This document shows positions 1-64,000 of a stretch of 64,000 nucleotides of DNA, piece after piece. A program made the position numbers and the translations under genes. The DNA comes from Mantamonas sphyraenae STR306 (Eukaryota; Protista; CRuMs). The notes under the pieces were generated by a model. The model worked only from the letters and a program-made list of their open reading frames with translations. It searched no databases and was not told the origin of the DNA. The stretch spans positions 186,001 to 250,000 of the forward strand of contig JAPMXV010000017.1 in assembly GCA_026936335.1 (NCBI GenBank), in the 5' to 3' direction. The stretch's first letter is position 1. Every line of letters begins with the position of its first letter.

Positions 1-1797
1 CTTCTTGGCCTTGCCACCCACGCCTTGAAGCCGTTCACGCTTGTGTCCGTGCTTGAGGTCCATGGCAAAGTGCCAGTCTGCGTGCTCCATGCGCCTGGAG
101 ACCTCGACCCACCCACCGCACTTGACACACAATTCCTTGGCCTCTGCTTCTGGTGTGATGTTTCTTTGTGATTGTGTGTGCTTGTTCTTGTGTGACTGTG
201 ATTGTGTGCTCGAGCTCCTGGACAGGTGTGGATGTGCATCGTCCTCATCCTGCGCACGCTCGCCATCTCCACGCCCATGCTCGTCATCATCCTCGTTCTC
301 GTCTTGTTGGTACGGCACCCAATCGTCATCCTGGGTGTGCAAACCGTCCTCAGCGTCGTGCTCGCAACCTGAAGAGGCGTTGTGTGCGCCAAACATGGCG
401 CTGATGTCTCCCATGCCCTGGGTGCTGGAAAAGTTGGTGGCGGTCAGTCCCAGCCAGTGGCAGGGATAGCGCACACGTTGGGGAAATGCCTGAAAGAGGG
501 CGAGGCCAGCTTCTACCAGGCGTGCAGAGAGCTTGTCCTCGGGCGTGCTCATGCTGTACGATGGCATGGCCATGGATTTGTGGAGGGTGGCATAGCGTGT
601 CCCTCCCGGCTTGGACACACCCAAGGTCAACGTGCGTGCGACGCGTCGTTTTGTGTTGAGCTCGTGCAACACGCGGTCGGCAATGTCTGCAGCTAGGGAC
701 TCCATCCATGGCCTCACCCCGCTCAGTTGCCACACCTTTTCAAAGTTCTTTGCAGCCAGCATGGAACGCAACTCTTCACGCTCACGCACTGGTTCGTGAT
801 CGATGCCATTGGCCACCCCAATGGCCCAGGAGGCTGCTTCGTGCGACAATGACCCGTCTCCCGATGTCAGTTCGTCCACAGACGCACGTGCCAGCTGGCC
901 GGCTGTCTCGATGCCCAGGCGGGTCAAGCGTCGTCCCAATTTCCCACCTAAGTTGCGAATGTCGCCCAGCGGGGTTTGCTCCATGAGGGCAGGCAGGCAA
1001 CTGAGGGGTGCCAGAGTCATCTGGTTGGGCTTGTGCATGGAGGAGATGAGCTTGGCCACACTTTTGTTGTGTGCAATGCCTGCCTTCATGGTGTACCCAA
1101 GGGTGTCGTACACGTGAGCACGCACCTCCTGGGCCAGGCACATGCCCAGAAGCAACCGGTGATCAAGCTCGTTGCTGGCCGGCTTGAAGAACGGCGCGTC
1201 GGCATATGTCAACGCTTCCGGATCCACCACACTGCTGATGCCTGCGTCCTTGCCGTCGGTGCCCACCACGTGCCACTTGCTCACTGCCGCCGGACTGCCA
1301 ATCATGCGTTGGATGTACGCCTCGTCGCCTCGCTCAGCAACCAGCTTGTCCACAAAGGCAGTGGCGTCGATGAACACCTCGTCAATGCTGGCCTTTTCAA
1401 TAATAAGTTCGTATGCGCCAAACTGCTTGCGGATGGCTGCCATGATGCGTGCGCTCTCGCGACGGTAGCGTTCAAGCGACACCTTGCCGTTCCTCAACTC
1501 GACCTGGCACACTTGCAGGTCCGGCACCAGCTTCAGTGCCTCCTCCACATTGGTCATGCGCTTGATGCCGCGCTTTTTGGCTGGGTAATTAGCGGCAATA
1601 AGCGCATTCCACTGCGCAACACCAACGGGAACCTCGGCGGGAATCCCGCGGACAATCGCCTCCGCCTGCGCGTAAAAGGCGTCCAGGTCGACCATGATGA
1701 CCACTCGGTCTGGCGTCGATCCACTCCCCTGTACATCCGTCACACTTTCGTTGAGGAAGGGCATGTCGTCCTCCTCCTCGCCCTCCAGCCTGCTCAT
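1..1797 (-). CDS. POLH: Y-family DNA polymerase eta (3' end runs off the window)
   Basis: Manual translation from ATG 1797 gives VIMVDLDAFYAQ, LIAANYPAKKRGI, EKASIDEVFID, AGIAHNKSVAKL and a C-terminal UBZ-like CVKCGGW...EHADWHFA. Absent from the ORF track because the stop codon is outside the window. Confidence 0.9.
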   Translation of the reverse strand, partial: MSRLEGEEEDDMPFLNESVTDVQGSGSTPDRVVIMVDLDAFYAQAEAIVRGIPAEVPVGVAQWNALIAANYPAKKRGIKRMTNVEEALKLVPDLQVCQVELRNGKVSLERYRRESARIMAAIRKQFGAYELIIEKASIDEVFIDATAFVDKLVAERGDEAYIQRMIGSPAAVSKWHVVGTDGKDAGISSVVDPEALTYADAPFFKPASNELDHRLLLGMCLAQEVRAHVYDTLGYTMKAGIAHNKSVAKLISSMHKPNQMTLAPLSCLPALMEQTPLGDIRNLGGKLGRRLTRLGIETAGQLARASVDELTSGDGSLSHEAASWAIGVANGIDHEPVREREELRSMLAAKNFEKVWQLSGVRPWMESLAADIADRVLHELNTKRRVARTLTLGVSKPGGTRYATLHKSMAMPSYSMSTPEDKLSARLVEAGLALFQAFPQRVRYPCHWLGLTATNFSSTQGMGDISAMFGAHNASSGCEHDAEDGLHTQDDDWVPYQQDENEDDDEHGRGDGERAQDEDDAHPHLSRSSSTQSQSHKNKHTQSQRNITPEAEAKELCVKCGGWVEVSRRMEHADWHFAMDLKHGHKRERLQGVGGKAKK

Positions 1798-1969
1798 TCC
1801 TCGTTTCTGCTGCGGGTGTGCGCGCAAACACGGTCGACGGGTGAGGATGTGGTTGGTGATGTGTGGACAGAGAGGGAGTGGAAAGGTGCACGCACGTTGG
1901 GGGGCAAGTGGTCTTGTGTGTGTCTGTGCAGTGCGATGTCCGGGGCACCGCTTTCTTTTTGTGCAATCC

Positions 1970-4196
1970 ATGTCATTGCGCACCAACAGTTTGGAATCAT
2001 CGCAACGCGTACTGCTCGCAGTGTTGGATGCCTGTAACGCTGTGCAACAGAGCCAGAAAGAGGCGCTTGCGACGTTGAGGTCAAGCGGGGTGAGTGGAGC
2101 TGCCAACTTGGACGCAACAACAACACAGGTGGTGCTTTCGTGTCGGCGAGAGCTGGAGGACGCTGTGGCTACGATGCAGCGGCAGATCGATCTGATAGAT
2201 CGTGCGCGGGACAGTCTGGAGAGGGGTCGGGAGCAGAGCGAAAACACAGAAAACACACAGAATTCCTCGCGAGTGTTGGAAGAAGCACTTGAGGCGACGC
2301 GTATGAAGCTCATGGAGACCAGTGAGCTGGAACGTGCGCTTGCGATGAAGCTATGGAGATGGAGGAAGCTACGGAGGATCTGAAGGCCAAGCTGCGTCGT
2401 AGCGAAGAGCAGTTGGCAGGGAAAGAGATGGAGATCGACCAGCTGCAAATCGAACTCGAACAGTGTGATGACACGCCCGAGTTGAACATGAAGCGCAGGG
2501 AGGTCGAGCTTGATGCCAATTCCTTGCGCAGCTTGATAGAGAATCTGCGCATGCAGTTGGATGCCGCAACGTCGCAGTCAATGATGGTGAAGCGTGAGCT
2601 TGTCGATGTGGACGCCATGAAGGAAGAACTGCGTGAAGAACTGGCCGAACTGGAACAGCAATTGAATGCACAGCTGAGGGAGGAGGCACAAACGGTGCGT
2701 ACTGTGTGCGAAGATCCAGTCTCCGAGGACAACGACGAGCAGATGGAGGCGATGCAGCGGGAACAGGAACGACTCAAAGCCATGGCTTCTGCGCTGAACG
2801 ATGAGTATCGTGTCATGCTTGACCGCACGCGAGCGGTGCAGAATGCCACGAGGGAGGTTGAAGCGGCGTTTGAGGCCCGTCGAGCACAGCGCGGGAACAA
2901 CGACGAGAGCAAGCGCGAGCTGGAAGCGATGATGGACGAGATGGAGGCAATGAGAGCAGAAGGCGCCATGTTGCAGGCCATGTGTGACGAACTGAATGAT
3001 GAGAAGCAGGCTGTGGAGGACCGTCTGCGCAAAGCCGAGGCCGACATTGCAGAACGGACTGCGAGCAGGAACAGGAAGCCGTCGAGCAACAGCAGCAGTC
3101 AATCCCAAGCACTGCTGATGAGCCAGGGCGCAAGCCATGACGACAGCACGCGCTTGCAACAAGACCTGGAGGTAGCTGAGGACTCGCTGGCCGAATCGCG
3201 GATGCGCTTGCGAGCTTGTGAACAGCAGATGGAGGATCTGCAGGCAAGGATGAGCGATTTGAGCCACAGAAAGGACGACATGGACCGTGCTGGCGCAGGC
3301 AAAGAAGAGATGGAACGTGAGGAGGAGAAACTGCAGGAGTGTCAAGAAGAGATCCTGGCGATGATGGACGAGTTTGAGTTCATTCAGCGGAGATTGCGTG
3401 CGGATGAAGAGCGCGTGCATGAGCTCCATGCTCAGCTTGCGAGCACGCAGTCGAGCAGCGGAATGTTGCAAGACATCAGCTCGATCTCGGACGACGAAGA
3501 GAGAATGATGATGGCCGACATGATTCGCGAACGCGACAGGCGTGTGGCGGCGGAAGAGGGCGCACAAGAGGAGAGGCGACGTGAAGCAGAACAGAGGGAA
3601 TTGCGTGCTGTGTCCGAGAGTGTCCAACAACAGCTTGCAGCCGTCACGGATGAAGCGGACAGATCGAGCGCCCTGCAACGTGAACACGAGTCACGCCTGA
3701 GGGCCATGCGGGATCAACTGCAGCAGACCGAACAAGAGACTATGACGTTGGAACGGCAACTGATGGTTGCGAAAGCGGCCATTGAGGAAACCATGTGTGC
3801 ACGCGAGGAACTGATGGAATCGCTGGAGGGCGCCATGTCTGCACAGGACAGCGCACGCACTGCTGAGCTCCGATCAAAGCTGGAGGAGTGGGAAGAACGC
3901 GTGATGAGTAGCGAGATGGAGCTGGAACACACAATGGTGCGATTGCATGAGAGTCAGCAAGTCCGCGAAGTGCGGAGAGGGAAATGGAGAGGGTGGAGCG
4001 TGAGGCAGCCAGAGCCGCGGCCATGGCGAGGGAGTTGCAACTGCACGCTAGGGTGCTTGAGGAGGAGCTGCATTCCATTGAGGCCCGAATGGGGGTGACC
4101 TCGACGACGACGACGACCACAACGGCCACAACCACCACCCACAGCGCAGCAGAGGCAGATGAGGATGTTGACGTGAACCGGAAGCAAACAGCATGA
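1970..4196 (+). CDS. Long coiled-coil protein of unknown family, split by two apparent 1-nt frameshifts (about 2340 and 3970)
   Basis: ORFs 1694..2383, 2353..4098 and 3984..4196 form continuous E/Q/R/M-rich heptad sequence. Likely ATG at 1970. Confidence 0.65.
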
Positions 4197-4245
4197 GGCA
4201 AGGGAGTGGGAGTGGGCGAGAGAGGGAGTGTGTGGAATGCATTGC

Positions 4246-6146
4246 CTACAAATCATCGTAGCTGATGTTGCCCTTGGTGACCTGGCGCTGGTCAAGAGGC
4301 CCGTTGAGGTCAACATCGACAGAAAACACGAGATCGGGCAGGGAGACCTCTTCAAACTCGACGTGATTGTACAGTTGGGACACGCTGTCGAGGTACTCGA
4401 TGCGGGAGTAGAAATCGGCGGTGGGGGAGACAAACCAGAAGAAGGCCTTGACCCAGAAGCTGGTGTGGAGGACGTAGAGACGGCGCAGGTTGTTGGAGTA
4501 GTGTGGGATGCTGCTGAACAGGGTGTAACACGAGTAGAGCCACTGATAGGTGGGCAGGTTTTCGCTCTCGGTGCCCGAGTGGCAGTAGACCACAACGTAG
4601 TCGTCACGTGCAACAGGTTCCAGGACACTGACGATGTAGGCCATGGCCAGCTCCAGGTCGACCTCGTTGGCAGGAAAATGGGCGCCAACGACCACGAGGA
4701 TGGTGCGGCCGTGCGGATCGTGGCCGCTTGTGTACATGAACTTGAGGTCTGCATACGGCCTCATATTGTTCTGGCGCGCCATGCGCTGGTATTTGCTGAT
4801 GGCCAGCTGGGCCTCTTCGTATTCGCGCTCCTTGCGCGGCTTGTTGGCCAGTTTGTTCATCTTTTTCACGTCATAGTCCTCGCTCATGCTGCTAAAATGG
4901 GATGCAGACACACTGCCCACAATGCTGTCGCCTTCAAAGAAGGACGTGGTGCCTGCTGAGGAAGAGGAGGAGCCCGACGGGGAGGAAGACGAGGCGGCGG
5001 AAGCGTCGTCCAGGCCCCCCAGGGCCGAGATGCGAATGTTGCGCTCCTCCAGCACCGTTTCGCCGTTCTCGTTGCCAATGTCTTTGGGCAGGTTGAAACG
5101 AGCGAGATCGGCCTCGGTGTCGTTGCGTGGAAAGTACAGGGGCAGGATGCTGCAGTAGACGTCACGCATCTTGTCCTGTGTGCCCTGAGGCAGCACCAGC
5201 ACCAGAGCATCCACCTGGTCACCGTAGCGTTCGAGGAAACGACGCAGGGTGCGCAGAGCAATGTGTGCGCCGTGGGTGGGTGGGAAGCCACGCTGCTGGG
5301 AATGGAGCACGGGAAAGGCAATGGAGCTCTGCTTGTTTTCCAGCAGCCTCTGCATGCTGTTTCGGTAGCAATTGTGCAGCGCATTCTCGGCTGCTGTTTG
5401 GTACTTGATGTTGAAGCGTGGTCCCACCGTCAGGATTACGTTGCTGTGTCCCGTTCTGTGTCAGCCAGGAGTGCGTTCACGCAACGAGCACACACACATC
5501 CGCCAGCAAGCACGTTGGCGCACGCCACACGCCCAACAGCCACTTCCGAGCGTGTGTGATGACCACGCAGGGACGCCATGGCCATGTGGCTACGTGCTGG
5601 TTTGGTCTATGAAGTGGGCAATGACACAAGCGTGTGGGGGGAGTTGAACACTGCACGCGTCGGGAGGGCATGTGCAGCCTGTCGTGTTGCGGGCGCCCGC
5701 TGGGACATACGAAAGGTGTGGGGCAAACACAAACACAATCACACTCACCTGGCAGGCAATTCAAAGCCCTTGACAATCTCTGCATCGCCAGTGCGGCAGC
5801 CATCGAGGCTGGCGACGGCCACTTCGAGCTCGACGCCGGCTGCGTGAAAGATCTTGCCGGCGACGCCCTGACGGTCGGTGAGGGCCTCGTTGGAGGGACA
5901 AACGATGGCGTCAACGGCCAAACGTGTGATGTCGCCACTCCAGGCAAGGAGTTTGCGGTTGATGGCGTCGTCTGGAGCAAATGGAGGCGTTTCAAACACG
6001 GGTTGGTCGACGGCCTTGTCTGCCAAGATGCCGGCGTCGTCGTCAGCCCAGCAGGTGAGCGAGGCCACGTCGACCGCTGTACCTCGGGTCTTGTTGACAA
6101 CCAACACGCCTGTGTCCACGTCTGTGCCTGTGCCCAACAGCGACAT
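4246..6146 (-). CDS. GDAP2: GDAP2-like protein (Macro + CRAL-TRIO/Sec14), one intron at about 5450-5749
   Basis: Macro motifs WSGDITRLAVDAIV, GCRTGDAEIVKGFELPAR and TVGPRFNIKYQTAAENALHNCYRN. CRAL-TRIO motifs YTSGHDPHGRTILVVVG and NNLRRLYVLH. Confidence 0.9.
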
Positions 6147-6277
6147 GGGATGTGTGGAAAAGAAACAGAGAACGCGCAGTTGGTGTGGCCGGGATGGTGA
6201 ATGTGGTGGTGATGAAGGAGATGGAGATGGGCAGCGATGGCAGCATTCCATTGAGGTTTCACTCCGGGTGTCTTGCT

Positions 6278-7261
6278 TCACAGGCCGCGACGGTGGTTGA
6301 CATCGTCGAGATCGGCGGCACCGGTGGATTCTTGGGTGGCGGCGCTTTCGACGCTGTCCACGCTGCCAACACTGGATCGACGTGTGCGCTGACTGGGCAG
6401 AGTGGGCATCGTGGGTGCAGCAGACGTGGTCGTCACCCTGGTGCTGGCTGCGATGGACAACGACGCAATCAAGCGGTTGTTTTCCTCCAACAAGGAGTCA
6501 AAGGAGGTGTTGTCGTTGCTGGTGTTGGTGTTGGCCTGTGACGTCTCCACAGCGTTCGTGCTCTGCGGAACGTTGCTGGTGATGTACGTCGAGTTGGTGT
6601 TTTCGTTTCCGTTGGACGTGGTGATTGTCGCCCTTGACCAGGACGTTGTGAGCACCGGTGCTTCGATGCTCGAGCGTCGGGTTCTGCGCACAGGGCTTGT
6701 TGTCTGCCCAGCATTGGTGGTGCTGGGCGTAGTGTTGTTGCTATCGTTGCCGTAGGACGTGGTGATTGCCGTCGATGCCCAGGCCGTTGAGGTCAGCGGC
6801 GAACTGGGTGCTTCGATGCTCGAGCGTCGGGTTCTGCGCACGGGGCTTGTGGTTTGCCCAGCGTTGGTGGTGCTGTATGTCGAGTTGGTGTTTGTGTTGC
6901 CGTAGGACGAGGTGACTCCAACCGATGCCCAGGTATTCGACGTCAGCGGCGAACTGGGTGCTTCGATGCTCGAGCGTCGGGTTCTGCGCACGGGGCTGCG
7001 ACTACGACTGCGACTACGACTACGACTACGACTGCGACTGCGACTGCGACTGCGGCTGCGACTACGGCTGCGACTACGACTGCGCACGGGACTGCGGGCG
7101 CGCCCTCCAGAGGGACGGGCAGGAGCGCGTCGACGAGCGAGGACGGTCGTGCGGAAGCCAGTGGCTTGAGCAGGCGCAGTGGGAGCCTCTTGTGCAGAAG
7201 GGGTGAGGTCAAGCGACAGCTGCTGCTCTTCCCCTCCGTCGACAGACAATCTACGCATCAT
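6278..7261 (-). CDS. Low-complexity Ser/Thr/Arg-rich protein with an (SR)n tract and three 50-aa repeats
   Basis: ORF 6278..7387, likely start MMRRLSVDG at 7261. Repeated unit TTSPVRRTRRSSIEAP. Confidence 0.55.
   Translation of the reverse strand: MMRRLSVDGGEEQQLSLDLTPSAQEAPTAPAQATGFRTTVLARRRAPARPSGGRARSPVRSRSRSRSRSRSRSRSRSRSRSRSRSRSRSPVRRTRRSSIEAPSSPLTSNTWASVGVTSSYGNTNTNSTYSTTNAGQTTSPVRRTRRSSIEAPSSPLTSTAWASTAITTSYGNDSNNTTPSTTNAGQTTSPVRRTRRSSIEAPVLTTSWSRATITTSNGNENTNSTYITSNVPQSTNAVETSQANTNTSNDNTSFDSLLEENNRLIASLSIAASTRVTTTSAAPTMPTLPSQRTRRSSVGSVDSVESAATQESTGAADLDDVNHRRGL
6655..7000. repeat. Three copies of a 150-bp-period tandem repeat
   Basis: cttcgatgctcgagcgtcgggttctgcgcac starts at 6661, 6811 and 6961. 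Confidence 0.9.
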
Positions 7262-7413
7262 GTTTGCGGTGTTTGGTTTTTGTGGAATTCCGAGCGCAAG
7301 CTGCTCTTTTTCTTTTCTTTTTCTGATGCCATTCGCGTTTGCTTCCTCCCGACTCATGTCTCCGTTCACACGACAGCAAAGGTGCAAGGTGGATGGTGGT
7401 GGATCAACTCCAA

Positions 7414-7961
7414 TCAGAAGCGCACGCGGTGGTTTGCGTCGAAGGTGAGGTCTCCATCCACGCTGCTACGGCGGTTCCGCGGCGGCGGGGGACTGCCGTC
7501 GCTGCTGCTGTCACTGCTGCTGCTGCTGCTGCTGCCGCTGCCGCTGCTGCTTCGTCGTCGTCGTCGTCGTCGTTGGCGTCGTGACACGGAATTCTCGGTG
7601 GTTGTGGTCTGCGCAGAGGCCTCGTCAAGGACTTCGCTCACCAGCGCAGCTGTGCCGAGAAGTGCCAACGTTCCTGTGAGTGTGTCCACGTCCTCACCGC
7701 CGTTGCTTGCTCGTCGTTGCGTCGATCTGGTCGTCGTGGTCGCATTGTTGTGGTTCTGGTCTGCCTTTGCCCCCTTTTCAATCTCCTCCAATGCTTCGCT
7801 GGCCATAGCCACGCCTCCCAACAGTGCCAATGTCCCTGCAAGCTCATCCACAGCATCTTCCACCTTGTCATTGGCGTTCTTCCTGTTCTTGCGTTCCTTG
7901 CGAGCACGCCTCCTTGTCGTCTTTTTCCTGCTGGCCTTTGCATGCCCTCGCCCACTGCTGC

Positions 7962-8013
<52 letters not shown>

Positions 8014-8469
8014 GCTGCTGTCGCTACTGTCGCTGTCGCTGTCGCTGTCGCCGTGCTTTCTGGCTCGCCGCTGCTTGCGACGCACTTTCCGGCCGCTGCC
8101 CTTCTTTTCCACTGGATTGCTGTCGCTGCTGCTTCCACTGTCGCTGTCGCTGAATGTGGTGCCACTGACTCGCGCAGAGATCGAAATCGTGTTGCTGGCC
8201 TCGTGGTCTTCCAGGGCGTCCTCCAGCTGCTCCCTGGTCTCCAGCAATGCCATCTTCGACTCCTGCAGCTCCTCCAGACCCTTCTGCACGCGCAATATGC
8301 CCTCTTCGTCGCCCTCTTCTTCAAGCTCGTTCAGCGCAAGCAGAAGCTCCGCCTTGGCCCTCGAAACTTCCGCCAGCCCTTCCTCCACATCTGCCGTGTC
8401 TTCCAACAGCTCCGCCTCCACCTCCGCCTCGTACACCTCGTCCAGTTCTTCTCTTGATCCTCGTGGCAT
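7414..8469 (-). CDS. Acidic/Ser-rich hypothetical protein
   Basis: 351-aa ORF with an N-terminal acidic coiled coil, poly-Ser tracts and two copies of LxGTLALLG. Confidence 0.55.
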
Positions 8470-8514
8470 GTTTCTTGTTCACAAAGGCAAACCCTTGTTT
8501 CAATCTGATTGGCT

Positions 8515-10613
8515 TCATTCGCGCCTCTCCTCCTCCACCTGCTTCTTGGCCGCTGCTACTCCCTCGGCCACCTCCTTCAGCCTCTGCATGGTGTGTTGCT
8601 TGTGGGCAGTCAGCTGCTCCACGACCTGCTCCATCACTCCACGCATCTCTGCAAGCTCAGCCTCCTGCTCCACCGCAAGCTTCTCCTTGGCTGCCAGCGT
8701 TTCGCGCAGGCGCATGTTGCTCGCCTCCAGCGCCTCTTCGCTGGCTGCCACACGCATGGCTTCCATCTGCTCCTCCATCGCACCCATTTTCTTGTCGTGG
8801 CGATCCAGCATGCGTTGCATGGCGTTCTTCAGTCCCTGGCACGCGTCCTCCTGCTCCTTGATGGCACCCTCCAGACGCTGGTGGTCCGCCTCCAGGTCGT
8901 CCAGGTCGCCCTGGATGCGCTCCATCTGGTCCATCGACACCTGCAGGTCGCTCTCTGCCGTGCTCTGCTCCACCGCAAACGTCTCCTTCAGCGCCACCAG
9001 CGCCGGCCGGATGTCCTTCTTCATGTCCACGTTCAGCACCTCGCTGGCCTTGGTAGCGTCCACGTTCACCGTCGCTTCAAAGGCCACACCGTTGGCGCGC
9101 TCGCTGCTCTCGGGCACCAGGTCCAGTGCGCTCACCTTGCCGTTGTACGCCTCCACGATCCCCTCCAGCTCCGACGCCTCCTGCGCAATCTGCAACTGCT
9201 GCTGCCATGTCACTTTGTCCACCTTGGCACGCTTGCCCTCCACCTCTTCCAGTCGCTCCTGCAGCTCGTTGCGCTCGGCCGTCATGCGCAACACGTCCTC
9301 CTCCTTGATTTCCTGTGCCTCCAGCTGTGCCTCCAGCGCAGTGCGCGTCTCACGCAGGGCCTCCACCTCCACCTGCTTGCGTTCCAGTTCGCTGCTGTTC
9401 TCCATGAGCTTCTTCTCCAGCATGTCCTGGTGCTCCTGCAGCTCCTGGATCAGCTTGTTGAACTTGACCAGATCCGCCTGCACATCGTCGCGGTTGCTCG
9501 TTGCCTCTTCCAACGGCGAGGGTCCACTCGTCAGCTCCTCGTACTCGCCGTACAGTGCGTCGTTCTCCTCCTTCAGCGCCTCGTTGCCTTCGCGCACCAC
9601 GCCGTTCTTCTCCTCAAACACATTCTTCAGCTCCGCATCCAGTTCCGAAAAGTCGTCCTCTCCCTCCAGGAACTGTGCGTATGCCTTGCTCAGATACTCA
9701 AAGAACAGAGTCTCGCCCATCTCCTCCAGGGCCTCCATCTCTGCCTGCTGCTCCTTCTTCTGCTCCTCGTAGTTCAGCAGCTCCACAATCCACGTCAGCG
9801 CCGCCAGCATGCTCGGCCATGAATGAGGCGACCCGGGTGCCACCACTGCGCTCTTGTTGATCTTCACCGGATAACTGTGTCACATTGCCCCGCGGCCCGC
9901 GCTGTCAGTTGCTCCGCGCCAAAACGTGGAAATCATCACCAAACGCCCCACACACAGACACACACACACCACGCCTCCATTGCACTTACCGCAGACGCTG
10001 AAAGATCATCACCACCTCGTCCTCGGGGCTCTTGGGCGAGAACTGAAAGTGCGGGTCGATCTGGTTGTAGAGGAACTGCAGGATGTGCAGAAAGTCCTTT
10101 GTGGACGGCCCGGACAGCGATTTGGGTGTCATCGTCTGGTCGAATCCGTGCGCAGAGAGGTAGGCAATCAGAGTGCGGACGCATCCGGTCTGGTATGCCT
10201 TTTCCTTGATGGGGCGCGGGTCGCTACGCTTGCCCGAGCCGCCACGTGTGCTGTACACGCTCGAACGGCGTCTGTGAAACGCAGGTGTCAGCGCGGATTT
10301 TTCGTCATGTGGCCGTTTGGTGTTTTGGCGCCAAGCCGCACTCGCGGGGTCCCATACGTGGAAGGAAGCATGGAGGCATGGACGGTGCATGTGTATGTGT
10401 ATGTGTATGTGTGTGCACAACGTACGAGGTGCTCGCTGTGGAATAGCGCGAGCTGTTGGGTCCCAGCGAGTGGTTTCGTGCGGGCGCGGCCATCGAGAGC
10501 CGGCCTTTGCCCTTGCTTTCGTGCGTCGACTTGAGGCTGCTCCCCATCGATGCACGCGTGTTCAGGCTGGTCTGGGACAATGGTCCCAGAGTCGTACGGC
10601 GTGTCGTTGCCAT
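8515..10613 (-). CDS. NDC80: Kinetochore protein NDC80/HEC1 (3 exons)
   Basis: Basic N-tail (MATTRRTTLGPLS), CH-domain motifs DPRPIKEKAYQ, PSTKDFLHILQFLYNQID and YP...APGSPHSWPSMLAALTW, then a long coiled coil. GT-AG introns. Confidence 0.93.
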
Positions 10614-10809
10614 TGTTTGTGTGTCGTGTGTTTGTGCTTGAGTGTGTGCGTGGATTGGGGTTTTGTTGGCTGCTCCGTCGTGGCCTCATCTTCATCATCT
10701 GTATTCCTATTTGCAAAACAGCGCGCCGTCGCACGCAATCGTCACACCACGTATATTCGACACACACACATCGAATGAAGTCACGATCAGGTCACAACGG
10801 TGTTAGTTG

Positions 10810-10952
10810 ACGGCTAGGGGGGGGGGTGGGGCGGAAGGGGGCGAATCCGGGCAAATCAAATCCCACAAACTCACATTATGAATGTGTTTGGGTCGTGTGT
10901 TTCGTCCCAATGTGTGTGTGTGTGTGTGTGTGCGATGCAGACGTGGTTGTTC
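10810..10952 (-). ncRNA. Candidate omegaRNA scaffold / element right end
   Basis: Lies immediately 3' of the Fanzor-like stop codon. Contains inverted repeats (cacatt-atg-aatgtg with flanking caaa/tttg; ttggg...cccaa). Positional inference only. Confidence 0.35.
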
Positions 10953-13900
10953 TCAGGTGTTGACCTTCTGCAGGTGATGGGGCCGGTGACCAAGAAGGAT
11001 GTAGCAAAGCCCAACCAGGCCAATGTTGAGGGCACCGTTTGCATCGCGATCAACGCAGCGTCGACGTTTGTCGGTGGTGGCTGGATTGATATTGCTTACA
11101 AGTGACATGGCTGTGCCATTCACCGTGGTTTGGTGTGTGCGAAGAAACGTCCTTTCGGAGCAGATGCACCGCTTGAGCCTTCCTAGTGGGGCGTGTGAGC
11201 CGAGGTGTGGTGCATAATCCATCTCTGCACCACAGTTGGCACACATCTTGGACGTGAAGAACTCGTTGCAGCGCAGGACGATGTGGGTCCGCGCCATGTA
11301 CTCGATGGCCTTTTTGAAACCCCCGCTCTCGCCTCGCCATGACACTGTGCCAACGATGTAGATGACCATCCTGGGTTTCTGATTGTCCCGAGGGCGGGAT
11401 GCACTGGCCATAAGCTGCTGCGTGTGTGCATGCCGTCGCGTCCTGTGCATCTTGCCCACTCGGCCGTCCGGGTCTGCCCCTGCCGCTGTGTGCCTCGCTA
11501 GGCTGTGTGTGTGGTCGTTCATCTTCTGCTCGTGATGTGGCAGGGTCGGGACATTCCACCATCTCCCGATAATGGCGTCCGCCCCTGCGGTCGCAGGCTC
11601 GAGTTGGGCACACAGCGCGTTCGTTTGGTACTTGCCCGGATCAATAAGACACAATTGAATGCGTGTCTCCAGAAGCGTCTTGGTGTCCAGGGTTTCCTGC
11701 TCCGTGAGCGCGGGGCGCAGGCGCAGGGTGTGAAGGTCAACTGCTGCCGGGTCTCCCGACGAGAGCGTGACACCCGCACTCTGCAGGCCATCCAGCACGT
11801 GGCGTCCTCCAAGCAGTTCACCAACGCGATGGTGGCCCAGCAGGTGGCACAGCCGGAGAACCGTGATCAGTTTGTCCTCGGCTTCGGCTTTGTCTTTCAA
11901 TGCCTTCCTGAGAAGAGGGAGAGCGTAGGCAAAGCTTCGTTCACTCGGTTCCACCAGCTCCAAGAGCGAAAACAGAGCTTGCTGGCGGTCCTTTGGGTCG
12001 GCCCAGAACCCCCTCAGCATGGAAATCACTCCTTGTGTGTGCCATCCCTGGGCCTTCGTGACCTTGCCCGCCACGATCATGGTGCCCGTCGTGGTGGCCA
12101 GCTTCCTCGCGGACAAGTTGGCCACCCGAGGGCAGAGCAAGAACAGCATTGCCGGGGCTGCATTGACACGCTGCCGTCTCGCCTCGCCCGACAGGGGATC
12201 GCCAAGGATGTTGTAGCGCGAGAAACGGTCCACTTGCTCGGCAACCAGCGCGGCAAGCGGGTGTGTTTCTTGAAACTGAAACGCCCACTCGATCACAGCG
12301 TTGTTGGCTCCTTCCACCTGCCTGTTGGGGACATCGTGCACCTTCTTGGCCACTTCCTTGTAGTTGTCCCCCAGCAGAGTGGACACGGGCCCGGAGTCGA
12401 GCAAAAGCAGCTGCACGTGCGGAGCAATGCAAACATCGGGACTCATGGATCGCTCCTTCTTTGGAAGGCCCACATTGTGGCCTTGCGCGACCGCACGGGA
12501 GAAGGTATTCCAGTCGGACGCATCATGCGCCTGTGACTTGCGGCCGAAGAAATTGTCGGCGTCGCCGAGTCCAGAAGCTAGCAGCTGCAACCGCAGTTCC
12601 TCAGCTTCACCATGGAAGGTGCTGTCATCGTGTCCGTTGCGACGGCCGAATTGTGTGTTGAGTTTGCGCAAACGTTGTTCAACAGCCACTTCGCCCTGGC
12701 CCAGAGCGTCTGCAATGGTGCGCACAGCGATGTCCTGCGGTACCGTTTGGATGGCAGGGAGCAGAGATTCCAGAGACTTGGACAGCTTGTACCGTGTGAG
12801 CACGCCGTTGACTTCACCTTGGATTTTGGTGGAGGACTCGGCAAGCGCACTCTTGGCCATACTCCACAGAGCCAACTGTTCATCAGTCCACAAGCGCCCC
12901 TCACTGTTGGGAGTGAGATCGAGCAGAACGTGATCGGCATCACCTGGCTCGCGCACGGTCCTCACCACACCCGGGACCGACCATGCTCTTGCCCACCCGT
13001 CGGTCGAGTCACGGATGACAAGGTAGCGATGGCTATCGTGTGCTGAGTTAAGGACTTTGCAAACGCGTTCCATGAAACTCTGCATGCGATTCTCGTGGTC
13101 GTAGAAGTACTCGGCAGTTTGGGGGGCAGCAGCGTGTTTTCGCTTTTTGCTGCGACCGCTGGTGCTTCTGCTGCTGCTGGTTGCCACGTTGCTGCTGCTG
13201 CTGGTTGCCTTGTTGCTGCTGCTGCTGCTGCTGGTTGCCACGTTGCTGCTGCTGCTGGTTGCCTTGTTGCTGCTGCTGCTGCTGCTGGTTGCCACGTTGC
13301 TGCTGCTGCTGGTTGCCTCGATGCTGCTGTTGCTGGCCGCGTTTGCGCTGGCCATACCGCGCTTTGACCTTCGTGGGCCATCGCTGAGGATGTCGTAGGA
13401 CAGGACGCGCTCACCGCGTTGGTGGAAGGCCAGCGCTGCGGCAGCGTACACCGCTCGTTCCACAAGCGCAACCTGTTTTCCGACCTCGACAAGGACACTC
13501 TGCGCGCCATAGTCACCACCTTTCCCACCGCTCAGGTCGACTGTGCGTCTTGAGTCGAATGGCACCACCCCATACGGGTGCACTTTCCCTTTGGGGCCCT
13601 GTGCAGACTCGGCCATCTCGACGAACTTTTCCTCAACCTTGTGTTCAAGGTCCTGGCGCTTGGTTGCGCGCGCGTGCAGTTGCAGATCGTTGGCCAGGCT
13701 GCTGGTTAACTCAGCCCCCAGTTCCAGAGCCTCGGCTTCGCCCTCCTTCAACTGCGTCACCTGCTTCATGGCAATCTCAACGCGTCTCTCGGCCTCGGAC
13801 GCCGCCGCCGCCGTTTGCTCCGTGGATGCACTGTACTTGGACACACCCGCGGCAGCGCAGTTCGTCAGATAACATGCGATGCCGATGAGAACGCCTGCGT

Positions 13901-16511
13901 TCTCCTCGGCACCCTCGACGACCAGGTCTGTGGTGTTGTTGACGCGCACGACGCTGAACCGCGCGTACCGCATGACGTCTTGGTAGAAGTCATCTTCCAG
14001 TGTTGCTCGGAGCCACTCGATTCCATGCATAGGGAACGCACGTTTGTACAGTGTGACGTCACCACGACGGCTTTGGCGGCCAGCTGCAAGCAGCTCATGA
14101 TCCTCTTGCTGCGTCTCCTCCTGGGCCCCCTCCTCGTTCTCGGTCAGGCCATTTTCCTGTGCCTCCGTGCCTTCCTGGTAGTCCAAAGGAGCCGTGACCC
14201 AGTTGCGTGCAAACGGGTTGCTCGTAGCCACTTCCCACCCGCGGACTTTCACCTTCACCTTCTTCCTCCGTTTCCCCTTACCCAAACCTGGCTGCAGCAG
14301 TTGCACGTGTTCGACAGGTACATGAGCACATTTCCCATCTGCAAACTGCACGTTGGACCCATCCTCTTCTGCGATGAACGCCCGTGAGCTGCCGTCCACT
14401 GCCACATATAGTTTCCACCGCTTGGTTGCGCTGTTCAGGTTGCGCACCAGTGCAGCGACCTCATCAGACGTGAACGCTTTTCCAAAGTACGTACGAGCCT
14501 CCATGGTGGAAACCAGGGTCGTGCTGTTGTACCCCATCTCGGAAACGAGGACCCAAAGTTCGTCGTACTGGTCCTGATCCCACTTCTGCGGCACCTCCTC
14601 CCCCTGCCCATTCTCCTGCCCATCCTCCTGCTGCCCAACCACCTCTGACCCGCTCTCCTCCTGCTGCTCAACCTCCTGCAGCCTGTCCTCCTCTGACACG
14701 CTCTCCTCCTGCTGCTCAACCTCCTGCAGCCTGTCCTCCTCTGACACGCTCTCCTCCTGCTGCTCAACCTCCTCTGGCCCACTCTCGTCCAGACCCAACT
14801 CGCGCCTCGCGCGCATAAAACGCGACGTCCACAGAGACATGTCTTCATCCGTTGCACCCTGTTCATGCTCCTCTAGCCATTTGTAGGTACCAGGGTTGCG
14901 CAGGGCCAGCACACGCTTCCAATGCTCACGTGCAGGCTGCCTGGCATCCTGCGGTTCCAAAAAGTCACGTCCAAGTTCTTCCACAACCCCAGCCTCTTGA
15001 GCTTTACGAGCGAGTTCTTCCACAACCCCAGCCTCTTGAGCTTTACGAGCAAATTCTTCCACGAATTCTTCCACAAGCCCAGCCTCTTGAGCTTTCCGTG
15101 CGAGTGCCAAGGGGACACGCAGCCATGTGGTGCTAATATCACCACGTCCAGCCAACAGTGCCACCTGGGCAGCCCTTTTCCGCTCCGCAACGTTCACAGC
15201 ACACCACGCAAATGTGGTTGGATGGACGACGTAGAGGGTTCTGCACGTTTGAGGTGCACAAAAGAAGAAGTCCGAATCCACTGCGACAACAACGAAAGTG
15301 CTCTCTGTCGTCTGAAAAGATTCGACGATGGCATCATCCGCAGATTTTCCTTCCTGAGACACAATCACGGTGTTGTCGCTGTCGTTGAAGCGTTGCATCA
15401 GTGCATCCGTGAGCTGCACATACGCCTCTTCCTTCGCCAGGGGTTTCTCAGGTTTCTGAGTGTGTGCGTGTGTGCGTGTGTGCGTGTCAGTTTTGCGGAT
15501 TGTCCAAATCCCCAATATTGCCTCCACCCCCATACCTCCAGGTCTTTTGCAACACTCTGGGCCATTTTTCGCACAGTGTGCATCATGTGTGCAGGTCGCT
15601 TGGGGTCATTGGGGTCGAACAGGGCCCTGTGCCTGTCTACGTGGACATGCAGCGTTGTGTCGATGTTGGATGGCAAGGAAGTCAGCAAATCCTCGACGTC
15701 GTCGCAGATCGTTGCGCAGGCCTTCTCAAGTGCTTCACTGGTTGGAGGTTTGCCTCCGTGGCCATGTAGGCCGGCAGGATAGTCTGGGCAGTGAGAAAGC
15801 GGTGTGTAAGCGATGCGCGCGACGTCTTCGATCCCCCCCCCCCCCCACATGTCCCAGATGCCTGGGGCGCAAATGAGACTTCAGAGGTGCATGCTTGGGC
15901 GTGCTACCCGTGTCTCTGCACATTCACAGGCATCATACTCGACATCCATATGCACACGTCACAACGTTCTTCGCGCGCAGCAACCCAAAAACACCACACT
16001 TACACTGGGGTCCGAGATCCAATGCCACAAGCATGCGACCGTCGTAGCTACTGGTTCCAATGTCGTCACTCTCGGCCATGGCGTGGTCACTTGTGGCGGC
16101 ATGGGCATGAGCCTGGATTTGCTTCAGTGCGTCGCCAACACTCTCTGCGGAGGCGCTGTGTGACTGGGCGATCACCTGATCCCTAATGCCGGTCTTTGGT
16201 TGGCTGTACCTCTTGCGTGGGTACACCTGGCCCCATGATCCAAGTTCGGCACGCTGGTGATCAAAGATGTCCAGATCCAGCACCGCAAATTTGTTTCCAA
16301 GCCGATTCACTGGCAAATCGTGCAGCGTAGCACTGGACACGTGTGGCAGTGATAAAACACTGCGTTTTGCCGACTCAGCGACCTTCCTCTCATTCTGGGT
16401 GAGCCTGCCCATTTTTCGGTGTCTTGCCTCTTCCAGCGCAACGGCTTGGTCATCCACAAACATCCGGTGAGGATCATCAACATCGCCAGTCAACGTGTGG
16501 GCTGGTCGCAT
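10953..16511 (-). CDS. About 1750-aa PIN (FEN1/XPG-like) + Fanzor/TnpB RuvC-zinc-finger fusion; exons about 16511-16004, 15783-15536 and 15455-10953
   Basis: C-terminus: LCLIDPG (D 11640-42), IYIVG, RCNEFFTSKMCANCG (E 11262-64), KRCIC, VDRDANGALNI (D 11043-45). N-terminus: LVALDLG, HVHVDRH...K...HTVRK, KSADDAI, VVAVDSDFF, ALLAGRGD. Both introns are GT-AG and frame-preserving (phase 1 and phase 0). Confidence 0.85.
13160..13335. repeat. About 54-bp tandem repeats encoding SSSSNVATSSSSSSNKAT inside the Fanzor-like ORF
   Basis: Repeated ctgctggttgccacgttgctgctgctgctggttgcc units. Confidence 0.85.
14640..15100. repeat. 48-bp (EVEQQEESVSEEDRLQ) and 39-bp (ARKAQEAGVVEEL) coding tandem repeats inside the Fanzor-like ORF
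   Basis: Direct repeats visible at 14650-14775 and 14975-15095. Confidence 0.85.
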
Positions 16512-16893
16512 GACCACATGAGCGTCTCAATTGAGTGCGTGAGGCAAACCAAATTCACGGCAAAGTCTGCACTGTGGCATCGGCACACTCCACGTCCTGT
16601 TCGCTCCACGAGTGTGACTGGACAAGCGCCGTGTACTCGTCAAGATGATGATAGCTTGTCTTGACCTACTGTCATCATGGGATTCTCAATGTATTCGATG
16701 CTTTGGAGGGCGCAAAGGGCGGGGAGCAGCCACATCCGCTATTCGTGGACAGGAACGGGCCATGGGGATGGGAATACAGGATTGAATCATTGATCACCAG
16801 AGAAAATGGCCTTCTTGTGAATCTCACTCGCAAAGCACCGGCGTCGCAATGAAACGGGCGTCGCAGCAAAAAGGTTCGCTCAAACGAAAATCC

Positions 16894-18135
16894 CTATCTG
16901 TATGGTGCGTTTGCAGCTGCACTCGACTTTTCGCTGCGTCGGTCGTACTGGTCATCGTACGACTTGCCGCTGCCGTAGTCACGATCCCGTGGATCGTAGC
17001 TCGGTTCGTCGCGGGCACTGCTGCTGCTGCTGCTGCGATCATAGTCGCGGTCACGCGGATCGTAGCTGGGTTCCCGACGATCGTAGTCACGGTCTCGTGG
17101 GTCGTAGCTGTCCCTGCGATCGTAGCTGTCGCGGCGATCGTAGCCACGGTCGTAGTCGCCGCGTCGGTCGTAGTCACGTCGATCGTAGCCACGGTCGTAG
17201 TCACGACGGTCATAGTCACGACGGTCATAGTCACGTCGGTCATAATCACGTCGGTCGTAGTCACGTCGGTCGTAGCCACGGTCGTAGCCGCCGCCGTAGC
17301 CACGGTCGTAGCCACGATCACGATCGTATCGTCGTCGTCCACCGCCGCCGCCGCCGTTGCGGTAGCGTGCCTTTTCCGCCACACCGCCACCCAAGTACTG
17401 GCCTGGGGTCGGTGAGCGAGGGCGTGTGCGCTTGGCCTTCTGGATGACCAGCGTGCGGCCGTCCCAGTCGGCTCCGTCCAACGCGCGAATCGCTGCGTTG
17501 GCCTCCTCGTCCGTCTCAAACATAACGAACGCAAAGCCACGCGGGCGTCCCGAGCGAGGTTCCACCACCACACTCGCCTTGACAATCTGTGGCGTGCCAC
17601 CCCTGCGTGTCAGTTATTGCTCCACCTCTTTCTTCTGCCCCGGTTGCAGCTCCTTTGCCAGTTGGAGGGAAAAAATGCGCGGTGGAACCGGCCAAAAGCT
17701 TACCCTGCCAAACTCCTCAAACTTGGCGTACAGGTCTGCGTCGCGGTGGTGCTGAGACACACCGGACACATACAGGTTGCTGCCTTCTCCCAGCTCCTTT
17801 TCGTTGAGCTTGGTGCGGTCGGTGGCCCCCGAGCGGCCGTTGTCGTTGTCGCCATCCGCTCCTCCTCGGCCGCCGCTGACATCCTCCGCCTGGGTGTCGC
17901 TGTTGCCCACCAGATCGTCCCCGCTGCCACTGCTGTTGTTCCCTGCCTCCCTGTGTCGGTTGTCCTCGTCGTCATCCTCCTCTGCGTTGTTGCTCGTGTC
18001 CACCTCGGCCTGCTGGGCCTGCGTCTGCTCAGCTTCCGTCGTCGTCGTCGTCTCCTCCTGCGTCGTTTCTTCCGGCTGTGAAGTCTGCGGCTCCTCCGTT
18101 GCTGCGTCGCTCTGTGAATGTGTGGTCCGTTGCAT
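16894..18135 (-). CDS. TRA2/SR45a-like RRM splicing factor; intron 17587-17703
   Basis: RNP2 NLYVSGV, RNP1 RGFAFVMF, TRA2-family linker RTRPRSPTPGQYLG and a YDRRD repeat tail. Confidence 0.85.
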
Positions 18136-18451
18136 GCGCCGTGTCCGCGTGTGCCCCCGTGTGTCAGCAGAAGAAAACGGTGCTGCCTTGGCTTCCACAG
18201 CCCCGGAAACGGCGCCTCTAGACAGCGGATTGGCTGATCTCCTGGCTCAGCAAAGTTGAGAAGGTTTTGTCCACATGTGCTCGCACGGGTCACCTGTGTG
18301 CCCGTGCGTTCAGAGAACTTTGAAAGAATAAAGCATCATTGCCCAGCGTCCGCGTGCATCCACCCTGCCTCTGCCACTGCCTCGTCCACCTACCATTTTG
18401 GAATGGCCGTGACGGCGTCCAGTTTGCGGCCCCGCACCCACAACCACCCGC

Positions 18452-19845
18452 ATGTCCTCCTCCTCCTCCGCCAGTGCCCCGGCTGCTGGCCCTCGCAAGC
18501 GCAAGCTAGAGTCTGCCGGAGCCCTGATTGTGAAAAAGGCCAAGGGATCCGACAGCAAGGCGCTGATCAAGGTGAGCAGCGCGCGCATTGCTCTCGCTCT
18601 TTGCCTTTGCGCACCTCACACACACTCACACACACCCGTCCCCTTTGCACATCGCAACCACTCACATCCGCACCCTTGCTCACACTGCAATCAGACAATC
18701 AAGCGCACATCGGGCCTGCAGTCACCCATCATGAAACTGGAAGGACATGGGGTGCGTTTTCCGCCAAGTCTCGTCCCAGCCTCTCCTTGCAACTCAACGC
18801 CGCCACTGACACTCACAGGGCGCCCTCTGCCCTTTTCTCACAGGCCGCCGTGTACAGCATCGAGTTTGACCACAGTGGGTCGCACCTCGCCAGTGCCTCG
18901 TTTGACCAGGAAATTTGTGAGTGGACGAGAATGCGGCGCCACCCCGTTGCTTTGCTCACTTTGCTTGCTGCTGCTTGCTCACACCACCACCATCACACCC
19001 CGGTTGCAGATCTGTGGAATGTGTACGGAGACTGTCGAAGCTACTCTGTGCTCAAAGGACACAAGCAAGCGGTGACACAGGTGCGCTGGACTGTGGATGA
19101 CCAGTACCTGGTGTCGTCGTCGGCAGACACCACACTGGCAGCCTGGAGCCACGAAACAGGACAATGTTACCGCCGCCTGCGTGGCCATGACAAGTATGTG
19201 CACGGTTGTGACGTGGCACAGCGTGGCAGCATGCTGGTGGCCTCTGCAGGCGAGGACGGCTCTGCACGCCTGTGGGACGTCCGCTCCAAGGACATTGTGG
19301 CCCAGTTTGAACATGAGTACGCCGTCACAGCCGTGGCCTTTGCCCAGGATGCTCAGCAACTGTTTACTGGCAATCTGGATGGTGTGGTGCGAGCCTGGGA
19401 CCTGCGCAAGAACGAACTGGAGTACGAGCTCCAGCAGCACACAAACATTATCACGGGTCTAGCGGTGTCCCCCGATGGCACCCATTTGTTGTCCAATGCT
19501 ACCGACAACCAGGTGTGCATGTGGGACGTCCAGGCCTACGCCCCGGACAACCGCTTTGTCCGCGCCTTTCACGGCGCCAAACACAACTTTGAACGCCTGC
19601 TCATCCGCTGCGCGTGGAGCGCAGACGGCTCCATGGTTGCCTCTGGCTCGGCCGATCGCTTCCTGTACGTGTGGAGTGCCGAGGACGCAAAGGTGTCCTA
19701 CAAACTCCCAGGCCACGAAGGAACTGTCACAGACGTCGCCTTTCATCCCAAAGAACCCATTGTGGCTTCCAGTGCCACCGACAAATACATCTTTCTGGGT
19801 GAGTTGGACCCGTCCAACAACGACGACGACGACGAGGAGCTGTGA
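18452..19845 (+). CDS. SNRNP40: U5 snRNP 40 kDa WD40 protein (several introns)
   Basis: KRTSGLQSPIMKLEGH, LWNVYGDC, HNFERLLIRCAWS, YKLPGHEG and FHPKEPIV. Confidence 0.92.
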
Positions 19846-19904
19846 CTGTGAGTGAGTGGAGGAGAGTTGCAAACAAAAGCGTTGATTGTGTGATGCTGGA
19901 CCCT

Positions 19905-21329
19905 TCACCAGTCGTCATTGTTGACCAGGGTGCTGGTGAGCCCAATGACCATGATGGTGACGTAAAACAGGGAAATGGCGCTGATGAGAGGTGCCATGAG
20001 CTCCATGGGGGTCACCTTGTAGATGCCCGTGGAGGTGGTGCACACCAGCACGGCAAACAGTGAGATCATGCAGTAGATGAGGTACATGATGAAACTCTCG
20101 GTGGAGCGGAGGTAGGAGACAAGGAGGTTGGAGAGGAAGAGGACGGGAAAGGTCATGAGCGGGCCCATGGCCAGCCAGATGTCCGTGATCATGCCGTCGA
20201 GATACATGGGCAGAGTGATGGAAAACATGCAGAGGGAGGCAATGGCCAGCAGTTTGCAGATGCCGTTGAAGCAGTCTGAGACACTGTAGCCATCGTAGAT
20301 CCAGTTGAGGCAGCCGGTTTGGCAGGTGCACAGGCAACGCGAGGGCACCACGTCGTCGTAGTCATCATACTCCAGCAACGCCAGTTTCGGGAAGCTGTCA
20401 CGCATCATGTACATGGTAAAGCCGCACATGGCGCAGCTGGCCATGGTGAGAAAGACCCAGAGGGGCACAAAGAGCTCAGTCCAGAGGACGTCGGGCAGCA
20501 CACCGTCGAGCTTGAGACCGACGAGGAGGGGAAACAGCAGAAAGACGCCCAGGATGAGAGGGGTGGTGCAACACACCAGCAGACAGAACTTGGTTCGGAC
20601 GGGACCACTCCAGCTCCACTCCACCTCCTCTTCGTAGAACATGAACCAGAACCAGGTGACAAAGCCGAGCACCAGGAGGAAGTACGGGGAGAACAGGGCA
20701 GTCCAGGGCAGCCAGTCGAGGTCGCCCTGGAGTTTAAAGGCAATGAGGATGGGGATGAGGAGGAGGAAGAACACGAGGGAGACAGAGACCACCAGGGCGA
20801 TGGGGCCGCAGATCAGAATGGCCAGTAGGTAGCACAGTGACACACACACCTCGCTGGCACTGAACGAGCTCATGGAACAGCAATCAAGGACAAACTGCCC
20901 ACAGGCATTGATGTGTTTCTGGGCCCTGACGGCGAAGCGGTTGAGGTCGCGCTCGCGAGCCGCCTCTCGCTCCTGAGCCTGCTGCTGCTCCACAGCGCGC
21001 ACCTGGTCCTCCATGATCAATTTCTTGTAGTTGAGGCTGGCGTTGTATGATGCACCCGATTGGTTGCCCTGCACATAGCTCATAAAGTTGAACTCGGATG
21101 ACTGGTCGCGCTGGTACAGCGCGTGCCACACGCGGTTGTCGTTGCAAAAGTAGCGCAGGTATTGGCACGTTGCGCCCAGGTGATTGACGCTGTACTTGTC
21201 CAGTTTGCCCACAATGGTCAGGAGGATCTCTGAGCGCACGCAGGAACACACACATGCGCCCATTGTCGTGTCAGCGAGGATAAAGGAGCGAATTCTCCGC
21301 AAGCAAGTGAACAAGCCCCTCCGAGCCCG

Positions 21330-21368
<39 letters not shown>

Positions 21369-21692
21369 GCACGCCGGAACGTAGAGTCAACGTCGTCCAG
21401 TGCTTGGCCAGTCACAGGCACAGTGGATTGGGCCACCTCCTTTTGCTGTGCTGATTGTGAACCACTTACCTGGGGGCATGATGAAAATCCAAGCGTCGTC
21501 ATCCTGGAGCTCGGTGAGGGTTTCCTGCAAGGCGAGCGACTCCTCAGACAGGATGCCCGAGGGCTCTGCGTTGAGGCCCTCCTCAACGTCGAGCAACGAG
21601 GTCGAGTCGCTGATGATGCCATCTTCTTTGTGGCCGGCATCGTCCTCGAGTTCGAGTTCGTCGTCCAGCGGGACGGTCGCCAGGTTCGCCAT
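19905..21692 (-). CDS. F-box protein with multiple TM helices (TMEM185/FAM11-like repeats); intron about 21230-21469
   Basis: Splicing gives MPP|EILLTIVGKL...LGATCQYLRYFCNDNRVW (F-box). Repeats FKLQGDLDWLPWTALFSPY and LKLDGVLPDVLWTELFVPLW. Confidence 0.7.
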
Positions 21693-21713
21693 CGCAAAGT
21701 TTTCGTTGGCGCC

Positions 21714-23065
21714 ATGAGTGAGGAGTCCACTCTGCTTGCGGCAGCGTTTGGCGACATGGAAGCCGGTGGGGACGACGACGACCAGGCTGCGCAGGACAAG
21801 GCAGAGGCTGCTGCCCAGCGTCTGCAGCTGCAGCATCAGGCCTACGAGCCACGCGTGCTTCAAGCCCAGGTAAGGACGCACCGGCGATGAATGGGCGAGA
21901 GAAGATGGGTGATGATGGGTGAAATGGGTATAGCCCAGATTGGATCACCAAGACGGGCTGGAGGGGGGAGGGATTTGTGTGTGTGTGTGTGGGTGGGTGT
22001 GTGGGTGTGTGTGGGCGTTGGGAGATCCTGTGTTCCGCCACACTCACATCAACATCATCAACCTGAACAGTGGTTTGAGGGCGAAGTAGGAGGAGGAGAG
22101 GACGAGGATGACGAGGAGGAAGACCAAGAGGGTGGAGACGAGGAGGGCCAGAGCCTGCAAGCGTCTCTGTACAACATGGAGTACCTGTACTACGAGGAAC
22201 AGTACGACGAAGTGGTGCGAGTCGCCACCCAGCTGCTGGACCATCCCAAACTAGCCAAGAATGACATTCGTGTGCAGGAACACCTGGCACGTGCACACCT
22301 ACAGCTGGAACAGTGGCAAGACGCAGTGGCTCCGCTGCTATTTGTGTGTGTAGGTTGGTCTGCTGAAAACGCTCGCGCGGCGGCAGCTTTCTGACCCCTC
22401 ATTGCCCCTCCCTACCTCCGAACACACACGCACACACACGCACACATGCACAGAACAACGGCTCGGACGTGGGAAGTGAGCTTCACAAGGCTTTGGGCGA
22501 GGCATACCTGAGGACGGGGGAGTACACACAGGCAAAGGCGGCGCTGCAACAAGCGATCCGTTCCGCCAAGCAGAACTATGCGGCGTGGCGTCTGTTGGGA
22601 GATTGCTACGTCGCCGAACACGGCACGGGCGCAGGTGATGACCAACAGCTGGCTGTGTTTGCGCATCACAGCTTCAAGCGGGCGCAGTGGTTCCTGCTGG
22701 TGAATCAGGAGAACCATCGCAAGGCTGTAGAGGCGCGGCTGCAGAATGCCAAGCGCAACGCAGAGCAGCTGAAAAAGAACCAGGAGGCTGGAGGCTTGGT
22801 CATGACCGTGGACGCAGAACCAACCACGTTTTGGCCCGAGAATGGGCCGCAGGTGGAACAATACCTTGCCGAGCTTCAGGAGGCCATCGACACATGGGCG
22901 GCTGTGGCCGGCCAAGACGCAGAACTGGACGAGGAGCAAGTAGAGGGCGAGTTTGAACGCCTGTGGTTTGTTGCACGCCCGTTGGACCTGTCCATGCAAG
23001 AGTCGGACGAGGACGAGGGCGATCTGGGAGAGATCGGAGACGAACTGACAAAGGTCAACCGCTGA
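21714..23065 (+). CDS. TPR protein, C8orf76-like (introns about 21870-22070 and 22350-22452)
   Basis: YEPRVLQAQ|WF, RVQEHLARAHLQLEQW and the TPR LGEAYLRTGEYTQAKAALQQAI. Confidence 0.6.
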
Positions 23066-23083
23066 ACGCGGCCCCAAACGACA

Positions 23084-25531
23084 TCACGCCCCAATGAGAT
23101 CCGTGAGCAGCTTCTGCAGCTTGTTCTTGTTCAGTTGTCTGCCCTGCCGTTGGGCTTGCTTGCCTGCACGGCGGATCGTGTCCGTGTGCGTAGCGCACAT
23201 GGCGTTCAGGGCATCCAAGTGACCCTGAGCTGCATCGTTGGCCTCTTGCTGCGCATCCTGCAGACGCTGTTGGATGTCTTGCACGAGAGCGCGTTGTGCA
23301 CGCGCATGCTGCTTGGTCAGCGCCTCCATTTCGCGTTGCTGAGCCCTGGCCAGTGCCTCCAGCTCCTTGCGGCCCTTGGCAAACGCACGCTCCAGAACCT
23401 TTGTGTGGCGGGCATGGTCACGTTTGGCTTCCTTTGTGTGCTTCTCCAGCGCAGTCAACGCATCGGTTCGTGCTTGGTCGACCTCGGTGCGCCGCTTGCT
23501 CATGGTTCGTCCCAACGTCTTGACCAGAGCGCGAATCACACGCTCCTCCTCCTCTTCGCCTTCTCCTGCTGCTTCTTCGACACTGTCTTGGTCTGAGTCG
23601 TCTTTTTCGTCATCTTCATCCTTGTCCTGTGCATTGTTTGCATTGCGTTTCGCTGAAGCAGTCCGATCCGCTGAGCGACGGTGTGTGCGCGGCGGCGTAA
23701 GGTCCCGAGGGGAATGATGCATGTCAAACACCTGCATGAGATTCACACGCATGCGCTTGGGAGCAGGAGGTTCTGGGAGCGGTGTGGTGAATGCGTCGCC
23801 GTCGCTGACCTCGCTGATGGATTCCACACTACGGGCTGCAACAGGGGTCTCTGAAAGCGCATTGGAGACACGAGGAGGCTCTGCGTCAAAAATGGCAGCC
23901 AGGGAGCGGCGTGCTCCGCCGTCGTCCACCAAGGGAGCAAACTCGGCACGCGATCGTTTGCGGCCGATCGACGGAGACTGATGCAGGTCGGCTGAGCTTG
24001 CACTTGACGATCCAACGCTGGCTCCACTGGCCCAGTGTCCCTTGGCCAGGGCCTCGGTGATCAACGCGACAGACACCTTGGGCGTGCGATTGCGGAGAAG
24101 GGCCGATGCGTGTGTGCCAAGATGTGCTGCCATCCGTTCGTACAGGGCTGCACTGGGCAGATTCAGCGTGTATGTGTGATGATCCACCGTTTCAAACTCC
24201 ACGCATGCGTTCTTGGCCTTTGTGGTCACAGCCGCGAGAGCAGATGCGTGAAGCGGCAGCACAAGCCAGTCTGGATGGGCAATGTGGCGTCCACAGCCAC
24301 GCACAGCCACGGCACACCACATCAACACAAATTTTTCGTGCATGTGCACACACACACTGTGCTCCTCATCCAAATTGCCATGCATCCACATCTGAGGGGC
24401 GGGAGACGAGGACGACGAGGACGACGATGACGAGGTGGAGATCTGCGCATCCAGCAGGGCACACACACGCTCGTGGGCCTTGAATGTGAAGCTGCTGTGG
24501 ATGACCTGGCGTGTGAGAGCGCGATCGTCGCCAAACACAGGCTCGAGGTCGGATTGGGTCACGCCGGAACGAGCACGGAGGATCTCCTGACACAGGAGTT
24601 GGAGGGTGTGCAGGGCGGTGACACGAAGGAGCATCACCAGCGATGTGTTGGACACCACAGTCTGGTACAGCTGCTTGAGCTGGTCGAGGTAGCCGCCGCG
24701 TCGCAGAAAGGCACGGCGTGTGGTTTTGGTGTCGGTGAGGAGCACGCGCAGCAGATGTGCAGCTGCCAGTTGGACCATTTGTGTCTGGACAGGGGCGTCG
24801 ACGGGTGCAGGGCGCATGTTTACGAGCTGGCGCAGGAGCAGATCCAGGTTGTCTGGCGTACCCAATGTGTTCTTGTTGCGGCGAGACACAGCGGCCATGC
24901 GGGTCAGGATGCGCAGCAATGTGGCGTCAATGTCGTACAGCGCACCAGACACCAATGCTTGGCTGCTGCTCAGCGATTCGGTGACACTCCGAAGCATTTC
25001 CAAAAGGTGATCGAGCAGCGAGGCCTGCATCAGCACACTGTTCAGACGGATCAGCGCATGGCCCTTCAACAACGGCAGCCACATAGAGAACGAATCCAGA
25101 ATGCCAAGTACGGTGTGTGCTGTGCGGAAGCGATCGGAAGTCAGCTCGCTCAAGGCCAAGTGGTGAGCTCCTGTGCATTGGTTGCGCTCAGCTGGCCTGC
25201 CACCGAATCCTGACCACGACTCAACGCTCCTGCCAGCCGTGTGCCATATGCTTCCAGGTCGTCATACAACGCCTTCCAATCGTGGCTCTGGTGATGTGTG
25301 GACGCCAACACAGAAGAAAGGGACTGTGGTGCACGCACACGCGGCAAGGGCCGTACAGGCGGTGTGAGCGAACGTGTCAGGAATTTCGGGCAAACTCGAT
25401 TCCTGACAAGAGCCACGGCCCGCAGAAAGAGCATTGTCGTGCTCAAACACACACAGCATGGACATCAAATACGCAGGAAAAAGCGTGGGGAATGCACAAA
25501 GGGCGCAGACGGGCTGCCTGCAGCTCACCAT
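23084..25531 (-). CDS. ARM-like + PH-like + coiled-coil protein, candidate SYCP2/Red1/ASY3-type meiotic axis protein
   Basis: Helical N-terminal half, beta-rich segment, RTPKVSVA motif, S/T-P-rich disordered region, C-terminal coiled coil. Putative ATG-only first exon (25529-31), intron 25324-25528, apparent frameshift at about 25160. Confidence 0.5.
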
Positions 25532-25580
25532 GACGGGGCAGAGTTGGAAGCGCGGGCGCAGCGCGCATCGACGCAAAGCG

Positions 25581-27126
25581 ATGGCGAGTGAGGCAGAAGA
25601 GGCGGACGTGGGTGTACCCAGTGACACCACCCAAGTTGAAGACACACACGCCGACGCGACGGGATCAGGCGACACAGAGGAGCCACACCAGGAGCAGGCG
25701 GGCGACGAGAACAACGGTCCGTCGGCATCCAACAATGAGGAGGCAGATGACCGCGCAGAGGATACAGCCATTGTCAATAGTGGGAAAGGGGTCGAGGAGG
25801 AGGACGAGGAAGTTGTTCTGGTCAATGATGGCACGCACGACCTGCTCACCGGAGAGCCGTTTCAGGTCGAGGCGCAGGATTGGCCACAGCACGTACGTGT
25901 GTTTTGCGCAATGTGGAATCTGCACGGAAAGGTAAGCAAGGGCCGCAACGAGGCAATGGAGGAACCGAGAAGGCGAGATAGCGAGCGAGACGACGTGGGG
26001 AGCCGCTGAAACTGACGCCGAATTGGCGCGTCGCCCTGCACAGCCAGCACCCGAGGAATTGTACAACATGGTGCCGGAGAACCCGGAAGAGTTTGACTTG
26101 ATTGTCATCGGCTCGGTGGAATGCGAGCAGAGCATACAAAAAGCGATGGTGTACTCATCCAAGTCACATTGGGAGGCGTTGCTGCAAGAGAAGATCGGGA
26201 AAGGGCACGCAGAGCTGGCCTCGCGCACGATGGCTGCCATTCACATCATTGCGTTTGCCAAACATGCACTGTTTGCACACGTGAGCAATGTTCTGACAGC
26301 ACAGGTTGCCGCAGGTGTGGGAAACGTGGTGGCCAACAAAGGCGGCGTGGCGATCTCCTTCAAACTTGGCCGCACCAGCTTCCTCTTTGTCAACTGCCAC
26401 TTTGCAGCCCACCAACGCAAGATCAGCGACCGCAACGAGAACTATCATCGCATTGCCAACAAGCTCGCGTCTGCTTTTGCGAACAATGGCCTCGTGCCCG
26501 AAGACGAGGAAGCCGCTGCCTCGGCCAAAAAGCCAAAGGGTCTGCGCGCCTGGTTCTCACGCTCCTCCTCATCGTCCTCTGTACAATCGTCTGCTTCGGG
26601 CGGCTCCTCTTCGTCGTCCTACGCCTCGTCGTCGTCGTTGTCGTCGGGGACGAGCAACAGCAAGCTGAACGCCACCGACAGCCACGATCGCGTGTTTTGG
26701 ATGGGGGATCTCAACTATCGCATCAATGGCACCCGCAAGATGGTGGATGCACTTCTGGGAGCTCGCATGATTGAGGTGCTGGTAGCCAATGACCAGCTTG
26801 GCATCGAACGCGCAGCCGGGCGCGTATTTACGGGCTTCCAAGAGGCGCCGCTCACGTTTGCCCCCACGTACAAGTACGACCCGGGCACAGACACGTACGA
26901 CACAAGCAGCAAGAGCAGGATACCCAGCTTCACAGACCGCATCCTCTTCAAGGAGAACAGCAGCCGTGCGGGCAATCTCATACGCTGCCTGCGATACGAC
27001 TGCGTGCAGGAACAGTTGTTTTCAGACCACAAGCCTGTGCTGTGCGAGTTTGAGGCGGAGTGGGAAAAGGTGGATGACGAGTTTACTCGTACCGACGCCG
27101 ACAGTGCTGCGTGTGTTTTGCTGTGA
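25581..27126 (+). CDS. INPP5E: Inositol polyphosphate 5-phosphatase, INPP5E-like (intron about 25932-26043)
   Basis: MWNLHGK, ANKGGVAIS, FVNCHFAAHQ, FWMGDLNYRI, PTYKYD, RIPSFTDRIL, SDHKPV and C-terminal CaaX CVLL. Confidence 0.85.
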
Positions 27127-27146
27127 CGTGCTCGGTCGCGCAAGGA

Positions 27147-29729
27147 TCAACGAAGCTGGCTGCGATACGTGTGTGCAAGCAACTGCCACATGGAACCATT
27201 GGTCAGGGCTTCAATGTGGCTCCTGCGACCAATGGCGTTGTCGAGTGAAATGGCGCCGTCGTCGTCGAGGACGACGTGCGCGCGAATAAGTTCGGTTGTG
27301 CTGTGCTCATCGCTCAGCGGATCCAGCAGGTTGTGGACCATTTCAATGTACATGGCGCCGATCTTTTGGTCTTCGACGGCAACCACAGGCGTTTGGATGC
27401 GTGCAGAGTAGGCTGGCACGTAGCGGTCGTCGGCAAGCGAAATGAGCAGCACGTGTTCAAACAGCGCCAGGCCGGGCATTGTGCTCAGCTGGTACAGATA
27501 CGACTGGCGTGGGTCTCCATCGGCACCGTCCTCCAGCATGAGCTGGCTCAGACAGGCGCTCTTGCTGACAAAGCCCCAGATCTTGAGGGCGTTGGCTGTC
27601 GCTGTCTCGCCGTACAGGTAGCCGATGTGTGGCGAGCAAAGCGACATCATGGTTTGCATGCAAGCGTGCCAGGGCTCTAGAGTCTCCTGGGCCAAGGCAG
27701 CACGCACAATCACGCCGCCGAGAGAGTGTGCCACAAACGAAATGCGAGCCACCTCGGGGTCCTCCTGCAGGACGGCGCTGACCTCAAAGGCAAGGTTGCG
27801 GCCCATGGTTTCAATACTGCACATGGTGTCGCTCTCGTTAAAGGTGCTGACGTAGAACCGCGCGTCGGGCACCTCGCAGGCAATGTAGTTCCGCACCAGC
27901 ATCATGTCCCAGCTGTGTGCTTGGAAGCCGTGTACAAGCACAATCAGGTGTTTGCCTGTCTTTCTGCGTTTGTACGAATCTTCCTCCACCAGGCTCTGCG
28001 ATCCCTTCTCCTTGCGTTCCTGCTGCTTTTTGGAAGGCGACACCAGCACGTGTGTCACCTGCGCCTCGCGCTGCGTCTCGAGATCCCACGCGTAGCGTTC
28101 CTGCACAATCATCGGGTGTCTGCTGGCATCCCACAGCGTCTCGTTCATGTTGTGCAACAGCAGGTCTTCTGTCAGTGCGGCTGCAAAGGACTCACTTGCG
28201 ATCGTGTCGCGCACAAAGGACAGGGTCGTGGAGGATGAGGATGAGGATGAGGATGAGGATGAAGATGAGGATGAGGATGAAACGCTTGGAGAGTCACTTT
28301 TGCTGCAGCCGATGGTGTTGGTGGGAAAGCAGACCTGTTTGAGCGCAAAGCTGTAGTCAAACAGCGCGTGCTCAAACCGCCTGCGTCTGTTGTTGCCTTC
28401 GCTTTGCGCACGCTTCCATACCGCAGGCACGGCAGCGTACGCGTAGAAATGCAGATAATGATGCCACAGGTCGACCAGCTCGGCCTGCAGGTTTGCGCCG
28501 AGGGTGCTTACGCCCAGCCCGGCTACAAGTGACTCGATTGCACGCTTGGCTGCCTCTGTGGTTGGACCCGTTTTCAGATCCAGCGACGCTCGCGCCTGTC
28601 GGTGTTCGTTTGTCAGTGGTCGCAATTCCTGCCACTGAAGGTTGATGGCGCGCATGTTGCTGAGAAACTCGGCTGCATCCGTGTCTGCCTCGTCCAGGAG
28701 CCTGGCTTCGGCCTCGACGCCCAGCGACGGCGCCTGACTGGGAAAGCAGGGCATCAAATCGTTGTTGACCATACGCAGGAGCACATAGTCCTCGGCATAG
28801 AGGGCAGACAGGCGCAGGTGGGCGTTGCTCAGCGTCAGGCTGTGTTCCAGCTCGTCGCCCTCGGCCATGGGAGTCTCTGAGGAGAAGCCAACAAACTGGC
28901 GGTGGAGCACCACTTCAAGCGTGGCCATGTTCCACGGTTCAAAGTGTACACAGTGGAAGGCACGGAGCGAGGCGCCGTGTGCGTCCGACCGAAGATGCCC
29001 ACCTTCCAGCACCAGCCGGCACGTGTCGATGACGGAAAAGGTGTCGTTGTCCACACTGCCGGCAACCTGATCTGTGTTGAGCATCAGTTCCAGGGTCACC
29101 TCGACTCGAGGCATTTGCTGGGCGCAGCACGACGGCCAGTTGATGCGAAACACGTGCAGCTCCTGCACCAGTAGCTCCTGGTTGGCAAAACGCACCCAGT
29201 AGGGCCTACTCACTGCGTGTGTGTGCAGTTGTGCAGACTCGGCTTCTTCCTGCTCGGTCTGCGACTCTGTACCGACCTCAACGTCTTCGTGCGCCTCTTC
29301 TTCCGTAGCGTACTTGGCACTCTTGCGGCCCAAGCGCAAACGCAACGGCGTGGACAGCCGCTCCATACCAAAGCGAGAGGAGGAAGTGCTGCTGGAGCGC
29401 TCCATGTCCATCACAAACTCATCGTCAGGCTTCCAGTGCGCATACCAGCTGGCGCGCGGCCCACGGCGGGACACACGCACACACTGCACAACGTGACCCT
29501 GCACTTCGTGAGAACGTGGGCGACTGCGCCGTCTACGCCATGACGACGACGTTGATGACCTGGATGTGGACGGAGAGGGCGACCCAAACGAGGCGGCTGC
29601 GGAAGCGGAAGGCTCCACCGGGTGGTCGCACGCCAGGGCCTTTGCACTTGAACGCACGCAATAGTGGCCCTGCGTGCCCAACCCAATGTTTTTCAGTTTG
29701 TCAAACTGCACAATGACCTCGATCCACAT
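27147..29729 (-). CDS. FAM135-like putative lipase (DUF676 alpha/beta hydrolase)
   Basis: N-terminal FDKLKNIGLGTQGHYCVR. HLIVLVHGFQAHSWDM, ISFVAHSLGGVIVR, SPHIGY, DRYVPAYSARI and NAIGRRSHI. Confidence 0.85.
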   Translation of the reverse strand: MWIEVIVQFDKLKNIGLGTQGHYCVRSSAKALACDHPVEPSASAAASFGSPSPSTSRSSTSSSWRRRRSRPRSHEVQGHVVQCVRVSRRGPRASWYAHWKPDDEFVMDMERSSSTSSSRFGMERLSTPLRLRLGRKSAKYATEEEAHEDVEVGTESQTEQEEAESAQLHTHAVSRPYWVRFANQELLVQELHVFRINWPSCCAQQMPRVEVTLELMLNTDQVAGSVDNDTFSVIDTCRLVLEGGHLRSDAHGASLRAFHCVHFEPWNMATLEVVLHRQFVGFSSETPMAEGDELEHSLTLSNAHLRLSALYAEDYVLLRMVNNDLMPCFPSQAPSLGVEAEARLLDEADTDAAEFLSNMRAINLQWQELRPLTNEHRQARASLDLKTGPTTEAAKRAIESLVAGLGVSTLGANLQAELVDLWHHYLHFYAYAAVPAVWKRAQSEGNNRRRRFEHALFDYSFALKQVCFPTNTIGCSKSDSPSVSSSSSSSSSSSSSSSSSTTLSFVRDTIASESFAAALTEDLLLHNMNETLWDASRHPMIVQERYAWDLETQREAQVTHVLVSPSKKQQERKEKGSQSLVEEDSYKRRKTGKHLIVLVHGFQAHSWDMMLVRNYIACEVPDARFYVSTFNESDTMCSIETMGRNLAFEVSAVLQEDPEVARISFVAHSLGGVIVRAALAQETLEPWHACMQTMMSLCSPHIGYLYGETATANALKIWGFVSKSACLSQLMLEDGADGDPRQSYLYQLSTMPGLALFEHVLLISLADDRYVPAYSARIQTPVVAVEDQKIGAMYIEMVHNLLDPLSDEHSTTELIRAHVVLDDDGAISLDNAIGRRSHIEALTNGSMWQLLAHTYRSQLR

Positions 29730-29857
29730 GGTGCAGGTCGTTGGCAGCAGACAACCACTGGCTTCGTTTGCGTCGCCGGGCGCGGTGCCGGGCAAGCGAA
29801 TCCACTGGACTACCAAACCAATCACACACACAGGAGCGCCCAGAAAACAATCCAATA

Positions 29858-30568
29858 ATGAGTTGGCGAAGCAGTGGCACATCCAACGCATCGCTGGTGG
29901 CAAACCTGCGACGGAACGGGCTGATTAGCCGCGACGAGGTGTTTGAAGCCATGAACTCGCTTGATCGGGGTGACTTTACACGCTACGGACCCTACGAAGA
30001 TGCGCCACAAAGCATCGGGTATGGCATCACCATTTCAGCACCCCACATGCATGCATGGTGCCTGGAGCTGCTCGTGGACCACGTCGTGGACGCCAAGCGT
30101 GTGCTCGATGTGGGCTGTGGCAGCGGCTACCTCACCGCCGCCATGGCTTTGATGATGAAGGACAAAGACGCAGTCGCAGTGGGGATTGACCACGTGCCGG
30201 AGCTGGTGGATCTGAGCCGCGAGAACATCGGCAGGCAAAATGGCGATCTGCTGGAGTCTGGCCGCATTGTTCTGGCGACTGCAGACGGGTTTGAAGGGTA
30301 CCCCGACATGGCGCCGTACGATTGCATTCATGTGGGCGCAGCAGCACCGGAGATCCCGCAGGCGTTGATTGAACAGCTCACAGTTGGCGGAAAACTCGTC
30401 CTGCCCGTGGGCACACACGAACAAACACTCGTGGAAGTGACGCGAGAAGACGAAGAAGGCAACTACACAGAAAAAGACATCACTGGGGTGATGTACGTGC
30501 CGCTCACGAGTGTGGAGAAGCAGTGGCCGCAGTCGAAAGGCGCAAAACAGAACAAAGGCAAAGAATGA
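29858..30568 (+). CDS. PCMT1: Protein-L-isoaspartate O-methyltransferase
   Basis: MSWRSSGTSNASLV, PQSIGYGITISAPHMHA, VLDVGCGSGYLTA, APYDCIHVGAAA and VMYVPLT. Confidence 0.95.
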   Translation: MSWRSSGTSNASLVANLRRNGLISRDEVFEAMNSLDRGDFTRYGPYEDAPQSIGYGITISAPHMHAWCLELLVDHVVDAKRVLDVGCGSGYLTAAMALMMKDKDAVAVGIDHVPELVDLSRENIGRQNGDLLESGRIVLATADGFEGYPDMAPYDCIHVGAAAPEIPQALIEQLTVGGKLVLPVGTHEQTLVEVTREDEEGNYTEKDITGVMYVPLTSVEKQWPQSKGAKQNKGKE

Positions 30569-30580
30569 TCTTGATATCAA

Positions 30581-33351
30581 CGTCTAGTGGTTCACGGCAC
30601 TCTCCTTCATCACCAACGCACCCACCACCAGACCCAAGGCAATCCCCGGTCCATGCAGCATCGCCCCTCGCTTCCATCCGCCGCCCTGCTTCTTCCCTGC
30701 CGCCACACTTCCGTCGTCATCCACCCCGTCCTCCTCATCCTCCTCATCGTCATCACTGCCGTCCTTGTTGCTCACTCGCCCCTTTCCTGCACCCACCTTG
30801 CCTTCGCCATGTCCTTCCACCCCGTGCAGGCTCTGCAGACGGGCAATCTCCCGCTCAGCATCCGCAATCTCCAGCTCCTTCTCCTTCAGCTGCTCCTTCA
30901 GGTTCACCTTGTCCTTGCACAACTTGCCCAGCAGCCGTGCCTTTGGATCCTTGCTTCCGTTGATCTCCTTGCTCAACGCAACCAGCGACTCATCCCCCAG
31001 GTTCGACAGCGCACTGGCATCCAGCATCACTGTCGTGTCCTCCGAGTTTGTCACACTGCTGCTGTTCAGAATGCTCGTTTCCATCTCTGCAAACCGCTTT
31101 TCCAGCTCCGCGTACTTGGCCTTCCACGCAGCCACCTCCTTCTGGCCCTCCTCCTCCTTCTTCTTCTTCTGGTTGCCCTTCTGCTTCGTGTTGCCCTCTG
31201 TCTCGGCTGCCGCTGCTGCTTTGGCTGCTGCCTCTTGCAACGTCCTCACCTGCTCCTCCAGCGCTGCGTTCTTCTGCTCCAACTGCTCCATCGCGGCCGC
31301 CGCTTGCTTCTCCTGCTGCTTGTTCGACCCACCCTTCTTCTTGCCCTTGCCACTGCCACCCTGCTGCTGTTGTTGTTGCTGTTGCTGCGCCAGTGCCTTG
31401 TTCTCCTTTTCCAGTTCCTTGATGCGTGCTTCCAGCGACGCTCGCTCAGCTTTGAACGCCGTGTTTGCCCGCTCCCGTGCTCCGGCTTCCACCTCCCGCA
31501 CAACAGTCGGCTTCAGCGACTCGTTCTCATCCTTTGCTCCTCCCTTGCTCGACGAGGCTGCTGCTGCTGCTGCTGCTGCTTCGGCCTCCGCCACCTTCTT
31601 CTCAAGTGCTGCATTGCGTGCTCGCTCCTCAGCCAGCTCCGTTTCCAGCGCCTTTCGCTTCTCCTTCAGCTCTCCGTACTGTTCCTTCAGCGGCTCATAC
31701 GCCTCTGTGCGTCGTGCCACCTCGGCTTCCAGTCGCTCCACCTTGTCCTCCAGTTGTCCCTTTTCCCGTTCCAGCGCAAGACACTTCTCTTCCACCGCCG
31801 CCACGTCCACCTCCTCCTGGCTCTCCAGCAGTTTCTTCAAGCCGTCTCGCTCCGTTTCCAGCCCGTGCTTGTCGCTTCGCAGCTGCTCCACCTCCTCCAG
31901 CACTGCGTCCACGTCTCCCACCTTGGCCAGCGTCGCTTCCAGTTCCTGCCTTGCTGCCCTTGCCTCTTCCAACTGCCGCAGTGTCCCTTCCACGTCGCCG
32001 CCCACCTTGTCCAAGTGTGCCTTTTGCTTGTCCACAATCGCTTGCTTTGCTGCAACCTCCCCTTCCAGTTGACGGATCATTGCCTGCTCCGCTTCCTTGT
32101 CGCCTGCTGCTTCCGCTGCCTCTTCAAGCGTCGCCACTTGCTCCTTCAGCCCAGCCACCTCCCGCCGGTGTGCCGTCGTGGCTTCGTTGCGCTTTGCCAC
32201 TTCCTCTGCAAGCTTCGTCTCCCATTCCTTCGTCACAGCCTCCACCGCCTCCTTCTGTGCGTCCTTGCTTGCGTTCACTGCCTCTTCAGCTGCGTGTGCT
32301 CGCTTCTCCAGCACATCCACAGTCTCTGTCAGCCGTGCTGCACGTGCTGCCTCCTTCTCCAGCTCCTCCACCTTCTCCTCCAGCTCCACAATCCGTGCTC
32401 GTGCGTGTTCGTGTCCGTGATGTCCGTGTCCGTGTCCGTGCTGTCCATGGCTCTCCTGACTGTTGCTTGTTGTTGTTGTCGTCGTCGTCGTCATCTCGCT
32501 GCTCGTGCTCTGTGTTTCGCTGCTACTGTGCTGCTCCTCGTGCTGGTGCGTGTGCTGGTAGTGTTCCGTGTGCATGCCGTGCGGCCGCTCGTGCTTCACC
32601 TCGTGCACATGTGCTGCCACACTCACATCCGGAAACTCCTCATCCTCGCCTCCTCCATCTGCCTCTTCGCTTTTGGCCGTCTCTGGTCGCGGCCCAATCG
32701 GTCCCAGGTTCTTGTTGTCCTTGCCCAACGACGGGAACCCGCCGGCGACCCAGTCTGTGCTCCACCTCCGCCACCGCCTTCCTCGTCGTCTCCCCACACC
32801 CCTGTCCTCTGCTATCCTCCGTGTGTGGGTCTCTTTCTGTGTCAGTGTGTCCCTCGCTCCGTGTGACCCGTTTCCCCCCGCCCCCACACGCTCCCAAACC
32901 TCTCGTCCATCCGCTTTCTCCGGCGCGCGGAAATCGTCAACGGCTCCTCCTTTGTCTCCGCCCCACGCTCCCGTCGTCACTCACAGACTTTACGCCCCAT
33001 GCATTCTGCGCAGGTGCAGGTGTGGATTGCTCATCCGGATTGCTATCCACGCTCTTGATGGGCTTGTTGCGCCTATTCTGGGCGGGCGAAGCGGAGGCTC
33101 CGGACGAGTCCACGCTGCTGCCTCCCGAGCTGTCGTTGCGCTTCTTGTTGCGTCCCCGGCGTCGTCGACGTTTGCCTTTGCCACCTCCATCGCCTCCTTG
33201 GTTGTTGCCAGACATGATGTTGCTGAGGTACGGGGTTTTTGTGTTTTGGTGTGCGGCCGCTCACTCAACTGTTGAGTGTGGCGGTCATGTTGAGAGTATG
33301 TCTCAGATCCATGTTGGTGGTGCTGGTCATCGTGTTTGTGGTGGTCGGGGT
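30581..33351. repeat. Left arm of a 2.75-kb inverted duplication (partner 36240-38987)
   Basis: Near-identical reverse-complement sequence and near-identical ORF translations. Confidence 0.95.
30584..33215 (-). CDS. Coiled-coil protein with C-terminal TM anchor (golgin-like), copy A
   Basis: Exon 1 MSGNNQGG...AWGVKS, intron, then long heptad repeats and terminal PGIALGLVVGALVM. Confidence 0.7.
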
Positions 33352-33355
33352 CACA

Positions 33356-34126
33356 TCATCCCAATGAGATCACGCTGACCCGGTTGGCAAACGAAAGCAC
33401 AGCGCTTTCCACAAAAACATCCACCCAAATGGGCACAGTGTCCTCGGATGTGTCCCCAGACTGGCACAATTGCTGAGCAGTTGCGTTGTAGGCGTTCACC
33501 ACGTCATTGAGCGGTTTGTGCGAGGTGAGATCCCCGTCCGCCACAGACAGACTCACGTGCACGTCCAACTCGTCTTCCTTGCCATCGTAGTATGTGTCAT
33601 GTCCCCATTGAGACATGACTCGGTTCACAGCCATCACCATTTGTTTCACCTGAGCACTGCCTTGTGCCGCTCGAAGGCCGACAAATGTTCGGCCGCGTGT
33701 TTCCGACGGATACAGAGCCAGCTGCCAGCCGAGTGTCAATGTAAAAGGCTCCACGTCGGCCAGGGCATCAGCAATGTGTTTGGAAAGATCTGCGTGCTCC
33801 ACCTCCCTTGTGGGCGTCGTGGTGGAGAGAGAAACGTGCGCGTCTTCCACGGCTGTCCAATGTGTCCCCTCTACCCCAGCGAGATGTGCACACACTTTGT
33901 CCCGAATGGATGCCAGCTCAGCACTTTGTACTTCCAAGCGCACGTGCGTAGGCCACCAGCCCAGCAGAAAGTCGAACCGTTGGCGTTTCTGATCAGCCCC
34001 GTCCGCAACGACCTGTGTGCTTTCTGCTTCCACCTCCTTGCGCTTGGATCCACTGTGTGGCTGAGGATCGTCATCATCACTTTTCTCCTCGTCGCTGTCG
34101 CTGACATACACAGTCAGATGTTGCAT
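33356..34126 (-). CDS. USB1: U6 snRNA phosphodiesterase (2H family)
   Basis: WPTHVRL and two HxS motifs (DAHVSLS, DVHVSLS); RTFVGL. Confidence 0.85.
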   Translation of the reverse strand: MQHLTVYVSDSDEEKSDDDDPQPHSGSKRKEVEAESTQVVADGADQKRQRFDFLLGWWPTHVRLEVQSAELASIRDKVCAHLAGVEGTHWTAVEDAHVSLSTTTPTREVEHADLSKHIADALADVEPFTLTLGWQLALYPSETRGRTFVGLRAAQGSAQVKQMVMAVNRVMSQWGHDTYYDGKEDELDVHVSLSVADGDLTSHKPLNDVVNAYNATAQQLCQSGDTSEDTVPIWVDVFVESAVLSFANRVSVISLG

Positions 34127-34171
34127 GGGCGACGCAGTGGCTGCAAGAGCGCGCAGAGACAACCAACCGCC

Positions 34172-35730
34172 ATGTCCCATCGCTTGCCAAGTGTGCTCTT
34201 GCTCCTGGCATTCGTCTCGGTGGCCTTGATTCCTGTAGCACTGGGGTCGGGGGCTGAGTATGACATGAGCGAGAGGCCGTGGGTGTCGCTTTGCTTCACG
34301 CGGTGGAGCTCCAGCCCGCGGTTCTGGCTCGCCAACCACCCCATGGCCTTGCAACTCTCACAGGGGGTGCTCCTTGCAGAGTACCATCAGGGACGGCTGG
34401 TGCCCACGGACCACCAGCTCTCTGCGTTCCGTCTGGCCATCTCAGCCGCTGCAAATGTCGACGTGCTCGGAGAAGCATCGCCTGTTGCCTTGTACGTACA
34501 CCTGCACTCTCTGTTGCCCGCCAACCTTGCGCACACGCCGTCCTAACACGCCGTCCACCATTCACCACACACATGCTGCACAGTAACTCGGAGCGTGCGC
34601 TCTTTTCGCATGGGGCGTACGAGAGGGCTCTGGACGACGTGTTGGCAAGAGCCCACTTGCAAGTCCGGCCCAAGGCGTCGGCACGGGTGCTGGTTACGTC
34701 CAGCTGGGACACATCGGTGTACGCAAACACACAAGAGGTGAGCACGTCGACATTTTCGTCTGTGCTCAGTCGTCCTCGACATGGCCAGAAGCAACTTGTG
34801 CCCTCGCTTTTCCCGCTCCTTACCGAGGCCGAACTTGGCGGCGTCTTGGACACAGTGTCGCCCAACGTATACTACACCTGCCAACAAGTGCTCCTCATGC
34901 CACTCTTCAACCTTTCCATGCACATCGACGCGGAAGCGGCCGCCCAGCAAACCTTCAATTCAGCGACGCCGCTGATCACCTCCCTCCTCCACGGCCACCG
35001 CCTGGCCGTGGCACTGAACATGACTGTGCCAGTGCGCAGCAATCCAACCGCGGTGGCATTTGAAAACGACAATGAGGACATTGTCGTCCACCTGCGTGAG
35101 GTGCTGGCCGGGCGCCTGGACTACGCCGGTTGGGACGCACTGTACAGCAACATCTCCTTTGCCGGACACTTTGAATGGCCGCGCACGTATGCAGAGAGTG
35201 TAACATTGGACCAGCAGCCCGAGATGAAGCAGCTGGAGGAGCTGACCGTGGAGGGACGGCACGTGAGCTTTGCCGAGCTGGACATTCGTCAGCTTCGCTC
35301 CATCAGTCAGATGTTGCAGCAGATGATGGCACGCGTGCATGTGAACGTGGCTCAACCTGTGGCTGTGGAAGTGTCCAACGTGACGACAACGGCGATTACG
35401 CCCATCCTGTTCAAGTCAAGCAAGTGTATCCGCAACCGCCTTCCTCCGCTAGCTCTGGTCATCTTTGTCGCCAATCTCACATTTATGGGTGTTATCATGT
35501 CCATTATGCTCGCCATCGTGGTGGCATACCTACTGACAGGCATGACACTCGCCTACGCCCAACGTCGGTACAACTACAACCTTGTCCCGTCGTGGATGTC
35601 TATCCACGACGTCGACACGACCCTGCACTTCATGTACATTCCTTGGCCCTGGCCATCCAATGATAACCAGCCTGGTCAACCTGCAGCAGCCGTTGCTGCA
35701 CCACAACCTCAACACGCTCACATCGAATGA
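34172..35730 (+). CDS. Hypothetical type I membrane protein (signal peptide, C-proximal TM segment); intron about 34494-34583
   Basis: MSHRLPSVLLLLAFVSVALIPVALG signal-like start; hydrophobic LALVIFVANLTFMGVIMSIMLAIVVAYLL. Confidence 0.6.
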
Positions 35731-35740
35731 ACTCTGTGTT

Positions 35741-36304
35741 CTAATCGTCCAGGAAACGCGTGTCCACCTCGTCCTGCAACACCTTTTCACCGTCCCCCTT
35801 CAACCAACGGGGAAGCACGTGGTCGTAGTATCTGTAAACTTGCACGGAGAAGAGCACAAAGAGGAGAGCACGCGCCCACAGGTTTGATGTGATCACGAAA
35901 ACTGCAAACGGCTCACAGAAGCCTGGGCGAGGTTGAAAGTGCTGGTTTGAGCGAGATTCTGTTCCAACGGCCTCGATATGGAGGACACACGAGCCTTGAA
36001 GGACACGGCTACCGATGCGCTCACACACGAGCGTGGACTTTGTGACCAGCGGCCACTCTGTGTCCACGTGGCAGTTCAGGTGTTCGCATGTGACTGGAAC
36101 AGCAGATACACCATCTGGAACATTGAGATCGGCATGGGACCAGCACAGTTGGTTTCGTGTCCATTTTGACCCTGTGTGGGTGTGTCGGCCAAGTGCATCA
36201 CGAGGCACCGTCTCCAGCTCCCCACCAACAACAAAGAACACCCCGACCACCACAAACACGATGACCAGCACCACCAACATGGATCTGAGACATACTCTCA
36301 ACAT
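35741..36304 (-). CDS. Small secretory-pathway membrane protein, possibly SARAF/TMEM66-like
   Basis: Signal-like MLRVCLRSMLVVLVIVFVVVG, Cys pattern QLC...TC...LVCE...VLQGSCVL, then a hydrophobic segment. Confidence 0.45.
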   Translation of the reverse strand: MLRVCLRSMLVVLVIVFVVVGVFFVVGGELETVPRDALGRHTHTGSKWTRNQLCWSHADLNVPDGVSAVPVTCEHLNCHVDTEWPLVTKSTLVCERIGSRVLQGSCVLHIEAVGTESRSNQHFQPRPGFCEPFAVFVITSNLWARALLFVLFSVQVYRYYDHVLPRWLKGDGEKVLQDEVDTRFLDD

Positions 36305-38987
36305 GACCGCCACACTCAACAGTTGAGTGAGCGGCCGCACACCAAAACACAAAAAACCCCGTACCTCAGCAACATCATGTCTGGCAACAACCAAGGAGGC
36401 GATGGAGGTGGCAAAGGCAAACGTCGACGACGCCGGGGACGCAACAAGAAGCGCAACGACAGCTCGGGAGGCAGCAGCGTGGACTCGTCTGGAGCCTCCG
36501 CTTCGCCCGCCCAGAATAGGCGCAACAAGCCCATCAAGAGCGTGGATAGCAATCCGGATGAACAATCCACACCTGCACCTGCGCAGAATGCATGGGGCGT
36601 AAAGTCTGTGAGTGACGACGGGAGCGTGGGGCGGAGACAAAGGAGGAGCCGTTGACGATTTCCGCGCGCCGGAGAAAGCGATGGACGAGAGGTTTGGGAG
36701 CGTGTGGGGGCGGGGGGGAAACGGGTCACACGGAGCGAAGGACACACTGACACAGAAAGAGACCCACACACGGAGGATAGCAGAGGACAGGGGTGTGGGG
36801 AGACGACGAGGAAGGCGGTGGCGGAGGTGGAGCACAGGCTGGGTCGCCGGCGGGGTTCCCGTCGTTGGGCAAGGACAACAAGAACCTGGGACCGATTGGG
36901 CCGCGACCAGAGACGGCCAAAAGCGAAGAGGCAGATGGAGGAGGCGAGGATGAGGAGTTTCCGGATGTGAGTGTGGCAGCACATGTGCACGAGGTGAAGC
37001 ACGAGCGGCCGCACGGCATGCACACGGAACACTACCAGCACACGCACCAGCACGAGGAGCAGCACAGTAGCAGCGAAACACAGAGCACGAGCAGCGAGAC
37101 GACGACGACGACGACGACAAGCAACAGTCAGGAGAGCCATGGACAGCACGGACACGGACACGGACATCACGGACACGAGCACGCACGAGCACGGATTGTG
37201 GAGCTGGAGGAGAAAGTGGAGGAGCTGGAGAAGGAGGCAGCACGTGCAGCACGGCTGACGGAGACTGTGGATGTGCTGGAGAAGCGAGCACACGCAGCTG
37301 AAGAGGCAGTGAACGCAAGCAAGGACGCACAGAAGGAGGCTGTGGAGGCTGTGACGAAGGAATGGGAGACGAAGCTTGCAGAGGAAGTGGCAAAGCGCAA
37401 CGAAGCCACGACGGCACACCGGCGGGAGGTGGCTGGGCTGAAGGAGCAAGTGGCGACGCTTGAAGAGGCAGCGGAAGCAGCAGGCGACAAGGAAGCGGAG
37501 CAGGCAATGATCCGTCAACTGGAAGGGGAGGTTGCAGCAAAGCAAGCGATTGTGGACAAGCAAAAGGCACACTTGGACAAGGTGGGCGGCGACGTGGAAG
37601 GGACACTGCGGCAGTTGGAAGAGGCAAGGGCAGCAAGGCAGGAACTGGAAGCGACGCTGGCCAAGGTGGGAGACGTGGACGCAGTGCTGGAGGAGGTGGA
37701 GCAGCTGCGAAGCGACAAGCACGGGCTGGAAACGGAGCGAGACGGCTTGAAGAAACTGCTGGAGAGCCAGGAGGAGGTGGACGTGGCGGCGGTGGAAGAG
37801 AAGTGTCTTGCGCTGGAACGGGAAAAGGGACAACTGGAGGACAAGGTGGAGCGACTGGAAGCCGAGGTGGCACGACGCACAGAGGCGTATGAGCCGCTGA
37901 AGGAACAGTACGGAGAGCTGAAGGAGAAGCGAAAGGCGCTGGAAACGGAGCTGGCTGAGGAGCGAGCACGCAGTGCAGCACTTGAGAAGAAGGTGGCGGA
38001 GGCCGAAGCAGCAGCAGCAGCAGCAGCAGCCTCGTCGAGCAAGGGAGGAGCAAAGGATGAGAACGAGTCGCTGAAGCCGACTGTTGTGCGGGAGGTGGAA
38101 GCCGGAGCACGGGAGCGGGCAAACACGGCGTTCAAGGCTGAGCGAGCGTCGCTGGAAGCACGCATCAAGGAACTGGAAAAGGAGAACAAGGCACTGGCGC
38201 AGCAGCAGCAGCAACAACAGCAGCAGGGTGGCATGGCAAGGGCAAGAAGAAGGGTGGGTCGAACAAGCAGCAGGAGAAGCAAGCGGCGGCCGCGATGGAG
38301 AAGTTGGAGCAGAAGAACGCAGCGCTGGAGGAGCAGGTGAGGACGTTGCAAGAGGCAGCAGCCACGGCAGCAGCAGCGGCAGCCGAGACAGAGGGCAACA
38401 CGAAGAAGAAGGAGGAGGAGGGCCAGAAGGAGGTGGCTGCGTGGAAGGCCAAGTACGCGGAGCTGGAAAAGCGGTTTGCAGAGATGGAAACGAGCATTCT
38501 GAACAGCAGCAGTGTGACAAACTCGGAGGACACGACAGTGATGCTGGATGCAAGTGCGCTGTCGAACCTGGGCGATGAGTCGCTGGTTGCGTTGAGCAAG
38601 GAGATCAACGGAAGCAAAGATCCAAAGGCACGGCTGCTGGGCAAGTTGTGCAAGGACAAGGTGAACCTGAAGGAGCAACTGAAGGAGAAGGAGCTGGAGA
38701 TTGCGGATGCTGAGCGGGAGATTGCCCGTCTGCAGAGCCTGCATGGGGTGGAAGGACATGGCGAAGGCAAGGTGGGTGCAGGAAAGGGGCGAGTGAGCAA
38801 CAAGGACGGCGGTGATGATGATGATGAGGATGAGGAGGACGTGGTGGATGACGACGGAAGTGTGGCGGCAGGGAAGAAGGAGGGCGGCGGATGGAAGCGA
38901 GGGGCGATGCTGCATGGACCGGGGATTGCCTTGGGTCTGGTGGTGGGTGCGTTGGTGATGAAGGAGAGTGCCGTGAACCAATAGACG
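36240..38987. repeat. Right arm of the inverted duplication (partner 30581-33351)
   Basis: Reverse complement of the left arm with small indels and substitutions. Confidence 0.95.
36377..38984 (+). CDS. Coiled-coil tail-anchored protein, copy B (1-nt deletion at about 38233 relative to copy A)
   Basis: ORFs 36176..36655, 36793..38340 and 38295..38984 match copy A; ggcatggc here versus ggcagtggc in copy A. Confidence 0.7.
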
Positions 38988-39050
38988 GGATGATTGTCAA
39001 GCTTGCCCGCTCGGTCAGCCAAACCAACCGCACGTTTCCAAGCTTTCCCA

Positions 39051-39944
39051 ATGAGCATTCGACGTTCGATGATGTACATTCCGTCCGCACGTGAGCGGAT
39101 GCTGACAAAGGCGGTGGGCCTGAAGGCAGACACGGTGTGCCTGGATTTGGAAGACGGGATTGCCCAGAGCGAGTTGTCGACTGCTCGCGAGGCAATTGCC
39201 AACGCGCTGAACGCCAAGGCGACGTCAGAGTGGACACCGCGTGAAGTGCTGTTCCGCGTGCATGCGCGTAGCACAGGGCTGATGGAGGATGACATGAAGG
39301 CGGTGTTGTCGAGGTGTGAAAACCTGCCGGACGGCCTCGTGCTCCCCAAGGTGGAGTGTGGCGATGACGTGGTGCATGCGCTCGACGTCATGCGCGACTT
39401 GGTGGGCGAGGATGCCGTGAGTGGCATGAGCATGCTCGCACAGATTGAGACGGCGGAGGGCGTGCTGAAGTGCACGGAGATCACACGCGCGGCTCCGCAG
39501 GTCCAGGGACTTATCTTTGGTGCGGAAGACTTTTGTGCGGACATAGAAGCAACACGTAGCGCTAGTGCGTCGGAGATGATGCTCGCACGTCAGACCGTTG
39601 TGCTGAACGCCAGGGCCGTCGGGATCGACGCCATCGATCTGGTGTGCCAGCATTTCCACAAGGACAACCAGCACATTCTGCGACAGGAGTGTGTTGAGGG
39701 CTTCCAGATGGGCATGAGTGGCAAGCAGGTGATTCATCCGTCGCAGCTGCCGATCGTGCACGAGTGTTTCGCACCTGCCGCGGCTCAGGTGGAGTTTGCA
39801 GAGCGCATTCTGGAACAGGAACTGGAGACAGGACTGGGTGCATTCGAAGTGGATGGCAAAATGATCGACATGCCCATGATTGTGTGGGCACGCAAGGTGA
39901 TGAGCCGCCACGAAGCCTGCCTGGAAGACGAGACGTCGATGTGA
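39051..39944 (+). CDS. CLYBL: CitE/CLYBL-family CoA-ester lyase (HpcH/HpaI fold)
   Basis: RRSMMYIP, DTVCLDLEDGIA, LVLPKVE, AQIETAEG, LIFGAEDF, GKQVIHPSQ and DGKMIDMP. Confidence 0.85.
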   Translation: MSIRRSMMYIPSARERMLTKAVGLKADTVCLDLEDGIAQSELSTAREAIANALNAKATSEWTPREVLFRVHARSTGLMEDDMKAVLSRCENLPDGLVLPKVECGDDVVHALDVMRDLVGEDAVSGMSMLAQIETAEGVLKCTEITRAAPQVQGLIFGAEDFCADIEATRSASASEMMLARQTVVLNARAVGIDAIDLVCQHFHKDNQHILRQECVEGFQMGMSGKQVIHPSQLPIVHECFAPAAAQVEFAERILEQELETGLGAFEVDGKMIDMPMIVWARKVMSRHEACLEDETSM

Positions 39945-40054
39945 CACCACAAACAATCAAACGATACTCAGAGGCGGCATTCGGATGCAAGGGATGGCGT
40001 GTGGCAGCTCACAACGTCATGCGCTGACGCTGGCAGCAAAAAAATTGGCAGAGC

Positions 40055-43000
40055 ATGTCGGGGAAGCGCAAGCGTGGGCCGCAGGGGAGTGCACCGGCAG
40101 CGAAACGGCAGCATGTGTCGTTGAAAGACCATAAAAAGTCGCGGGAGCGTTTGATTCGCTTGGACGAAGACGAGGGATTGGAGAGGCCGAGCATGCAGGT
40201 TGTGAATCCGGCTGTGCTGAGCGACGAACTGCAAAGTGCGCTGGGCGGGAATGGATACGGGGACGGAGACGGAGCCAATGCATTGGTGATGCAGGGCAAC
40301 CGGACGGCGATCAGCGAGGCACGAAAGGGCGGGAAGAAAGTGCGGGTGACGGCGGCGGAGATTCACAAGGCACGTGCTCTGAAGCGAGCCAAGCAGCGCA
40401 AGGCTGAGGTGTACGAGCAGAAAAAGGAAAAGATTCGACGACGTGACGGCCTAATCCAGTCGATCAAGTGAGTGGAGAGAGGACAGGGGTGGGCCCAGGA
40501 GACATGCATGGAAACGGATTTTGCACACGCAGGGGACTGACACGGGGCCGCACAGGGAGCACACGCTGAGCAACGACCAACTCCAGCTGCTGGAGTCGAG
40601 TCGAAACCTGGGGCGCAGCGAAACAATGCGGGAGAAGCTGAAACGAGCTCTGAACGAGCGCAAGGCCGGCCTGCAGAGCAGCGCGGACGTGCAGCTGCTC
40701 AAGGAGCGCACAATCCAAGAGTACAACGAGTGGGTGCACAGCGCAGACGAAACAGGAGACGGCATGAACACGGACATGGTTGCGTCGATCAAGGCTGTCG
40801 AGGACAAGGTGCGTGCGCCGGCAACGGAGGACGAGGAAGCACGCGCAGCCAGACGGGCTCGCAGGAAGCGACAGAAGGAGCGTGCGCGCAAACGCAAAGC
40901 CACTGTCAACAAAACCGGAGTGAGCTTCTCATTTGGGTGGAAGGCCAAGAAGAAGGACAGCGAGGACAGCGATGAAAGCGACTCGGAACTGAGTAGCAGC
41001 GACGAAAGCGAGGCCAGCAACGACTCGGAGGCAGATGAGGGGACGTCGAGCACACGGGCACAGAAGAAAGCAGACAATGAGGAGGAGGAGGATGACGAAG
41101 AAGACACGGAGAAGGCTCGGGCACGCAAGGAAAGTGCGGCGCAGCCGTCGTTCATGCGCAAGAAGGGAGTGGCTTTGACACCCGACGAGCCAGGGTACGT
41201 GGCTCAGTCGTGGATGGAAACGGAAGAGGCGAAGAAACGGGAGGATGAGGACAAGAGCAAGGTGGAGGGCAAAAAGGCGTCCTACGTTCTGATCAACAGG
41301 ACGGCGGAAGTGGAGGCACAGAGGTCGCAGTTGCCCATCATCGGGGAGGAACAACGCATTATGGAGACCCTGACGGAAGAGGATGCAGTGATTGTGGTTG
41401 GAGAGACCGGAAGCGGCAAGACGACGCAGATGCCGCAGATGCTTGTCGAGAACGGCTACTTGGATCAGGGCAAGCTGATCATCACGCAGCCACGACGAGT
41501 GGCAGCCATGAGCACTGCCCGGCGTGTGGCGCACGAGATGAACAGCAAGCTTGGCAAGCTGGTGGGATACCAGGTGCGGTTCGACAGCAAAACAAGCAGC
41601 GAGACGCAAGTGAGTTTCGTGACGGACGGTGTGTTGTTGCGGTTGATCCAACAGGATTTCCTGCTGGCAGACTACTCGGTGGTGCTGCTGGACGAGGCGC
41701 ACGAACGAGGCATCAACACAGACATCCTGATTGGCCTGCTGTCGCGGTCGGTAAAGGCGAGGCGCAAACTGGCTGACGAGGGCAAGACTTATGCGGGCAC
41801 GGAGACGGTCGTGCAGCCATTGAAGCTGGTGATTATGAGTGCCACTCTTCAGATCAGCGACTTTACAGAGAACACAACGTTGTTTCCGCAGCCGCCACCG
41901 GTGCTGCAGATTGAAGCTCGTCAGTACCCGGTGAGCATCCATTACGCGCGGCACACGCGTGAGGATTACTGCAAGGAGGCCATTGAAAAGGTGGCAAAGA
42001 TCCACAGGCGGCTGCCCCCTGGCGCGGTGCTCGTGTTTTTGCCCTCGCAGGACGACATTGAGCACGTGGTGCGCACATTGGCCCACATGTTTCCTGGTCG
42101 TGACGAAGAGGCACACGAGGGCGAGCACGTGGACGTACAAGAAGACGAAGCCGACTTTGCACTAGATGCAGTGCGGGAGGGCGAGGAAGGGGAGGAGGAA
42201 GAAGAAGATGACGAGGAGGATGGGATGGTGGAGGACGATGGAGAGGAGGGGGAGGAGCGCGTGGAAGTGGACACAAGTGTGCCTGCACTCCACGTGCTGC
42301 CGCTGTTTTCCATGCTGGCGCCCGCACGACAGGAAGAGGTGTTTGCTGAGCCGCCGGCGGGCAAGCGGCTGGTGGTGGTGTCGACCAACGTGGCAGAGAC
42401 GTCGCTGACCATTCCGGGAATTCGGTATGTTGTGGACAGCGGCAAGGTGAAGGAGCGTAGCTACGACCAGGGCACAGGGATCAACAAGTTTGTGGTGAAT
42501 TGGATTTCGCAGGCGTCGGCGAAGCAACGTGCAGGACGTGCGGGACGCACGGGGCCAGGGCACGCGTATGCACTGTACAGTGCCGCTGTGGCACATGAAG
42601 AGATGGTGGAGCACCGTGCAGCGGAGATCCTGCGCATGCCCATCGAAAGTATTGTGCTCCAGATGAAACTGATGGGCATCGACCGCGTGCGCGAGTTTCC
42701 GTTTCCCACGCCTCCAAACGAGCGAGCGTTGGACACGTCTGTGCGTCTGTTGACCAACCTGGGCGCATTGGACGCCGACAGCGAGGAGCTGACGGCGACG
42801 GGCAAGGCGATGGCAAAGTATCCGGTCAGCCCGCGGTTTGCCAAGATGCTCATGTTGTCTGCGCAGCACAAGTGTGAACAGTACGTGGTGGCCATGGTGG
42901 CCGCGTTGACCGTGGGTTCACCAATCATCCATGCGGCGACGGCAAGGGAAAGCGACGTGTTCCAGTCTTCGGCGAGTCAGGGCGACGAAGGAAGCATGTC

Positions 43001-43997
43001 GCGAGGGGCAATCCACAAAGAGAACGAACAGTGGCTCCACGGCAAATCGGACCTGCTGGGCATGTTGCGTGCCATCGGAGCTGCGTCGTACTCTTCGGAT
43101 TCGTTGGAGGAGTTTTGCCAAAATCACTTTTTGCGGCTGAAGGCCATGCGCGAGATCCAAATGCTGCGTGGACAGCTGGTACGCATTCTGAACGAGGAGT
43201 TGGGTGGCGAGCGACTGATCGACACGAGCATGAAGATGAAGCCGCCGAGCAAGCGAGAGGAAATTGTGCTGCGGCAGATTCTGCTGGCCGGGTTCATCGA
43301 CCACGTTGCCAGACGTGTGCGTCGCCCAGAAGAGGCCGTGCACAGGCCACACTTGCACCCGTACCGAAGTGCAGGAAGCAACACATCTGTGTATCTGCAC
43401 GTGAACAGCAGCTGCGTGATCGAGGAGCCGCGGTGGGTGGTTTATCACGAGCTGGTGGAGACGTCGCGTCCATACATGCACGGCAACACAGTCATTGAGC
43501 CCGAGTGGATCGGAGCAATCGCCCCGGCCACGCTGTGTCGACACTCGCGTGTGTTGGACGACCCGGCGCCACGGTGGGAGGAGGAAGCAGACGCAGTGGT
43601 CGGTTTCGTGCAACCGTCGTTTGGCCTGCACGGGTGGAAGTTGCCGCTGCAGCAGGTGAATGTGCCAGACGAAGGTGAACGGTACAGTGCGTTTGCTCTG
43701 GCGTTGCTGCGTGGGCGAGTGCTTCCCAAGCTCAAGGGATTCTGCCGACATGCCAACTTGAGCACAAGCAGCATGTCCATGATGAAACTGGTGGCGGAGC
43801 TTTCGCGACATAAGGTGGACTCGCGTGCCAAGTTGCTGGCCCTGTGGGACGGCATGTGGTTGCGCAAGGAGATGGCGCCGTTCATTGGCCGTGAGCACCA
43901 CGCCGCCATGGTTGACCAGTGGGCGGACATGGCCAAAGTGGGCAAGAGCAAGAGCGCGAAGAACAAGGGAAAAGCAAAGGCAAAGAGCAAGCGATAA
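40055..43997 (+). CDS. DHX37: DEAH-box RNA helicase DHX37/DHR1 (intron about 40468-40555)
   Basis: GETGSGKTTQ, TQPRRVAAMS, LDEAHERGINTDILIGLLSR, STNVAETSLTIPG, QRAGRAGRTGPGH and FPFPTPP. Confidence 0.92.
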
Positions 43998-44009
43998 AGG
44001 GTGGGTGGG

Positions 44010-46303
44010 TCATTCTTCTTCCTCGCCTGCAGCCCTGTGTGATCGCCAGGCAGCCTGGATGCGCTGCGCCGCTTGCCGTTTCCTCTTGGCACTGAGATGA
44101 CGGATAAAAGCGTTTTCGATGCGATTGACCGCGCGTTTGCTCTTGCGAAGGGGTTTGTCGCGTCTCTTGCGGAAGGACTGCTGGATGGAAAGGGCGGCAG
44201 CAACAAGCCGGCCTTCCTCGTCGCTGTCGCTGTCTTGATCGTCGTCGTCGTCGTCGTCGTCATTGTTGACCACAATGATCACGCTACTCTCTGCCACGCG
44301 GCCTTCGAGGGAGGCGTTGACCTGGGAGGCGTGCACCCCGAGCATCTCGAGCTCCTGGGACTGATCGCCGCCCGTGTGCATGGTTGTGGTGAGGCGTCGG
44401 CCAGCGCGGAAACGTTCCTGGATGACGCGTGCGGCTTCATCAAACCGAGGAGGCCAGGTCATTCCCTGTGCGTGGCTGTGGTGTGTTTGCTGCTGCTCGT
44501 GTTGAGTCTGGTGTGCCTGGTGCATGGTGGATGTGTCGAGTTGCTGCGTCTGCTGCTCCTTGGCAAGCAGGAGCATCCCAATGAGGTCATGGCCTCGCTG
44601 AATAGCCAGTTGCGATGGCGTGGATCCGTTGTGGTCGCGAGCGTGCACATCGGTGGCCTCGTGGGCAAGCAGCAGCTCCAAACAGGCGCTGCCACCCGTT
44701 CCAGCGGCCCAATGCAGCGCTGTACGGCCTGCATGGTCGGCTGCGTCTGGACGCGCCTCTTTTGAGAGCAGGAGTGAGACGAGGCGCGGGCTATTGAGAG
44801 CCGTGGCCATGTGGAGCAGGGTCATGCCGGAGCGAGGGTGGCGTACGTCGACAGTGGCGCCGACAGCAAGCAGTTGCGTCAACACACGTGCCATGGCCAT
44901 GGTGACGATGTTTGTGGCTGTGTTTGTGTCGTTCTGTGCGTTTGCGTCGGCCAGGCGTTGGAGTAGCGGGCGCAACACGCCGCCGTGGCGATCGGAAAGA
45001 GAGCCGTAGGCATGCAAGCCCGGGTTGCTCTGTTGCAACGATCGCTCCATGGAACCCAGACTCTGGAGCATCATCATGCGCATGGAATGGTCGTCAATGT
45101 CCAACCAGTCTTCGTCTGCGCCTGGGGTCAGAGTGCCAGCAGAAGCGAGGCCCGAGTCGTCGCCCTTGGCCTGGCGATACTCAAAGGGCACGGCGTTGCT
45201 GACCACGTTGCCCTCGCTGTCACACAGCTGGATATTTACAAAACCCGGGTCATGGCAGGGGACGTAGCAGCGGATGACGCCCGGCTGCACCACGGTACAG
45301 CGGACGGTGGTCTCGGGCTCCCCAAACATGGCAAACACCACTTCGCCATCGTCCTCAATGCCCTTTCCCGTCAAAAGCATTTTGGCACCGCCGTACTGCG
45401 AGTCCCACTCGGGGGCAATGTCGAGCAGGTGGATGAGGGGCAGGTTGTCCGCGTCTGTGTTGTGGTCTGTGTGGTCGTTGTCCTCGTCGTTCTGAGGACT
45501 CATTGTGGCTGTGCTGTTGGACGACGAGCCCACCTCTGTGTCCATGTCGTGTGTGTCCATGCCTGTGTCCGAGTGGCCGCTGCCGACGTCGAGGTCCAGG
45601 TCGAGGTCCAGGCCCAGGGCCAAGCTGTCGAGCGACGAACTTGGCTGCTTCTGCTGCAGCAACTCCTGCCTGGCGTAGTACTCTGCTTCTTCCTGTGCAC
45701 GCTTGATTTGCAGATACTGCACAAGAACCACCTCTGTGTTGTCGATGAGCCACCAGGCGCGTCTGTGTCGGCGGCGCGGGTTAGCAAAACGCAGGCAGCG
45801 GGTGCCGCGTGGCAGACGCGGCGACGACGCGGCACGACAGCTGCAACACGCGGCCAGCAACACACACACACACGAACACGCTCACCGGGGCAATCTCACC
45901 TTTGGAAGTTGGGGTCATCTGTGGCACTGACATACACAGCTGTAAGGGCTGGCGTGCCGTGGACCTTGAGCTTCTCGTGGCTCTCGCGCAGGCGTTTGCC
46001 GTCTTTGCGTTTGCGCCAGTTCCAGCCGTCGTTGCGCCAGTGCGGCACATTGGTTTTCAAATACAAATACAAAGCGCCCGCTGTGGATGGTGGGTGGGTA
46101 TGCCGAGCAACGCGGGTGTCAGCGGCATCTGGGATGTGGCAAGAGCGAGTGAATGGAGACACGCCTCTAGATGCCGTACAGGAGGGTTTGTAGGCTGGCT
46201 GGCTGCTGGGAATCATGCCGTAGCCAGCCCAGTTGTGCAACACATCGTAGATTTCGGTGGTGGTGAGGAAGCGGGACGATGATACCCGGTGGACAGAGGA
46301 CAT
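44010..46303 (-). CDS. CAMTA: CAMTA-like transcription factor (CG-1, IPT/TIG, ankyrin, IQ); intron about 45780-45899
   Basis: WRNDGWNWRKRKDGKRLRESHEKLKV, DIAPEWD..GGAKMLLTG, QPGVIRCYVPCHDPG, ankyrin repeats and IQ motifs (AAQRIQAAWR). Confidence 0.92.
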
Positions 46304-46346
46304 CGGGTGTCGGGGACGGGTTGGCTGCGACGTCGCCGCCAACACG

Positions 46347-46494
46347 ATGTCCACACGCTTTGGCAGGAAGAAGAAGGACGACGGGGACGACAAGCCATCG
46401 TCCCTGGCTTCCAAGACCAGCTCAACGCGCAAGTCGTCGTGGTCATCGCGCAAAACGAGCGGCGAAACGGAAGGCAAGAGCGACAGCGGCGCGG

Positions 46495-46532
<38 letters not shown>

Positions 46533-49500
46533 TCAAGCAGCTCGAGCAGCAGTACACTGGGCAAGGGCTATTCTGCATATGCAGGCGACACGTTCCGGCA
46601 GCTCCTGTTCTTTGTGACGTCTGCGGTCAACGCGCACAGCTCGGCGAGCACGGCCAAGAGCCTGTCCAACATGCTGCATCGACACCGCACCCACTTTCTC
46701 GAGCCGCTGGCCACGAGCGTAGGTTGAATCCAAGCGGCGGCACGCGGGACACACACATACACACGCGGTGTTGCACGTATTCGAGGCACGGCAACGTGCG
46801 ATGACTGAGAGCGGTGATGATGGGAGGGAGCGAGGTGCTGATCAGCGGCGGAAGCAACGCGCCTGACACGGAGGACGCATACACGCACGCACACGCACGC
46901 ACACACGCACACACGCACACACACCCACGCGAACACAGAGCAAGAATGCAGCCGACCGTACACGGTACGAAGAGGCAGTCAAGAGCGCCACAGCCGCGAG
47001 GCAGGCCGTCGCCAACCAGGTAAGTCAGCAGATGGCGCGCGAAATGCAACGCTACCTGATGGCACACACAGCCATTCAAGGGCCAAACGCATCGCGCAAA
47101 GCACACATACTGACATACGCGCATCTCCACAGGCCATGAAACTGTCGGATGTACTCAGCATCAACGTACAGGAGGCAGACGCGCTGATCAATGCAGCTGC
47201 GAAAAAGGTGAGTGCCCGACACGGGGGACCTGAGTGTCGTGGAACACAACCACTGACTCCAAACGGCGCCTTTAGCACAAAGTAACAGGCTCCAGTGACC
47301 TGGTGGGGCTTGCACGCACGATGTTCTACGACGAGCGCCGCTGCCTGTTGCACGCACTCTTGCAAACGCTGTACGCAGTGCACTGCGATCTGGACCCAGG
47401 CATTGCCTCGGTCATCGACTCGTTTGTAGAGTCGCTTGTGCAGGACTCGTTGCTGGGTGTGCTCGTGCACGCCATCCAGCAACGCGTCGATGCGAAACCA
47501 AACGCGGACGACGCAGTAGCCAGCAACGAGCGCACCGAACTGGTGCTCCTGGCCAACTGTCTGCTGGCACTCGTGTACCAGCAGTTCAACATCACCCACA
47601 CGGAGGTCATGCAGTTGCTTACGCTGCTGCGCAGCACAGCGGACCGAAGCGTCGCTGCGCCGGACGACCACACCCTGTTTGAACTGGCAAGCACTCTGAC
47701 GCTGTGCATGGTCAGTGTCCTCGACCCTGCTGTGGCTGTCAACGAATCGCACCACAGGCGCGTGGCTGCCCTGAACAAGGACCAGACGTGGAAGCGCCAA
47801 GGAAAGGCCAGCAAGAGCTCCGCAGAGGACTTTTTTGAGCAGTTTGAAGAGAACATCACCAACCAGGGCCAGGTGTGGAACACGGGCACCACGCAGCCGT
47901 ACCAGTTCTACGCGGGCAGTCCCAGCAACGGCTTCCAAGGCGTCATCATCATGGCCTGGTCCATCTTTCGCTTCTTCTGCATGCGCCAGGACATGGTCGC
48001 CATGGACGAGGAACAGGAGACCAACGTGCAGATGCAGCTGTCGCAGGCCATCCAGTTCTGGGACTGCTTCCGCTTCCTGCATCAGCGCATCATCCCGCGC
48101 ACCGGTTTCATCCGCGAGATGCAGGACCTCAAGGCGCACGTCCTGGACAATCTCATGACCACGTTCATCATCAACATGCAGGGCCGCTGGCGTGACCTGA
48201 AAAAGATGGAGGAGCAGAGCAGCACCGAGTCGTCCGCCTCGGGCACTGCCGGCTCGGGCCTTGCCCCACGCACAGACTTTCAAGATTTGCTCAGCCTGCT
48301 GTCGGAGCTGTATGGCACGCAGCCGCAGCTGGCTCTCAAGTTTTGGGAGGGCGAGGGACAGCATGCGGCGCTCAACGAGTTTCTCGTGGGTGCGGGCGAC
48401 TATCTCATCGACGCGCAGTTTGTGCCGTATGTGAAGCTGCTGACGTCGTTGAGTGGCGACGAAGTATGTGCCCAGCACACCTACCGCTTCCTGGAGAACC
48501 AGAGCGCTGGCCAATCGCAGTCCCTGTACATCACGTGGAACCACTTTTTCCGCACACTGCAGCAATTCTACCAGGACGTGATGGACAACGATGCCATGTA
48601 CAACCTGGAGTCGATGAACATGGACGCCCTCCTGGCTGTGCTGCGCATCCTGGAAGAGGTGCTCAAACACAGCGCGGCCGTACGCGAGGCCATGTATCAG
48701 AACACAGAGTGGGGCGCCATGCACACACTGTTTGACCTTGTGCACTGTCCGCTGCCTACACACGTCAAAGGCGCCACACTGCGCTGCATCGGCGCATTTG
48801 CTCGCTCGCCACAGATTGCTGCCCAGATCTGGGAGATCCTGGAGGTGTCCAAGATCATGGACAGCGCCAACACGGGCAACAAGGACATCCGAAGCGAGTG
48901 GAAGGAGACAGAGTGTGCCCAAGGCCGCTACCCGACCACGCTGGCCTTTCTGAACCTGGTGCGCGACCTACTCACGTACACCGAGCACCTGCCGTTCAAC
49001 CTGGGCCACAAGACGCGCAAACCGTACGGCTTCAACGCCTACGTGACGTTTGCCAAGGATGTGTTTCTGGCCGACGTCAACTACGAGCAGCAGGGCGAGT
49101 CATTCAAGGTGCGCGCCGCGGCGTTGGGCATCTTTGCCGTCGTGCTGCAACGCTACTCGCCCCTGGATCACGAGCTGCTGGAGCAGCATTTGGACGGCGA
49201 GTATGCGTCGCACCCGGGCATGGAGCTGATGACAGACATCATGAGCGACCGCAGGGACTTTTTCAAGCGCATCTTTGACATTGTCAAGCCCGGTGTGGCT
49301 GCTTGTGTGGACATGCGTGATCAGCTGCAGGCGCAGCAAGACGACTGGACCGACATGGAAAACATGGTGCTGCTCGCCCTCCAGCTTCTGTTTCTCGTGT
49401 TTGCCAAGCAGGACGCTTTCCGCCAGGTGGTGCTGCGATCGGGCTCGGGACGCGACTCGGTGACGCTGACACGCGTGGAGCGACTGCTGCAGCGCCAACC

Positions 49501-52500
49501 ACACATGGTGGAGGTGCTCAAGTTTGTCAGCTACCCTGACAACGACAGCATCTGCCTGGTGGCAGCCAAAATCATGTTCAAGCTGTCGCAGACGCTGCAG
49601 ACGGCGCTGCTGCACAGCATCATCGAAAGTGGCCAGGAGCAGGCGCTGGTGCACGGCTATGTGAACAGACTGCAACGCGACGACAGCTACAGCGGCAGCG
49701 GCAACGCAGAGGCGCAGGACAGGGCTGGCCTAGGAGAAAGTGTGGCGTCGGGCTTCTTGGGCGGAATGGCGCTTGAGCGCACGCACACACAGGCTGCGTC
49801 GGCACAGGCTGCTGCACAACACAACAACGGACGCAGGCGCATCACGTGTGCCACTGTCATCCTGCAAATCCTGCTGGAGAACTTGCAGTTCCCGGCACCC
49901 AACGTGGCCCATCTGCTGCTGGGATTCAACACGTCGGAGCTGGAGCGCACCGACTTTGGCAGCGGTGTGTCTCAGCGCACCTGTCTGCACGAGATCCTGT
50001 CGCTGCTGGACAACACACGCGCGCGCGGAGGCAGCATGGATCCGCAGCTGGTGGAGAGCTGCTACGAGCTCATCTTCCGCCTGTGTACAGACAGACACAC
50101 AAGTGTGGCCACGCTCAAGTTCATGCAGTTCCTGCCCGGCCAGGTCGCACGCACAGCCGGTCTGGCACAAAACTTTTTCAACCGCCAGCTGGCCAGCATT
50201 CAAACACAGCTGAGCAGCATGGGCACGCCCAGCAACCACCAATTGTTTCAGTTTTCGTGGTTGCTCAAGAGCATTGCGGTCAACTGCCACCACGGACAGC
50301 GCGAGCGAAGGCAACTGCAGGATACCATCGAGTTGCTTGTGGGTTCGGCGCGAGGCGGCGGGGCAGACGACACAGCGGGCGACCGCACACTGGGTGGAAG
50401 CGGCACGAACGGATCGTTCCTTGCGTCGTCGTCGTCGTCCTCCTCCTCCTCGTCGATGATGGCACTGGACGAGGGCACACCGCGCAGGCGTTTCCGCAGC
50501 ATGCGGCAGGCATCTGGGTTCCAGCAGTCGCGCACAACCATCCTGGAGTTTCTGGACGTGATTGACGTGGACCTCGGAGAAGTGCCCGTGTTTGAACCGG
50601 TGTTCCCTGTGGATCTGGGCACGTGCAAGGGCCTGGACGAACGAGGCCACGCACGCATCGACATCGACCTGCTGACGGCTCAGCTGCGTGCAAAGCAGCG
50701 GGCCGCAGAGAACGGCCAGAGCATCCCAGGCGTGGTGCAGAACTACGACGAGGACGTGCGCAAGACGCTGGAGCAGGCAGTGCAGGTCAACGAATACCAG
50801 AAGCGATTCAACGCAAAGTCGGAGGCGTTTGAGGGCTGGAGCGAAGTGGTGCAGGTGCTGCTTGTGGACTGTGCCCATTTGATGGGAGCCAAGCTGCTGG
50901 TGGTGTTTGTGCGCGACGTGCTGGATACTCTGCTCCGCAAAATGCGCAGGGAGAGCAACAACAGCTTCGGCACTGCCATGGCCGGTGTGGTGCTCATGCT
51001 GATCACCAAACTGCGGGAGCTTCGCTACCCTGGGGCCGCAGGCACGCTGGCCAAGGTGGACCTGCAACTGAGCGCAGACGAGCTGTCGGGCATGCTGGAA
51101 CATGTGCTGCACGCTGTGTTGAAACCCAACAGCAGCGACATGATGCGCAGCACTCTGTATGCAGCCATGCTGAACTACTTCCAGCTCATCAAGCCGCCCA
51201 CAGAGTACCGCAGCGAAGCCGAGGCGTTGGCTCAGGAGGACATTGTGTTTAGCACCAACGCAACGCTGTCGACTGTGAGTCCGCGTCTGCTGGAAATCCT
51301 GTGCGACGACATCGTGGACGGAGTGCCCAACTACAGGCCGCTTGCGCTGTCGCTGCTGAATACGCTGATGGAGCAGGGAGACCGCACACGCTACCTGGAG
51401 ATCATTGCACAAAAGAATTATGTGGACCTGATGTTGCAGCAGCTGTCGCACATGGAGTACACTCTGCAAAGCCTGATGGTGCCGGGCTCGGACCACAAAC
51501 GCTCGCAGCTGTTTATCTACGAGTCGATGATGTCGTTGCTGAACCGCATTGCCAGCACGCCACATGGCGCACTGAAGCTGACGGAAAGCAAGCCGCGACT
51601 GTTGGACGTGCTGACGGGCTGCCAGTTTATCGACAACCGCCCCAGCGACGTGATTTCGTACGGCGAGGAGCAGTGGCTGCCGGCCATGATGAAGGTGTAC
51701 TACACGCTGCTGCTGCCCATGCTGCGGCTGGTGAGCACGTTGCTGACTTCGCTGGCGCCAAACAACGAAGCCGTGTGCGCAGGCATCATGGACTTTGTCA
51801 ACGAACACGCAGAGCTGATGGTGGCCGTACTGAAGGACAACCAGCGCATCAATGCACAGACGCTGGCACAGCTGGAGCTTGTGACGGGCATCCTGATGCA
51901 ACTGGCCACACGCAACAAGGTGCTCATGAACAACGAAACGGTGCGCGACGGCCCACTGCACCCCAGGTATCGCTCGGCCATGCTGCATCTGCTGAGCAAG
52001 TACCGATCGGACGGATGGGAAGCCAAGGTGGATCCAGAGGTGCTGGAGGCACAGCACGGCGAGTCGAACGTCGCAAGCAGCAGCGCAGCCGCTGGCAAGA
52101 GCCGCACGCGACTGATGCGCAGGGGCGCAGGACAGTCGGCCATGGCGCCGTTGCGTGCCAGTGCCTGGCGTGTGTGCCGCAACGTGCTTGGGTATTGGCG
52201 CTGCGTTCTCGACGGCGGCAACAGTGCAAGCGTGAGCGGAACTACAGCCAACGAGGCCATGGGCCTGGAGGAGGTGTTGGGTCTGCTGGAGCGCAGCACA
52301 ACCAAACTGCGCAGCATCAGCAACACCCTTGTCAAGAAACAGCAGCAGGGGGTGAGTGGCAAGGAGATGCGCGAACAGGTCGCCATGTTTGACTTGCTCG
52401 TGTACGTTCTAGAGGTCGGCCTCGTTGTGGTCAACAAGTGGCCCGACGAAGAACAGCTGCAGGGCAGCAGGCTCAAGACTGCCGCCGATGCCATCGGCCA

Positions 52501-52585
52501 GAGTTTGCACGATGCCCTGATCGACAGCCGTCGTCTGCGCTTCCTTCAGCTGCAGCTCGAGGCAGTGCGGGAGCGAGTGGTTTGA
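46347..52585 (+). CDS. NUP205: Nucleoporin NUP205/Nup192 (three short 5' introns)
   Basis: FYDERRCLL, ETECAQGRYPTTLAFLNL, APNVAHLLLGF and RTCLHEIL; long alpha-solenoid of about 1.9 kaa. Confidence 0.85.
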
Positions 52586-52625
52586 GCGAGGCGTGGCATG
52601 ACATGGAATGGAATGGAAGAGAGGG

Positions 52626-52664
<39 letters not shown>

Positions 52665-53398
52665 GACATAGATACATTGGCAGCGCCTCGTTGCTCAGAT
52701 CGTGTTGAGCGGGATCTTCAGGTAGCGTGTGCCGTTGCTCTCGGGCTCGGGCAGCTCACCACCACGGATGTTGACCTGCAGGGAAGGCAGGATGAGTCCA
52801 GGGTGGGACAGTTGCAGGTCGCGTGTGGTGCGAAACTCCAGAAACTCCTCCTTGGTCGTGCCCTCCTTCACGTGCTTGTTGCTGGCCTTCTCATCGGCCA
52901 CTGTGCTCTCAAACTCAAACGTCTCTCGGTCTCCCGGAGCGTAGTCGTGGCCCACAAACAGACGCGTCTCGTCCTTGAGCGCCAGGATGCGCTGCACACT
53001 CTCCCACAGCGTGTCTGCGCTTCCTCCCGGAAAGTCGCAGCGTGCCGTGCCCATGTCCGGCATAAAGATGGTGTCACCCACAAAGGCACAGTCGCCGTCA
53101 ATGTAGTAGGTGGTGCATGCCGGCGTGTGGCCCGGCGTCTCCATCACGTGCAGGCCGTCCAGCTCGCCCAGCTTCACCACGTCGCCCTCCTTGACCAGCA
53201 CGTCAAACTGGGAACCGTCGGCGGGCACTTCGTCGCCCAGATTGAAGATGGGTTTGAACGTGTCCTGCACCTGCGTGATGTTGTGGTTGCACACCGTCTT
53301 GGCTTCGGGAAAGTGCTCCTTCAGCACTGCCAGAGCCGTCAGGTGGTCGGCATGCACGTGCGAATCGATCAGGTACTTCACATCCAGGTTCTCTTCCT
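52452..53398. repeat. Left arm of a 0.95-kb near-perfect inverted duplication (partner 62533-63491)
   Basis: Reverse complement appears identical apart from (GT)n length. Confidence 0.95.
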
Positions 53399-53573
53399 CT
53401 ACATACGCGACCACCTGCTGGATGTTGTCGTCCGACGTCCTGCCGTCGTTGGAAGAAAACACGAGCACTGCGTCGACAATGGCTGCCTGCCGTGTGGTTG
53501 GACAGGACACAACATGGGTGCCAGTGTTGGTCATTGGCTCACGCACCGTCTTGACGACCGCTCGGCGGAACAT
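52695..53573 (-). CDS. Persulfide dioxygenase (metallo-beta-lactamase fold, ETHE1/SdoA-like), intronless copy
   Basis: SHVHADHLT, TPGHTPAC, FVGDTIFMPDMGTARCDFPGG, LFVGHDY and LILPSLQVNIRGG. Confidence 0.88.
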   Translation of the reverse strand: MFRRAVVKTVREPMTNTGTHVVSCPTTRQAAIVDAVLVFSSNDGRTSDDNIQQVVAYVEEENLDVKYLIDSHVHADHLTALAVLKEHFPEAKTVCNHNITQVQDTFKPIFNLGDEVPADGSQFDVLVKEGDVVKLGELDGLHVMETPGHTPACTTYYIDGDCAFVGDTIFMPDMGTARCDFPGGSADTLWESVQRILALKDETRLFVGHDYAPGDRETFEFESTVADEKASNKHVKEGTTKEEFLEFRTTRDLQLSHPGLILPSLQVNIRGGELPEPESNGTRYLKIPLNTI

Positions 53574-53637
53574 GGACGATCTCGTCGGGATGCCCACGCA
53601 GACGCAACTCGGCCACGTTCGCTTGGACGCACTCGGA

Positions 53638-55373
53638 ATGGAGGAAGCAGCCGCCATGGCCATGTTTGCAGCTGCTTCGACGGCTGCATATGCGGGTTGG
53701 CGCAGGCGGCAGTCGTCCCTCGATGTGGAGGAGACGGAGGAAGTCGATGAGGCGGACTTTGATGATGATCCCACGGTGTCGGCGTCATCCTCGTCCTCAG
53801 ACGGCACCTCTTTGTCGTCCAAACGTGGTTCATTGGATGCAGTGCGCGGTCGCATGTCCATTCCGTCGCCATCCTGTCGTATGCAGGGGCAATGAGGCAG
53901 AACGCTCAGCTGGTGCTGCAGCATCTGCCGTCGCCACCGTCGATCACACTGTCCCTTCCGGGCATGGGGTCGATGACACCAAATCCACTCTTGATTGTAC
54001 ACAGCATGAAGTCGGGCCTGTTTGCGTTGCCGGCAAACATGGCAGCACTGCTGCCGGAACGGATGCGGCCATTTGCGGCCGCGGACGAGAGCGCGCCCAT
54101 GAGCGACAGCGACGTGGACGAGGGCTGCCGCGAGTTGAGCAGTTTGGAAATGCTGCCGCTGGAGGTGCTGATGCATGTGCTGAGCTTCCTGCCACACGTT
54201 GAGCTCGTACGGTCTGTTGCCCAGGTTTCCAAGACCTTTGCCCTGCTGGCATACGACCCAACGCTGTGGCGGCGGGTGCGGCTTGAACAGTTTCACACTC
54301 AGTGTTGTGCAGCCCACGAGGCACAAAGTCACGCCAAAGAGGCCGAGCAGGCCCTGTCCAGCTCCTTGTACAGTAGCACCGCCTCTTTGCTCCGCTACCT
54401 GACAAGTGGAGTGCCGCAGATCCGCTTTGATGACGCCACACTGTATCTGTTGCACGCTCGTCTGATGCACGCCTCCCTTTTGGACTTTTCTGGCTGCGAG
54501 TTTGTCACCGACGACGGGTTGTCGGCAATGGCATACTTGCCACGTCTGAAACACCTCAGCCTGGCCGGGATGGCACATTTGACTGGAGAATGTCTGCGTG
54601 CCCTCCTACTGGCTTCGCATCGCACACTGCAAACTCTGGACTTGAGCAACTGCAACGGAATCACGCCCGTACGGCTGCTGGATGCGCTCCAGGGCGACGG
54701 CGGTGGACCAGCCCTTCGTTTGGAGGCTCTGGATTGCCTCAATGTGAGCGGCGTGTCTCGCATTGACGACGACAGCTTGGCCATCTTGGCAGCGTGCACG
54801 CCGAATCTGCGTACGGTGGACCTGTCTGGCGTCGCGGCGGTGACGCCAGAAGGCCTCTGTGCAGCGGCTGAACACTGGCAACACTTGCAGCAGGTGGACA
54901 TGAGCACCATGGCCAACCTAAATGCAGTCGGTGTGGGCACCCTCCTGGCTGCCAATCCACACATTCACAGCCTCAGCTTGGCTTGCTGCTCCGACGTCGA
55001 CGACGAGTTTCTCTCTGCCTGTGCACCCTACATGTGCACTCTGGCCTCACTGGACGTTTCTATGGACTATTCGGTGACATCTACGGGATTGTTGCAGCTT
55101 TTCCGCCACGCAGACGCGCTGCAATCGCTGGACGTCAGCATGTGCGCGCAGGTCGACGACCTGCTCCTCGCTGGCATCGCCAAACTGGGCTCGATGGAAA
55201 CCCTGCGCCTCTACCGCTGCACGGGTATCACTGGAGAAGGTGTGCGTGCCCTGCTGGAGAGCCATGCTGGGGAGCGCCTGGTCTCGCTGGATTTGTCGCA
55301 CACAGGCCTGGAAACCCAGCTGCTGGAGTGGATTGCCTTGGAACACAGCCACATCGAGCTGCTGGTCAGCTGA
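53638..55373 (+). CDS. F-box/LRR protein (FBXL-like); start uncertain, possible frameshift at about 53890
   Basis: LEMLPLEVLMHVLSFL F-box followed by LxxLDLSxC-type LRRs. Confidence 0.8.
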
Positions 55374-55714
55374 GCACCTGCCCAAGTCGTACTGTATATA
55401 CATATTTGTGAGGATGTTGGACGCGTATCTGTACGTGTGGCGTTGGGTTCACACCGCACGCTCAATGAACGTCGCTTTTGCTCTCTGCGCACAGACTTGG
55501 ATCAGGGCTGCCAACAGCCGCGGTGTCATTCGCAATCCGTCCTAGCCACGAGGGCTTGTACAGCACGTCCACCCGTGTTGCCCTTGCACGCATGCATGCA
55601 ATGCATGCAATCTCACTCGTCCAACGTCAACAACATCTTTCAAGACGCCACCATCATCCTCATCATCATCATTATCATCATCATCATCATTTGTGTGTCA
55701 ACATGGTACTCTGC

Positions 55715-58016
55715 TCACATGCTGAATTGCCTGTCGTCGTCTTGACGCTTGCCGTAGGGGTTAGAGGCAGAGAATCGGCCAGCTTGCTTGTGGTACTTTT
55801 GCTCGCCTGCTCCGCTGCTGCTTGACCCACCACGACGGCGGGACTTTGTGGCGCCAGTGATGTTCAAGTTGACCTTGGGGGGCACGGTGAACCCGAAGCT
55901 CTTGGCCACCTTGAGGAGATCGAGGGCCTGCACGTCAAAGATGTTTTTGTGCGAGTGGCTCGCGTAGGCCTGGAGGTAGGAGCGGTAGCCATCGCGGGCG
56001 CTCTTGTGAAGGTAGTAGTTCTTTGCAATGAGCTTCTCCAACTGCGACTGCACGTTTGCAATCTTCTTCTTGGGAAAGTCGTACTCGTTGAGGTTGGCCT
56101 TGGCCTGGCGCAGGTAGCGCAGGAAACCCAGCTCGGATGGGAGAAGGAAGAGCAACGCCTTGCCCGATGCACCTGCACGTGCTGTACGTCCCACACGGTG
56201 AATGTACTCCTTGGGGTCGTCGGGCGGGTCAAACTGAATGATCCAGTCGACGAGCGGGATGTCCAACCCACGCGCGGCAACGTCGGTGCACAAAAGAATG
56301 CCCTTTTCGGCGTTGCAAAACTCGAAAAAGGTGTTTGTGCGCTTCTGCTGCTTGTGCTTGCCGTGCAGCTCGAGGCAGGGGACGTCGATGTAGTTCAACA
56401 GCTCGGCGTGGAACTTGACCGAGTTGCGCGATGACATAAAAACAATGATCTTGCGGTGTGGGTTCTTCTTGAGAAAGGTAAACAGGAGGAGGAAGCGAGC
56501 GTCTGACTCGCAGACGACGTAGCCCTGCTCCAGCGTGTCCACGGTGGCGTTTTCGCGGTCGTCGTGCACACCCACATACTTGGGCGAGCGCTTGAGACTG
56601 AGCTTGGCCAGATCCTGCACGTTGCGCGTCTGGGTGGCGCTGAACAGCATGGTCTGCCTGTTTTCAGGCAGCAACTTGATGATCTGTGTCATTTCCTCCT
56701 CAAAGCCAATCTCCAGGCATCGGTCGGCTTCATCAATGACCAGTGCCTGCAGGTTCTTGACCAAAAAGCCGCGTGTGTTCTGCAGGTGGTCCAGCAGGCG
56801 ACCCGGAGTGGCCACAAGCAGGTTGACGCCCTTGAGCAGCTTCTGTTCCTCAGATCGGCGGTTGGCTCCGCCCATGACAATGCCAAACGTCTGCGAATGG
56901 TACTGCATGAGCACACTTGCCTCTGCGTAGATCTGAAGCGCCAACTCGCGTGTGGGCGAGATGACAATGACGCCTGTGCCGTTGCGCGGCTTGAATTGCG
57001 TCTTGTGCAGGAGCTCGATGGCCGGGATGAGGAACGACATGGTCTTGCCGCTGCCTGTGCGTGCTGCAGCGAGGATATCGTAGCCTGCCAGCCCCAACGG
57101 GATGCTCTTGGCCTGGATTTCTGTCATTTCGGTGAAGCCCTTGTCGGCGATGCCCTTTCGCGTCGCCTCACTCAGTTCCAGGGACTCAAATGCGGTGTCG
57201 TACTCTATGGAATGACAACGTAGGCGGGGTGGTGGGGCGATTCCGTGTGTGAATGTGTGTCATGAACAGGCGGTGTGCGTGTGTGTGTGTGTGTGTCAGC
57301 TACGGGGCGACGAGCGGAGAAAGAACGACGGCCGGGTCCGGTGTCCGGCCAACGGATTTTCCTCGGCTGGCCCTTTGCATGCATGCAGGAGCCACACGCA
57401 GGGTTCCATGGAAGCATGTGGTCGCGGGGACGTGCATGTGCCCACTGGCTGGTTGCGTCCGAGGGTGTGTGTACGAGGACGGGCTCGGCCAGGGACAACT
57501 TCCGCATTCGCACCTGGAAAACTCACCCTGGACGTCCTCCTCCTCGGCCTTGAGCTGCTTTGCGGCAGAAGCTCCCTTGCTCTTGGTCTTCTTGCTGGAT
57601 GAGGACGACGATTTGTTGGTGTCGTCTTCGTCATCGCTGCTGCTGCTGCTGCTGCTCTTGCTGCTGCTCTTTTTGTGCTTGCGTCGCTTCTTCGACGAGG
57701 CGGATTCGTCAGCCTGTTCCTCCCAGCTAATCGACTGCTCCCCAGCATCCGAGTCGTCGTCGTCTTCATCCTCGTCCACTTGCTTGCCCCTCTTGGCCTC
57801 CTTGCGCTCGTCCTGCTCGCTGCGTGCCTCTTCCATGCTCTGGCGGTCCCGCTTCTTCTGCTTCTTCTTCTTGCTGCTGCTCTTCTTGGCCGATTTCGTC
57901 TCTGAACGCGTCGTCTCCTCCTCCTCAGCCTCCACAACCACCTCTTGCTCCTCCTCCTCGACGTCTTTGGACGACGTACGCTTCTTGCGGCTGCGCTTCT
58001 TGTCGCTCTTGGCCAT
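55715..58016 (-). CDS. DDX18: DEAD-box helicase DDX18/HAS1; intron 57205-57526
   Basis: [46 protein letters not shown] and KNYYLHKSA. Confidence 0.95.
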
Positions 58017-58076
58017 GGTTGGGGTTTTTGGTGGCAGCGCAGGCGTCGCCAAACTCTCGTGCACATCAACCCCGCC

Positions 58077-61000
58077 ATGACCGAGCCGCTGGGGGAAACT
58101 ACGTCCAGTGAGGATGTCGACAGCTGGGATCTCATGCCAGAAGATTCGGTGAAGCTGATGTCCAGCGCAAAGCTGAACGTGTGGAGTGAAAGCCAAGGAG
58201 CCTTGCTGGGGGCTTCCACCAACGACGACGACGACGACGACAGGCAGAACAAGGAGGACGGAGAAGAAGAGGAAGAAGAGGAAGAGGACGACGATTCGGA
58301 CGACGACGGCTTCATGGTGCGGCGACGCGTGCCGAAGCGGAAGAACCCGCACGATGTTGGGCACGTGTTTGTGATGCTGGGCGATTTGCAAACGCTGGCT
58401 TGCGACGCGTGGCTGTTCCCCACCGACGCCACATTCAACTTTAGCTATGCGTGGTCATGGGTAGGTGGCCAAGGAAGGGGCGTGTGCACACCGGTGAACG
58501 ATAAAAAGGGCCACAACAAGCTGTGGAAGGCTGACCCACCACCCAAAAACACACAAACACACAGCCCTACGACACCGTGAACGTACCGACGCGCAAGTCG
58601 TACCCGGAGTGGGGATACAGCAAACACGTGCTCCGCATCGACACTTGGTTCCCGGACAAGGTGAACCCGTACATGGTAAACACAAACGTGCCTCTGGATG
58701 AGATGCTGCAGCACGTGGCCGACTTTCTGGACGTGGTGGCGTCCGATCTGAAGGACAAGGAACCTGCGTACCGCAGACACAAGCACTTGGTGGGCATGCC
58801 TGTGGTGGGTACAGGGTACGGAGGCCATCAGGAATGGTCTGGCTCGGTGCTGCAGCAATTGTTTCCCGTCCTCTACGCCAAGAGCGAGGAGCACAACATG
58901 GACGTTGTCCTGGTTGCGTACGAGCGTGAAATGTTCTCTGCTGCCCAGGTTGCTCGCAAGCAGGCGTCGTTCCGCAGCCAACAGTGGCAGGTGCTGGACG
59001 AAAAGGCTCAGGATCTTGCGCAGCGAATGGCCAACCATGCCCTGGACGAGTCTCTTGTGCTGTTTGTGGGCGCCGGTGTGTCCATGGGTGCCGGTCTGCC
59101 ATCATGGTGGGGGCTGCTGCACAAGCTGGCCAAGCAGGCCGGATTCACGGACAAAGAGTGTGAGGCGTTCTGGCCACCCATGTCGCCGCTGGACTGTGCA
59201 CGCATTGTCGAGACACGGTTGGGTCAGAGTCTGGGTCCTTTGATTGCCAAGGAGTTGCGTGTGCCTCTGTGCTCGCCGCAGCATCTGATGCTTGCCTCGT
59301 TGCCCGTGCGTGAGGTGATCACCACCAACTACGACGAGTGCTTTGAGCGTGCCTCGCGCAACGCACGTGTGTCCACCGTCGTCCTTCCCTACGAGCCTGA
59401 AATGGACGTCGACCGCTGGGTGCTCAAGATGCACGGATGCGTCAACCACCCGGAGGACATTGTGCTGACGCGCTCGCACTACATCCGCTACGCCCAGCGC
59501 CGCGGCGCCTTGGCCGGCATTGCCCAGGCCCTGCTCATCACCAAGCACATGCTCTTTGCCGGCTTCTCTCTCAACGACGACAACTTTCTCAAGATCATCG
59601 ACACGGTGAAGCAGGCAAAGGGCGACCTGGCCGTTGCTGACGCCAGTGCAGGTCAAGGAAGCAAAGCGAACGAGGGGGAGGAAGAAGCAGGCAGCAGCAG
59701 CAGCAGCAGCAGCACGGTGCCCAGGGTCAAGTTTGAATTGCCTGAAGGAGTGGTGGACAGCTCGGAGGACGACGACAGCTACGGCAACGTGTTTGGCTCG
59801 ACGGTGACACTGGACAACGATCCTGTGTTTGAAAACCTGTGGCAAAACGACCTGCACATTGTTTGCACGCAGGAGCAGGGTGGACCTTTCTCGCTGGGCA
59901 TTTGGCGCTTGGAAATCTTTTACGATCTGCTCAACTCGCACATTTACAGCCACAGCACGCAGTACGTGCTGGACCCGCGGTACGACGCCATGTTGAGCTC
60001 GGGTGAGGAACGCATTGTGGGCAGCATCCACAAGTTTGTACGTTGTGTGGAGAAGCAGTTTCCGGAGGCTGTGAACAGCAGCCAATGGCCGCTGGTGGTC
60101 AACTTTCTGTACGAACTGGGCGGAGAGACCCTGTTGAAGTTCCTGCCACTTCCCAAGGGTCAAGTTGCACAGCAGACGCGTCGCATGTCGTCTGTACCCT
60201 CGCTGCTGGAAAGCGTGAGCACGACCGACTCTTGCGATGCGGGGGACATCATCCAGCACAAGGCAGGCAGTGGCACAGTGTTCCTGGTGCAGTCGGACAT
60301 CCGAGTGATGAGCGCAGACGCAACGTTGATCCCATTCAGCGAGAACCAAGTGTGCATGGCGTTCTTCCATGCGGAGAGCCGACTTGCGGAACTGATTGCA
60401 GAAGGCAAGGGTGAGGTGGCGGCGGATTCCTTGAAGGACGGAACGGTTCAACTGGAAGAGAGTACGCCAGGGCAGCTGCATCGCCTGTTTAAGCATTGTC
60501 ACGAGGACAAGACGGCCATTGTCTACGCGGTGGACATTGGGAGCGAGTTTGCAGGAGTGGAGTTTCTGGCGTCGTGTGCAAACACGTTCCTGGCCCAGGT
60601 GCACGCAGACGTGGTAGAGCACGAGTTGGTGCCTCACAACGGACGAGCACGCCATTTGGTGACGTTGCCAATCATTGGGACGGGCTGGGGCGAAGGCGCA
60701 AACCACACCGGGGCTGTGCTTGCTGCACTGCTGCCGGAGCTGTACACAGGGGCACAGCAGTATGGTCTGGATGTGGTGTTGGTCACCAACGACCCAAACG
60801 CATACTTGGCAGCGCAGATGCAGCGCAACGCCATGGTGGAGAACCCGTGGCCAGACCTGACCATGTCGCAGCGAGCGGAGGGGCGTCGGTTGGCTAAACT
60901 GGCAGCCAAGGGCCATTTGGCAGCCATGGTGGGAGCCGGAGTGGCAGCAGACGCAGGCATTGCGTCGTGGCGTGTGTTTCTGTGCGACTTTGCGGTGGAG

Positions 61001-61984
61001 CATGGCTTGGACGAATCGTATGTGCACAACCTGCTTGAACGCTTCGACGTGCTGGACACAGCCAGGCTGGTTGCTCAGAGGTGTGGAGGACGCGAGGCAC
61101 TTGCGGCTGCGCTTGTGGAACGTGTGCAGCAGGCACGGCGGTTTACGATGAAACACGCCCTGCTGGCGTCGCTGCCCATCGACCAGTGGATCAGCACCAA
61201 CTATGACGATCTGTTGCAAAAGGCATGTGCAGCAGCACACAGGGACATTGCTGTGCTGTTGCGCGAACCCGTGCACAGCACGCGTTGGCTGTTGAACATG
61301 TACGGCAGCGTGAGCGCGCCCGAGAGCCTCATCCTGCGTTCGCGCGACGACATCGAGGCGTCGAACCACCAGGGAATGGCACTATCGGGTGTGTTGCAGA
61401 CACAGCTGATCACGAAGCATCTTTTGTGTGTGGGCTTTGGTCTGGACAACGACAAGTTCTTTTCGCTGGCGTATGCCGTGCGCCAGGCAATCAGCGACGC
61501 TCGGGAGAACTTTGGCACGGCACTGACGACGTTTGAGGACCAGCTGTTGGAGGATGTGTGGGCAGGCAGCCTGCATCTGGTGCCCATGGTGTACACGGAC
61601 GACCACCAGGTGCCACAGGACGAGGAAGAGCGCGACACGCCAGGCAAGATGCACAGCGGCTCCAAGTCGGTGGCACATGCTGCACGTGTCATGGATATCT
61701 TCCTGGACTGCCTGGCTCAGCAGACGCTGATGGAGCAGGGCGATCGCTCGTTCTTGCTGGACGACTGGTTCGAGTCGCTGCTTAGCCCAGAGGACAAACA
61801 GCTCAAGAAGGCACTTCTGGTGCTCAAGCACGACCTCCCCGACACGGGTGTCACTGTGCCAGTCATCAAAAACGTCGAGCGGCTGCTCAAGATGTTTGGC
61901 GACGTGGCCAAGTCGCGCTTCCGATACCGCAAAAAGGCAGGGCGCAAGATGAGCGAGTTGTCATTCAGTGAAATGGCGTTCTGA
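58077..61984 (+). CDS. Tandem [Macro-like + SIR2-like]x2 protein; intron 58461-58564
   Basis: Unit 1: GHVFVMLGDLQTLACDAWLFPTD, MPVVGTGYGG, LFVGAGVS..AGLPSW, ITTNYD, LKMHG, FAGFSLND. Unit 2: VFLVQSDI..MSADA, LPIIGTGWG, MVGAGVA, ISTNYD, LNMYG, CVGFGLDN. Confidence 0.85.
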
Positions 61985-62156
61985 TGGAGAGAGTGTGTCG
62001 TGTCCTGATGCCGTTTTGGTTGTGCGCATCGATGGTTCTGGCGATGACGCGAAACGTGTCGGGAGGCCCGACGACAACAAAAAAAAGCAAACCGCGGGCT
62101 TTGCGCCGTCGACACCAGCAAATCCAACAGAGGAGCAATTCACACAAACGAACAAA

Positions 62157-63236
62157 ATGTCGTCTGCCAAGGCTATTGTCAAGACTTTCCACGAGACCAA
62201 CACACACACGGGCTCGCACGTCGTGTCGTGCGCAGCCACCAAGGAGGCTGCCATCGTTGATGCCGTGCTGGTGTACGCCAGCAACAGCGGACGCACAAGG
62301 TAGGTACAGGGAACAAGGGGGGAGGTGTGCTGCACACAGGACACAGGACACGGCAAACACAAGGCGTTGAGCGTGCACGTGAGGTGTGCACGTACCTGGA
62401 CACAGCTGGACGTGTGTCTGGAGCGTGTCCGGAGAACGGCTGGAGGGTTCTGACGGAATTTTGCCGAAACTGACGCGCTGTTCCTTGCCGTCCACAGCAA
62501 CGACATGATCGACGAGATTGTGGCGTATGTGAAGGAAGAGAACCTGGATGTGAAGTACCTGATCGATTCGCACGTGCATGCCGACCACCTGACGGCTCTG
62601 GCAGTGCTGAAGGAGCACTTTCCCGAAGCCAAGACGGTGTGCAACCACAACATCACGCAGGTGCAGGACACGTTCAAACCCATCTTCAATCTGGGCGACG
62701 AAGTGCCCGCCGACGGTTCCCAGTTTGACGTGCTGGTCAAGGAGGGCGACGTGGTGAAGCTGGGCGAGCTGGACGGCCTGCACGTGATGGAGACGCCGGG
62801 CCACACGCCGGCATGCACCACCTACTACATTGACGGCGACTGTGCCTTTGTGGGTGACACCATCTTTATGCCGGACATGGGCACGGCACGCTGCGACTTT
62901 CCGGGAGGAAGCGCAGACACGCTGTGGGAGAGTGTGCAGCGCATCCTGGCGCTCAAGGACGAGACGCGTCTGTTTGTGGGCCACGACTACGCTCCGGGAG
63001 ACCGAGAGACGTTTGAGTTTGAGAGCACAGTGGCCGATGAGAAGGCCAGCAACAAGCACGTGAAGGAGGGCACGACCAAGGAGGAGTTTCTGGAGTTTCG
63101 CACCACACGCGACCTGCAACTGTCCCACCCTGGACTCATCCTGCCTTCCCTGCAGGTCAACATCCGTGGTGGTGAGCTGCCCGAGCCCGAGAGCAACGGC
63201 ACACGCTACCTGAAGATCCCGCTCAACACGATCTGA
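62157..63236 (+). CDS. Persulfide dioxygenase paralog with an intron (about 62299-62498)
   Basis: MSSAKAIVKTF...GRT|SNDMIDEIV, then identical to the 52695-53573 copy. Confidence 0.88.
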
Positions 63237-63266
63237 GCAACGAGGCGCTGCCAATGTATCTATGTC

Positions 63267-63317
<51 letters not shown>

Positions 63318-63491
63318 CCCTCTCTTCCATTCCATTCCATGTCATGCCACGCCTCGCTCAAACCACTCGCTCCCGCACTGCCTCGAGCTGCAGCTGAAGG
63401 AAGCGCAGACGACGGCTGTCGATCAGGGCATCGTGCAAACTCTGGCCGATGGCATCGGCGGCAGTCTTGAGCCTGCTGCCCTGCAGCTGTT
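62533..63491. repeat. Right arm of the 0.95-kb inverted duplication, including a copy of the NUP205 3' end
   Basis: 63358-63491 is the reverse complement of NUP205 52452-52585. Confidence 0.95.
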
Positions 63492-63521
63492 GTTCAGAGC
63501 ACCGTCGTGTCCACGCACTCG

Positions 63522-64000
63522 TCACCACGTTGTGTCATCCTGTGAAGCAATCCACTGGAACAGGCGCTGCACAAGTTCGTCGGGGAGTGTGGTCCACAGC
63601 TCTGTCGGCTGGTACTCATCCATCCCACCCGCCTCAAACATCACTTCTCGCTCCTCACTGTTCATGATGAGGACCGTTTCCATCTGCTCATCCGTGCGTC
63701 CCGTGTAAACGCCGTGCAGTTGCCGACTCCACGGCAATTCGCAGAGTAACCTGGCTGCCGACTTTGCCCCACACTCCACATGTGTGTCTGCACCTGCGTT
63801 GACCAGCTCCACGGCCACTTGCAGATGGCACTGTTCCGCAGCTCGCTGCAGCGCCGTGACGCCGTCTTGTTCCAAAGTGGCGTGTGGCGACACCCCTTGT
63901 GCAAGCAGTGCTCGCACGGCATCCAAGTCTCCGTCTGCTGAAGCCATGTGCAATTCTTCCAGCAAGGACACGTTTGCTTTGGGTCCCGGGTAGCGCACCA
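63522..64000 (-). CDS. Ankyrin-repeat protein with the start of an F-box (5' part may lie outside the window)
   Basis: LHMASADGDLDAVRALLAQG and GVTALQRAAEQCHLQVAVELVNAGAD; WTTLPDELVQRLFQWI. Confidence 0.7.
   Translation of the reverse strand, partial: VRYPGPKANVSLLEELHMASADGDLDAVRALLAQGVSPHATLEQDGVTALQRAAEQCHLQVAVELVNAGADTHVECGAKSAARLLCELPWSRQLHGVYTGRTDEQMETVLIMNSEEREVMFEAGGMDEYQPTELWTTLPDELVQRLFQWIASQDDTTW

Follow-up and report, generated by a model that had tools for sequence, protein, structure and literature searches.

Fanzor proteins are RNA-guided DNA cutters of eukaryotes and are cousins of CRISPR-Cas12. Engineered fusions of Cas9 or Cas12 with T5 exonuclease, EXO1 or TREX2 alter repair outcomes in the laboratory. 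Cas-exonuclease fusions of this engineered kind are among the subjects of PMC13370227, and no natural pairing of a Fanzor with a FEN1/EXO1-like nuclease was found in the literature searched. Fanzor1 has conserved non-coding flanks and an association with Mariner/Tc1 elements (PMC10530073), and IS630-linked TnpB has been described in bacteria and giant viruses (PMC10691335).

The stretch analysed here (the window) comprises 64,000 nt of Mantamonas sphyraenae STR306 (GCA_026936335.1, contig JAPMXV010000017.1, positions 186,001 to 250,000). The closest described systems to the gene in question are the Fanzor1 nucleases (SpuFz1, 8GKH; PpFz, 9CF0), particularly the Mariner/Tc1-associated Fanzor1c group of PMC10530073. 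As in Fanzor1, a Gly stands at the canonical RuvC-II place, the relocated Glu lies just ahead of a T-S/T-K zinc-ribbon motif, RuvC-III is of the RDxNAA type, and the predicted C-terminal model matches over its whole length. Similarly, the gene is cargo of a eukaryotic DNA transposon with conserved non-coding sequence 3' of the ORF, and has spliceosomal introns (predicted here) and NLS-like patches. Unlike Fanzor1 proteins of ~550-900 aa, however, the predicted product is ~1750 aa, and its ~1000 extra N-terminal residues include a FEN-type domain and a middle region of ~550 aa.

The FEN-type domain resembles FEN1, EXO1, XPG, GEN1 and phage T5 FEN and T4 RNase H in its predicted PIN-like core and H3TH fold, and in its collinear acidic motifs (D, D, (E)xE/D, DxD, D; distant paralogs with EAEQ and DSD). 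In contrast to these enzymes, it is missed by the Pfam XPG_N, XPG_I and 5_3_exonuc models, has ~155 extra residues ahead of the first strand, carries in its clade a Ser for the first Glu, and has an RNA-guided nuclease as fusion partner in place of PCNA- or repair-interaction tails. Like the engineered Cas-exonuclease fusions, it would combine an RNA-guided cutter and an end-processing nuclease on a single polypeptide, but here the fusion arose in nature, is carried by a transposon and is old enough to have diversified to ~20% identity. The association of a TnpB-family nuclease with an IS630/Tc1-type DDE transposase (here in sister subfamilies) is shared with IS630-linked TnpB, which, however, is of ordinary size without an extra nuclease; the window copy contains no transposase.

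Gene structure

In the ORF list, positions 10953-15533 of the minus strand form a single uninterrupted frame of 1526 aa, which opens with the second half of a FEN/XPG-type 5' nuclease and closes with a full Fanzor1-type module (Table 1). Both nuclease domains are in the same frame and belong to a single predicted protein, in which two upstream exons would contribute the remaining, N-terminal half of the FEN domain. The first-pass annotation had joined three ORFs through two GT-AG introns into about 1750 aa; the ORF, the motifs and the canonical splice sites are all present where it placed them, with the intron phases it gave, and the predicted three-exon gene would encode 169 + 1 junction codon + 82 + 1500 = 1752 aa.

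The three-exon model is supported by conservation among paralogous sequences. The exon 1 peptide shares 63% and 59% identity with the same-place upstream peptides of paralogs L021 and L022, respectively, and 30-39% with those of five more paralogs; for exon 2, the values are 67% and 59%, and 26-36% in five further paralogs. In seven paralogs, two codons separate motif 1 from a T/GTRAG that comes next, and the phase and position of intron 1 recur in L021, L022, L024, L029, L030 and L031. In several paralogs, the exon 2 equivalent is fused in frame to exon 3. Intron 2 contains a (CA)n-like tract, with a tandem repeat at 15460-15487 (Tandem Repeats Finder).

Table 1. Features of the element and its gene, in order of transcription (window coordinates).
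Feature	Position	Strand	Basis or remark
8-bp direct repeat flanking element, left copy	16896..16903	-	sequence identical to 10697-10704
Conserved 5' non-coding region, left end to start codon	16512..16895	-	DNA similarity to paralogs
Exon 1, 169 codons + 1 base	16004..16511	-	conserved N-terminal region and FEN motif 1
FEN motif 1, LVALDLG	16031-16011	-	just ahead of 5' splice site
Intron 1 (predicted), phase 1, GTAAGT...CAG	15784..16003	-	sequence and paralog conservation
Exon 2, 82 codons + 2 bases	15536..15783	-	FEN motif 2 and conserved Lys/His
FEN motif 2, VHVDRH	15646-15629	-	exon 2
Intron 2 (predicted), phase 0, GTATGG...CAG	15456..15535	-	sequence
Exon 3, 1500 codons + stop	10953..15455	-	ORF list; FEN second half to end of Fanzor module
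FEN/XPG-like domain, exon-3 part	14770..15455	-	paralog alignment and predicted fold of L026
SADD (in place of EAE)	15344-15333	-	exon 3, paralog alignment
VDSD	15281-15270	-	exon 3, paralog alignment
GRGD, H3TH Asp	15149-15138	-	exon 3, paralog alignment; helices after
Middle region, ~550 aa	13116..14769	-	basic NLS-like patches
Fanzor1-type module, 720 aa	10956..13115	-	REC/WED-like helices, then RuvC and TNB zinc ribbon; AlphaFold2 model
RuvC catalytic set	11043..11642	-	invariant in 13 paralogs
RuvC-I LIDPG, Asp 1298 (ORF numbering)	11642-11640	-	ORF translation
Gly replacing canonical TnpB Glu, in IYIVG	11351-11349	-	invariant in paralogs
Relocated Glu 1424 in NEFFTSK	11264-11262	-	ORF translation; aligned to E467 of 9b0l
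Zinc-finger Cys (CxxC...CxC)	11234-11232, 11168-11166, 11162-11160	-	invariant in paralogs
RuvC-III RDANGALNI, Asp 1497	11045-11043	-	ORF translation
Conserved non-coding 3' tail, candidate omega/guide-RNA scaffold and terminal repeat	10705..10952	-	abrupt stop at right end
8-bp direct repeat, right copy	10697..10704	-	sequence identical to 16896-16903

The C-terminal Fanzor1-type module

A complete Fanzor1-type module makes up the C-terminal 720 aa; its rearranged RuvC site is intact, and it has a zinc ribbon. Across 13 paralogs, there is no variation at the catalytic Asp, Glu and Arg-Asp, at the Gly or at three Cys. The Pfam TNB zinc ribbon scores 22 bits alone and 28.7 bits with neighbours in frame, and is clearly above cut-off in other Fanzor-like ORFs of the same genome, both giant and ordinary-size. 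Additionally, a paralog profile matches the mimivirus Fanzor2 structure 9b0l, with the invariant Glu aligned to the catalytic E467; a mutant of this residue is named in PMC10530073. When an AlphaFold2 model of the 720 aa (pLDDT 71.7) was searched with Foldseek, the best six matches were Fanzor1 structures (PpFz, SpuFz), each over the whole length. VIA rescoring of Foldseek's best matches gave Cas12, Fanzor or TnpB in 50 of the 50 listed rows, with Z of 8-11 (maximum 11.3) against their RuvC lobes for model residues 330-720. The TnpB/Fanzor RuvC motifs reported from the sequence alone are all present, and the structure search returned the relatives that had been expected. Word-based and phmmer searches found no link to any other Fanzor, as the protein is too diverged.

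The N-terminal FEN/XPG-like domain

The acidic motifs noted at the outset in FEN1/XPG order, including an H3TH-like site, recur as five motifs in unchanged order in paralogs down to ~20% identity, and the most distant paralogs have the canonical FEN signature EAEQ...DSD. The five collinear FEN-order motifs are therefore more than chance. For fold prediction, paralog L026 was modelled with the window rows in the alignment (17 paralog rows, mean pLDDT 69.5). Foldseek matched this model to FEN1, T5 FEN and EXO1 at E 2e-4 to 7e-4 (probability 0.87-1.0), and its best matches also include T4 RNase H. In a VIA-wide search of 48,161 chains, independent of Foldseek, the best 17 chains were all of the FEN superfamily (EXO1 Z 9.8, Xrn1 9.2, T5 8.1, FEN1 7.7, GEN1 7.4, XPG 7.2), and the next unrelated fold had Z 5.9. 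An atlas fold search returned 5_3_exonuc_N clusters, and language-model leads from residues 27-330 of the window protein included XPG_I, Pox_G5 and 5_3_exonuc_N. Fold searches of the kind proposed by the first-pass annotation placed the FEN superfamily on top, as expected for a PIN_FEN-like N-terminus. The N-terminal ~450 aa are accordingly modelled as a FEN1/EXO1/T5-type 5'-nuclease fold with a PIN-like core and H3TH.

It is extremely doubtful that structure prediction or motif reading has produced this resemblance as an artefact, with some other fold or no defined fold in its place. Such an artefact would fit the sequence-profile searches, which were all blank or insignificant (Pfam, NCBIfam, PDB profile search, HMM against 1.84 billion proteins; hhalign against the host's own XPG genes, probability 0.2%), and also the shallow alignment and Foldseek TM-scores of only 0.3-0.5. 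However, FEN-superfamily enzymes alone stood at the top of two independent structure searches and of the atlas search, clearly separated from unrelated folds, the motifs are collinear, with EAEQ...DSD in distant paralogs, and the hhalign alignment, though insignificant, pairs SAD...DSD with EAEAQ...D.D, as predicted.

Whether the domain cuts is a separate matter. Of seven acidic active-site positions, the window domain keeps six, but the first Glu of EAE is Ser in the window, L021, L024, L026 and L029-L031, and Pro in L022; the second acidic position of SADD is unconserved (SADA in L024 and L026). Therefore, 5'-nuclease activity may be weakened or lost in the window's clade, where the domain could be a pseudo-nuclease acting as a structure-specific DNA- or flap-binding module, for instance in holding the displaced strand or in recruitment to breaks or forks. 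Purifying selection on the domain (dN/dS 0.08-0.26) equally fits such a retained non-catalytic role. This alternative is nevertheless rather unlikely: the DSD pair, which is invariant, and the H3TH Asp are among the carboxylates kept, the replacing Ser is conserved rather than random, and sister clades retain EAE, so that the ancestral domain was probably active.

The fold scores do not discriminate DNA enzymes (EXO1, FEN1) from RNA enzymes (Xrn1). A domain acting on RNA, by maturing or trimming the 5' end of a guide RNA or by degrading transcripts in the manner of Xrn1/Rat1 or herpesvirus vhs, would agree with the Xrn1 and Rat1 scores (Z 9.2, 9.0, 8.9 and 7.7, on par with EXO1), with the virion host shutoff family among the language-model leads, and with the 5' processing that an omega RNA within an mRNA 3' end requires. 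It is quite improbable, as the matches are confined to the shared FEN core without Xrn1-specific extensions, and TnpB and Cas12 RuvC domains can process their own guides with no additional nuclease.

Paralog family and mobility

The proposed search for co-occurrence of the two domains found at least 26 loci with both in the 25-Mb genome, and 26 of 26 N-terminal matches lie 3.5-5.5 kb from a C-terminal match on the same strand. The dual-nuclease fusion stands, both halves having survived tests, but not as a one-off architecture, since it belongs to a multi-copy, transposon-borne family. The mobile units carrying it span 5.4-8.4 kb and have sharp boundaries common to different copies; those of L024 and L029, in sister subfamilies, encode a DDE_3 + HTH_Tnp_IS630 transposase (IS630/Tc1-type DDE). 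Values of dN/dS against paralogs (0.05-0.5 in all three protein parts) indicate purifying selection on every part of the predicted protein.

The window element is a non-autonomous transposon copy at ~10705-16895, and its flanking 8-bp repeat is possibly a target-site duplication. Upstream of the gene, DNA similarity to L021 and L022 extends to ~16853, and a left-end motif common to other subfamilies lies at ~16880-16896; this 5' region probably holds the promoter, 5' UTR and left terminal repeat.

Candidate guide RNA and proposed mechanism

Over its 252 nt, the 3' tail shares 95% identity with L021 and 88% with L022 (95% and 91% for the first 100 nt of the tail), compared with 77% and 70% for the adjoining coding sequence, and all similarity between copies is gone past ~10704. 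Being far more conserved than the coding sequence, the tail is a candidate guide-RNA scaffold. If so, the right 8-bp repeat would also supply the first bases of the guide. Part of the conservation may be due to a transposase-binding terminal repeat: the last ~25 nt are a motif common to all subfamilies and mirrored at left ends.

That motif, together with a fold no better than shuffled sequences (z -0.7, not significant), no Rfam match and no covariation among three tail sequences, would suit a Fanzor-derived, guide-free DNA nuclease or repair factor whose tail is only a terminal repeat and 3' UTR. Such a protein is very unlikely here, given that conservation spans the whole 252 nt beyond the terminal 25, both the RuvC site and the zinc ribbon are intact and do not vary, and the C-terminal model matches entire Fanzor1 structures, RNA-binding lobes included.

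Overall, a fusion transposon with a guide RNA and cut-then-resect homing is the best explanation of the whole, and a reasonably probable one. The tail would give rise to an omega-type guide RNA whose guide portion reads into the flank, and the RuvC domain would cut DNA matching that guide. The tethered FEN-like nuclease would then strip 5' strands or flaps at the break or R-loop; resection, R-loop processing and guide maturation are all conceivable functions. The 3' tails left could enter homologous recombination repair with an element-bearing copy, by which the element would be retained or spread. By pairing target cutting with subsequent trimming of the ends, the fusion may allow the element to be copied back in.

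Between the two nuclease domains, the middle region has no match in Pfam or the atlas search. It is alignable across paralogs (dN/dS ~0.3), and Tandem Repeats Finder identified three recent in-frame tandem-repeat expansions in the gene, at 13158-13336, 14616-14773 and 14972-15062.

Gene structure and its conservation among paralogs

The giant gene encodes one polypeptide that carries both an intact Fanzor RuvC site and a domain of the FEN fold, and it is transposon-borne, conserved and present in multiple copies. Its main part is a single uninterrupted ORF of 1526 aa, to which the first-pass annotation had joined two upstream exons. The 25-Mb host genome (78 contigs, ~59% G+C) contains spliceosomal introns, and both proposed introns read with canonical ends (GTAAGT...CAG and GTATGG...CAG) in the phases assigned to them; the exons sum to 1752 aa, in line with the ~1750 aa first estimated.

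Paralog comparison backs the three-exon model. Peptides of exon 1 and exon 2 were found upstream of the main ORF in paralogs, in unchanged order, at 63% and 67% identity in the close paralog L021, 59% and 59% in the close paralog L022, and 26-39% in remoter copies. In the window and in six paralogs, seven copies in all, two codons separate the first FEN motif from the sequence T/GTRAG, the slash marking the splice boundary; intron 1 has thus kept its location and phase among copies whose proteins are strongly diverged. Exon 2 is in frame with the main ORF in L024, a transposase-bearing relative, and in paralog L026 all three parts lie in one frame that crosses both introns in phase. The possibility that the upstream exons are a separate gene was therefore rejected, given that both the peptides and intron 1 keep their place in the paralogs and that exon-2-like sequence is continuous with the main ORF in these two copies. 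The fusion is in any case independent of the splicing model, because the single ORF already holds the second FEN half and the whole Fanzor module. Searches used the exons one by one rather than the joined spliced protein, and the N-terminal fold was taken from L026.

Three in-frame tandem-repeat expansions lie within the giant ORF (2.3-3.3 copies, 92-96% identity). Among them, the acidic and the ARKAQEAG-type expansions are recent, since the close paralogs L021 and L022 are without them. The middle region of the protein had no match in atlas features.

Coordinates of features in the window and at related loci of the same genome
Feature	Location	Strand	Remarks
Giant gene, predicted exon 1	window 16004..16511	minus	
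Giant gene, predicted exon 2	window 15536..15783	minus	
Giant gene, predicted exon 3	window 10953..15455	minus	
Predicted intron 1	window 16003-15784	minus	
Predicted intron 2	window 15535-15456	minus	
Main ORF	window 10953..15533	minus	1526 aa
Tandem repeat	window 13158-13336		54-nt unit
Tandem repeat	window 14616-14773		48-nt unit
Tandem repeat	window 14972-15062		39-nt unit
Non-coding 3' tail	window 10705-10952		
RNA-binding-protein ORF	window 16894..17571	minus	upstream of the element
Flanking direct repeat, 8 bp, with the adjoining stop-codon bases	window 16894-16903 / 10695-10704 region		
Continuous giant ORF, L026	L026:792-7052 (G000 C43)		2087 aa
Folded N-terminal segment, L026	L026:5430-6641		continuous frame
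DDE_3 transposase, L024	L024:6981-8117	same strand as giant gene	DDE_3 E 1e-25, PAX, HTH_Tnp_IS630
DDE_3 transposase, L029	L029:7640-8884	same strand as giant gene	DDE_3 E 1e-25, PAX, HTH_Tnp_IS630
Shared transposase segment, L024	L024:6938-8068		1135 bp
Shared transposase segment, L029	L029:7552-8682		1135 bp
Ordinary-size Fanzor-like ORFs L011-L014	G000 C44:207917-211102, C52:434703-437885, C58:22624-25806, C6:53252-56449		TNB

A C-terminal Fanzor1 module

The RuvC and zinc-finger motifs first recognized near the C-terminus are all present in the ORF translation. Across 13 aligned paralogs the RuvC-I Asp 1298, Glu 1424 and the RuvC-III Arg-Asp (Asp 1497; ORF numbering) are invariant, as is the Gly that occupies the canonical RuvC-II Glu position. 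Glu 1424 is located four residues ahead of the T-S-K zinc-ribbon motif, and D1298, E1424 and D1497 make up the Fanzor/TnpB triad of an Asp, a relocated Glu and an Asp in RDxNAA context. Three zinc-finger Cys are likewise invariant in the 13 paralogs, and the (C/H)xxC...CxC residues are conserved. In Pfam, the window ORF matched only Cas12f1-like_TNB (PF07282; E 1.9e-4), at 22 bits when scored alone, which is below the cut-off of 26.3 bits, and at 28.7 bits with its neighbours in frame; other TNB-bearing ORFs of the genome, both giant and ordinary-size Fanzor-like, scored 27-52 bits, and a close paralog in C22 scored 26.9. The window protein carries a TNB zinc ribbon inserted in its RuvC domain.

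Neither phmmer with the whole ORF against PDB sequences nor word-indexed protein searches, run with ORF residues 1100-1526 and with just the C-terminal 460 aa as queries, gave a significant match. A profile built from the last 460 aa of the paralogs matched one solved protein, the mimivirus Fanzor2 9b0l (ApmFz2; E 1.8e-4), and its alignment pairs the family's invariant Glu with residue 467, the catalytic E467; the E467A mutant is the catalytically dead control in PMC10530073. The last 720 aa were modelled with AlphaFold2 (mean pLDDT 71.7), and the model was compared with the PDB using Foldseek; the best six matches were the Fanzor1 structures of Parasitella and Spizellomyces, in full-length alignments with marginal E-values (1e-3 to 5e-3). 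When Foldseek's best matches were re-scored by the fold comparison VIA, each of the 50 entries listed was a Cas12, a Fanzor or a TnpB; these alignments span ~200 residues of the RuvC lobe and score Z 8-11.3. The module is thus predicted to adopt the bilobed Cas12/TnpB fold, in line with the Fanzor/TnpB RuvC expected from the motifs, and its assignment to Fanzor1 is considered sound.

An N-terminal domain of predicted FEN fold

The FEN superfamily is characterized by seven active-site carboxylates (human FEN1 D34, D86, E158, E160, D179, D181 and D233). Sequence-based tests failed to place the N-terminal domain there. Pfam and NCBIfam models (XPG_N, XPG_I and 5_3_exonuc_N were sought) matched neither the window exons nor any of nine paralog ORFs, and an N-terminal paralog profile was blank or insignificant against PDB sequences and found no relative by sequence outside the host genome among 1.84 billion representative proteins. 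A genome scan with Pfam XPG_I recovered five genes, all of them ordinary host ones, but no giant ORF. The five (L041-L045) include FEN1-like, EXO1-like and Asteroid-like genes, none of which is a close enough relative of the Fanzor-fused domain to be its evident donor. In hhalign of the family profile against these five genes, G-x-S-A-D...D-S-D pairs with P-x-E-A-E-A-Q...D-x-D exactly as the first-pass annotation had it, but at a probability of only 0.2%. The FEN assignment rests on structural and comparative evidence.

The comparative evidence is that the five FEN motifs are collinear in all paralogs, and that the remotest clade (L032-L040, ~20% identical) has the textbook signature E-A-E-Q, then D-S-D, at the place where the window's clade has S-A-D-D. 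By motif order and the hhalign pairing, rather than by 3D superposition, the window copy retains six of the seven carboxylates (D, D, S-x-D, D-x-D, D), the equivalent of E158 being Ser. If this substitution is disabling, then the domain in the window's clade may be non-catalytic and bind DNA structures; the replaced first Glu favours such a role, though the other six carboxylates are in place.

For structure prediction, the N-terminal part of L026 was folded with the window and other paralogs as alignment rows; since its frame runs through both introns, no exons had to be joined. Exon-1 peptides were left out of the alignment because MAFFT misplaced them. The model has a mean pLDDT of 69.5 (core 80-94). 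Foldseek matched it to FEN1, T5 flap endonuclease, EXO1, T4 RNase H and a plastid exonuclease, and further to Rad2/XPG, Xrn1/2, ExoIX and Taq 5' nuclease, with hardly anything else among the best 50 (E-values from 2e-4, probabilities of at most 1.0). In a VIA run over 48,161 chains that was independent of Foldseek, the top 17 chains all belonged to the FEN superfamily (Z 6.3-9.8 over 190-276 residues): EXO1 9.8, Xrn1 9.2, T5 8.1, T4 RNase H 7.9, FEN1 7.7, GEN1 7.4 and XPG 7.2. Beyond the superfamily Z drops to 5.9, for unrelated Rossmann-like folds. An ESM-atlas fold search returned 5_3_exonuc_N clusters, and language-model features of the window's own residues 27-330 gave weak leads (<0.9) to XPG_I, Pox_G5, herpesvirus vhs and 5_3_exonuc_N. 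Foldseek, the wide VIA run and the atlas agree on the PIN_FEN-like fold anticipated for the N-terminus, as modelled on this paralog, and the model shows a PIN-like alpha/beta core followed by an H3TH module. Because Xrn1 scores as high as EXO1, the domain could alternatively process RNA 5' ends.

A selected, transposon-borne family

The C-terminal query had 36 matches in the genome, most within open frames of 1437-2252 aa. The N-terminal profile found 26 loci, each with a C-terminal match 3.5-5.5 kb away on the same strand, so that the expected co-occurrence of PIN and RuvC parts holds for 26 of 26. In 13 pairs, dN/dS was 0.05-0.5 in the FEN, middle and Fanzor parts (dS being saturated in distant pairs), and thus all three parts are kept by selection. 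No Fanzor fused to a FEN-type nuclease was found described in the full-text literature searched, Fanzor/TnpB surveys included, and a single-protein scan of metagenome contigs found no relative. The protein is classed as a Fanzor1 extended by an enzymatic domain.

Recent copies share 92-97% identity and form sharply bounded units of 5.4-8.4 kb; the window unit is alike to L021 and L022 from ~10704 to ~16853. In two subfamilies, a 379-415-aa DDE_3 transposase with PAX and HTH_Tnp_IS630 matches is encoded upstream of the giant gene. No such transposase with HTH is encoded in the window unit (10705-16895), and the window copy is therefore non-autonomous. Associations of Fanzor1 and TnpB with Tc1/mariner and IS630 elements are already known (PMC10530073, PMC10691335). 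The transposase segment is 95% identical between the two subfamilies, while the giant Fanzor genes of L024 and L029 show no DNA similarity to each other and each share only 30-43% identity with the window copy in the Fanzor module. The near-identical stretch does not exceed the transposase ORF in length, which suggests that the transposase module was recently exchanged or converted among old Fanzor elements.

The left ends share a motif common to the subfamilies, and the right ends carry its imperfect inverted version (~15-20 bp, including a GC-rich block); TA flanks several copies. Flanking direct repeats measure 8 bp in the window, and among the copies in L024-L038 they measure 9-13 bp in L025 and L028 and as little as 2 bp (often TA) in others, a spread that would not be expected of one transposase making duplications of fixed length. 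The variation could reflect microhomology- or repair-mediated insertion, or simply ends misplaced for lack of empty sites. The window element is inserted exactly at the stop codon of an upstream RNA-binding-protein gene. The direct repeat includes the last two codons of that gene; its present TAG stop is formed by the repeat's last T and the element's first two bases, and the presumed original TGA follows the right-hand repeat copy. With the codons duplicated and the stop re-formed, the C-terminus of the RNA-binding protein is unaltered by the insertion.

The 3' tail as a candidate guide-RNA source

From the stop codon to the right end, the window copy has a 252-nt tail that is 95% identical to L021 and 88% to L022, although the adjoining 2.1 kb of coding sequence is only 77% and 70% identical, respectively (dS 0.76-1.5). 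Similarity between copies ends abruptly at ~10704. Conserved non-coding flanks have been reported for Fanzor1 (PMC10530073), and Fanzor guide RNAs have been described with this conservation pattern, which makes the tail a good candidate omega-RNA scaffold. Its predicted fold has no extra stability (z -0.7 versus shuffles), no covariation was found in the consensus fold of three close copies, and Rfam had no match over the element; the all-subfamily tail alignment was too poor to yield a structure. RNA guidance may thus alternatively have been lost. The last ~25 nt of the tail double as the terminal repeat. The tail also contains a (CA)n run and a (TG)n run, both of them present in L021 and L022 as well; the two runs are predicted to base-pair for ~16 bp.

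Possible function of the fusion

If RNA guidance is retained and the FEN-like domain is catalytic, an RNA derived from the tail would guide RuvC cleavage, and the tethered 5' nuclease would process the cut product, most likely by 5' resection or flap removal. Such 5' processing would favour homologous repair from the element-bearing copy. A fuller version, which we regard as possible but rather unlikely, is a natural cut-and-resect homing device: the guide RNA directs RuvC to element-free sites, the tethered EXO1/FEN-like nuclease resects the 5' strands at once, and a eukaryotic cell that would otherwise have joined the ends has to repair the break by homology with the element-bearing copy. 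This would make the element a self-contained, transposon-encoded, gene-drive-like system, and evolution would have arrived at the Cas-exonuclease fusion design ahead of the laboratory.

To our knowledge, Fanzors are the only eukaryotic RNA-guided DNA nucleases. That a large family under selection keeps a Fanzor permanently fused to a 5'-end-processing nuclease directs attention to events after the cut, and makes it directly testable whether this nuclease helps to retain the transposon via homologous repair. The fusion also shows that Fanzors are able to accrete whole enzymatic domains, and it provides a natural blueprint for editors that steer repair to templated outcomes or defined deletions.

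Other Fanzor families in the host genome

The host genome appears to contain further giant Fanzor families. A second TNB zinc-ribbon family, with ORFs of ~1730-1980 aa, occurs at L016-L020 and ~20 more places, many of the copies being near-identical. The FEN profile had no match to this family, and a UCH scan placed no deubiquitinase domain beside the listed ~1850-aa TNB ORFs. Ordinary-size Fanzor-like ORFs are also present, as open frames of 633-849 aa with strong TNB matches (up to 52 bits), and one of these lies a little upstream of the L029 giant element.
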